Shown here one piece after another: positions 1 to 42,486 of a DNA stretch of 42,486 bases. The DNA lies in IMG/VR virus record IMGVR_UViG_2541047683_000004, positions 1 to 42,486 of that record; one strand, written 5' to 3'. The position numbers and the translations under genes were made by a program. The notes under the pieces were generated by a model, which saw only the letters and a list, made by a program, of their open reading frames with translations, was not told where the DNA came from and did not search any database. Each line of letters begins with the position of its first letter. The first letter of the stretch is position 1. The DNA comes from a virus. Taxonomy: Duplodnaviria; Heunggongvirae; Uroviricota; Caudoviricetes.

Positions 1-516
1 ATGAAATTTAAAAAATGTCTTCTGCCTGTGGCAATGTTGGCGTCATTCACTCTGGCAGGATGCCAGTCAAATGCTGATGATCATGCCGCCGATGTTTATC
101 AAACCGATCAACTGAATACCAAACAAGAAACTAAAACCGTTAATATTATTTCCATTCTTCCCGCAAAAGTTGCCGTAGACAACTCCCAAAATAAACGAAA
201 CGCACAAGCCTTCGGCGCGCTTATTGGTGCAGTCGCTGGCGGTGTAATCGGCCACAACGTGGGGTCTGGCAGCAATTCCGGAACGACGGCAGGTGCAGTT
301 GGCGGCGGAGCTGTTGGCGCGGCAGCGGGTTCTATGGTGAATGATAAAACCTTAGTGGAAGGTGTTTCTCTAACGTATAAGGAAGGCACCAAAGTGTATA
401 CCTCCACCCAGGTGGGTAAAGAGTGCCAGTTTACGACAGGTTTAGCCGTTGTTATTACCACGACGTATAACGAAACGCGTATTCAGCCAAATACCAAATG
501 TCCTGAAAAGAGCTAA
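1..516 (+). CDS. Host outer-membrane lipoprotein with glycine-rich (glycine-zipper-like) segment
   Basis: Signal peptide with lipobox LAGC near N-terminus; Gly/Ala-rich AVAGGVIGH block; lies outside the phage region. Confidence 0.6.
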   Translation: MKFKKCLLPVAMLASFTLAGCQSNADDHAADVYQTDQLNTKQETKTVNIISILPAKVAVDNSQNKRNAQAFGALIGAVAGGVIGHNVGSGSNSGTTAGAVGGGAVGAAAGSMVNDKTLVEGVSLTYKEGTKVYTSTQVGKECQFTTGLAVVITTTYNETRIQPNTKCPEKS

Positions 517-531
517 TAATCAGGAGGAGTC

Positions 532-1071
532 ATGAAGAAAGTTTTTCTTTGCGCCATCTTAGCCTCCTTAAGCTATCCGGCTATCGCCTCATCATTGCAG
601 GATCAACTCTCTGCTGTCGCAGAAGCGGAACAGCAAGGTAAAAATGAAGAGCAAAGGCAGCATGACGAATGGGTCGCGGAGCGCAACAGGGAAATCCAGC
701 AAGAGAAGCAACGTCGCGCAAACGCCCAGGCCGCGGCTAATAAAAGAGCGGCAACGGCAGCGGCGAATAAGAAAGCTCGTCAGGATAAACTGGACGCCGA
801 AGCCACTGCGGACAAAAAACGCGATCAAAGTTATGAAGATGAGCTGCGCAGTTTAGAGATTCAGAAACAAAAACTGGCGCTGGCGAAAGAAGAAGCCCGC
901 GTTAAGCGAGAAAACGAATTTATCGATCAGGAACTGAAGCACAAAGCTGCGCAAACCGATGTGGTGCAATCTGAAGCTGACGCAAACAGGAATATGACTG
1001 AGGGCGGTCGAGATATGATGAAAAGCGTGGGCAAAGCAGAAGAGAACAAATCGGACAGCTGGTTTAATTAA
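532..1071 (+). CDS. Host secreted coiled-coil protein of unknown function
   Basis: N-terminal signal peptide, charged Q/E/K/R/A-rich body; AGGAGG-like RBS upstream. Confidence 0.5.
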   Translation: MKKVFLCAILASLSYPAIASSLQDQLSAVAEAEQQGKNEEQRQHDEWVAERNREIQQEKQRRANAQAAANKRAATAAANKKARQDKLDAEATADKKRDQSYEDELRSLEIQKQKLALAKEEARVKRENEFIDQELKHKAAQTDVVQSEADANRNMTEGGRDMMKSVGKAEENKSDSWFN

Positions 1072-1115
1072 TCGATGTAAGTAACTTCAAGCCTATAATT
1101 CTTGAAGATAAAAAA

Positions 1116-1142
1116 CCCTCTGTAGTAACAGAGGGTTTTGTT
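1116..1142 (+). terminator. Rho-independent terminator after host gene
   Basis: Hairpin ccctctg-tagtaa-cagaggg followed by T-run. Confidence 0.6.
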
Positions 1143-1290
1143 CATTCATAGTGCAGGGATCAAAATCATTCCCACTCAATTATTTACTGGCACCATAACC
1201 AATTGAGTGATAACGTTTTTCCAAAGCTCAATTTTCCTCGTACCGTTTTATATACCGTCACCGGAAATCAGTACCATGAAAAATGCCATG

Positions 1291-1773
1291 CTATCTGGTC
1301 AGGGTGTCGTACTGTTTTTCACAGACTCTTCCGGCTTCGGCTGCCCGGTCAGCATACTCTGCCAGTTGTCTGTTTCTCTCGAGAGATTTACTGAGCACGT
1401 CGGCAAGCAAAACTCCGGTGTCTGCGGCTGACGTCCCAGCGCCGACAATGGCGTTATACTGCCTGAGCTGCTCACGGATGGCAACGAGCTGTTGCTGCAA
1501 CCGGCCAGCGCGAGCGGCAGCATCAAGAGCATCATTGCGCGCCTGGTCGATCCTCTGCTGCGCTTCACGTTCATTGATCGATTTCTCCTGTTCGTAGTGC
1601 TGACGAACTCTCTCATCTTCGGTTTTGCGGTCTTCTTTCGCCTGTGCATACCCAGCGTCGTACTGACGACTGCCGTGCACATTCCAGGCAACAACTCCTG
1701 ATATGACCAGAACAGCAAGCACCGCCATGATAATCAACTGTTTACGGTATGCTTTTACGAATGACCAGATCAT
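1291..1773 (-). CDS. Rz-like i-spanin
   Basis: N-terminal TM helix then charged coiled-coil periplasmic domain; directly downstream of endolysin; contains embedded out-of-frame lipoprotein ORF. Confidence 0.75.
1299..1574 (-). CDS. Rz1-like o-spanin embedded in Rz in another frame
   Basis: Within ORF 1299-1718: signal peptide [25 protein letters not shown] followed by lipobox Cys, Pro/Ser-rich mature part; start chosen at internal Met, could also be 1535. Confidence 0.6.
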   Translation of the reverse strand: MNVKRSRGSTRRAMMLLMLPLALAGCSNSSLPSVSSSGSITPLSALGRQPQTPEFCLPTCSVNLSRETDNWQSMLTGQPKPEESVKNSTTP

Positions 1774-2399
1774 ACAGCCAGCACCTTACTGGCAGTGACG
1801 TACCGCGCGCGCCGGTCGTCGATGCCATTCCTGCCACCATTGATAATCAGAGTTACACGTGCAATATCACCGGTATACTTCATGCAGCCTTTGCTGGCAA
1901 AAAACCACGCCGCGCTACGAGCCGCGTATTCGTCCTGCGCCAACAGTTCAGGATTCTCCAGCAGGTCCACTTTCAGGCCGTTTCCGCAATCACGATAGTT
2001 ATTCAAACCGGTAATCTGGATAAGTCCGCGGCCACGGTAATTCCAGCCATCGCCGGGGGCATTGTTCCCCATGCGTTTGCTGTACACCAGATTGGCAATC
2101 GCTCTCTGGCGCTCAAGTGGCAATGGTGGTTCGCCTGCGCGTCGCCCCAATGCGTTGGCCTGTCCCTGAGTGAGACGCCCAGCCCGAACAAAGTTAGCCA
2201 GTCCGCTGACGCTGTAGTTGAAATTCTCCTGCAACCGGGTGAAGCCCCCAGACTCATGCCCGACCTGAGCAATAAACATTGCCTGATCTTCTGCTTTGCT
2301 GATACCAAACTCTTTCATCGCAGAAGTTATATGCGAGAACCAGCGTGCGGCCAGCGACTCGCTAATACCAGCAGCTCGCTGGAATTGTTTAATCTCCAT
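1770..2399 (-). CDS. Endolysin, glycoside hydrolase family 19 (chitinase-like)
   Basis: Motifs GHESGGF and [12 protein letters not shown] typical of GH19; start moved to internal ATG 2399 which has a GAGG RBS; the longer ORF N-terminus overlaps the holin. Confidence 0.8.
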
Positions 2400-2697
2400 G
2401 TTTAGACCTCGATATTTTGAAAATCTGAACAACGTTACCGCGTGTTTTAATAACCGCGGCAAGCATGACAGCGTTGATAATGACCTCAGATAAATCCACA
2501 GCCATTGGCGTGCGTAACCAGATTGCATAGACGACACGAACAGGAATACTGGCCGCAGCAACAATAAGGAAATAAGCAAGCCACCCTCCCCATCTTCGAT
2601 GTTGAGAGCCGTTACGCCGGAATGTGACAACGCGAATTGCTATGCCAGTACAAATAACTGCATTGGTGATAAGCAAAAAAAACTCATGCGTTACCAT
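2389..2697 (-). CDS. Holin-like membrane protein (second lysis membrane component)
   Basis: About 3 predicted TM segments, 102 aa, GGAG RBS, between holin and endolysin. Confidence 0.5.
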
Positions 2698-3088
2698 CGT
2701 CTTTTCTCCCCGGAATTAACTCGCGTGGATTATCGGAACGGTGATAGAGCCATATACCAATACGCACAGCAACAATTGCTGACACGAATGCGCCAGCTGA
2801 GAAAACAATCCCTTTTTCAAAAGAGTCCTGCGTGATGGTAGGGATCAGGCTGGCTATGCCGATAAGAATTGATGCTGCTGGTTTATAAAAAAGAAGGCCG
2901 CAGAGAAAGCTAAGCATCGACAAGAGTACACGACGACGAATAGGATACTCTACCGCAGAGGTAACAAAAATTACCGCCCCAGCCAAAGCCCCCAAAGCAA
3001 CCTCAGGAGGAACTCCTGCTATCACCGCCGCCAGAGAACTCATGCTAAGCCACTGATTTAAAGTTTCACTGGTTAGTTGAGCTGACAT
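2684..3088 (-). CDS. Holin
   Basis: 134 aa with multiple hydrophobic helices and charged C-terminus, first gene of lysis cassette; ATG 3088 with GGTGGA RBS. Confidence 0.6.
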   Translation of the reverse strand: MSAQLTSETLNQWLSMSSLAAVIAGVPPEVALGALAGAVIFVTSAVEYPIRRRVLLSMLSFLCGLLFYKPAASILIGIASLIPTITQDSFEKGIVFSAGAFVSAIVAVRIGIWLYHRSDNPRELIPGRKDDGNA

Positions 3089-3310
3089 GTTTTCCACCGT
3101 TTATATGCATAACTACCTCCTGAATAGTAAAGGCATTACGCATGATAAACCATTTATGGTTTTTTGTTACCCATGCATTGTCAATCCCCTTCCTTTCATG
3201 TCGATAATAAGGCTTGCCTTTTACATAACTCTGAAGAGATTGCAGTACAGAAATGATTCAAAATATAGAGGATTAGTTGAATTCCGCACCATCAAATGGC
3301 GCGGTAGCAG

Positions 3311-3610
3311 TCAAATAGAGAAATAAACACAAAAACAAACAGTAACAGGAACAACAAAGTCAAACAGGCTTCCAACATCCCATACGCGCGGATCAAAACC
3401 TCCCCACCACGGCATGTTGATACGTTTCCCTTTCCCAAACTTTTCTATCCAGCGATATTCTGCCTGGGTGTGTTCACGCGCAATGAAGAACGTACAACCG
3501 GCTATCGCACCGTAAGCCCAGTTTCCGGTAAAAAGACTGACCAGAACTTGTGCGACAACAGCGCAAAGTGCGTGAAGAATTGGTGTTATATCAACATCTA
3601 TATTCATCAT
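3311..3610 (-). CDS. Small polytopic membrane protein, function unknown (possible conversion or exclusion factor)
   Basis: Start at internal ATG 3610 with GAGG RBS; hydrophobic segments; sits between tailspike and lysis genes. Confidence 0.45.
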   Translation of the reverse strand: MMNIDVDITPILHALCAVVAQVLVSLFTGNWAYGAIAGCTFFIAREHTQAEYRWIEKFGKGKRINMPWWGGFDPRVWDVGSLFDFVVPVTVCFCVYFSI

Positions 3611-3687
3611 AAATAACCTCATTCCATTTTCACAAATAAGCCGCCAACAAGAAGACGGCATTAACATTAAAATAATTATATATGATG

Positions 3688-5817
3688 CTATTCCTCAATA
3701 CCTAACCTGCTTGAAACCTCCGGCATAACAGTAACCTGAAGGGTTTTTGATGAATCTGTGTTTTTAATTGCTATGCTGATATTGTCAGAAGTGCTGTTAT
3801 TGTTTGACACTGTTATAGAGTTTGCATCCACCCCGAGTTTCGAATAAGCATCAGCAAAACTAAGACCAACACTTCCACCAACAACTCTATATGAACCATC
3901 AATTCTGAATGACGATATATTGTTATTGCTAACATCTCTAATTAGAACCCATATAGAAACACCCCTGAAAACAAGGCTTGCCCCTGATGGTATTTGAAGT
4001 GATACAGTTCCTGTGGAACCGGGGGGGATACTGCCAGTATATTTAGTTCCGTGCAGATATTTCCCCGGTAGATCTAAATACGATGTGTCTGGATGTAATA
4101 AATTATGTATATGTCTGCTATCTATGCTTCCAGACAGAACCATAGAATCATTGCCATATTCAATTATCCTTCCACCATCGTTACTTATTGTAAGTAATCC
4201 TTTGTTTCCTTTATTATTTCTAACAGTTATATCAGAAGAATCCAGGCGGACAATTGATATATTTTTTTCTGATCCATGACAATAATTTGATGAAATTTCA
4301 CCTGTAACAAGTGACGTACATAAAATGTCTGAACTTCCATCACTGTCGCCAGTAATAGTGTTGCAGGAAATTAATGCACCATATACCAGGCCTGTTGGAG
4401 ATTCTCCAAATTGCTCTATAGTAATCCGTTTTGTGGTATTTGCTGATATGGTTATATTATGAACATCGTCAGTTTGCGATGTTACTTTGATCCTTGATGA
4501 AACTGTATTTCCAGAAATAGTAACATTACTTGTATCATCCACCCATAAATATGACGAAAACGTATTACATGATATGACTGAGTTACTCACCATTGAGTTC
4601 TCAAGCTCACATGAACCATAGCTATTGTTATGGTCATAATTTCCTATAATCCTTACAAATCCATTCTGGTTAATGAAGTTGTATGATGTTGCATTTTGTC
4701 CGCCATAAGTTGAGTTATGTGATGTTTCAGCATTTGTAACGCCTATATGTTGAAAATGACCGGCATTTACAGAATCAGGAGCAACTGATGTACACCCTAT
4801 TACTTTTGTGTTTTTGACAATTCTTGAATTAGGGTCATTCTCCAAATAATAGTTTTTTGCAACAAATGCCGTAGAGTAAAAGAAACCTTCAAATCTATTA
4901 AATAAAATCTGAATATCGTCATAATCTCTTTGGTCTTCATTTGCATAGCAATAAAATGCTCTTGAAGACTCGGAGTAATCCTTGCATTTCTGAACGCCAG
5001 ATAAAAGCGATCGGATTCTGCTAGATTTTATTCTAAATCCGTTGTGAATTAACGTTGCATCACCAACTAATGTTATTGGCTTAAACAATTCAACCTTATC
5101 AAAAACAAATTCACCACCATAAAATCCAAGTATAGCCCCTTCTGGTGCTGCATTAATAGCATTTTGAATTGCTACAGTATCATCTGTTATGCCGTCTCCT
5201 TTTGCACCAAAATCACGAACACTAATGGTGTCTCTCATCTTATCCTGGAACGTTCGGTACACAGCCCCAGAACCATACTGAATAAACCAACCAAAACCAC
5301 CAACAACCCCGGCGATTGCAGCATCGACATAATTACGCATTGAGCGATTATTTACAGCATCCTGCTCAAGTGATGGATCTGCAAGGTTAGAAATTCTGTT
5401 TTGCTTTGCATCGTAATATTTTGCAAGCAAAGATGGTTTCATCAATGCACGTCTGAACCACCCAAAACATTGCTGGATCAGCATCGTCAGGTAGTCAAAG
5501 GCATCTTCATGCACTTCGGGAAAAAACTTTCCCTGATTGCGAAGGTCTGTCTCCTGTACTACATCAAGCACACGATCTATCGTAATTCGCCATCCAGTAG
5601 CAAGCGGAGACGGAAGAACCACAGAACCGCCACTATAAGTGCCCGCCCCAGTTACCGTATAACCGGTATCCAGAACCAATTCTGTTACGTTCCCGTTCAG
5701 GTCAGACACCTGAACAACCAGGTCTGATTTTCTGAAAATTCGAAAAGTATACGGAAACGATGTCGTAACGCCGTTACCTGTGTATTCGTTGTGGTCAACT
5801 TCGGTTGAGACCGTCAT
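3688..5817 (-). CDS. Tailspike with right-handed beta-helix (pectate-lyase-like) polysaccharide depolymerase domain
   Basis: 709 aa; N-terminal particle-binding domain; motif VRDFGAKGDGITDDTVAIQNAI typical of pectate-lyase-3 superfamily; AT-rich, Ser/Asn/Thr-rich repeats. Confidence 0.8.
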   Translation of the reverse strand: MTVSTEVDHNEYTGNGVTTSFPYTFRIFRKSDLVVQVSDLNGNVTELVLDTGYTVTGAGTYSGGSVVLPSPLATGWRITIDRVLDVVQETDLRNQGKFFPEVHEDAFDYLTMLIQQCFGWFRRALMKPSLLAKYYDAKQNRISNLADPSLEQDAVNNRSMRNYVDAAIAGVVGGFGWFIQYGSGAVYRTFQDKMRDTISVRDFGAKGDGITDDTVAIQNAINAAPEGAILGFYGGEFVFDKVELFKPITLVGDATLIHNGFRIKSSRIRSLLSGVQKCKDYSESSRAFYCYANEDQRDYDDIQILFNRFEGFFYSTAFVAKNYYLENDPNSRIVKNTKVIGCTSVAPDSVNAGHFQHIGVTNAETSHNSTYGGQNATSYNFINQNGFVRIIGNYDHNNSYGSCELENSMVSNSVISCNTFSSYLWVDDTSNVTISGNTVSSRIKVTSQTDDVHNITISANTTKRITIEQFGESPTGLVYGALISCNTITGDSDGSSDILCTSLVTGEISSNYCHGSEKNISIVRLDSSDITVRNNKGNKGLLTISNDGGRIIEYGNDSMVLSGSIDSRHIHNLLHPDTSYLDLPGKYLHGTKYTGSIPPGSTGTVSLQIPSGASLVFRGVSIWVLIRDVSNNNISSFRIDGSYRVVGGSVGLSFADAYSKLGVDANSITVSNNNSTSDNISIAIKNTDSSKTLQVTVMPEVSSRLGIEE

Positions 5818-5920
5818 GTTAAATCTCCAGATAGTCGCAGCACCCGTTGCGCCGCATATCTGGTTATTCTATTACCTGAAAAACCATATATGGATAGAAA
5901 GGCTGTAAATACGAATAGAT

Positions 5921-5937
5921 ATTACCTTTCAGGTAAT
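5921..5937. promoter_or_regulatory. Operator-like palindrome ATTACC-N5-GGTAAT (copy 1)
   Basis: Perfect 17-bp palindrome attacctttcaggtaat in intergenic DNA between tailspike start and LexA-box gene. Confidence 0.6.
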
Positions 5938-5975
5938 TTGCAAAACGTGCTGGATAGCAAACAAATTATTTGCTA

Positions 5976-5991
5976 CTGTATAAATATACAG
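5976..5991 (+). promoter_or_regulatory. LexA (SOS) box CTGT-N8-ACAG
   Basis: tactgtataaatatacagtt matches LexA consensus taCTGTatatatataCAGta; 22 bp upstream of ATG 6014. Confidence 0.7.
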
Positions 5992-6013
5992 TTATTGCAT
6001 GGAGAAGATTAAG

Positions 6014-6271
6014 ATGCAGCAGTATCACTATCCACTGGAAGACGGATTTACCGAAAGGATTCACACGCCGGGAGGCGTCAGGTCACTGGTGGAGGGATCG
6101 CACTTGATGAAATTACTCCGGGATCTCGATAAGGATGGATTTAATGTCGATGGCCCACTTGCCGAACTGACTGCACTGATTAACTACGTCACCAGCTCAC
6201 AGATGTCTATGCGGGATCTGCAAACACATCTCGACTATTGTGCCGAACAATTACGAAAACAAACCCGGTAA
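6014..6271 (+). CDS. Small SOS-controlled antirepressor-like protein (stand-alone copy of the shared C-terminal module)
   Basis: 85 aa; GGAGAAG RBS; aligns to the C-terminal 70 aa of the two larger antirepressor-like proteins (LM.LL..L..DG..V.G..AELT ... RD.QTH..Y). Confidence 0.6.
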   Translation: MQQYHYPLEDGFTERIHTPGGVRSLVEGSHLMKLLRDLDKDGFNVDGPLAELTALINYVTSSQMSMRDLQTHLDYCAEQLRKQTR

Positions 6272-6293
6272 ATTTAAAGGCCGCAAGAGCGGC

Positions 6294-7022
6294 CTATCGT
6301 TTCGCTTTGTGCTCGTCCCAGCACGTTTTGCACCATGCCATTAAGCCGTCCGCATTTTGATTATTAGGGTAAAAGCTGGTCCGTTTTCTGCGGACATTAC
6401 AAATTGGGCACCACTTCATATGGCGTGTATTCTTTGGGCCATCGAGACACCTTGCACACCACTTAGTCAATCCATCTGGATTTTTTGACGATTTCCGGAA
6501 TTTGTCATATGGAAGGTTTATTCTGCATCGCAAACACTGCTTGCGGCCACTTGAAACTCTGTTAGCTGATTCTTCTTTTGACGGCGATACAGAAGGTATT
6601 CTTGCTGGCTCTGATACTGCCTGAGGTGCTTTTTTAGATGACTGAGACGATATGTCATCACCAGGGAATCTTCCATGATATGCCGGACGCGTTGACACTC
6701 CAGGTGGAAGCTCAGCTGTAAACGGCTTTGGCTGAATCAGTTGCCTCTCTTTTGCTAACTCCTGCTGTTTATAATATGTCTGGATTACCGCACTATCATA
6801 AGCAGGAGGTGCGGAAATATTAGGCGCATTACCTCCAGTTTTTTGAAACTGAGTAGAGGTGTGTTCTATCACCTGTGTACGATTAATCGTTATCTCCCCA
6901 TCTTCGGTCTTTATCGTTTTGTTATGATTAACGACCGTACGATCAGAGATCTTAGTCTTGTTCTGGTTGATAACGTAAATAATCACCGTAACCACACCAA
7001 CAACTATCCAGAAAACTTCCAT
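6294..7022 (-). CDS. Membrane-anchored protein with C-terminal double zinc-ribbon (2 x CxxC...WCxxC)
   Basis: N-terminal TM MEVFWIVVGVVTVIIYV, Pro/Ser-rich linker, two Cys4 units; GAGGAAAA RBS; 5-prime cassette identical to gene 10832. Confidence 0.6.
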   Translation of the reverse strand: MEVFWIVVGVVTVIIYVINQNKTKISDRTVVNHNKTIKTEDGEITINRTQVIEHTSTQFQKTGGNAPNISAPPAYDSAVIQTYYKQQELAKERQLIQPKPFTAELPPGVSTRPAYHGRFPGDDISSQSSKKAPQAVSEPARIPSVSPSKEESANRVSSGRKQCLRCRINLPYDKFRKSSKNPDGLTKWCARCLDGPKNTRHMKWCPICNVRRKRTSFYPNNQNADGLMAWCKTCWDEHKAKR

Positions 7023-7041
7023 TGCTTTTCCTCACAATAAC

Positions 7042-7058
7042 ATTACCTTAAAGGTAAT
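7042..7058. promoter_or_regulatory. Operator-like palindrome (copy 2)
   Basis: attaccttaaaggtaat, 14 nt upstream of RBS of gene 6294-7022. Confidence 0.6.
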
Positions 7059-7134
7059 ATCTTGCTTTCAGGTGATCAAGCATTAAACGCAACCAACCAA
7101 ATACGGTTGATTTTAATATTTCTTCGCGTTTATC

Positions 7135-7151
7135 ATTACCTTTGCGGTAAA
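7135..7151. promoter_or_regulatory. Operator-like palindrome (copy 3) abutting putative -35 TTTACA of leader promoter
   Basis: attacctttgcggtaaa; followed by TTTACA-N17-CATAGT. Confidence 0.55.
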
Positions 7152-7186
7152 TTTACATCGCACTCCTCTTGTGCCATAGTAATCGG

Positions 7187-7262
7187 GCACTGGCAAAATC
7201 CAGTGCCGGGATTGGCGTCCCGGATTACTAAAAGGCGCATTCACCGCGCAAGCGGTTTTTTT
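7187..7262 (+). ncRNA. Candidate small structured RNA (two hairpins plus intrinsic terminator) in antirepressor leader A; c4-like riboregulator candidate
   Basis: Hairpins gcactgg/ccagtgc and ccggg/cccgg, terminator accgc-gcaa-gcggt-T7; conserved with compensatory changes in inverted copy at 10096-10174. Confidence 0.4.
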
Positions 7263-7419
7263 ATGCGTATAGCACGGCCACATTCGTATTATGGTGGGCT
7301 GTGTGGGGGCACCGAAAGGTGCGCCGGGTCCTTTTAGCCGGTTACGCCAACCCTGCACAGTTCACCACCAACCGATTGGCGTCGGTAGTGGTGATTAACC
7401 AGACTAAAAGGTAACCACT

Positions 7420-8115
7420 ATGACAGCTACAAAAAGCACGTCCATTTTTTCTTTCGAATCCCAAGCCGATATACGGGTAATCGTCATTAATGGTGAGCCA
7501 TGGTTTATCGCTTCAGATGTTTGTCGGGCTATAGGCATAGCAAACCATCGAGATGCTGTTCGAAAACTTGATGATGATGAGAAGGGCGTCGCTTCAACCG
7601 ACACCCCTGGCGGTGAGCAAGAATCGATCATCATCTCCGAGTCAGGCCTCTACACACTGATCCTCCGCTGCCGCGACGCAGTGACACCAGGCACTATCCC
7701 CTACCGCTTTCGCAAATGGGTTACAGGTGAGGTTCTTCCTCAGATCCGCCGCACCGGAAGTTACATTAAAAACTCGCTCCCGCAGGAAGAACGCATAAAG
7801 ATGGTTGCCGACCAGGTAGCCAACGCCACGGCGTCAGCAGTAATGCAGGCGATGAAGATAGAGAACAAAACCTACAGCGCCCCGCTGAAGCCCGGCTACC
7901 GCAGTCTGATTCATTCGCCGTCTGGTGTTCTCGGCCTGACGGAGAACTCATTGCTGATGAATCTGCTGAATCAGTTGCAGGACGACGGGCATGATGTATC
8001 GGGCGCGGCGGCGGAACTGACCACCATGTTCTGCTACATCGTCGGTGTGAGCAAATGCCTGCGTGATATCCAGACCCACGCGGAGTACATCAACGACAAG
8101 GCAGGGTTCTTCTGA
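7420..8115 (+). CDS. Antirepressor-like protein, Bro-N type N-terminal domain plus shared C-terminal module
   Basis: N-terminal SIFSFESQADIRVIVINGEPWFIASDVCRAIGI resembles Bro-N; C-terminal 80 aa nearly identical to gene 9289-9939. Confidence 0.65.
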   Translation: MTATKSTSIFSFESQADIRVIVINGEPWFIASDVCRAIGIANHRDAVRKLDDDEKGVASTDTPGGEQESIIISESGLYTLILRCRDAVTPGTIPYRFRKWVTGEVLPQIRRTGSYIKNSLPQEERIKMVADQVANATASAVMQAMKIENKTYSAPLKPGYRSLIHSPSGVLGLTENSLLMNLLNQLQDDGHDVSGAAAELTTMFCYIVGVSKCLRDIQTHAEYINDKAGFF

Positions 8116-8159
8116 CGGGCGGTGGCACAGGGATGTGCCTTTAAATAATTCTGTACAGA

Positions 8160-8188
8160 TTGCAGACTGTGGGTGAATAGCGTACTAT
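8160..8188 (+). promoter_or_regulatory. Sigma70-like promoter TTGCAG-N17-TACTAT for cassette 8263-9216
   Basis: Hexamers with 17-bp spacer; operator palindrome overlaps -10 and start site. Confidence 0.5.
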
Positions 8189-8203
8189 TACCTCAAGGGT
8201 AAA
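8187..8203. promoter_or_regulatory. Operator-like palindrome (copy 4)
   Basis: attacctcaagggtaaa overlapping -10/+1 of cassette promoter. Confidence 0.55.
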
Positions 8204-8262
8204 CGGATTGGTTTCATTTTTATTAATCCGTGTAATGAACTTATGAGATATGAGGTAATGTC

Positions 8263-8442
8263 ATGCGAAACGAAAAATTGCAGATGCGTAGAGCGCAAGC
8301 TGCCGCAAGACGTTCTTTCAATGGAAGCGTAGAGTACGTAAAAGTTACTATGACAAAAGATCACGCAAGTCGCGTATCCCGCGCTTTCTTTGATTCTCGT
8401 AACAATAAGGAAAATTATGAGTTCGTCTGCGTCGCAGAATGA
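8263..8442 (+). CDS. Small basic protein (59 aa), candidate antitoxin or regulator
   Basis: GAGGT RBS 6 nt upstream of ATG; overlaps start of downstream gene by 26 nt; not in supplied ORF track because under 60 aa. Confidence 0.4.
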   Translation: MRNEKLQMRRAQAAARRSFNGSVEYVKVTMTKDHASRVSRAFFDSRNNKENYEFVCVAE

Positions 8443-8962
8443 TAAAAATCAAATTGTCAGATATAAGGGTCGAGTGTTGCATACGCAAAATTTCTCGGCC
8501 CTTTGTGCATCTGATCTTGAGCTGAAGAAAGTATCTGATGCCTTTACCCAGTATTGGAAAACGGGATACCATCCATCTCTTGGTAAAGATGCTGCATTTG
8601 CTCGTCCGACAGAAATGCTTAAACTAAATGTCAGGCATACTCATGTCGATAACCAAGACTATATTCCAGAAGATAGTGATAAAAAACACACTGGTAAAAA
8701 ATCATCTTGGGATGCATGGAAAAATATAGCGTCTGTACAAGTAAAATGCATACCAACAAGTGATTGCTTTTTAGTTTATTCGGTAAATCACAATCGTGAT
8801 GCGCTGGTTATGTTTTTTGTTGACGCAGATGCTCACAACATAACTGAGCAAGAAGAGTTTAAAGAGGAAGCAATCACTATCAGTTATCAATTCTTTGAGA
8901 AAACAAAAACAGAACCAATGCCTTTAGAAGAAGATCTTTTTTCTGATAAATGGAAGGAATAG
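8417..8962 (+). CDS. AT-rich accessory protein, possible YafO-like toxin (tentative)
   Basis: AAGGAAA RBS; motif pattern F..Y...G..P..GKD, RHTHV, FLVYS, DADAH resembles recalled YafO-family pattern; visibly AT-rich versus flanks. Confidence 0.4.
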   Translation: MSSSASQNDKNQIVRYKGRVLHTQNFSALCASDLELKKVSDAFTQYWKTGYHPSLGKDAAFARPTEMLKLNVRHTHVDNQDYIPEDSDKKHTGKKSSWDAWKNIASVQVKCIPTSDCFLVYSVNHNRDALVMFFVDADAHNITEQEEFKEEAITISYQFFEKTKTEPMPLEEDLFSDKWKE

Positions 8963-8982
8963 CCCGCAGCGCGGGCTTTTTT
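8963..8982 (+). terminator. Rho-independent terminator
   Basis: cccgc-agc-gcggg followed by T6. Confidence 0.6.
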
Positions 8983-9054
8983 GTGGACGAAACAAAAGTC
9001 AGTGCTACACTCATTGACGCCACATTGAGGTGGCTTATAGATGGAAATTTCACA

Positions 9055-9216
9055 ATGAAAAAAGCATTTGCTGCACTGTTCGTTTTATTGTCTCTGGTAG
9101 CTTCAACTCAGGCCTTTGCCGGTCGTTGTCAGCACGACAGCGATACTGCTGCTGACGGCTCCCGCTGCGGTGGGCGTTCTGCGGATTCCCGTCCGGGCGG
9201 CGGTGGCATTCGTTAA
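9055..9216 (+). CDS. Small secreted Gly/Arg-rich peptide (53 aa) with signal peptide
   Basis: MKKAFAALFVLLSLVASTQAFA signal then 31-aa Cys-containing tail; weak RBS. Confidence 0.35.
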   Translation: MKKAFAALFVLLSLVASTQAFAGRCQHDSDTAADGSRCGGRSADSRPGGGGIR

Positions 9217-9239
9217 AAACAAGGCCGCGAAAGCGGCCT
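9214..9239 (-). terminator. Intrinsic terminator for antirepressor gene B
   Basis: aggccgc-gaaa-gcggcct hairpin followed on minus strand by T-run. Confidence 0.55.
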
Positions 9240-9251
9240 GTGACATGTCAC
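9240..9251. repeat. Perfect 12-bp palindrome GTGACATGTCAC (copy 1 of 3)
   Basis: Exact palindrome between convergent genes. Confidence 0.6.
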
Positions 9252-9288
9252 GATAGTTTCGTTTTGCACATCCCTGTGCCGCCGCCCG

Positions 9289-9939
9289 TCAGAAGAACCC
9301 TGCCTTGTCGTTGATGTACTCCGCGTGGGTCTGGATATCACGCAGGCATTTACTCACACCGACGATGTAGCAGAACATGGTGGTCAGCTCCGCCGCCGCG
9401 CCCGATACATCGTGCCCGTCTTCCTGTAACTGGTTCAGCAGATTCATCAGCAGTGAGTTTTCCGTCAGGCCGAGAACACCAGACGGAGAATGAATCAGAC
9501 TGCGGTAGCCGGGCTTCAATGGGGCACTGTATTCTTTTTTGTCTTCCAGCTTGATCGCCTCCATAATGGCGGGCATGAAGCCTGACAAGACCTTCTCCAC
9601 TTTTGTTTCTTGTTGTCTTAAACGTTTCTCGCATTCAATGAAGTAGCGTCGTACCTGACGACCTTTTTCGTTACGCTCGACCATCGCCAGCTCTTTGGCT
9701 GTATCGAGGGTTAGGTGGTAGTCTTTTGCAGGACGGCCTCTGCCTATTTTTTCCCGAACTTGGGAAATAATCATAAAGTCTTGATTTTCAACGAAGCCAT
9801 ATTCAGCAATTCGTTCGACAATCCACGAAGCAAATCGCTTACCCACATCGAGGAAAGTGTGTAAATCACGGGCATTAACGAGAAGAGCGGTTTCGTTGGA
9901 TATAGTGCCGTTGAATACGGGGATGAGTTGAGCGTTCAT
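9289..9939 (-). CDS. Antirepressor-like protein, AntA/Rha-type N-terminal domain plus shared C-terminal module
   Basis: N-terminal LIPVFNGTISNETALLVNARDLHTFLDVGKRFASWIVERIAEYGFVENQDF resembles AntA-type domain; C-terminal 80 aa matches gene 7420-8115; GGAG RBS. Confidence 0.65.
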   Translation of the reverse strand: MNAQLIPVFNGTISNETALLVNARDLHTFLDVGKRFASWIVERIAEYGFVENQDFMIISQVREKIGRGRPAKDYHLTLDTAKELAMVERNEKGRQVRRYFIECEKRLRQQETKVEKVLSGFMPAIMEAIKLEDKKEYSAPLKPGYRSLIHSPSGVLGLTENSLLMNLLNQLQEDGHDVSGAAAELTTMFCYIVGVSKCLRDIQTHAEYINDKAGFF

Positions 9940-10095
9940 GATGGCGTCTCCACTTAGCGAATTACATCACCACCGCTGAGACCAATCAGATGGTGGTGAA
10001 CTGAACGGAGTTGGTCTTACCGGCCTAAGTGGTACCGGCGTCCTTTCGGACCCCCATTCAGCCCACCATAATTCTGGCATGACTGTGCTATACGC

Positions 10096-10174
10096 ATAAA
10101 AAAACCACGTCTGGCGTGGTATGCGCCACTTAGTAATCCGGGAGACCAATCCCGGCACTGGATTTTGCCAGTGC
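10096..10174 (-). ncRNA. Candidate small structured RNA in antirepressor leader B (inverted paralog of 7187-7262)
   Basis: Same hairpin-hairpin-terminator architecture; terminator stem differs in sequence but preserves pairing (ccacg-ccaga-cgtgg). Confidence 0.4.
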
Positions 10175-10209
10175 CTGATTACTATGGCACAAGAGGAATG
10201 CGATGTAAA

Positions 10210-10226
10210 TTTACCGCAAAGGTAAT
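10210..10226. promoter_or_regulatory. Operator-like palindrome (copy 5)
   Basis: tttaccgcaaaggtaat, inverted counterpart of copy 3. Confidence 0.55.
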
Positions 10227-10372
10227 GATAGACACAGACAAACATTAAAATCAACCATATTTGGTTAATGCGTGTAAAAGAGCCAGCAGCGAGAAATTGT
10301 GCCGCGACGTAAAATAACGAGCATCTGCTGGCTTACAACCAGCGATGTTTCAAATTTGTCACTACTATCAAC

Positions 10373-10771
10373 GTGCCATTCCACGGCGCAGAGCTTTATG
10401 TTGTCAATCACAACGGCGAACCGTATACCCCAATGAAACCTATCGTTGAGGGAATGGGGCTAGACTGGAAATCTCAACATAAGAAGATTTCTCAACGCTT
10501 CTCGAAGGGTATGGTGGAAATCACCATACCTTCTGCCGGTGGGGTGCAAGCCATGATTTGTATGGCTTTACGAAAATTGGCAGCTTGGTTGAACAGCATC
10601 AGCCCTAACAAAGTCCGCCCTGAAATCCGCGACAAGGTAATCCAGTATCAGGAAGAGTGTGACGATGTGCTCTACGAGTACTGGACTAAAGGCCATGTGG
10701 TTAACCCACGCAAAGCTAAAAAGGCGTTGCCGGGTAAAATCACTACTGAGCAACAGGAGGTATACACTTAA
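10373..10771 (+). CDS. Antirepressor N-terminal-domain-like protein, start codon unclear (possibly truncated remnant)
   Basis: Segment LYVVNHNGEPYTPMKPIVEGMGLDWKSQ resembles P22-antirepressor-type N-domain by recollection; only GTG or internal ATG starts, no good RBS. Confidence 0.35.
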   Translation: MPFHGAELYVVNHNGEPYTPMKPIVEGMGLDWKSQHKKISQRFSKGMVEITIPSAGGVQAMICMALRKLAAWLNSISPNKVRPEIRDKVIQYQEECDDVLYEYWTKGHVVNPRKAKKALPGKITTEQQEVYT

Positions 10772-10795
10772 CACTTGATCACATTAGCACAAAAC

Positions 10796-10812
10796 ATTAC
10801 CTTTAAGGTAAT
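10796..10812. promoter_or_regulatory. Operator-like palindrome (copy 6)
   Basis: attacctttaaggtaat 14 nt upstream of RBS of gene 10832; part of 49-bp block identical to that at 7020-7060. Confidence 0.6.
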
Positions 10813-10831
10813 GTTATTGTGAGGAAAAGCA

Positions 10832-11359
10832 ATGGAAGTTTTCTTAATCATCGTCGGCATCGTGATTATTAATTTTGTTTTTTTATTTATTGCAAAAAAA
10901 CAAAAAAGTAACGATATGCATGTTTCTACAACTGATGATCTTACCTTTGTAGAGCATGCACTGAATGTATCAGGATATAAACTCACCCCATACGGAGCTG
11001 GTGTATCACTCATGTCTTTAAGTAACGGTTTTTCAAAAGAAGAAACATTTTCACATATAGCTTTGATGGCTCTTTCTCAACACGCCAAAGTCGCAGGTAG
11101 TGACGCAATTGAGCTTAGTAAAGTTAGCATTCGTGCGATGTCGATAGCTGAAAACTTAACTAAATTATTCAGGAAAGGTCTTATTCGATCAGAAATATAT
11201 AAAAATGATTTGAATGCTATCATGGCTGTCAGCACAATTAATGAAAACCAAGAGGATTGGATTTCCATAGTTCTGGAAAGCAATAGCACATCTAACAAGG
11301 ATACTATTGCTTTGCCGATAAGTGCAGAAGCTTCTTTAGAAGCCATAAACAGCCATTGA
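10832..11359 (+). CDS. AT-rich membrane-anchored accessory protein (moron), function unknown
   Basis: N-terminal TM MEVFLIIVGIVIINFVFLFIA then soluble domain; visibly low GC; shares promoter-operator-RBS-TM cassette with gene 6294-7022. Confidence 0.55.
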   Translation: MEVFLIIVGIVIINFVFLFIAKKQKSNDMHVSTTDDLTFVEHALNVSGYKLTPYGAGVSLMSLSNGFSKEETFSHIALMALSQHAKVAGSDAIELSKVSIRAMSIAENLTKLFRKGLIRSEIYKNDLNAIMAVSTINENQEDWISIVLESNSTSNKDTIALPISAEASLEAINSH

Positions 11360-11380
11360 AAGAACTCCAATAAATATTGA

Positions 11381-14300
11381 TTAACGCATCACCGGATCCA
11401 CCTGGTTTATTAGTGGCGCAATCCAGAACAGGTTATTGCCGGGTATCAGGGTTCGGACATTATGCACAATACGATCACCGGCATCACCATTCAACACTCC
11501 TGCGGTCACATCAATGATGCTATCCGCAAGACCAAATGACGGTCCGAATAGAGATCCTACGAATCCACGACTGGCATACCTAGACTGTGTGCCAGTGCCA
11601 AATAAAGCCCCCAGCCCAACAGCACCACCAGTAGCCTTTTCAGCCATGTTGTTATATTCCATCAATGGCCCAAGAATACCGGATCTATCTATACCCTCAA
11701 GCACCAGCTTCTCTGGTGACCAGTCAACATTTTTCCCTTTCGATGCTTCTTTAAGCGCATAGACCAGTGAGCCAAGAGCAATCTGAAATGCAGTGCCATA
11801 ATAAAATTGCGCAGTTCCTTCCTGTAACCCACCAAGTAGCGCACGGTTGTATGAAGCCGTTGTGAATGATTTAAACTGAAATATCGTTCGCCCCATTGGA
11901 GTACTCGCCCATAAAGGTGTGTCACCAATACCGGGGGTGATGATAGTGTTATTAACGTCTTTCAGAACCGCTGACTGGAATACTCCGGCAACGTACTGAT
12001 CGTCCCATTTATCAAAGTTACCAATGTGCCATCCATCAATTACCTCACCATGTTTCTCGAACTCACTGCGAATACGCGCAGCCATATTGTCGTTGATACC
12101 GAGTTTTGCCATGCGACGTGCAGAAAACGCACCAGACAAAATACCGTCTGACGTGAGCATTCCGTTCATGGATTTGTTTATGTCATTAAATCGATCCATG
12201 AGTGTCAGCTTGCCGAAGGCATCAGTAATTCGCTCCATTCCTGCTTCGACTGCTGTTGTCCTGGAAGAACTGTCAACAAGATCACCAATTGCACGAGAAC
12301 GTGAATGTAGTACAGCTTCCAATCCAATCCCCATCTTCAACATCTCTTCTTTGCTGGCCTTAAATGCCGGTGATTGGGATATCTGAGAAGCATAGCCTTT
12401 CATGGTGTTACGGAAACCATTAACCATAACCCCTCTGGCCAGATCTGGAATAGCTGATACTGTCATTCCACCGAGTTTGGTCGTGAAGTTCACATCCCGC
12501 AGAAAAGCGCCAGCACGAACAAAAAACGAAGACGGATCATCAGGCATACCATATGTACCAACAAGACGATCGCGTAATGCTGTTATGTCTCTGAGATCAT
12601 TTGCTCTTGATTTTGAAAGTCTGGACTGTTCTTTCCGTAATTCCTTTTCGTACTTTCGCATTAATGAATCGAGTTTACCCTGAGGAACAACTTCACCATT
12701 GCTCTCATAACGTGCTTTCAGATTTGCCACACTTTCGTCATATTTCGCCTTTATTTTTTCAGGCACTTCCCGTAACAGACTGTCATATTCGTCCTCAATT
12801 AATTGCAGACGCTCAGTCATAGTTCGTTTGCCAAATGTTCTCGTCAACTCAATTTCTGCTGCCGCTTCACGGATATGACGTTGCAGCACGTAATTCACAT
12901 CACTTTCAAGATAATCCCTGATAAGACTATCAGGAACATTTAATGTTCTTTCTTTCGTACTACCTGCGGCTTTTACAGAAAATACGCTGACAAAATCCTG
13001 TGGAACCTTAGCACCAGTAATTTTATTAATTACGATATCCGCTGCAATTTCAGCATCCTCAGGATCCAGTGTTTTATTTCCTCTCGACCACCAGTCAACC
13101 AAAATACGTCGAAATTTATCGCGTTCACTGATTATTTTTCCAACTTTATATATGCGTGGGAAATAGCTTGCCTGGCCTAATGCTTTCAGTTCTTCATCTG
13201 GCGGCAATAAACCAAGCTTTTGCATTTCAACTTTCACCCGATTTAATACAGTTCGCATCGCCTGCGCCGTTTCCTGAACAACAGGATTAGCATGCACATC
13301 ACCGCTTCGCATAGCATTCCCAACCTGCTGACGAAATGAATCAAAACTCATGTCACCACCATCAGCTTTATACTTTGCGTATGCCTGTTTATTTCCGACA
13401 ACAACAGCAGCTTCTTCACGCTGCCATCCACGTGTACGGGTTTCTACAGCTACCGGTGTTTCAATCCCCCTTTCATTTCCTTTAAGGGTGAAATTATTTT
13501 CGGCTAACTCCAGCGTTGTTTTTCGCACCGTCTTGGACGGAGACTCCATTAACCTTGTCAAAGGAGTAAGAGAGATCCCTGCTTTCCATGCAGCCTTTCC
13601 AACCCACCCACCGGAAACAGGGGTTAAATCATCCAGAGTCGCTGTATCAATTTTCATAGCACCAACACTACCACCATCGGAAAGCGAAGCGGCAGCCCTG
13701 TCAGTCGCTGATGTAATGCTCATATTATCAAGAGCATCAGCAACCTCACGTGTGGCTGCAGCCCGGACGGATGGCGAAAGCGCAACACCAGCACTGGCAA
13801 ACACGCCGCTCATCATCGCACCCGCTGCAACGTGAGCGGCACTTTCACCCCATGAGCGTGTTATTTGCTGATTATTCAGTACAACCTCGCTTAATGCTGT
13901 ACCGGCAGCACCAATCGCAATCTGTGAGCCAATACGCGCCAGTGCCCCTCCTTGAGCACCGGGAATAAACATTGACGCAACAGTAACCGGATCCATTCCC
14001 GCAGCAATACTGGCAAGGGTTCCAACTACGCCAGCATCAGACAATAAACGTCTGTCTTCATTTTCATCATCTATCTGCTGCTTAATCCACGCCGTTTCCT
14101 CTGGCGATCGGGAATCTGCAAATTTCGCCCCCCAGTATTCATAACCGTGCAACTCATTTTTATCAGCATATGGGTTATAACCCTCGACCGGTTCAAACTG
14201 TCTGGCAGGACGGAAAAAACCAGCCAGAATATTGTTCTGTCGTATTGCTGCGGCAAGCAATGAAGGCTCTTTGGGCCGAGGTTCAGGGTTCTTACCTTCT

Positions 14301-14401
14301 GGCGGATGCACATCAAAACTCTGTTCATCAGGTTCAGGAATGGCGAAACCAGCAGAAATAAATCCGTTATTGTTTGATTCAGATACAGGATAGAACGGCA
14401 T
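11381..14401 (-). CDS. Large internal virion/ejection protein (1006 aa)
   Basis: Size and position after other internal proteins and before tailspike, as in T7-like gene order. Confidence 0.55.
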   Translation of the reverse strand: MPFYPVSESNNNGFISAGFAIPEPDEQSFDVHPPEGKNPEPRPKEPSLLAAAIRQNNILAGFFRPARQFEPVEGYNPYADKNELHGYEYWGAKFADSRSPEETAWIKQQIDDENEDRRLLSDAGVVGTLASIAAGMDPVTVASMFIPGAQGGALARIGSQIAIGAAGTALSEVVLNNQQITRSWGESAAHVAAGAMMSGVFASAGVALSPSVRAAATREVADALDNMSITSATDRAAASLSDGGSVGAMKIDTATLDDLTPVSGGWVGKAAWKAGISLTPLTRLMESPSKTVRKTTLELAENNFTLKGNERGIETPVAVETRTRGWQREEAAVVVGNKQAYAKYKADGGDMSFDSFRQQVGNAMRSGDVHANPVVQETAQAMRTVLNRVKVEMQKLGLLPPDEELKALGQASYFPRIYKVGKIISERDKFRRILVDWWSRGNKTLDPEDAEIAADIVINKITGAKVPQDFVSVFSVKAAGSTKERTLNVPDSLIRDYLESDVNYVLQRHIREAAAEIELTRTFGKRTMTERLQLIEDEYDSLLREVPEKIKAKYDESVANLKARYESNGEVVPQGKLDSLMRKYEKELRKEQSRLSKSRANDLRDITALRDRLVGTYGMPDDPSSFFVRAGAFLRDVNFTTKLGGMTVSAIPDLARGVMVNGFRNTMKGYASQISQSPAFKASKEEMLKMGIGLEAVLHSRSRAIGDLVDSSSRTTAVEAGMERITDAFGKLTLMDRFNDINKSMNGMLTSDGILSGAFSARRMAKLGINDNMAARIRSEFEKHGEVIDGWHIGNFDKWDDQYVAGVFQSAVLKDVNNTIITPGIGDTPLWASTPMGRTIFQFKSFTTASYNRALLGGLQEGTAQFYYGTAFQIALGSLVYALKEASKGKNVDWSPEKLVLEGIDRSGILGPLMEYNNMAEKATGGAVGLGALFGTGTQSRYASRGFVGSLFGPSFGLADSIIDVTAGVLNGDAGDRIVHNVRTLIPGNNLFWIAPLINQVDPVMR

Positions 14402-17109
14402 TATTTAGATCCCCACGAAAAGTAATCTTTAAATTTGTCCATACGTTCGTTATGCAGGCGCTGATACTGCTCATCCAGAGCGCGATGCTTGTCTTTGAAG
14501 TTTCGTATAGCCTGTCCACGCATAATTTCTTCCTGCTCGTGCTGCTCCCGTTCCTGCTGCATTTTCTTATAAGGTTCCCAATCTTCTAGTGATGGCCCCC
14601 AGCGCATCTGTCTTCCATGCTTGTCATAAAATAAATCATCCCTCGTAATACCATCTTTATCTTTTGTTCTGATCACAACTGAATAAAGCTTATCTCTCGG
14701 AGTTGATAAGTCAGGAACGAGAATCAACTCACCTCCAACCAGTGAGCGTGGCTTATTCAGTCCCAATGCACCAGCCTCAGTTGAAGGTCGGTTAAATGAA
14801 GGAGCCGGTTTATGTAAGTCATCGCCATACATGATTTTTTCTTTTTCAGCCTTCCATTGCGCTGCAATCCAGCCTGACGGCCCATATTGATAAAGCGCCT
14901 CCGGTGCATATTTCATAAACTGTGCTTCCCCGTTGACCTCGCTGATACTCCAAGTGCGGGCTATCTGCTGGTTGGTCATTTGCTTCGCTACGTCAGCGTT
15001 ACCACCAGCAAGGCGATAGTTAACGTCATACAGCATCTGATAGTCATTGCGAAAGAGCGCTGCTTCCGGCGTCTGGTCATCCGCAGACGGATCCCAACGG
15101 AACCACTGCGCCATATTGCTGACAGCAGAATTGGCTGCGCTGTCACGCTCTTTTTTGTATTCTCTTGTACTCTGAACAGATGAGAGCTGCGCCCTTAGTG
15201 CATCTGTCTGGTTGTATGTCTTACTCTGCGCTTCCACAATAGCAGCATCTGAAGACATCCCTGCATCAGTTAGTTGCTTAACAGTCAGATAAAAACCCTG
15301 CATATCCTTCGGCATATTTCCAATAGATGCATTGTCTGTTTCATATAACCGACTAAACAGTTCAGCCGCATTTTTAACCACTTCCTGATTGCTGGATCGG
15401 GATACTGCTGAAAGCTGCGTGATGACCTGCGAAGGCATTATGCCAGTCTGAGCCACAAGCCGAACAACCCCATCATGAGTGGAGGCATCATTAATACGAA
15501 AGTTCTGCGCCATTTCTGTGTAATCAGCAGCTTTCTGCATTGACTTGTTGCTTGGGTCTAATTTCTCACCTATTGTCAGCGCCTCATTAAATCTGCGTGA
15601 ATCCCGTTGCGCCTGAATTGCTTCATTTGATCTCTGAAGCAATGCAGACAATTTTCCGTAAGCATCGAGTTTTAACGCATAGTGAGGATCGTTAACCTCA
15701 GGCTTCACTTTCTGCATTTCTTCTTGCTGCTGAGAAGGAGGCAAATACTGAATTGCCTGGAATATTCTCGCGTTATCAATCGCTATATCCAGTTGATTGA
15801 TTATTTTATCTGCGTTTTTTCCATACCCCCTGATGATGGTCTCCTGAGCCGGTATATAATCTGGAACCTCACCGTTATATAGCTGGGCCATGGTGTTATT
15901 AATAGCTGGCTCAAGCTGTTCTAATATTAACTTCCTTTGCTTTTCTATCTGACTATTAGCAAGGTTATCTATTTGATAAATAGTCAGCGGATCCATTCCA
16001 GTTTTATTTTTTCTATATCGGGAAAGCCACCCTTGTGTTTCTGATGGAAGATTTCGGATAAATTCTTCTTCTGATATTTCACCTTTACGTGGATCACCGA
16101 CTTTGGCGATCAGTTTATCCACGTTACCCATCCCCCAGTTATATGCTGCTCCGGTCAATATTTCTGAGCCGTACTTACCATACAGTTGATTTACATAGTC
16201 ACTGGCAAGCATTTCATGCTGTTGTTCGTCCGTAGGGTTGTATTCAACGCCACGTTTGGCCGCCAGTTCTTTCCCTGTGCCCGGCATTAACTGGTATTTC
16301 CCCTGGGCCCTCTCTCCAGAAGATGTTTTCGGTCCTTCAAGAATACTACCATCAGGATTAAAATGACGATCACCTGATTCAACAAGGCGTATGGCACGCA
16401 TGTCCATGCCTCCAGAATCATTTTTCTGAAACTGACCATTTAACCATCCTTCCGGATTAGCAGCGGCATAATTCTTCGCCCGCATTTCTGTGGCACTGCG
16501 ATCATCACTTTCTATTTCTTCCAGAATGCGTTCTTGTGACCATCCCCTGGCTGCTCCATATCTGGCAATGGCTACCATTCTGGAATTTCTGGCTAAAGTG
16601 GCAGTTTGCGGGTCATTCCAGGCATCCGCTTCATTTTGTATCCATAATTTTCTCGTTGCCTGATATTGCTCATCTTCATAGGCATTTGTCTGCCCTATCT
16701 CATGTCTGAGAACTCCAGTACTGAACTGAATTTTCTGTGTTCTGGCTTGTTGCAAAAACATATTTCTTGCTGCTTCATCAGTCAATGAAGCAGCTATTTC
16801 TTCCACATCCTGATCAAATCCAGATATGTACTCTTGCCCCTTACCAATCGCATTTTTGCCTTGTTGTGCATAAAAACCGGTTTGAGGGTTATAAAGACGT
16901 TCATTGCTGCGCTGATTAAGCTGAAGGATGGCATCCTGAGACAATGCAACATTCGCTTTCTGCCTGGCTTCACCATATGCCACCGCATACTGATCTGCGA
17001 CATTCGCCAGCACCTGACCTGCTTGAGGAACATCGAAGATCTGAAAACCACCGGTTTGCACACCACGACTTTGCACCTGGCGTCCGGATGTAGTAGGAAC
17101 AACAGGCAT
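14401..17109 (-). CDS. Internal virion protein with soluble lytic transglycosylase domain (902 aa)
   Basis: Motif GERAQGKYQLMPGTGKELA ... AAYNWGMGNV typical of SLT-type transglycosylases. Confidence 0.6.
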   Translation of the reverse strand: MPVVPTTSGRQVQSRGVQTGGFQIFDVPQAGQVLANVADQYAVAYGEARQKANVALSQDAILQLNQRSNERLYNPQTGFYAQQGKNAIGKGQEYISGFDQDVEEIAASLTDEAARNMFLQQARTQKIQFSTGVLRHEIGQTNAYEDEQYQATRKLWIQNEADAWNDPQTATLARNSRMVAIARYGAARGWSQERILEEIESDDRSATEMRAKNYAAANPEGWLNGQFQKNDSGGMDMRAIRLVESGDRHFNPDGSILEGPKTSSGERAQGKYQLMPGTGKELAAKRGVEYNPTDEQQHEMLASDYVNQLYGKYGSEILTGAAYNWGMGNVDKLIAKVGDPRKGEISEEEFIRNLPSETQGWLSRYRKNKTGMDPLTIYQIDNLANSQIEKQRKLILEQLEPAINNTMAQLYNGEVPDYIPAQETIIRGYGKNADKIINQLDIAIDNARIFQAIQYLPPSQQQEEMQKVKPEVNDPHYALKLDAYGKLSALLQRSNEAIQAQRDSRRFNEALTIGEKLDPSNKSMQKAADYTEMAQNFRINDASTHDGVVRLVAQTGIMPSQVITQLSAVSRSSNQEVVKNAAELFSRLYETDNASIGNMPKDMQGFYLTVKQLTDAGMSSDAAIVEAQSKTYNQTDALRAQLSSVQSTREYKKERDSAANSAVSNMAQWFRWDPSADDQTPEAALFRNDYQMLYDVNYRLAGGNADVAKQMTNQQIARTWSISEVNGEAQFMKYAPEALYQYGPSGWIAAQWKAEKEKIMYGDDLHKPAPSFNRPSTEAGALGLNKPRSLVGGELILVPDLSTPRDKLYSVVIRTKDKDGITRDDLFYDKHGRQMRWGPSLEDWEPYKKMQQEREQHEQEEIMRGQAIRNFKDKHRALDEQYQRLHNERMDKFKDYFSWGSK

Positions 17110-27414: not shown

Positions 27415-28890
27415 TTAAGCATAGGGATCGTAATCTGTAATGGCCTTGCCTTGCTGGTTCTGCTGCCCGGGAATTCGCAGACGCTTCGACACAGGGAACG
27501 CAAACGTCAGCAGTAGCGCATCGCCTTTACCAGGAGAACGCCCAAGTCGCTCTTTGATATCTTCCTTCGGTTCGATAACGATTTTACCGTCCACGCGAAC
27601 TTTGTACTCTGCCGTCGACAGGTCGTCCGCTGTTTCCTGGTCATCCAGCATGCCGCCGAGCCTCAGCCATGTCTTGCATGAGTTGAACATCTCCCCACGC
27701 TTGTTGAGCATCTGCGGGTCAGTAGACGCGCCACCGAACGGAACAAGTTGCCATGTACGACCCCAGCCGTCACCGATTGACTTCAAACCGGTTCCGTAAC
27801 CGAAGTCGATGAACACCGCGTCAGCCTGATACTGGTCTTCAAAGTCAGCGATACGCTTCGCCATAATCAGATCGTCGGTAGTCTTGTTGCCAGTCCACAG
27901 CACCTTACTGTGTAGCCCCTGCCGCAGGTATATCACAGCGTCATCAACGCCGGAGTATGCCGGGTCAACGCCGATTATCACCGGAGCATGCGCCACCTGC
28001 GCAGCGGTTACCACCCGTTTCATTGCCTCATCAGTAAGACCGGTAGGGATAAACTGCAATTCAGATGCATCAGGGAATATGCCGCGCACACGGATTTTAA
28101 CGAAGTCGCTGTCTTCCCCGTAGTCATCAACCCATTTCTGCAACTGCTGTTTGTTAGTGCCTTCCACCGTCCGGCTGTCAATCTGCGCAGTTTTCCAGCG
28201 GTGTTTATATTTGCGGAAACATTCACGGAATCGCCCGGTATTACGCGTCGGGTTTCCGAACGCCACCCAGATAATCTCAGTGTCTTCGTCAGTTAGCGCA
28301 CCTTCGGCAACTTCCCACACCAGATCCGCAATGTTCGACGCTTCATCGAATACCACGATGATGCGTTTGCGCTCGTTGTGTAGTCCGGCGAATGCCTCAG
28401 TGTTGTGCTCAGACCAGGGGATTGCGTCAGCTCGCCACCGCTTGTCGTGCCCAGGATCATTGCTGTACATCGCGGTAGCGGTACAGGTAAACCAGTCTTT
28501 CGTGATAGCAAGGTTCGACCACTTGATAATTTCCGGCCAGGTCTTCGTTCGTAGCTGGTTGTCGGTGTTGGCGGTCACCACGACCTTACAATCCTCGCAA
28601 GTGGACATGCCCCAGTTGATCAGCATTGAGATGAATGCGGATTTACCAATACCGTGACCAGAAGCACGTGCCAGCATAAGCGGCTGATATTGCGTCTCTG
28701 GATTCTGCAGGTGATCACGTATCTCTCGGAACGCATCGGCCTGCCACTGACGTGGACCGGTGGCATGTGCCAGTTCAGTACCCTCTTCCCCCCACGGGAA
28801 CGCATAGAGGGCATAGCCAAGCGGATCGTGAGTGAACCCTGCAATATCCTCGATCAACTGCTCTTCAGGAGATAACGCTGTATCTGTCAC
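27415..28890 (-). CDS. Terminase large subunit
   Basis: 491 aa; Walker A-like RASGHGIGKSAF; position after small subunit. Confidence 0.8.
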   Translation of the reverse strand: MTDTALSPEEQLIEDIAGFTHDPLGYALYAFPWGEEGTELAHATGPRQWQADAFREIRDHLQNPETQYQPLMLARASGHGIGKSAFISMLINWGMSTCEDCKVVVTANTDNQLRTKTWPEIIKWSNLAITKDWFTCTATAMYSNDPGHDKRWRADAIPWSEHNTEAFAGLHNERKRIIVVFDEASNIADLVWEVAEGALTDEDTEIIWVAFGNPTRNTGRFRECFRKYKHRWKTAQIDSRTVEGTNKQQLQKWVDDYGEDSDFVKIRVRGIFPDASELQFIPTGLTDEAMKRVVTAAQVAHAPVIIGVDPAYSGVDDAVIYLRQGLHSKVLWTGNKTTDDLIMAKRIADFEDQYQADAVFIDFGYGTGLKSIGDGWGRTWQLVPFGGASTDPQMLNKRGEMFNSCKTWLRLGGMLDDQETADDLSTAEYKVRVDGKIVIEPKEDIKERLGRSPGKGDALLLTFAFPVSKRLRIPGQQNQQGKAITDYDPYA

Positions 28891-29483
28891 TGATTACCAT
28901 CCTGACGTTCTTTGAGTCGCTTCCTGGCTGCCGCTATGCGATCAGCAATTGTCACATTCACATTAACATCCAGGCGTTCTTTGAACGCGTTGACGTCGAC
29001 GTGCTTACCAATCAGTTCGAGGTTCTTCACCTTGTCAGGCCATTTAATTTTTTTGAGGATTGTCTCTATCGAATCCTCGTTCATGTTCATGATGGTCGAT
29101 GACAGATCAAAGCCACTAAGCGTAGTGCGCCAGATTTTCGGCCACTCGCGGATTGGCTTAAGGCTCCCATCGTCGTTGAGGATGTCGATCACGTCCATCT
29201 GGTCGATCTCCACCAGGCGCATGAGAACGTAATCAGCACTGACGCGCATTCGTTTGTTGCGCTCCTCCATCAACTCGGCAATCCGTTTTTGAATGCGTTC
29301 ATCGCGCATCATGACACTGGCTTTAACTGCCGCTGTATTTGGGGAGAATCCTGCGTTAATCGCTGCCTGAGTCTGGTTTTCAGGCGTTTTGATGTATGAC
29401 TGGCAATAAGCCTCCTGCATTGCTGTGAGCGGCTTAAATTGCGTTGATTTGCGTTTATAGGTTTTAGGTTCAGCAGGCATCAT
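28887..29483 (-). CDS. Terminase small subunit
   Basis: Start moved to internal ATG 29483; helix-turn-helix-like N-terminus; overlaps large subunit start. Confidence 0.6.
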   Translation of the reverse strand: MMPAEPKTYKRKSTQFKPLTAMQEAYCQSYIKTPENQTQAAINAGFSPNTAAVKASVMMRDERIQKRIAELMEERNKRMRVSADYVLMRLVEIDQMDVIDILNDDGSLKPIREWPKIWRTTLSGFDLSSTIMNMNEDSIETILKKIKWPDKVKNLELIGKHVDVNAFKERLDVNVNVTIADRIAAARKRLKERQDGNQ

Positions 29484-29557
29484 AACCACCGTGGTAATAG
29501 TTACCGTTGTGGTAATAGTACCATGCAAAATAAAGCCGCCATAGTTGGCGGCAGTAT

Positions 29558-29770
29558 TCAAAGTCCATCAAATTCATCGTAAAAACTCTCGTCAAGATAC
29601 CCTTCCCATTTACCGCGAATGAAAATTACATCCTCGCCGCAAGGGTGCTGACTGTCGATAACTATATCCCTCCTGGCGCAACCATACTTATGCATGAGAA
29701 ATTTAACCTCTTTCGGAAAATTTGCTGAGTTATCTCTCATATCTTCAAGGTCGTAGCGTATTTTTGGCAT
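29558..29770 (-). CDS. Small hypothetical protein (70 aa)
   Basis: ATG 29770 with AAGGTG RBS; palindrome copy 3 lies just upstream. Confidence 0.45.
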   Translation of the reverse strand: MPKIRYDLEDMRDNSANFPKEVKFLMHKYGCARRDIVIDSQHPCGEDVIFIRGKWEGYLDESFYDEFDGL

Positions 29771-29779
29771 AACACCTTC

Positions 29780-29791
29780 GTGACATGTCAC
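29780..29791. repeat. Perfect 12-bp palindrome GTGACATGTCAC (copy 3 of 3)
   Basis: Exact palindrome just upstream of RBS of gene 29558-29770. Confidence 0.6.
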
Positions 29792-30126
29792 ACTATTAAT
29801 TTCGTTTCATGCCAGCCTTTGGTCACCCAGCATTGCGAGTCACCATTACACGGGCATGAATTCACAGGAACTATCTCGCCGCACTTACCGCAACGTTTTC
29901 TGCTGATCGATTTTATACGCCCGCGCACGCGTGCATCATCCTGGCGGATCAGTAACGCTATATACTCACCAAATTCGTAAGGCGCACGCCCGGGGCGACG
30001 CGTGGCACAGTTACGCTCCAGCATTTCAATTTCCTGAGCATCAAGCACAATTTCCAGCTTACGCACACCAGATGCAGCTTGTCTGGCTCTCTGAGCGGCT
30101 TTGCGCTCTGCTGCTGATTTAGCCAT
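29788..30126 (-). CDS. Hypothetical protein with C-terminal Cys-rich zinc-finger-like region
   Basis: ATG 30126; CGKCG ... CPC motifs. Confidence 0.45.
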   Translation of the reverse strand: MAKSAAERKAAQRARQAASGVRKLEIVLDAQEIEMLERNCATRRPGRAPYEFGEYIALLIRQDDARVRGRIKSISRKRCGKCGEIVPVNSCPCNGDSQCWVTKGWHETKLIV

Positions 30127-30400
30127 CAATATTTACCTTTATCGCGAACACCTTTACCGGTTTATCGCCGAAGTGCGGATGTGTGATTGTCTTGATTTCA
30201 TATCCGCCATACGGAACATCAATTCTGCGGCTGGAGTCGTCGCGCTTCGGATATCCCCTTGTGATAATCAGGCGGTCATACTTACGGTTAACTAGGCGCT
30301 TATTCCAGTAGTCATTACACAGGCGATACTCTTCCGTTTTATCTCCGCGAATCATGGCATCGAAGTATTCACCTTTGACGGCAAGTTGCAGGTTAGCCAC
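30119..30400 (-). CDS. Small PUA/ASCH-like protein (tentative)
   Basis: GTG start with AGGAGG RBS at 7-nt spacing. Confidence 0.45.
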   Translation of the reverse strand: MANLQLAVKGEYFDAMIRGDKTEEYRLCNDYWNKRLVNRKYDRLIITRGYPKRDDSSRRIDVPYGGYEIKTITHPHFGDKPVKVFAIKVNIDG

Positions 30401-30402
30401 GG

Positions 30403-30915
30403 TTAACCTCCTGCGGCGGTTCTGGTAGCGGCATCCAGAACAAGGCGTTCCCTACCCTGAAGCATGGCAGCGCGGCAGGCGTTAAGCGCGTTTTGCACGC
30501 GTTTAGCGTTCTGTACTTCGTATTTAGGTGCGGCTGCCAATGCCCATAGCCAACCAATTTCATAGCTATCAGCTTTTGATAGAGCACATTCCATTTCCAG
30601 TGTTATTTTCTTAGGTACGAGTTGCCAATCATCTGGCACTACCGGTGCTGGCAGCTCGCGATACAGCGAGATTACACGACGCGGGTCCGCATATTTATCT
30701 GGCGGACACTGAAATATCTCACCGAAACCATACTTCCTGACATCGCGCAGTTCCTCTTCATCAGTCCATGCCACCGGTTCTGCTTCCAGCGATGCCAGAG
30801 CAATCCGTGCCAGCTCTTCCGCTTCTTCTGCTGGCAGTACAACGTTGCTACCAGGTCCGTATGTTTCGCGCCACTGCTTGATTGTCAGCAGTCGCTCTTT
30901 GGTAATAGTGATCAT
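30403..30915 (-). CDS. Hypothetical phage protein (170 aa)
   Basis: Coupled in operon. Confidence 0.45.
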   Translation of the reverse strand: MITITKERLLTIKQWRETYGPGSNVVLPAEEAEELARIALASLEAEPVAWTDEEELRDVRKYGFGEIFQCPPDKYADPRRVISLYRELPAPVVPDDWQLVPKKITLEMECALSKADSYEIGWLWALAAAPKYEVQNAKRVQNALNACRAAMLQGRERLVLDAATRTAAGG

Positions 30916-31427
30916 GCCGCGTTTCCTTCTTTCTTATTAACAATTACACCGTCATATATTTCATTAAGGTGCCCTCTCAACTCCATGCGCCTTAATGCAG
31001 ATAACATGTAATCGCATTCAACCTGCTTATTTCCAGTAAATGGCTTATCGTCAGGATTACCCCAACAGCAATTACCCTTGGGCCACCCATGTACTTTCCG
31101 TACTCTTCCGTTAACAACGTGAAGTAATCCCCAGCCAGGTGGTAAATCCTCAATTGAAATAATTCCCGGCTCACTAATAAAGAATCGCCAGTCGCCCATG
31201 CCAAGTGAGGGATTTTTACGGAAACGCTTTTTTCTATCTGCCAACAAGTCAGCACGAGAACACTTCGCCTCTATCAGGCATGATGCTGAATTTCTGAACC
31301 CCATAGCATCTGGCTGTTCTCCGGTACTGGTTACAGCTATAAAGCGGTCATGAAAACAAACCTTGAACCCGTTGCGCTTAAGGAACTTGTACGCAATTTG
31401 ACAGAGTTCGCGGTGTGTTAACGCCAT
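30912..31427 (-). CDS. Putative PD-(D/E)XK-type nuclease
   Basis: Start at ATG 31427 with AAGGAG RBS; motif CLIEAKCSRADL resembles E-x-K active site. Confidence 0.45.
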   Translation of the reverse strand: MALTHRELCQIAYKFLKRNGFKVCFHDRFIAVTSTGEQPDAMGFRNSASCLIEAKCSRADLLADRKKRFRKNPSLGMGDWRFFISEPGIISIEDLPPGWGLLHVVNGRVRKVHGWPKGNCCWGNPDDKPFTGNKQVECDYMLSALRRMELRGHLNEIYDGVIVNKKEGNAA

Positions 31428-31428
31428 A

Positions 31429-31617
31429 TCACTCTCCTTTAGTGCGCAAATGGTTTTTCCAGCGGTTTTGCGCCGCGCTGGGCTTTTTGCAAAAACCACA
31501 ATCCATCATCCCGTAATATTTCATCAACCCCATCCGTCGGTTGCTGAGTCTCACCCACTGCCAGACGCCAGGAGCGTTTCTACGAACTAACAGAATCTTT
31601 GCTTTACGGTTTTTCAT
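31429..31617 (-). CDS. Small basic protein, paralog 2 (MKNRKAK...)
   Basis: 62 aa; start overlaps stop of upstream paralog (ATGA). Confidence 0.35.
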   Translation of the reverse strand: MKNRKAKILLVRRNAPGVWQWVRLSNRRMGLMKYYGMMDCGFCKKPSAAQNRWKNHLRTKGE

Positions 31618-31790
31618 CTTACTGCGTACCCTTTCTTCCGCCTGTTCTGTGACGCAGTAGGCTTACGCTTTGCGGCAAAAGCCACCTGACCAAATGGATG
31701 GAGTACCGCTATCTTATGGTTGCTAATAACCAGCTCCACCACACGCACAGGCCGCTGTAAAAAAAGTCGTTTTGCCTTACGGTTTTTCAT
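31614..31790 (-). CDS. Small basic protein, paralog 1 (MKNRKAK...)
   Basis: 58 aa, same N-terminal MKNRKAK as downstream ORF; not in ORF track (under 60 aa). Confidence 0.3.
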   Translation of the reverse strand: MKNRKAKRLFLQRPVRVVELVISNHKIAVLHPFGQVAFAAKRKPTASQNRRKKGYAVR

Positions 31791-31962
31791 CGCTTTGCTC
31801 TCCTGCGTCTCTTTGCTGCTCGTCGTGCCGCTGCAATACCGGTATGGCGGCGCTTTGGTGCCGGGATGATGTTGTCAGCCATCAGGACATGTGGCTTTGC
31901 AATTAGCGCAGAAGCCCAAAAACGAGTCGGGTACGGTAACAAGCTGATACATACCACACGCA

Positions 31963-32790
31963 CTACTCACCTCCGTTGATACGGATGCCAGTAGCGCGGA
32001 TTGCATCGATGACTTCAGAAACTTTGTATGCCATTACCGTTTGGTAATCATCGTGAAAATCTGTTCGATGAAGCATGCTGCTACGTTCTGGGAGCGATAT
32101 TTCCCGTGCTTCCAGTTCTGCTATGCGCTTCTCTGCGGATTCCAGCGCCGCAACCAATTCGTCTACAGTTCCGGCAGCTTGCAGTGCGTAATCGGTAATA
32201 GCCATCTCATGATCAATTTCAGTACCGTTCTCATTCGTTGAGGTGATAGCAAAATAATCAGAGTCGATTTCGTTATCAGCTAAGTGGCGTAGCGTATCGG
32301 CAACAAGCCGGCCGTTTTCGATTAGCAGCTTCCCAACCGTAAGAGCAATTTCCTCGTTCTCCTGGTCGCGGGATTTGATGTACTGCTGGTTTCTTTCCCG
32401 TTCATCCAGTAGTGCCAGCACGGTTTCTGGTCCGGCCAGAAATTTGAAGGCGTTGAGCGCATCAATATCCACACCGTAATCTTTAAGTTCTTGTTCACTT
32501 AACAAATCATCATCAGCTGGCAACATTAACAGGCGTTCCATTGCCGGAATTGCACGCTCTGCCGCCTCACGCAGTGCCTGATAGTCAATCTTGCTCACTG
32601 TTTGCCTCCTTTGCTCGCTGATTCCACTCTGCTCTAACCTCTGAATAAAAAATCGCGCAGTCATTTCCAGGCGCTGCATATTTGCTACCAGATTGAGCGC
32701 GACACGTACCGCATCGAACGAAATAGAATCGACCGCCAGAGCCATATTCAGGGTGATCTGCTTAGCTGGCAACGTGCGCTGCACCGCCAC
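31963..32790 (-). CDS. Hypothetical phage protein; start uncertain
   Basis: Long ORF, GTG or internal ATG start without clear RBS. Confidence 0.4.
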   Translation of the reverse strand: MAVQRTLPAKQITLNMALAVDSISFDAVRVALNLVANMQRLEMTARFFIQRLEQSGISEQRRQTVSKIDYQALREAAERAIPAMERLLMLPADDDLLSEQELKDYGVDIDALNAFKFLAGPETVLALLDERERNQQYIKSRDQENEEIALTVGKLLIENGRLVADTLRHLADNEIDSDYFAITSTNENGTEIDHEMAITDYALQAAGTVDELVAALESAEKRIAELEAREISLPERSSMLHRTDFHDDYQTVMAYKVSEVIDAIRATGIRINGGE

Positions 32791-32814
32791 AGAATGGACA
32801 TGGTAGTAGGTTGC

Positions 32815-33444
32815 TCATGAATGCACTCCCTTGTGAAGCTGTTCCGCACAATGCAGCAGGGCGTCAGTCGCCTCTTTCACCGTAACGCAGTCGCCATCGT
32901 CCAGCCCGGACACCGACGCGTGCTTAACGAACGCCGCGCAAAGGTCATCAAACGCCTTAGCCCGGACTTCAGCCAGGAAAGCATCGGTGGCTGGGGTTTC
33001 GATATTAGGCAGAAGCGCATAATCGCAAATCGTATCGATCGCAGGATCGCAACAGTCATCCTCGTTGCGTGGTCGTTCGCCAACCTTCGTTGACGATTGC
33101 ATGATGATTCCCCAGCAAATACTATCGACCTCTTCGCTCCATCCATCGCAAGCATCACCGCGATAGTCGTCAATTGCAGCCTCAGCCGATTCGATAGCTT
33201 CCTCAGCAGTTTTGTGCCATTCGAAATTATGCTCAGAGCCATATGAGAAATATGAATGTCCCGCCTTCATCACCGCATTCTCCGCTGCCAGCGCATTAGC
33301 ACGCACCAGTTGCACTTCCAGTTGCGTTGCCAAATCGCTGATCAGCTTTGCCACACTGCGCATATCAACGGCACCACATTCTGCTTTCAGTTCCGAAGCC
33401 ATCTCATGCCCGGCGGAAACTAACCCTTTGATATTACTTTCCAT
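32815..33444 (-). CDS. Hypothetical acidic phage protein (209 aa)
   Basis: ATG with AAGG RBS. Confidence 0.45.
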   Translation of the reverse strand: MESNIKGLVSAGHEMASELKAECGAVDMRSVAKLISDLATQLEVQLVRANALAAENAVMKAGHSYFSYGSEHNFEWHKTAEEAIESAEAAIDDYRGDACDGWSEEVDSICWGIIMQSSTKVGERPRNEDDCCDPAIDTICDYALLPNIETPATDAFLAEVRAKAFDDLCAAFVKHASVSGLDDGDCVTVKEATDALLHCAEQLHKGVHS

Positions 33445-33505
33445 CTTTACCTTCGCTTATCCACATAACTTATTGATTACATTGATAACTAAAAAGATCG
33501 TCGAT

Positions 33506-33850
33506 TCAGAACTCTTCGATGTTCCAGCCACCACCTGCTTTCTTTGGCTTAACCGTTACCCCGATGATTCGGAACGGATACTGATCTGCGGCGACTTTGG
33601 TTTTCACCCTGGCGTCGTCGGTCCAGAAACCTTTCACTTCGTGCAGTTCCATCTCGCCGGTGGCGAGCATCACAGCAAAATCGGGCGTATAGAACGTGTT
33701 GTCAGCTAACCGCAACTTGATACCCTCGAATCGATACCAGGCGATTTCCCCTGCACGTTTACGCTGCTCAAGGTGCTGGCAATACGCAGATTCTGTTTTG
33801 TTCATCTGGCCTGTTTTGAGTCGACCAAGAGCCTGTATCTGTTTTCTCAT
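33506..33850 (-). CDS. Small phage protein (114 aa), DUF1064-like (tentative)
   Basis: Operator copy abuts its ATG. Confidence 0.45.
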   Translation of the reverse strand: MRKQIQALGRLKTGQMNKTESAYCQHLEQRKRAGEIAWYRFEGIKLRLADNTFYTPDFAVMLATGEMELHEVKGFWTDDARVKTKVAADQYPFRIIGVTVKPKKAGGGWNIEEF

Positions 33851-33852
33851 GA

Positions 33853-33869
33853 TTTACCTCTAAGGTAAT
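33853..33869. promoter_or_regulatory. Operator-like palindrome (copy 8)
   Basis: tttacctctaaggtaat. Confidence 0.55.
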
Positions 33870-33914
33870 TAAAAACCACATAAGACACGAAATCAATAGA
33901 GTTTAGAATGTTTT

Positions 33915-33931
33915 GTTACCTGATAGGTAAT
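33915..33931. promoter_or_regulatory. Operator-like palindrome (copy 9)
   Basis: gttacctgataggtaat; with copy 8 brackets a candidate internal promoter. Confidence 0.55.
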
Positions 33932-33967
33932 TATTGAGACGTAAAAAAATGCGCTATCGCGCTGGTA

Positions 33968-34744
33968 TTACTTGATAAATCCTGCCGCCTTTCCCCGCCT
34001 GTATTCCTCCATCAGCCACTGCGCCGGTGTTATTCCCCCCAGGGTGGCGGCGTTAGGCATACACCCGAAACTTCGCCCTGGTGGATGGTAAACGTCTCTC
34101 CCTGTGTCCGGAGGCGTACTCATGGGCTCTGGCTTTGCCTGTATGCTGATCACCGGATCGGGTATCTGCTGTCCGGAAGCCACCTTTTTCGCCCAATCAT
34201 CGAGCAGCCTGCGCGCGTGTTTCTCAACCTCAATCTCGCTAAGCTGGCGCTGATACATTGCACGGCGGGTATCACATACGACCCAGTACATAACCGGATG
34301 TCGCCACGGGAATCTTTCGGGACCACCAGGATATAAACTTTTTTCCTTGCTGTACCGGTGAAACTCCGCCATCACATCGTCAATGGTGACGCCAAGAACC
34401 ATCTTGCTGTCTTTGCACCACTTGATGAATTGCCCAGGCGACGGCCAGAACGGAGATTCACTGGCGCGGGCGTGGCGCATACCAGCGTTAACCTGTTCCA
34501 TTGTTGTGATCCCATTCTCCAGAAAGGCAAGCATCCATTGCTTACGGAATTCATTAAGTTTGTTCTGCTCCCTTATGGTCGAAACGCTTGCAGGAAATGC
34601 AGCCTGTAACTGGACAAATAGTTCATTGAAAATTCTAGCAACCTGCTCCTTTTTGCCATTGCTGTCACGCCGCTCTTCATGCACAGCAACACCATGCTCA
34701 CGTAAGCGATCGTACTCATTGAGAAGTTCTGGAGTTGATTTCAT
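33968..34744 (-). CDS. Putative replication protein (258 aa)
   Basis: Downstream of and overlapping the iteron-containing initiator-like gene; GGGGTG RBS. Confidence 0.45.
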   Translation of the reverse strand: MKSTPELLNEYDRLREHGVAVHEERRDSNGKKEQVARIFNELFVQLQAAFPASVSTIREQNKLNEFRKQWMLAFLENGITTMEQVNAGMRHARASESPFWPSPGQFIKWCKDSKMVLGVTIDDVMAEFHRYSKEKSLYPGGPERFPWRHPVMYWVVCDTRRAMYQRQLSEIEVEKHARRLLDDWAKKVASGQQIPDPVISIQAKPEPMSTPPDTGRDVYHPPGRSFGCMPNAATLGGITPAQWLMEEYRRGKAAGFIK

Positions 34745-35546
34745 CCCACACCCCTTCTATCCAGTCAGTGTTATTCCAGTCAAGCTCATCGCTTTTCCCG
34801 GCGTTTTTTGATTTTCCCCTGATATGATTTACGTGCCTGGCGAATTTTTGTTCCCACTGAACCTGCGTGAACACTTTGCCCTCAGCCATCCAGTAATCCC
34901 GGAATGCAGCAAGTTCAGCAGGTGTAAATTCCGGTTCCGGCAGGGCCGTTCCCCACAGCGCAGCACGCCGTCGAAAATCCGGCGACGGATGCCAGCCATC
35001 GGTCATCGGAAATTTCCCGATGGGTTCACTCAGGCCATCCAGAAATTCAGGTTCAGCCACCTGCAACGGCATACCGTTCGCTTCACTGGTCGGAGCACCA
35101 TCGCGCACGTGCGCTATGTGTGGGGTTTTATATATATCTTCCTCTTCCTCTTCCTCTGGTAACTCCTTTTGTAACGCTGTTGGCGTTACTTTTTGCGTTA
35201 CTCGTTTTCGATGCTCTGCCACTCTTCTATTCGTAAGTGCACGTTTTTTCGATGATTCTCCATTATGTCGCTCAAAGTTTGGAAGGATTAGTTTGCCGTC
35301 ATGATAAGCAAGCCATCCGACGCTAATGAGGGCGTCAGCAAATCCTGTAATAAAAGCGAGTCTATCAAGTACTCCTTTTGTAACGCTGCCAGCGTTACCG
35401 TCTATTGTTTGCTGGTCAGCCCATGCCCATATACGAACCAGCTTTCCAAGAACAGCATCTGGATCAATACCCAGAATTTCTGCTATCTGAAAAATTTCAG
35501 GTTTATCAGGAGTGATAACTTCAACCTTAATCCAGCTGCTTGCCAT
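34716..35546 (-). CDS. Putative replication initiator with acidic linker; contains iteron-like repeats
   Basis: Start at ATG 35546 with GAGGGGAA RBS; poly-Glu linker; two palindromic repeats inside the gene. Confidence 0.5.
   Translation of the reverse strand: MASSWIKVEVITPDKPEIFQIAEILGIDPDAVLGKLVRIWAWADQQTIDGNAGSVTKGVLDRLAFITGFADALISVGWLAYHDGKLILPNFERHNGESSKKRALTNRRVAEHRKRVTQKVTPTALQKELPEEEEEEDIYKTPHIAHVRDGAPTSEANGMPLQVAEPEFLDGLSEPIGKFPMTDGWHPSPDFRRRAALWGTALPEPEFTPAELAAFRDYWMAEGKVFTQVQWEQKFARHVNHIRGKSKNAGKSDELDWNNTDWIEGVWDEINSRTSQ
35162..35398. repeat. Iteron-like repeats (candidate origin of replication)
   Basis: ACTCCTTTTGTAACGCTG at 35162-35179 and 35371-35388, each followed by palindromic partner GCGTTAC. 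Confidence 0.5.
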
Positions 35547-35721
35547 AGGTTTCCCCTCTTGCACTCTTTAGTGCACAAGCAAATTCATTACGATGGCGGT
35601 TGGCGCTATTCATTGCACATTCAACACATGTTCCGTTCAGAACATACCTTTCAGAGAGATGGCCGTGACGGCACCGCTTTCCTGTGAAATAGCGATTTAA
35701 CCCGGCTTTTGCGGCCTCCAT
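35527..35721 (-). CDS. Small Cys/His-rich protein (64 aa), possible zinc-binding regulator
   Basis: ATG 35721; motif CRHGH ... CVEC. Confidence 0.35.
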   Translation of the reverse strand: MEAAKAGLNRYFTGKRCRHGHLSERYVLNGTCVECAMNSANRHRNEFACALKSARGETYGKQLD

Positions 35722-35837
35722 TCTGGTTACTATCTTCAATTTTTCCGCCCCTTTTTGTTATTGATATTGGCTATTTTGCACAATTGGAAAATTTGATCAA
35801 CCAGATTTGGTTTTTTATTACCTTTGAGGTGCGAATA

Positions 35838-35865
35838 GATATGAAAAGACCGCCAGGTGGCGGTC
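35838..35865 (-). terminator. Intrinsic terminator after Cro-like gene
   Basis: gaccgcc-acct-ggcggtc followed on minus strand by T-run. Confidence 0.55.
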
Positions 35866-35887
35866 TACAGAGGGTTGTGGCTGAATA

Positions 35888-36118
35888 TCATGAGTAGAAG
35901 AAGTATGCCAGTTCTGCTTTTGAGCGCAGCCATTGTCTTGTTTTACAGGCTTTAAAAAGCCCATTCATCAATACCTTACCTGGCATTTTGCGCTTACCTG
36001 TTAAGTGAGTCTGGATATAGTGACTCGTCGTTCCGGCTTCCTGTGCGAAGGCTTCACGCTCATCCGGAGTAAGTGCAAGCCAGTGCTTTTTGAAATCGAA
36101 ATGTCCGTTATCGCTCAT
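35888..36118 (-). CDS. Cro-like small HTH regulator (76 aa)
   Basis: Divergent from repressor gene across operator-rich region; helix-turn-helix-like segment EAFAQEAGTTSHYIQ. Confidence 0.5.
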   Translation of the reverse strand: MSDNGHFDFKKHWLALTPDEREAFAQEAGTTSHYIQTHLTGKRKMPGKVLMNGLFKACKTRQWLRSKAELAYFFYS

Positions 36119-36130
36119 AGCTATTGCCTG

Positions 36131-36154
36131 ATATTTATTTCAGATAATAAATAT
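36131..36154. promoter_or_regulatory. AT-rich inverted repeat ATATTTATT-N6-AATAAATAT in immunity region
   Basis: 9-bp perfect arms, 13 nt upstream of Cro-like ATG. Confidence 0.45.
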
Positions 36155-36201
36155 TCACCCATAAGGTAACAAAAATCAAGGATAGTTACCTATGGGGTGC
36201 A

Positions 36202-36218
36202 TTTACCTGTTGGGTAAT
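36202..36218. promoter_or_regulatory. Operator-like palindrome (copy 10) in immunity region
   Basis: tttacctgttgggtaat; nearby inverse arrangement GGTAAC...GTTACC at 36165-36190. Confidence 0.55.
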
Positions 36219-36272
36219 ATTGCTTTAAATTGAATCATCTACTGATTCATATATGAGGCGATTTTCCAGAAA

Positions 36273-36857
36273 ATGAAAAGTATCCAGGACGTCCGCAGGC
36301 AAAATCTCAACGACTTGATCGACCGTGAATTCAATGGTGTTCAGACGCGGATGGCAGAAAAACTTGGAACTCAGGCAAATCTGGTAAACCGCTGGGCTCT
36401 TGGCAAGAAGGTTATCGGCGACCAGGTTGCGCGAAAAATTGAAGCTGCCGCCAATAAACCCCGTAACTGGCTTGATATCGATCGCTCGCTTTCTCAGGAA
36501 GGTTTTCAGCCTGTCGGCCCAAGCGACATTGGTCAGCTGGCAGCTCACAACCTGGAACGCTGGATGAGCGAAAGCCGCGACCTTTCAACACAGGGAAAAC
36601 TTCACCGCGCATCCGGCGTAGCCCAGGTGACAATCAGCCGCCTGTTAAACAATGAGGTCAGCGTTTCCATTTCCACCCTGGAGAATGTTGCATCCGCATT
36701 CGGGCGTCACGGCTATGAATTACTGATTCACCCGCACGACCCTGCGACCATCAACTATGATCGCTCGCGCTACGCATTGTTACCCGAAACCGAGAAAGCA
36801 AAGATCGAAAGTTACATTGAATTTGTCATCAACCAGAACGAAAAAAACAAACAATAA
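36273..36857 (+). CDS. Phage repressor candidate with two tandem XRE-type HTH domains
   Basis: Two helix-turn-helix-like segments (residues about 20-45 and 105-130); monocistronic between operator clusters; terminator downstream. Confidence 0.6.
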   Translation: MKSIQDVRRQNLNDLIDREFNGVQTRMAEKLGTQANLVNRWALGKKVIGDQVARKIEAAANKPRNWLDIDRSLSQEGFQPVGPSDIGQLAAHNLERWMSESRDLSTQGKLHRASGVAQVTISRLLNNEVSVSISTLENVASAFGRHGYELLIHPHDPATINYDRSRYALLPETEKAKIESYIEFVINQNEKNKQ

Positions 36858-36878
36858 AACCATATTTTTCAGTAAGTA

Positions 36879-36902
36879 AGCCGCCTTATGGCGGCTTTTT
36901 TA
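36879..36902 (+). terminator. Intrinsic terminator after repressor gene
   Basis: agccgcc-ttat-ggcggct followed by T6. Confidence 0.65.
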
Positions 36903-36913
36903 TTGCCTATTCG

Positions 36914-36930
36914 ATTACCTAACGGGTAAT
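36914..36930. promoter_or_regulatory. Operator-like palindrome (copy 11)
   Basis: attacctaacgggtaat upstream of -35. Confidence 0.6.
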
Positions 36931-36948
36931 TTTTTTAACTCATATCTA

Positions 36949-36977
36949 TTGACATCAAACCATATACGCATAATTAT
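36949..36977 (+). promoter_or_regulatory. Early promoter TTGACA-N16-TAATTA
   Basis: Consensus -35 with near-consensus -10, flanked by two operator palindromes. Confidence 0.55.
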
Positions 36978-36992
36978 TACCTAAACGGTAAC
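36976..36992. promoter_or_regulatory. Operator-like palindrome (copy 12) overlapping -10/+1
   Basis: attacctaaacggtaac. Confidence 0.6.
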
Positions 36993-37010
36993 AGAACGAG
37001 GTAACAAGTT

Positions 37011-37163
37011 ATGCAGTGGAAAATCATCAACGGTTGGTACTGCGTTACTGCATGCGGATTCATGAGCTGGAAGTTCCGCACCTTACAGGAAGGCATTAAG
37101 TGGGCTTTCGTCAGCAAAGAAGCTCGCGATGTGGCCAACGATAACGAGATATGGGAGGGCTGA
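37011..37163 (+). CDS. Small early protein (50 aa)
   Basis: GAGG RBS; first ORF of early operon; under 60 aa so absent from ORF track. Confidence 0.4.
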   Translation: MQWKIINGWYCVTACGFMSWKFRTLQEGIKWAFVSKEARDVANDNEIWEG

Positions 37164-37165
37164 TA

Positions 37166-37465
37166 ATGAACGTTAATCAGCAGAAAAATCTTCAAAAAAT
37201 CATGCTGGCATTCGACAAGGACTACCGTCTGTCAGAACAGCTATATGACCGACAAGTTGAACTGATTGAGAGTATCCGGCTTCATCAACTGGCATCAACT
37301 TTCGACGTTGTAACAGTTAAAGGCGTTCGCCAGGAAGTACTGGAGGCCGCTAAAGACAGCCCTGAGTTCGAAGAACTAATGGATGCCTACCGGCGCGAGG
37401 CAATGGCAATTATCGCCCGCTGGGATCTGGCTGATCAGCTTGATGGGCAGAGGGACGCGGCATGA
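37166..37465 (+). CDS. Hypothetical early protein (99 aa)
   Basis: GGGAGGG RBS; stop overlaps nuclease start. Confidence 0.5.
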   Translation: MNVNQQKNLQKIMLAFDKDYRLSEQLYDRQVELIESIRLHQLASTFDVVTVKGVRQEVLEAAKDSPEFEELMDAYRREAMAIIARWDLADQLDGQRDAA

Positions 37466-38283
37466 AACCGGGAATTTATTTCGACATCAGCAACGAAGAC
37501 TACCACGCCGGTGACGGCGTGAGTAAGTCGCAACTGGACATGGTTGCCAAGAATCCGGCGCTTCTTAAATGGGTTCAGGCAGCACCAGAAGACGAAGAGA
37601 AAAAGTCTGCACTGGATATGGGAACCGCATTGCACTGTCTGCTTCTGGAGCCTGGAGAGTTCGACAAACGCTTCATTGTTTCACCGAAATTCGATCGTCG
37701 GACGAAACAAGGTAAAGCTGACGAAGAGGAATTTCTTCGTGATGTGGCGGATATGGGGATTACGGTACTTGATGCCGAGCAGTGGCGGAAACTGGAGCTG
37801 ATGCGTGATAGCGCAATGGCTCACCCGGCGGCACGCTGGATGCTGGAAGCACCTGGTTACTGCGAAGCATCAATGTACTGGAACGATGAAGAGACGGGGG
37901 AGTTGTGCCGAATTCGTCCAGACAAATGGCTGAACGAGCACAACGTGATCGTCGACGTGAAAAAGGTTGCAGATATGGACCGTTTTGCACGCCACATCGA
38001 GGAATTCCGCTACCACGTGCAGGACGCAATGTACCGCGAAGGCGCAATGAGGGTTACTGGTCAGCCGCATGGTTTTTTCTTTCTTGCCGTGAGCGAACGC
38101 ATTGATTGTGGTCGGTATCCGGTACGCGTGTTCGAGCTGGATGCGCAGGATGTCGATGCCGGGCACGCTCTGTTCCGCCGGGATCTGAATACCTATCACG
38201 AATGCCGCATCAATGATGAATGGGGCGGTGTGGAAATCATTAAACGCCCTGAGTGGGCACGCAAACAGGATATGTACATATGA
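37462..38283 (+). CDS. RecE-like PD-(D/E)XK exonuclease
   Basis: 273 aa; motif RIRPDKW ... VIVDVKK; translationally coupled (ATGA) to annealase gene. Confidence 0.6.
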   Translation: MKPGIYFDISNEDYHAGDGVSKSQLDMVAKNPALLKWVQAAPEDEEKKSALDMGTALHCLLLEPGEFDKRFIVSPKFDRRTKQGKADEEEFLRDVADMGITVLDAEQWRKLELMRDSAMAHPAARWMLEAPGYCEASMYWNDEETGELCRIRPDKWLNEHNVIVDVKKVADMDRFARHIEEFRYHVQDAMYREGAMRVTGQPHGFFFLAVSERIDCGRYPVRVFELDAQDVDAGHALFRRDLNTYHECRINDEWGGVEIIKRPEWARKQDMYI

Positions 38284-39221
38284 GCAACGACATCGCAAAC
38301 ATCAACGCACCAGTAGACACAGCAATCGCTGGAACTGCTGCAACTATTTTCAGCCCAGACGGCTTGAACCAACTGATGAAATTCGCCGAGGTAATGGCGC
38401 AAAGCCGCGTAACGGTACCGGCGCACCTCGCCGGGAAACCAGCTGATTGCATGGCCGTGGCAATGCAGGCTGCGCAGTGGGGAATGAACCCGTTTGCCGT
38501 GGCTCAGAAAACCCATGTTGTGAACGGCACGCTAGGTTATGAAGCCCAATTAGTAAACGCAGTTATCTCAACGATGTCGCCAACAAAAGATCGCATCAAC
38601 TACGAGTGGTTCGGGCCGTGGGAACGCGTGATCGGTAAGTTTGTTGAGAAAACATCCAAAAACGGCAATCCATATATCGCACCAGGCTGGACTCTAAAAG
38701 ACGAAGAAGGCTGCGGTGTTCGCGTATGGGCAACCATGAAGGGCGAGGATCAACCTCGAGTGCTTGAGTTAATGCTGTCTCAAGCACAGGTAAGAAACTC
38801 CACACTTTGGGCCAGTGATCCGAAACAACAACTCGCATACCTTGCGACAAAACGCTGGTCTCGCCTGCACTGTCCTGACGTAATCATGGGCGTCTACACC
38901 CCAGACGAATTACAGGAAACGGCACCGCGCGTTGAGCGAGACATTACTCCGCAAACGACCACTGCTGCGGGAATGAACAGTCTGATCAACGCTAAACAAG
39001 TGAAAAAGCCTGATGAGCAAACGCGTAAATCGGATAGCCGTGATCCAGAAGAAATGCTGATGGCCTTTACCAGCGCAGCGATGAATTACAGCACTGTCTC
39101 CGAACTGGATAAGGCTTACAAATACATTGCACAAAAACTTTCAGATGATGACGAACTGCTGGCAAAAGCCACCGACGTTTACAGCGTTCGTCGGGAAGAA
39201 TTAAACGAAACATCTATGTAA
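38280..39221 (+). CDS. RecT/Redbeta-family single-strand annealing protein
   Basis: Downstream partner of nuclease; C-terminal ERDITP segment as recalled in lambda Bet; overall RecT-like pattern. Confidence 0.6.
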   Translation: MSNDIANINAPVDTAIAGTAATIFSPDGLNQLMKFAEVMAQSRVTVPAHLAGKPADCMAVAMQAAQWGMNPFAVAQKTHVVNGTLGYEAQLVNAVISTMSPTKDRINYEWFGPWERVIGKFVEKTSKNGNPYIAPGWTLKDEEGCGVRVWATMKGEDQPRVLELMLSQAQVRNSTLWASDPKQQLAYLATKRWSRLHCPDVIMGVYTPDELQETAPRVERDITPQTTTAAGMNSLINAKQVKKPDEQTRKSDSRDPEEMLMAFTSAAMNYSTVSELDKAYKYIAQKLSDDDELLAKATDVYSVRREELNETSM

Positions 39222-39270
39222 CCACCACCGCGGCGCCACGCGCGCCGCACTGCAACCAAGAGAGGTATTT

Positions 39271-39519
39271 ATGAAAGGTGCATTAGGTAAGAAGGAACTC
39301 CTGGCGGTGGTTCCACTGTCATGGAGCACTATCGACCGTATGGAGCGCGCAGGGGAATTTCCTAAACGCTGGTATATCACCGATAAACGCTGCGCATGGA
39401 ACCGTGATGAAGTTGAGCGTTGGCTTGATGAACGTCAGGCAGCAAGCCCGGCAGAGTTCCAGGGTAAAAAACCTCCTGTTCAGCAACGTGTATATCGTCC
39501 CGTGAGCAACGCGGCATGA
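39271..39519 (+). CDS. AlpA-family phage regulatory protein
   Basis: Motif LSWSTIDRMERAGEFPK ... WNRDEVERWL typical of AlpA-type HTH proteins. Confidence 0.6.
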   Translation: MKGALGKKELLAVVPLSWSTIDRMERAGEFPKRWYITDKRCAWNRDEVERWLDERQAASPAEFQGKKPPVQQRVYRPVSNAA

Positions 39520-39632
39520 GTGTGCTGCTAAGGCACTGGAGCAAATGGTCAGGATGGTACTTATTCCTGGCCTCTGTTTCAGCATGGCTTTATCTGCTGG
39601 CATTAATTTTCAGAGAGGGTTGGATTAAGTGA
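39516..39632 (+). CDS. Small hydrophobic membrane peptide (38 aa)
   Basis: Start overlaps AlpA-like stop (ATGA); single TM WYLFLASVSAWLYLLALIF; stop overlaps next GTG start. Confidence 0.35.
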   Translation: MSVLLRHWSKWSGWYLFLASVSAWLYLLALIFREGWIK

Positions 39633-39928
39633 GAAAGTTAAGCCGACTTGAAAAATATCACATGAACAAGGTTTCAATGCGCAGTCCGTCAAAGATTGTC
39701 GCCGTTACTCCTGCGGCGATAGAGATCGAAAAACGCGCGATTGAAAGAGAGAAAAAAGGGCAGTTCCGCATTGCCGCTCACCTTTGGCTTCAGTGTATGG
39801 ATGTTGCTTCTGGTGATGTTGAGCGTGCAAGGATCGCGGTTCGCAGGGACCAATGTATCACAAAAGGTAACGGCCTTCGCCGTGGCGACTATAGCGGCAT
39901 AGGATGTTGTGGGGTGGTTTATGAGTAA
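39629..39928 (+). CDS. Small putative regulator (PerC/ANR-like, tentative)
   Basis: GTG start coupled to upstream peptide; basic 99-aa protein. Confidence 0.4.
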   Translation: MRKLSRLEKYHMNKVSMRSPSKIVAVTPAAIEIEKRAIEREKKGQFRIAAHLWLQCMDVASGDVERARIAVRRDQCITKGNGLRRGDYSGIGCCGVVYE

Positions 39929-40571
39929 GAAATACACACTAATCTATGCAGATCCACCCTGGGTATACCGGGACAAAGCCGCAGATGGTAATCGCGGTGC
40001 CGGTTTTAAATATCCGGTTATGAGTGTGCTGGATATCTGCCGCCTTCCTGTGTGGGATTTGGCCGATGAAAACTGTCTGTTGGCCATGTGGTGGGTGCCA
40101 ACACAACCACTCGAAGCACTAAAAGTTGTTGAGGCCTGGGGATTCCGTCTGATGACCATGAAGGGATTCACGTGGATAAAATGTGGTAGTCGACAACCAG
40201 ATAAACTGGTTATGGGTATGGGTCACATGACTCGCGCCAATAGTGAAGATTGCCTGTTTGCAGTAAAGGGAAAACTACCTACGCGCATTAATGCAGGGAT
40301 CGTTCAGTCATTTACCGCACCGCGGCTTGAGCATTCAAGAAAACCAGATATCGTTCGTGAAAAACTTGTGCAATTGTTAGGCGATGTTTCTCGCATTGAA
40401 CTGTTCGCCCGCCAGTCGTCTCATGGTTTCGATGTTTGGGGTAATCAGTGCGAAGACCCGGCAGTGCAACTACACCCTGGATACGCGTTGGATATTGCCA
40501 GATTAACAAATGCATTCAGCAATGCTCCGCTGTCACCAACAGACAACCAGGGGCGGGAGCGTGCAGCATGA
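39921..40571 (+). CDS. DNA N6-adenine methyltransferase, MT-A70-like
   Basis: DPPW motif near N-terminus ([10 protein letters not shown]), later EHSRKP-type motif; no cognate nuclease adjacent. Confidence 0.7.
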
Positions 40572-41227
40572 ACCTATATCAACGCATCAATGGCGCTGAC
40601 TGGTGCAATATCTTCGTCGTCGGCGATCTGCATGGGTGCTACACGCTGCTGATGAACGAACTCGACAAAGTTTCATTCGACCCGGCGCGCGATTTGCTTA
40701 TTTCCGTTGGTGACCTTGTTGACCGCGGCGCTGAAAACGTCGAATGCCTGGATTTGATTACTATGCCGTGGTTCCGAGCTGTTCGTGGCAACCATGAGCA
40801 GATGATGCTGGATGCACTGGTCAACGGCGGAAGTTTCGGACATTGGATGTCAAACGGCGGTGGATGGTGGCACCAACTTGATTCTGAGCAGGATGTGCAA
40901 CTCAAATACCTTCTGCCAAAGGTTACCAACCTCCCGATGATTATCGAACTGGTTACCGGCAATAAGAAGGTCGTCATCTGCCACGCAGACTACCCGCACA
41001 ACGAATACGCATTCGATAAGCCAGTACCGGAAGAAATGGTGATATGGAATCGTGAGCGGGTTAGCGACGCGCAGGACGGTATTGTCTCGGAGATAACCGG
41101 TGCCGATTTGTTCATCTTCGGTCATACGCCAGCACATCACCCACTAGTGTATGCAAACCAGATGTACATCGACACCGGCGCAGTGTTCTGCGGAAATCTG
41201 ACGCTTACCAAAGTCCAGGAAGGATAG
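40568..41227 (+). CDS. Serine/threonine protein phosphatase, lambda phosphatase (metallophosphoesterase) type
   Basis: Motifs GDLHG, GDLVDRG, GNHE characteristic of PPP-family phosphatases; ATGA coupling with MTase. Confidence 0.8.
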
Positions 41228-41229
41228 AA

Positions 41230-42486
41230 TTATTTATTACTGTCTTCCATCCACTTCTCAAACTTCGACGGGGAGAACGGAATCAGATCCGTATGCTCCC
41301 CGTTAATCCAGGAATCAATCATATCGGCCCACTGCTGCAACATGTAGGCGCGCTGTCTGGCGTATTCCGCTTTGTTATATACGGCGCGCACACCTTTCTG
41401 CTCATGTGCCAGAGCCTTTTCAATCCAGTCTGAAGGATAACCAGCCTCATGCAACAACGTACTGGCTGTACGGCGCATATCATGTACAGTGAAGTCCTGA
41501 ATATACTCACCATCTTCATTTATTATTTTCACCGTTCTGTCGATCAGAGAGTTCAGTGCGGCATTAGATAATGGCTTCCGGAAATTGTAACGACCAGGAA
41601 CCAGATATTCACTTCCACCAGCACACATCTGCAACCCGACCAATATATCCTGTGCCTGTTTAGGCAGGTAAATAACGTGTGCCCGGCTTCCCTTCATGCG
41701 GTCTGAAGGAATTGTCCATGTCCATTTTTTAAAATCTATTTCATCCCACGTTGCATTGGTGAATTCGCCTTTACGAACCATAGTGATAAGCACCAGCTTT
41801 AAAGCCATTTTCATAGTGCCCATAGCACCAATGGCATCCAACGTGCGGAAGAACAGGCCAATTTCTTCTGGTGTCAGTGTTCGCTCTCGTGGTTTAAATA
41901 TGGCGATAGACGAAGGCTTAATGTCAGCCGCAGGATTAAACAAACCATGACCACGGTCATTGGCGTGACGGTATACGCTGCTGATGATCTCCCTGGCCTG
42001 CACTGCTGTTGCCCGGCCACCGCGTTCGACAATCCGGTCACACAAATCACGAACCATCGATGTGGTAATTTCAGCCATCATTTTGTTGCCAAGAACCGGA
42101 AGTATGTCACGGTCGATCACTGCCTGCTTCATTGCGCGGGTACTTTCAGCCAGGATGACGTGTTTCATATAACTGTCGGTATGTACCGCAAACGTTTCGG
42201 CACCACGAATCTTTTTGATACCGTCACGTTTAGCCGCAGCCGGTGACTGGCCTGCTTTAAGCAGCTTCTTTGCAGCAATCAGTTCTTCCCGCGCTTCTGC
42301 CAGGCTGATACCGTCACGCCCATACTGCCCGATTACCAGTGTTTCGCGGCGACCGTTGATACGGTAGTCATAACGAAATGAGACCGTGCCTGACGTAAGC
42401 ACAGCTACATACAGCCCGTCACGATCGGAGACCTTGTACAGTTTGTCCTGCGGCTTGAGGTTTTTTAATTTTGTATCGGTAAGCAC
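41230..42486 (-). CDS. Tyrosine integrase, P4-like; N-terminus cut by window edge
   Basis: N-terminal LTDTKLKNLKP...YKVSDRDGLYVAV pattern; C-terminal HDMRRTASTLLHEAG...Y catalytic region. Confidence 0.85.
   Translation of the reverse strand: MLTDTKLKNLKPQDKLYKVSDRDGLYVAVLTSGTVSFRYDYRINGRRETLVIGQYGRDGISLAEAREELIAAKKLLKAGQSPAAAKRDGIKKIRGAETFAVHTDSYMKHVILAESTRAMKQAVIDRDILPVLGNKMMAEITTSMVRDLCDRIVERGGRATAVQAREIISSVYRHANDRGHGLFNPAADIKPSSIAIFKPRERTLTPEEIGLFFRTLDAIGAMGTMKMALKLVLITMVRKGEFTNATWDEIDFKKWTWTIPSDRMKGSRAHVIYLPKQAQDILVGLQMCAGGSEYLVPGRYNFRKPLSNAALNSLIDRTVKIINEDGEYIQDFTVHDMRRTASTLLHEAGYPSDWIEKALAHEQKGVRAVYNKAEYARQRAYMLQQWADMIDSWINGEHTDLIPFSPSKFEKWMEDSNK

Follow-up and report, generated by a model that had tools for sequence, protein, structure and literature searches.

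The window, i.e. the whole stretch of 42,486 nucleotides analysed here, is a phiV10-like (Uetakevirus) prophage adjoining E. coli yfgH/guaA, and its immunity switch is very probably the known lysis-lysogeny Rep-Ant system of ε15/phiV10-like podophages, as in the Salmonella phage SPC32H. Positions 35800-37100 show 98-99% DNA identity to phiV10, ZX5 and PAS61. The switch is organized around a divergent region of exactly 154 bp (36119-36272, 32% G+C), which is flanked by a 76-aa HTH gene on the minus strand and a 194-aa gene, rep, on the plus strand:

35888-36118, minus strand: Cro-like 76-aa HTH gene, first gene of the rightward early operon (ORF list, PHROG)
36273-36857, plus strand: rep, prophage repressor, 194 aa (ORF list, homology, Pfam, AlphaFold model)
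36878-36897, plus strand: intrinsic terminator ending the rep transcript (terminator scan; annotated in phiV10)

An earlier note on this DNA had described an immunity switch in which 36273-36857 encodes the prophage repressor, transcribed as a single gene between two operator clusters, and had given the length and flanking genes of the divergent region; all of this is confirmed. The rep gene constitutes a single-gene unit, with the intrinsic terminator followed by a strong promoter (TTGACA-17-AATTAT, 36949-36977), and operators are located on both sides of it. The encoded protein is 100% identical to phiV10 gp40, which is annotated in GenBank as 'putative transcriptional repressor; two helix-turn-helix motifs', and to ZX5 ORF21. 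Overexpression of ORF21 resulted in zero free phage and decreased the holin and endolysin transcripts by 99.97-99.99% (PMC9782041), so that the identical protein is known to block lytic growth.

We determined the domain organization of Rep by profile, sequence and structure comparison. In a phmmer search against the PDB, Rep aligns with SPC32H Rep over residues 1-190 (5D50_A, E 4e-42) and with the tetramer construct 5D4Z_A over residues 89-190 (E 4e-20); Foldseek with the AlphaFold model of Rep also returned 5D50 and 5D4Z as best matches. This AF2 model, a monomer of moderate quality (pLDDT 74.6), shows helical bundles at residues 4-59 and 86-151 that are connected by a disordered stretch (72-83), with a further helix at the C-terminus (172-191). 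The Pfam profile HTH_3 matches two stretches of Rep, the best being residues 106-147, and a weak match to a YdaS-type HTH covers residues 21-61. A Peptidase_S24 domain was not found by Pfam at E <= 1 and the C-terminal half matches 5D4Z instead. Judged by its sequence, Rep is thus not a repressor of the lambda cI/LexA type and is devoid of a RecA-dependent autocleavage module. According to PMC9986798, which cites Kim et al. 2016, SPC32H Rep binds DNA with its N-terminal domain, dimerises through a middle domain (MDD) and uses its C-terminal domain for tetramerisation and for binding Ant. Transferring these published roles along the full-length alignment identifies the second HTH fold of Rep as a dimerisation domain that is followed by a third domain. 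By this analogy the architecture of Rep is of the SPC32H/ε15 type, with approximate borders as follows (domain names from PMC9986798):

Residues 1-70: N-terminal HTH DNA-binding domain
Residues 71-86: disordered linker
Residues 87-152: middle HTH-fold dimerisation domain
Residues 153-194: C-terminal tetramerisation/Ant-binding domain

Identity to SPC32H Rep is about 42% overall, 54% in the N-terminal, 33% in the middle and 47% in the C-terminal domain, and in the alignment of Rep proteins N36, L37, R40 and W41 of helix 35-43 are invariant. The higher conservation of the N-terminal domain and the invariance of these four residues fit the invariant operator half-site and suggest that this is the domain reading the operator. 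Two tandem HTH domains, as proposed before from the sequence, are indeed present in the annotation and in the predicted structure, and the absence of a peptidase domain holds as well. The description as a single-chain double-HTH protein devoid of a dimerisation domain is not supported, since the second HTH fold is the dimerisation domain in the solved homologue.

Searching the window for ATTACC-N5-GGTAAT with at most two mismatches yielded 16 sites compared to 1.33 expected, and none of 100 shuffles reached 16. After curation the window contains 17 operator sites, all of them intergenic, most of them symmetric palindromes, and spread over practically all promoter regions of the prophage. In the GenBank record of ε15, 17-mers of the same consensus are marked 'protein_bind: repressor'. 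The divergent region contains the following elements:

36131-36154, no strand assigned: AT-rich palindrome ATATTTATT-N6-AATAAATAT, overlapping the -10/+1 region of the Cro-like gene promoter
36154-36170, no strand assigned: putative operator O_R1, TTCACC-CATAA-GGTAAC, position kept in eight related loci, core ACC-N5-GGT invariant
36174-36179, minus strand: candidate -35 TTGATT of the Cro-like gene promoter, inside the spacer AAAAATCAA between O_R1 and O_R2
36185-36201, no strand assigned: putative operator O_R2, GTTACC-TATGG-GGTGCA, the one half fitting the consensus, the other being a CACC-type variant
36202-36218, no strand assigned: putative operator O_R3, TTTACC-TGTTG-GGTAAT

This region had been read as containing palindromes of three kinds. 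The 9-N6-9 palindrome is there, as are GGTAAC (36165-36170) and GTTACC (36185-36190) at a distance of 14 nt; the third element, written ATTACC-N5-GGTAAT in the earlier note, deviates from that sequence at one position. Mixed operator types, on the other hand, are not what the comparison reveals: eight related loci each contain three 17-bp sites that belong to a single family and keep a fixed register, namely O_R1, a spacer of 13-14 nt, and O_R2 abutting O_R3. The three-site arrangement is kept across relatives from E. coli, Enterobacter, Klebsiella, Salmonella and Serratia. The GGTAAC...GTTACC pair was rejected as a separate operator because its halves are parts of two 17-mers, both of which have the invariant ACC-N5-GGT core and stay in register in the eight loci; the pair represents the inner half-sites of O_R1 and O_R2. 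These two sites carry three and four mismatches to the consensus, respectively, and their assignment as putative operators is based on positional conservation. The SPC32H orthologue of O_R2 is a perfect ATTACC-ATTAT-GGTAAT.

In the Cro-like gene promoter, O_R1 occupies the interval that separates the candidate -35 from the candidate -10. The spacer harboring this -35 is invariant in six phages, and a promoter scan proposed an overlapping alternative, TTGTTA-17-TATTAT (36172-36144). On the opposite side the left half of O_R3 may double as -35 of the rep promoter, with a candidate -10 TTAAAT at 36225-36230. TTTACC and a TTWAAT located 17 nt downstream vary little or not at all across all related loci.

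Outside the divergent region, operators are located as follows:

5921-5937, plus strand: perfect operator ATTACC-TTTCA-GGTAAT upstream of ant
10796-10812, no strand assigned: perfect operator ATTACC-TTTAA-GGTAAT between the P22_AR_N gene and ORF 10832-11359
26415-26431, minus strand: operator upstream of the structural-gene operon (phiV10 p06 homologue)
29482-29516, minus strand: two abutting operators directly before the probable real start of the small terminase gene
33853-33931, minus strand: second two-operator promoter module, upstream of the DUF1064 gene operon (sites 33915-33931 and 33853-33869, 62 bp apart, TTGATT-17-TTTAAT between them)
35817-35833, no strand assigned: hybrid operator-like site ATTACC-TTTGA-GGTGCG, directly past the terminator of the Cro-like gene (35847-35866)
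36914-36992, plus strand: O_L/P_L module with operators ATTACC-TAACG-GGTAAT (36914-36930) and ATTACC-TAAAC-GGTAAC (36976-36992), 62 bp apart, and P_L elements -35 TTGACA (36949-36954) and -10 AATTAT (36972-36977)

Orthologues of two of these entries are found in ε15, the pair at 33853-33931 corresponding to 3689/3751 and the site at 5921-5937 being annotated there as repressor-binding. A location of operators inside the terminase gene was rejected, as both sites come after a terminator and before an in-frame ATG; the start codon of the phiV10 small terminase is for this reason probably annotated too far upstream. The outcome is an operator map of an E. coli phiV10-type prophage with 17 sites, including promoter modules in which two operators 62 bp apart enclose the promoter. 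Operator sequence and O_R layout are unchanged in five host genera in spite of a Rep identity down to 42%, which may reflect the constraint imposed by operators spread over every transcription unit.

Further operators belong to antirepressor cassettes, of which the prophage carries three:

5974-5993, plus strand: near-consensus LexA box TACTGTATAAATATACAGTT, just upstream of ant
6014-6271, plus strand: ant, encoding a small antirepressor of 85 aa with the second Met of ORF 5999-6271 taken as its start
7042-8203, plus strand: second antirepressor cassette with operators at 7042, 7135 and 8187, isrK-like RNA (7187-7262), C4 antisense RNA (7287-7372) and a Bro-N-Ant fusion gene (7420-8115)
9289-10226, minus strand: third antirepressor cassette, inverted, with operator 10210-10226, isrK (10098-10174), C4 (9989-10073) and an AntA-Ant fusion gene (9289-9939)

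The small Ant matches PDB 5D50_E, 'Anti-repressor protein', with an E-value of 1.6e-46 and about 87% identity to SPC32H Ant. The LexA box has two mismatches to the consensus, and a match was obtained in 0 of 100 shuffles. As far as can be told from sequence, a cognate small Ant is thus encoded in the same genome behind a predicted LexA control. We also noted an asymmetry between the partners: the C-terminal Ant-binding domain of Rep is 47% identical to that of SPC32H, yet Ant is 87% identical.

The 76-aa protein encoded opposite rep matches PHROG phrog_35 'transcriptional repressor' (E 5.6e-13) and is 76% identical to ε15 gp39, and its HTH, AGTTSHYIQxHLTG, is invariant in six phages. The AT-rich palindrome next to its gene, ATATTTATT-TCAGAT-AATAAATAT, is the sole element that has no place in the Rep-Ant model and is restricted to the phiV10 lineage. 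It might constitute a separate, lineage-specific operator, bound by the Cro-like protein or by a host nucleoid protein, for instance IHF or Fis, and adding a second control layer on the Cro-like promoter; this would be an add-on to Rep-Ant and not a replacement, and we consider it unlikely. In its favor, the palindrome is a perfect 9-N6-9 repeat, a perfect inverted repeat of any kind with 9-nt arms arises in only 1.4% of shuffles of the 154-bp region, it overlaps the -10/+1 of the minus-strand promoter, and 7/9 arm pairs are kept in Tyrion and BUCT554 and 8/9 in L009. However, it occurs once in the window, where no second copy was found at <=3 mismatches, which led us to reject it as a repeated operator. 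It was likewise rejected as a conserved element, since it decays in relatives by substitutions that are neither symmetric nor compensatory and is absent from half of the family (ε15, SPC32H, the Klebsiella phage and the Serratia locus) despite an identical Cro-like HTH. AT-rich self-complementarity is moreover cheap in a region of low G+C containing a -10 element. As a hairpin in the 5'-leader RNA it reaches -9.1 kcal/mol (z = -1.37), no more stable than shuffled sequence, and was discarded in this role as well. The idea that the Cro-like protein and the repressor recognize different sequences finds no support, given that the Cro-like HTH is invariant in six phages and the palindrome is found in the phiV10 lineage only.

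Rep itself could alternatively act as a single-chain pseudo-dimer, in which two unlike HTHs both contact DNA and composite or mixed operators are read with one half per HTH. Two HTH-fold domains are truly present, the second even fitting the HTH_3 profile better than the first, and hybrid sites combining a TTACC half with a CACC-type half do occur (O_R1, O_R2 and the site at 35817). Most sites are, however, symmetric palindromes, which is not expected from two unlike HTHs. The two HTH domains share no detectable sequence similarity, a BLASTP comparison of domain 1 with domain 2 in search of a duplication origin giving no alignment at E <= 100. Counting charges in the sequence gives a net value near zero for domain 2 compared to about +4 for domain 1, and the would-be recognition helix of domain 2 (helix 3) varies by lineage (Q118 to P in ε15/SPC32H) whereas the operator half-site is constant. 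In addition, the second domain of the solved homologue serves for dimerisation (PMC9986798), and the form of that protein which binds DNA is a tetramer (PMC9638917). Taken together this makes a pseudo-dimer most improbable. Only slightly less improbable is a second operator class tuning the phiV10-type switch, be it the CACC-type halves at O_R1, O_R2 and 35817 or the AT-rich palindrome, by means of a DNA-reading middle Rep domain or a Cro-like protein that reads a second motif class.

The Rep-Ant model accordingly remains our preferred reading. In this prophage itself we saw the homology and domain layout of Rep, the operator family with its statistics and its conservation, the LexA box and an orthologue of Ant. 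Tetramer formation, DNA binding by the N-terminal domain, the mechanism of Ant and repressor activity come from published work on homologous or identical proteins. SPC32H Rep is described in PMC9638917 as binding DNA as a tetramer that is disassembled by tetrameric Ant. Rep would dimerise via its middle HTH-fold domain and tetramerise via its C-terminal domain, and its paired N-terminal HTH domains would read the 17-bp ATTACC-N5-GGTAAT. From the promoter positions and the roles of O_R1 to O_R3, as well as from looping between operators 62 bp apart, all of which we infer, the following picture emerges. Since O_R1 sits between -35 and -10 of the Cro-like gene promoter, Rep bound there would shut off the early replication operon. 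Occupation of the abutting O_R2/O_R3 would lead to autoregulation, as both sites overlap the weak promoter of rep itself. Downstream of rep, the two operators 62 bp apart would bracket the leftward early promoter, and one Rep tetramer could plausibly bind both at once because it possesses two DNA-reading units. The same operator would guard nearly all other units, i.e. the replication-distal early genes, terminase, structural genes and all antirepressor genes. Upon DNA damage LexA would be removed from the box preceding ant, and the Ant then produced would bind the C-terminal domains of Rep and strip the tetramer from DNA, Rep self-cleavage not being involved.

With lambda the switch shares a repressor gene located between O_L and a tripartite O_R that is common to a divergent cro-like gene, operators overlapping both divergent promoters, and an O_L controlling a recombination/integration operon; like cI, Rep may be an oligomeric repressor able to bridge sites, here by analogy. 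Unlike cI, Rep has neither an S24 domain nor RecA-stimulated cleavage, induction depending on a LexA-controlled antirepressor instead, and the operators are spread over the whole genome. Oligomerisation of the Rep type also differs, employing an HTH-fold domain and a p53-like tetramerisation element (PMC9986798). Inactivation of the repressor by antirepressor proteins is shared with P22 immI (Ant/Mnt/Arc), P1 immI (c4-icd-ant) and Gifsy/186-Tum. Another common feature are the C4 antisense and isrK RNAs, which precede two ant-type genes here, and as in Gifsy and 186 an antirepressor would be under LexA control (PMC7380047). The small Ant is, in contrast, unrelated to P22 Ant or Tum, and is described in the literature, including PMC9638917, as binding the repressor's C-terminal domain, not competing for its DNA-binding surface. 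Rco of the Bacillus plasmid pLS20 resembles Rep in having an N-terminal XRE-type DNA-binding domain, a C-terminal p53-like tetramerisation (TetDloop) element and an anti-repressor (PMC9986798); it differs in lacking the middle HTH-fold dimerisation domain and belongs to another host and another kind of element.

SPC32H Rep/Ant (PDB 5D50, 5D4Z) corresponds in its full-length homologous Rep with the same three-domain layout, an Ant of 87% identity with a LexA box before ant, ATTACC-N5-GGTAAT operators, the three-site O_R, the O_L layout and the neighboring genes. This pair is said to have been studied by Kim and Ryu (2013, J Virol) and Kim et al. (2016, PNAS). In contrast to SPC32H, O_R2 is degenerate in our prophage (GGTGCA half) and perfect there, O_R1 has its degenerate half on the other side, and two extra large Ant-fusion antirepressors with C4/isrK RNA leaders are present; SPC32H in turn has a third operator in its O_L region. 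The switch is already known, belonging to a family for which crystal structures exist, the induction mechanism has been published and operators are annotated. Its discovery value is small, as the protein has been annotated since deposition of the phiV10 genome and tested functionally in phage ZX5; what changes is the annotation, the second HTH being an oligomerisation domain and the 'inverse pair' two adjacent operators. Compared to the systems of phiV10 (gp40) and vB_EcoP_ZX5 (ORF21), whose counterpart in ε15 is gp38, the switch region shows no substantial difference at its 98-99% DNA identity.

The immunity region is built from the following features, O1 to O3 being the three 17-bp operator sites of the O_R region:

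35817–35833: hybrid operator-like site ATTACC-TTTGA-GGTGCG, between the terminator of the Cro-like gene, which it directly follows, and the next early gene
35888–36118, minus strand: Cro-like gene, 76 aa (ORF list)
36119–36272: divergent gap, 154 bp (sequence)
36154–36170: O1, TTCACC-CATAA-GGTAAC
36185–36201: O2, GTTACC-TATGG-GGTGCA
36202–36218: O3, TTTACC-TGTTG-GGTAAT
36273–36857, plus strand: rep gene, 194 aa (ORF list)
36878–36897: intrinsic terminator after rep (promoter/terminator scan)
36949–36977: strong promoter-like site TTGACA-17-AATTAT beyond the rep terminator (scan)

The anatomy described in the earlier note agrees with the sequence and the ORF list for both genes and the gap between them. 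The exact palindrome ATATTTATT-TCAGAT-AATAAATAT is present at 36131–36154, as are GGTAAC (36165–36170) and GTTACC (36185–36190) at a separation of 14 nt. A third element is found at 36202–36218, but it differs by one base from the proposed ATTACC-N5-GGTAAT copy. Positions 35800–37100 show 98–99% identity to Escherichia phages phiV10, PAS61, ZX5 and others and about 77% to Enterobacter phages Tyrion and BUCT554, all of them Uetakevirus, that is ε15-like temperate podophages. E. coli yfgI/yfgH occupy roughly the first 1.1 kb (positions 1–1100) as the left flank, and guaA is the attachment locus reported for ZX5; the window therefore holds a prophage integrated near guaA. Within this prophage, positions 26753–26826 encode a tRNA. 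On the plus strand a RecE-like nuclease (37462–38283) and a RecT-like annealing protein (ATG at 38280, end at 39221) are encoded by separate ORFs with an ATGA overlap. They are likewise separate in Tyrion and BUCT554, and the single fused recET CDS of the phiV10 record may reflect a frameshift in the phiV10 sequence.

The repressor Rep is 100% identical to phiV10 gp40, already described in its GenBank entry as having two helix-turn-helix motifs, and to ZX5 ORF21. In ZX5, overexpression of the protein identical to Rep left no free phage and lowered endolysin transcripts by 99.99% and holin transcripts by 99.97%, while a Bro-N antirepressor shifted the phage towards lysis (PMC9782041). This supports the proposed immunity switch with 36273–36857 as its repressor gene; this exact protein has already been annotated and functionally tested, and the system is known. 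Pfam places HTH_3 in two stretches of Rep (best at residues 106–147) and a weak YdaS-type HTH match at residues 21–61. The search found no peptidase domain, as the earlier note had claimed, and therefore no cleavage module in Rep. An AlphaFold model (26 homologues as input, mean pLDDT 74.6) has helical bundles at residues 4–59 and 86–151, a disordered linker at 72–83 and a long C-terminal helix at 172–191. Two HTH folds are thus confirmed by Pfam and the model, with no detectable sequence similarity between the two bundles.

Salmonella phage SPC32H has a homologous repressor (PDB 5D50 chain A, E 4e-42) that aligns with Rep residues 1–190, and residues 89–190 align with 5D4Z, the crystallised tetrameric fragment; both structures were the top Foldseek matches to the model. 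PMC9986798 divides SPC32H Rep into three domains: N-terminal for DNA binding, middle (MDD) for dimerisation and C-terminal (CAD) for both tetramerisation and binding of the antirepressor Ant. PMC9638917 describes Rep on DNA as a tetramer, with only weak dimer binding, the palindrome being read by pairs of DNA-binding domains drawn from different dimers. Ant, itself a tetramer, engages two dimers of Rep and thereby breaks the Rep tetramer. From the homology and these published roles we therefore assign the second HTH fold to the dimerisation domain, which contradicts a single-chain double-HTH protein lacking one, and a third domain lies C-terminal to it. Identity to SPC32H Rep is 54% in the N-terminal domain, 6% in the linker, 33% in the middle and 47% in the C-terminal domain. 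N36, L37, R40 and W41 in the N-terminal helix 35–43 are invariant, the corresponding second-domain positions are variable (Q118, for example, is P in ε15 and SPC32H), and the operator half-site is constant in all phages compared. The conserved helix and constant half-site fit N-terminal recognition, as published for the SPC32H homologue.

Allowing two mismatches, ATTACC-N5-GGTAAT occurs 16 times in the window versus 1.33 expected, a number equalled in 0 of 100 shuffles; the enrichment is real and well above chance. Adding sites with the invariant ACC-N5-GGT core gives 17 candidate operators, all intergenic given a probably mis-annotated terminase start. The ε15 GenBank record marks 17-mers of the same consensus as "protein_bind: repressor", and sites occupy orthologous positions in phiV10 and ε15. 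We compared the divergent regions of the window, Tyrion, BUCT554, a Klebsiella phage, SPC32H, ε15, and an E. coli and a Serratia prophage (Rep 58% and 53% identical, respectively). All have a single fixed O_R architecture: O1, a spacer of 13–14 nt (AAAAATCAA in enterobacterial phages), and O2 immediately abutting O3. This layout and the perfect SPC32H O2 (ATTACC-ATTAT-GGTAAT) thus indicate one 17-bp operator family of graded half-site quality in fixed register, and not the mixed operator types proposed. The recurrent CACC half is, judged by sequence, a variant within this family. The "inverse GGTAAC...GTTACC pair" was rejected as an operator of its own, because its two parts belong to different operators, GGTAAC to O1 as the right half and GTTACC to O2 as the left. 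Of the earlier interpretation, the immunity switch, the repressor, the missing peptidase and the two HTH folds stand; the single-chain double HTH and the mixed operators do not.

Relatives from E. coli, Enterobacter, Klebsiella, Salmonella and Serratia (loci L002, L004–L009) keep the operator consensus and the O1-spacer-O2O3 arrangement, despite Rep divergence to 42–53% identity. In lambdoid phages, by contrast, immunity specificity has diversified. Specificity may be held fixed by the roughly 17 operators across all transcription units.

For the minus-strand Cro-like promoter the conserved spacer would supply a -35 TTGATT (36179–36174), and the outer edge of O1 would hold the -10; an overlapping alternative from the scan is TTGTTA-17-TATTAT. 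Under either assignment O1 would lie between -35 and -10. The left half of O3 is TTTACC in every phage compared, followed 17 nt on by TTWAAT (36225–36230 in the window), together a plausible weak plus-strand rep promoter that would be overlapped by O3 and abutted by O2. Downstream of rep, a putative leftward early promoter would be bracketed by operators at 36914 and 36976. The two-operator layout recurs at 33915/33853 and at two loci of ε15 (L004 7041/7103 and 3689/3751), each pair exactly 62 bp start to start and of fixed design: operator, 18 nt, -35, 17 nt, -10 overlapping the second operator. Having two DNA-reading units, a tetramer could hold both paired operators on one helix face, and the fixed pairing suggests one tetramer on both. 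Other candidate operators lie upstream of the terminase gene, the structural operon and every antirepressor gene, and the hybrid site at 35817–35833 could make termination or read-through depend on Rep occupancy. At 29478–29561 on the minus strand, the first 27 codons of the long ORF matching the phiV10 small terminase include a terminator-like hairpin and two candidate Rep operators, and an in-frame ATG (29480–29478) follows both operators; the published start is therefore probably too far upstream.

One feature is left over by the known Rep–Ant model, the AT-rich palindrome at 36131–36154. It is locally improbable, a perfect inverted repeat with 9-nt arms arising in 1.4% of shuffles (region 32% G+C), and it overlaps the Cro-like promoter of the minus strand in the -10/+1 region. 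That it forms a separate regulatory site is nevertheless improbable in our view. No second copy was found in the window, and as an RNA hairpin it is not notably stable. Arm pairs are kept at 7/9 in Tyrion and BUCT554 and 8/9 in L009, a related locus, with non-compensatory changes; ε15, SPC32H, the Klebsiella phage and the Serratia locus lack the palindrome. Window and ε15 share 76% identity in the Cro-like protein, whose HTH (AGTTSHYIQxHLTG) is invariant, and a target common to all these phages is therefore likelier for it than this lineage-specific palindrome.

The Ant chain of 5D50 has its match in the ORF at 5999–6271 (start probably 6014; E 1.6e-46, ~87% identity). Positions 5974–5993 form a near-consensus LexA box, TACTGTATAAATATACAGTT, and positions 5921–5937 a perfect Rep operator. 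Ant is thus ~87% identical to its SPC32H counterpart versus ~42% for Rep and 47% for the Ant-binding C-terminal domain. Mutually binding partners are expected to diverge together, and the asymmetry could allow cross-induction between related prophages. In two more window proteins a C-terminal domain resembling Ant (43% identity) is fused to a Bro-N or AntA N-terminus, giving three Ant-domain proteins in the prophage with the small LexA-controlled Ant. A leader with Rfam isrK and C4 antisense RNAs precedes each fusion gene:

7042–8203, plus strand: cassette with Rep operator, isrK-like RNA, C4 antisense RNA and Bro-N-Ant gene (7420–8115)
9289–10226, minus strand: cassette with Rep operator, isrK-like RNA, C4 antisense RNA and AntA-Ant gene (9289–9939)

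The two cassettes are inverted, and the phiV10 alignment contains only one. A YafO-toxin-like ORF (8390–8962, plus strand, Pfam E 9e-6) lies between them and a P22_AR_N-domain ORF (10373–10771, plus strand, E 9e-45) just past the second.

The switch belongs to a family already characterised structurally and mechanistically. The summary in PMC7380047 places SPC32H ant under LexA control with Rep uncleaved, and the ant/LexA box arrangement of the window is that reported for SPC32H. The isrK/C4-type leaders before the Ant-fusion genes resemble those of the P1 immI region.

Follow-up and report, generated by a model that had tools for sequence, protein, structure and literature searches.

Gene Organization of the Integrase-Proximal Region

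The window (the whole analyzed stretch of 42,486 nucleotides, IMG/VR record IMGVR_UViG_2541047683_000004) carried five overlapping plus-strand genes next to its integrase gene, in the order of AlpA-like protein, 38-aa membrane peptide, PerC-like protein, MT-A70 methyltransferase and lambda-type phosphatase (Table 1). All ORFs listed in the first-pass annotation were present on this strand, with the positions and order that it had given. The four junctions overlapped by 4, 4, 8, and 4 nt, respectively. The ATG of the membrane peptide overlapped the stop codon of the AlpA-like gene (ATGA), and the peptide gene does lie, with an overlap on either side, between the AlpA-like gene and a gene for a small basic protein, as had been described. 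The PerC-like gene began with a GTG overlapping the stop codon of the peptide (GTGA), and this start was supported by epsilon15, which has an ATG at the same position. The methyltransferase gene overlapped the PerC stop by 8 nt, and the N-termini of its homologues placed its start at the ATG at 39921 rather than at the GTG at 39909. The phosphatase start overlapped the methyltransferase stop (ATGA), in line with the coupling described in that annotation. The integrase gene was convergent with the phosphatase gene across a gap of 2 nt; its GTG start coincided exactly with the end of the window, and its length was equal to that in phage PAS61. The integrase in E. coli TCM3e1 was 192 nt from guaA.

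Table 1. Features of the integrase-proximal region, with positions in the window.
Feature	Position	Strand	Evidence or context
Sigma-70-like promoter, TTGACA-17-AATTAT	36949..36977	+	Directly after the terminator (36878-36897) of a repressor-like HTH gene
PD-(D/E)XK RecE-like nuclease	37462-38283	+	Pfam DUF3799; same operon, upstream
RecT	about 38253/38280-39221	+	Pfam RecT; same operon, upstream
AlpA-family protein, 82 aa	39271..39519	+	PF05930, 24.2 bits (cut-off 21)
Single-pass membrane peptide, 38 aa	39516..39632	+	phiV10p35, epsilon15 gp32, PHROG 17484 "membrane protein"
PerC-family basic helical protein, 99 aa	39629..39928	+	PF06069, 30.1 bits (cut-off 22.6)
MT-A70 (beta-class, DPPW) N6-adenine methyltransferase, 216 aa	39921..40571	+	PF05063, E = 3e-22
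Lambda-PP (NinI) orthologue, predicted Mn-dependent PPP-family protein phosphatase, 219 aa	40568..41227	+	PDB 1G5B, E = 7e-100
Cargo cassette, 673 bp (phosphatase body and final few integrase codons)	40574..41246	.	Alignment with phiV10, PAS61 and PA28
P4-type tyrosine integrase	41230..42486	-	Pfam Arm-DNA-bind_3, Phage_int_M, Phage_integrase

The order of the recombination genes upstream was identical in phiV10, epsilon15, Tyrion, SPN1S, and BUCT711. The promoter was the only plus-strand promoter-like site within 36000-42486, and it is a bare consensus match of a kind that was rarer in the region than in shuffled sequence. No plus-strand terminator-like site was found between it and the stop codon of the phosphatase, and a scan of 39000-42486 revealed no Rfam RNA family, no meaningful repeat and no plus-strand terminator. 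The promoter would thus mark the start of an early-left operon running to 41227, and it is from this operon layout that "early" expression of the genes is deduced. Upon infection or loss of the repressor, one polycistronic mRNA would be produced from near 36977, and the overlapping stop and start codons would couple the translation of the five genes.

Prophage Identity and Distribution

Judged from its sequence, the window is a phiV10/epsilon15-like (Uetakevirus) prophage, that is, a temperate podophage of E. coli. Comparison of gene orders indicated that the genus backbone comprises RecE-like/RecT, AlpA-like protein, the 38-aa peptide, PerC-like protein, a variable slot, MT-A70, a second variable slot and a convergent P4-type integrase. 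This order was kept in epsilon15, Tyrion, SPN1S, and BUCT711, and the inserts differed both upstream and downstream of the methyltransferase; those upstream encoded DUF1317, a winged-helix protein or a DndB-like protein. The first slot was empty in the window, and the PerC gene therefore abutted the methyltransferase gene.

The closest phages were PAS61 (vB_EcoP_PAS61, OQ921333) and BP9 (PP488543), which shared 98.2-98.3% identity with the window over 39200-41300, including all five genes, and whose phosphatases were 99% identical to the window copy. The corresponding region of phiV10 (NC_007804) was 98.5% identical to the window except for the slot. Gene order and overlaps in the window matched those of phiV10 genes p36-p31, PAS61, and BP9. 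However, phiV10 and most of its relatives possessed a 64-aa DUF1382 gene where the window has the phosphatase, and their integrases ended in ...KWMAGE, whereas that of the window ended in ...KWMEDSNK. The module was matched in 642 of 5426 complete E. coli genomes, and 143 of them had the phosphatase version, with the five genes at about 98% identity. Both flanks of the phosphatase slot were present in 513 E. coli genomes. Several phage genomes and hundreds of E. coli genomes in the databases already carry annotations of this gene set. Taken together, the locus is probably the part of a phiV10/epsilon15-type Uetakevirus early-left operon that lies nearest the integrase, in which a NinI phosphatase replaces the usual DUF1382 gene.

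AlpA-Like Protein, Membrane Peptide and PerC-Like Protein

The AlpA-like protein matched PHROG 66 "excisionase and transcriptional regulator" (E = 2e-16) and the AlpA-family structure PDB 8c3t (E = 1.8e-11), and the dN/dS of its gene was 0.04-0.05. It is probably an excisionase/regulator that partners the P4-type integrase.

The 38-aa peptide had a single hydrophobic stretch at residues 14-32 (Kyte-Doolittle 19-residue maximum 1.92) and a conserved motif, RHWxKWSGWY...AWL. Across epsilon15, Tyrion, and SPN1S, its dN/dS was 0.12-0.18 at dS 0.74-0.89, indicating purifying selection and hence a real coding gene. It was matched over 38 of 38 residues in all 35 matching phage records (tblastn, phage collection), and every annotated record among these had AlpA-type and PerC-type genes as its flanks. 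Only seven relatives were found among 1.84 billion representative proteins. Searches of Pfam, NCBIfam and PADLOC found no similarity of the peptide to Kil, holin or type I toxin families, and the sole match was PHROG 17484.

The "small basic protein" of the first-pass annotation turned out to be a PerC-family protein with a pI of 9.8. The PF06069 match covered residues 35-80, the match to the ANR family was below threshold, and PHROG 868 "transcriptional activator" was hit with E = 2e-61. The protein was similar to the PerC/Pch activators of EPEC/EHEC (PF06069) and to the related ANR family in being small, basic, helical and prophage-borne. Unlike PerC/Pch, it belonged to a distinct subfamily of 134 homologue clusters, all from Enterobacteriaceae, that is a fixed component of the AlpA-peptide-PerC module in Uetakevirus-type prophages, and it had an additional invariant C-terminal motif. 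The AF2 model comprised four helices followed by this motif, which was disordered yet invariant, and the model had no significant match among PDB folds. The peptide and the PerC-like protein would act as core regulatory or host-takeover factors.

MT-A70 Methyltransferase

Assignment to the MT-A70 family was borne out: the protein scored 79.7 bits against PF05063 (cut-off 23.9), the match covered profile positions 1-172 of 172, and the catalytic DPPW (motif IV) was located at residues 11-14. The nearest structural relatives of the AF2 model (pTM 0.78) were METTL3 (E about 2e-12) and Tetrahymena MTA1 (E about 2e-11), with TM of 0.6-0.7, in keeping with a permuted Rossmann fold as in those two enzymes. 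It was also correct that the enzyme has no restriction partner, its neighbors being the PerC-like gene, the phosphatase and the integrase. No restriction-type nuclease was found among the other scanned ORFs of the window, nor was a restriction partner found near methyltransferase homologues in other phage contexts. PADLOC classed the enzyme as a type II methyltransferase. M.EcoGI/II (349-aa DPPY enzymes) and M.EcoGIX (plasmid-borne and single-strand-specific) were considered as relatives and rejected.

The methyltransferase was 97% identical to phiV10p33 and 82% identical over residues 1-187 to gp05 of the Stx phage PA28, which contains the flanks of the mutagenesis primer for M.EcoPA8orf6770P. 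Like M.EcoPA8orf6770P/M.EcoGV (Gong et al., 2023, PMC10810198), the enzyme in the window has DPPW and lacks a restriction partner. However, the identity stopped at residue 187. The C-terminal tail of the Stx-type enzyme (about 27 aa), which has been proposed to bind PNB-2, was absent from the window enzyme, and its last ~30 residues were unrelated. The neighborhoods differed as well: the Stx phages have the PNB-2 gene upstream of the methyltransferase, whereas the window has the PerC-like gene there. The DUF1382 gene lies directly downstream of the methyltransferase in Stx phages and likewise in the phiV10-type relatives.

The homologue M.EcoGV methylates GATC in vivo upon overexpression, as described in two papers (PMC10810198; PMC6602927). 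By analogy with M.EcoGV, the window enzyme would N6-methylate adenine, with replicating phage DNA, at GATC or relaxed sites, as the likeliest target, and it would probably be dimeric, as a beta-class enzyme. However, the closest biochemically studied homologue is reported to have almost no in vitro activity on DNA alone, and the same Stx-phage enzyme bound to its specificity subunit PNB-2 is reported to prefer 16S rRNA and to tune prophage induction (PMC10810198). This weakened the assignment to GATC in DNA. The window contained 157 GATC sites (observed/expected 0.75), a mild under-representation that says nothing either way on the target of the methyltransferase, and palindrome statistics were equally uninformative. 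Methylation of GATC by the phage enzyme would duplicate that by the host Dam.

Lambda-Type Phosphatase and the Exchangeable Slot

The last gene of the operon had been called a lambda-type PPP phosphatase, and the match to 1G5B and the active-site residues agreed with this assignment. The protein shared 145 of 217 residues (67%) with 1G5B, kept 9 of 9 active-site residues (D20, H22, D49, R53, N75, H76, H139, R162, and H186), and belonged to PHROG 246 "NinI-like". It was of the same length as lambda PP (NinI/orf221), and the GDxHG, GDxVDRG, and GNHE motifs were present in both. The closest DNA outside this prophage type was ninI/ppp of HK225 and phi80 (78-79%). From the 67% identity to the characterized enzyme, the protein would be expected to have Mn2+-dependent phosphoprotein phosphatase activity. 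As an optional accessory, it would, soon after infection, dephosphorylate host proteins at Ser/Thr/Tyr and possibly at His.

The position of the gene differed from that in lambdoid phages such as HK225 and phi80, whose ninI is an early-right gene of the nin region, between the replication genes and Q; in the window it was the last early-left gene, beside int. In Klebsiella phage BUCT711, the phosphatase was found in the early-right operon.

Identity with related genomes extended to ...GCATGAAC (40573) and returned at CCATCCACTTC (41247), so that the boundaries of the cassette fell at the third codon of the slot gene and within the last integrase codons. The slot of phiV10 and of most E. coli copies instead contained 203 bp coding for a DUF1382 protein similar to lambda orf63, and the slot lengths observed in E. 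coli genomes were 203 or 673 bp. Among 55 copies from E. coli genomes sampled at even spacing, 40 (~73%) carried the DUF1382 allele and the other 15 the phosphatase, and HEMP4 carried a third allele. At least three different cargoes, the phosphatase among them, thus occur in this slot between the methyltransferase and the integrase. The phosphatase and DUF1382 alleles have the ATGA junction and their initial two codons in common. Because the cassette swaps the DUF1382 gene from the third codon on, the ATGA coupling derives from the slot.

Comparison with the Lambda exo-xis Region

The exo-xis region of lambda (orf60a, orf63, orf61, ea22, and ea8.5) lies, like this locus, between recombination and integration genes. 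In lambda, DUF1382 corresponds to orf63 and DUF1317 to orf60a, two exo-xis genes between exo/bet and xis/int, and the two families are common to exo-xis and to this region in the relatives; neither was present in the operon of the window. Thus, by gene order and family membership, the locus corresponds to the exo-xis region in position and partly in gene families. However, AlpA, the 38-aa peptide, PerC and MT-A70 are non-lambda genes, and the integrase is convergent in the window but co-directional in lambda. The exo-xis genes of lambda are early, non-essential modulators of lysogenization and induction (PMC3824215; PMC5575149).

Possible Functions of the Locus

The first-pass annotation proposed that the methyltransferase and the phosphatase may form an anti-defense pair and that the peptide could be a Kil-type or toxin-like factor. 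As a dedicated pair, the two enzymes would shield phage DNA from restriction and undo kinase-based abortive infection of the host, respectively. Both enzymes are within an operon likely to be expressed early, the methyltransferase lacks a restriction partner here and near its homologues elsewhere, PADLOC's type II call and the reported in vivo GATC methylation by M.EcoGV point in the same direction, and protection of incoming DNA is a role widely ascribed to prophage methyltransferases (PMC4659465). An anti-restriction role of the methyltransferase, by analogy, is possible. However, the two genes were not kept together across relatives: the phosphatase is carried on an exchangeable cassette and owes its coupling to the slot, DUF1382 takes its place in most sampled copies, and the gene is sited in another operon in BUCT711 and in the nin region in lambdoid phages. 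On this synteny, the methyltransferase and the phosphatase are not a conserved pair, and the functional pairing that had been claimed was unsupported. Lambda ninI is non-essential, and our literature search found neither a link between NinI-type phosphatases and defense nor evidence that lambda-PP-type enzymes reverse kinase-based defense. Its sole match for counter-defense by a phage phosphatase was an unrelated Macro-domain ADPR-1''-phosphate phosphatase, and the T7 kinase papers deal with kinases rather than phosphatases. The peptide resembled none of the Kil, holin or toxin families. The proposal as a whole thus appeared quite unlikely. We considered it still less probable, with only a slim chance, that the int-proximal genes are prophage-expressed morons, the PerC-like protein activating host or pathogenicity-island promoters (as in Pch/PerC) and the phosphatase rewiring signaling (as in PrpA/PrpB). 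The PerC-family membership of the protein, the resemblance of the phosphatase to the E. coli PrpA/PrpB models (NCBIfam, 266 and 221 bits, below the cut-offs), the variable slot adjoining the attachment end, which is a typical moron position, and the reported induction of the homologous methyltransferase operon of Stx phage in lysogens nearing stationary phase (PMC10810198) are consistent with lysogenic conversion. However, no promoter-like site or terminator separates these genes from the early operon and all junctions overlap, and the PerC-like gene is genus core that is also present in Salmonella, Enterobacter, and Klebsiella phages without an LEE target.

A further explanation, which we regarded as unlikely though somewhat less so than the anti-defense pair, is that the MT-A70 enzyme is mainly a 16S rRNA methyltransferase like M.EcoPA8orf6770P, with a specificity partner other than PNB-2, and that it tunes translation and hence spontaneous induction or the lysis-lysogeny choice. 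The identity to the Stx-phage enzyme extends over the catalytic core, both genes occupy equivalent places a few genes away from int, and METTL3 and MTA1, the nearest structural relatives, each serve as the catalytic subunit in an obligate hetero-complex. The candidate partner would be either the PerC-like protein or a binder of the methyltransferase's own conserved C-terminal tail. In favor of this explanation, the gene immediately upstream overlaps the methyltransferase start in the window, PA28, Tyrion, and SPN1S, the invariant, predicted-disordered motif at the PerC-like C-terminus resembles a binding peptide, and in-frame PerC-methyltransferase fusions are present in assemblies, although these may be 1-nt indel errors. 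In addition, the methyltransferase tail is genus-conserved and differs from the Stx-phage tail. Against this explanation, a PNB-2 homologue was absent throughout the window (tblastn with PA28 gp06, no match better than E = 0.13), and pairwise BLASTP detected no similarity between the PerC-like protein and PA28 gp06. The PerC-like model is a helical bundle, whereas a winged-helix motif was predicted for PNB-2 by its authors (PMC10810198). The rRNA claim itself derives from the SAM-consumption assays of that one paper, which did not establish which base is modified, and the literature search turned up no later work on it. Moreover, the adjacency of the PerC and methyltransferase genes in the window is incidental because other genes intervene in Tyrion, SPN1S, epsilon15, and BUCT711, and by this synteny the PerC-like protein was rejected as an obligate partner. 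More specifically, it is improbable, about as much as the moron explanation, that the minimal Uetakevirus MT-A70 is a partner-dependent 16S rRNA or dual RNA/DNA methyltransferase with one of these candidates as its specificity subunit in place of PNB-2, and that it belongs with the slot cargo, in the window a protein phosphatase, to a host-takeover set governing induction frequency rather than protecting against restriction.

Implications

The reading of the locus as the early-left end of a Uetakevirus with an exchanged slot gene is of low novelty and matters little as a discovery, as the genes are ordinary accessory genes of a common prophage type. An overlap between a start codon and the preceding stop codon is, in a phage cargo slot, no evidence that the neighboring genes cooperate. 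The analysis also flags a conserved 38-aa membrane peptide that the NCBI annotation of E. coli genomes omits. About 10% of complete E. coli genomes have a near relative of a reported prophage rRNA methyltransferase that is unaccompanied by the partner described for the latter. The occurrence of this enzyme without PNB-2 offers a natural case in which to test DNA against RNA as the substrate.

Organization and distribution of the integrase-proximal genes

Five plus-strand genes with overlapping ends were found at positions 39271–41227 in the ORF list and the raw sequence, immediately downstream of RecT and PD-(D/E)XK nuclease genes (Pfam). The phosphatase gene and the integrase gene were convergent, with a gap of 2 nt, and the window ended exactly at the GTG start of the integrase. 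The ORFs and families described in the first-pass annotation agreed with the ORF list, the sequence and Pfam, including the MT-A70, lambda-type phosphatase and AlpA-like assignments; its "small basic protein" was indeed basic (pI 9.8) and could be refined to a PerC-family protein.

Genes at the integrase-proximal end of the prophage
Feature	Position	Strand	Evidence
AlpA-like gene	39271–39519	+	Pfam Phage_AlpA
38-codon ORF, membrane peptide	39516–39632	+	ATGA overlap with AlpA-like gene
99-codon ORF, PerC family	39629–39928	+	GTGA overlap with peptide ORF; Pfam PerC
Methyltransferase gene	39921–40571	+	8-nt overlap with PerC-like gene; Pfam MT-A70, full profile
Phosphatase gene	40568–41227	+	ATGA overlap with methyltransferase gene; Pfam Metallophos
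Tyrosine integrase gene	41230–42486	-	P4-type Arm-DNA-bind_3/Phage_integrase domains (Pfam)

The module at this locus is already known, well sampled and annotated. Full-length matches to the region came from Escherichia phages PAS61 and BP9 (98.2–98.3% identity); phiV10, O157 typing phages 9 and 10, TL-2011b, ZX5 and others matched it except for the phosphatase, and TL-2011b and phiV10 were closest over the remainder of the window. The same genes were annotated in phage records, in phiV10 in the order AlpA-family regulator, membrane protein, PerC-type activator, DNA methyltransferase, DUF1382 protein and P4-type integrase. The module was matched in 642 of 5426 complete E. coli genomes, and its phosphatase-containing version in 143 of the 5426. 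In E. coli strain TCM3e1, guaA was located 192 nt from the integrase.

Cassette exchange between the methyltransferase and the integrase

The slot boundaries were aligned among the window, phiV10, PAS61 and Stx phage PA28. Identity with phiV10 extended past the methyltransferase stop and on for the first two codons of the gene that follows (...GCATGAAC, to 40573), was then lost, and was regained at 41247 within the last integrase codons. Thus, a 673-bp segment in the window stands in for a 203-bp segment in phiV10, which encodes a 64-aa DUF1382 protein. The two flanks were joined and searched against the E. coli genomes, and both were present in 513. At 55 evenly spaced places from this set, the slot was 203 bp (DUF1382) at 40 and 673 bp (phosphatase) at 15, the latter share being consistent with 143/513 from the module search. 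In phage HEMP4 the slot was occupied by an Ant-like gene and an 82-aa ORF, a third allele, and Tyrion, SPN1S, BUCT711 and epsilon15 each had other small genes in the slot. The NinI-like phosphatase of the Klebsiella Uetakevirus BUCT711 was in the early-right operon, beside a replication gene.

The methyltransferase and phosphatase had been proposed as a translationally coupled anti-defence pair. The coupling is present in the sequence as an ATGA overlap, and the same ATGA is common to the phosphatase and DUF1382 alleles. Given the exchange, the shared ATGA, the allele survey and the position in BUCT711, adjacency and coupling are properties of the slot; a functional pair was not borne out, and the "pair" arose by chance through the exchange of cassettes. 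For the anti-defence reading, and for the Kil- or toxin-like reading of the 38-aa peptide, the computed evidence points neither way.

The phosphatase aligned end to end with the lambda protein phosphatase (PDB 1G5B, E = 7e-100; 145/217 residues identical). All nine active-site residues of 1G5B that were checked (D20, H22, D49, R53, N75, H76, H139, R162 and H186) were conserved. It was a member of PHROG 246 ("NinI-like"), and the nearest DNA outside this prophage type was ninI/ppp of HK225 and phi80 (78–79%). By sequence, it is a genuine lambda-PP orthologue. The ninI gene is dispensable in lambda, and our literature search found no paper assigning the lambda-PP/NinI phosphatase a biological or anti-defence role.

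The membrane peptide and the PerC-like protein

The peptide had one hydrophobic helix with basic residues on either side. Its length was 38 codons in all relatives, it was under purifying selection (dN/dS 0.12–0.18 at dS 0.74–0.89), and it was matched over 38/38 residues in all 35 phage records containing it, lying between AlpA-type and PerC-type genes wherever the record was annotated. Only seven relatives (representatives) were found among 1.84 billion proteins, with the common motif RHWxKWSGWY...AWL, and no match to Kil, holin, toxin or defence families was detected. This is a genuine small membrane protein that belongs to the genus core. Several phage records annotated it; the RefSeq/PGAP annotation of TCM3e1 (locus L008, 3820–3978, corresponding to window 39516–39632) omitted it and placed the PerC start at an ATG further downstream (83 vs. 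99 aa), and no name corresponding to the peptide appeared in the feature lists of the other E. coli genome matches.

The PerC-like subfamily comprised 134 clusters, in Enterobacteriaceae only. The protein of the window also matched the ANR family, below threshold. The AF2 model had four helices and a confident core at residues 28–80, and showed no significant match in the PDB (best, MIT/TPR-like helical bundles, E > 0.2). The last 12 residues were nearly invariant yet predicted to be disordered, which suggests a binding motif. Synteny argued against this protein as an obligate methyltransferase partner, because other genes lie between the two in Tyrion (DUF1317 and a winged-helix protein), SPN1S (DUF1317 and a DndB-like protein), epsilon15 and BUCT711. 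Two public Logan assemblies contained in-frame PerC-MT-A70 fusions (P0005, 297 aa; P0003, 263 aa; 96–98% identity; window 39629–40571). These may be real, or may be artefacts of 1-nt indels or deletions at the 8-nt overlap.

Expression and the lambda exo-xis region

The consensus scan detected a sole plus-strand promoter-like site (36949–36977), right after the terminator of a repressor-like HTH gene, and no plus-strand terminator-like site from there to 41227. Together with the unbroken overlaps, this suggested a single early-left transcript. The phosphatase and integrase stops were 2 nt apart (41225–41232) with no terminator between them, so this transcription would also read antisense through int. 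RNase III sites are annotated around int in the epsilon15 record.

In lambda, orf63 (DUF1382) and orf60a (DUF1317) are annotated between exo/bet and xis/int. DUF1382 occupies the slot in phiV10 and Stx phages, and Tyrion, SPN1S and BUCT711 have DUF1317 genes separating PerC from the methyltransferase; the RecT-to-int stretch is therefore, by position, the counterpart of exo-xis, whose early, dispensable genes modulate lysogenization and induction (PMC3824215, PMC5575149, PMC8614690). An Ead/Ea22-like gene, from another exo-xis family, was located on the opposite strand in the early-right region (31963–32790, -), adjoining lambda-P-like and DnaT-like replication genes.

Other features of the window

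Two inward-facing pairs of isrK sRNA and C4 antisense RNA (Rfam RF01394 and RF01695, all above the gathering score) were found at 7187–7372 (+) and 9989–10174 (-), each immediately preceding a gene of antirepressor type (Bro-N, 7420–8115, +; AntA, 9289–9939, -). That would give this prophage two antirepressor modules under C4 control in the manner of P1/P7. Between the modules, a 190-aa ORF (8390–8962, +) matched the Pfam YafO-toxin family weakly (26.1 bits, cut-off 25). A phage-borne tRNA-Arg (anticodon TCT; 26753–26829, +) lay between long ORFs at 24425–26104 (-) and 27415–28890 (-). At the opposite window end, glycine-zipper/TraT-like (1–516, +) and DUF5384 (532–1071, +) ORFs are probably cargo genes of the other prophage end.

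The methyltransferase and its substrate

The methyltransferase carried a DPPW motif at residues 11–14, and its AF2 model (pTM 0.78) matched the METTL3 and Tetrahymena MTA1 catalytic subunits (E 1e-12 to 1e-11). The earlier label "orphan" was correct: no restriction gene was adjacent in the window, or beside homologues located after a lysis cassette or next to a Pantoea prophage integrase. The closest characterized relative was the Stx-phage enzyme; PA28 gp05 was 82% identical over residues 1–187 and included the exact flanks of the published M.EcoPA8orf6770P mutagenesis primer.

Gong, Chakraborty and Koudelka reported that M.EcoPA8orf6770P raises the frequency of spontaneous prophage induction and that, on its own, it is only weakly active and lacks specificity, with unmethylated GATC DNA among its substrates (PMC10810198). 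In their report it co-purifies 1:1 with PNB-2, which the immediately preceding gene encodes, and the complex favours 16S rRNA within 30S subunits. The same paper describes GATC methylation in vivo on overexpression of the near-identical M.EcoGV (PMC10810198), and M.EcoGV is also listed as a Dam homologue (PMC6602927). No PNB-2 homologue was found in the window, and the PerC-like protein was unrelated to PNB-2 by sequence comparison. The last ~30 residues differed from the Stx-type enzyme; this tail is conserved in Tyrion, phiV10 and a homologue from Enterobacter hormaechei, and epsilon15 lacks it. A literature search found no follow-up to the 16S rRNA claim. GATC-like DNA adenine methylation is favoured here as the default activity, with RNA methylation a live rival.

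In Salmonella phage SPN1S (L006), the gene immediately preceding MT-A70 (3433–4428) overlaps its start by 4 nt and encodes a 331-aa DndB-like protein (PF14072, E = 1e-42), an alternative candidate DNA-binding partner for this methyltransferase family.

The choice between DNA and RNA as substrate is the point of most interest in this widespread MT-A70 enzyme, which occurs here without the only partner described so far.
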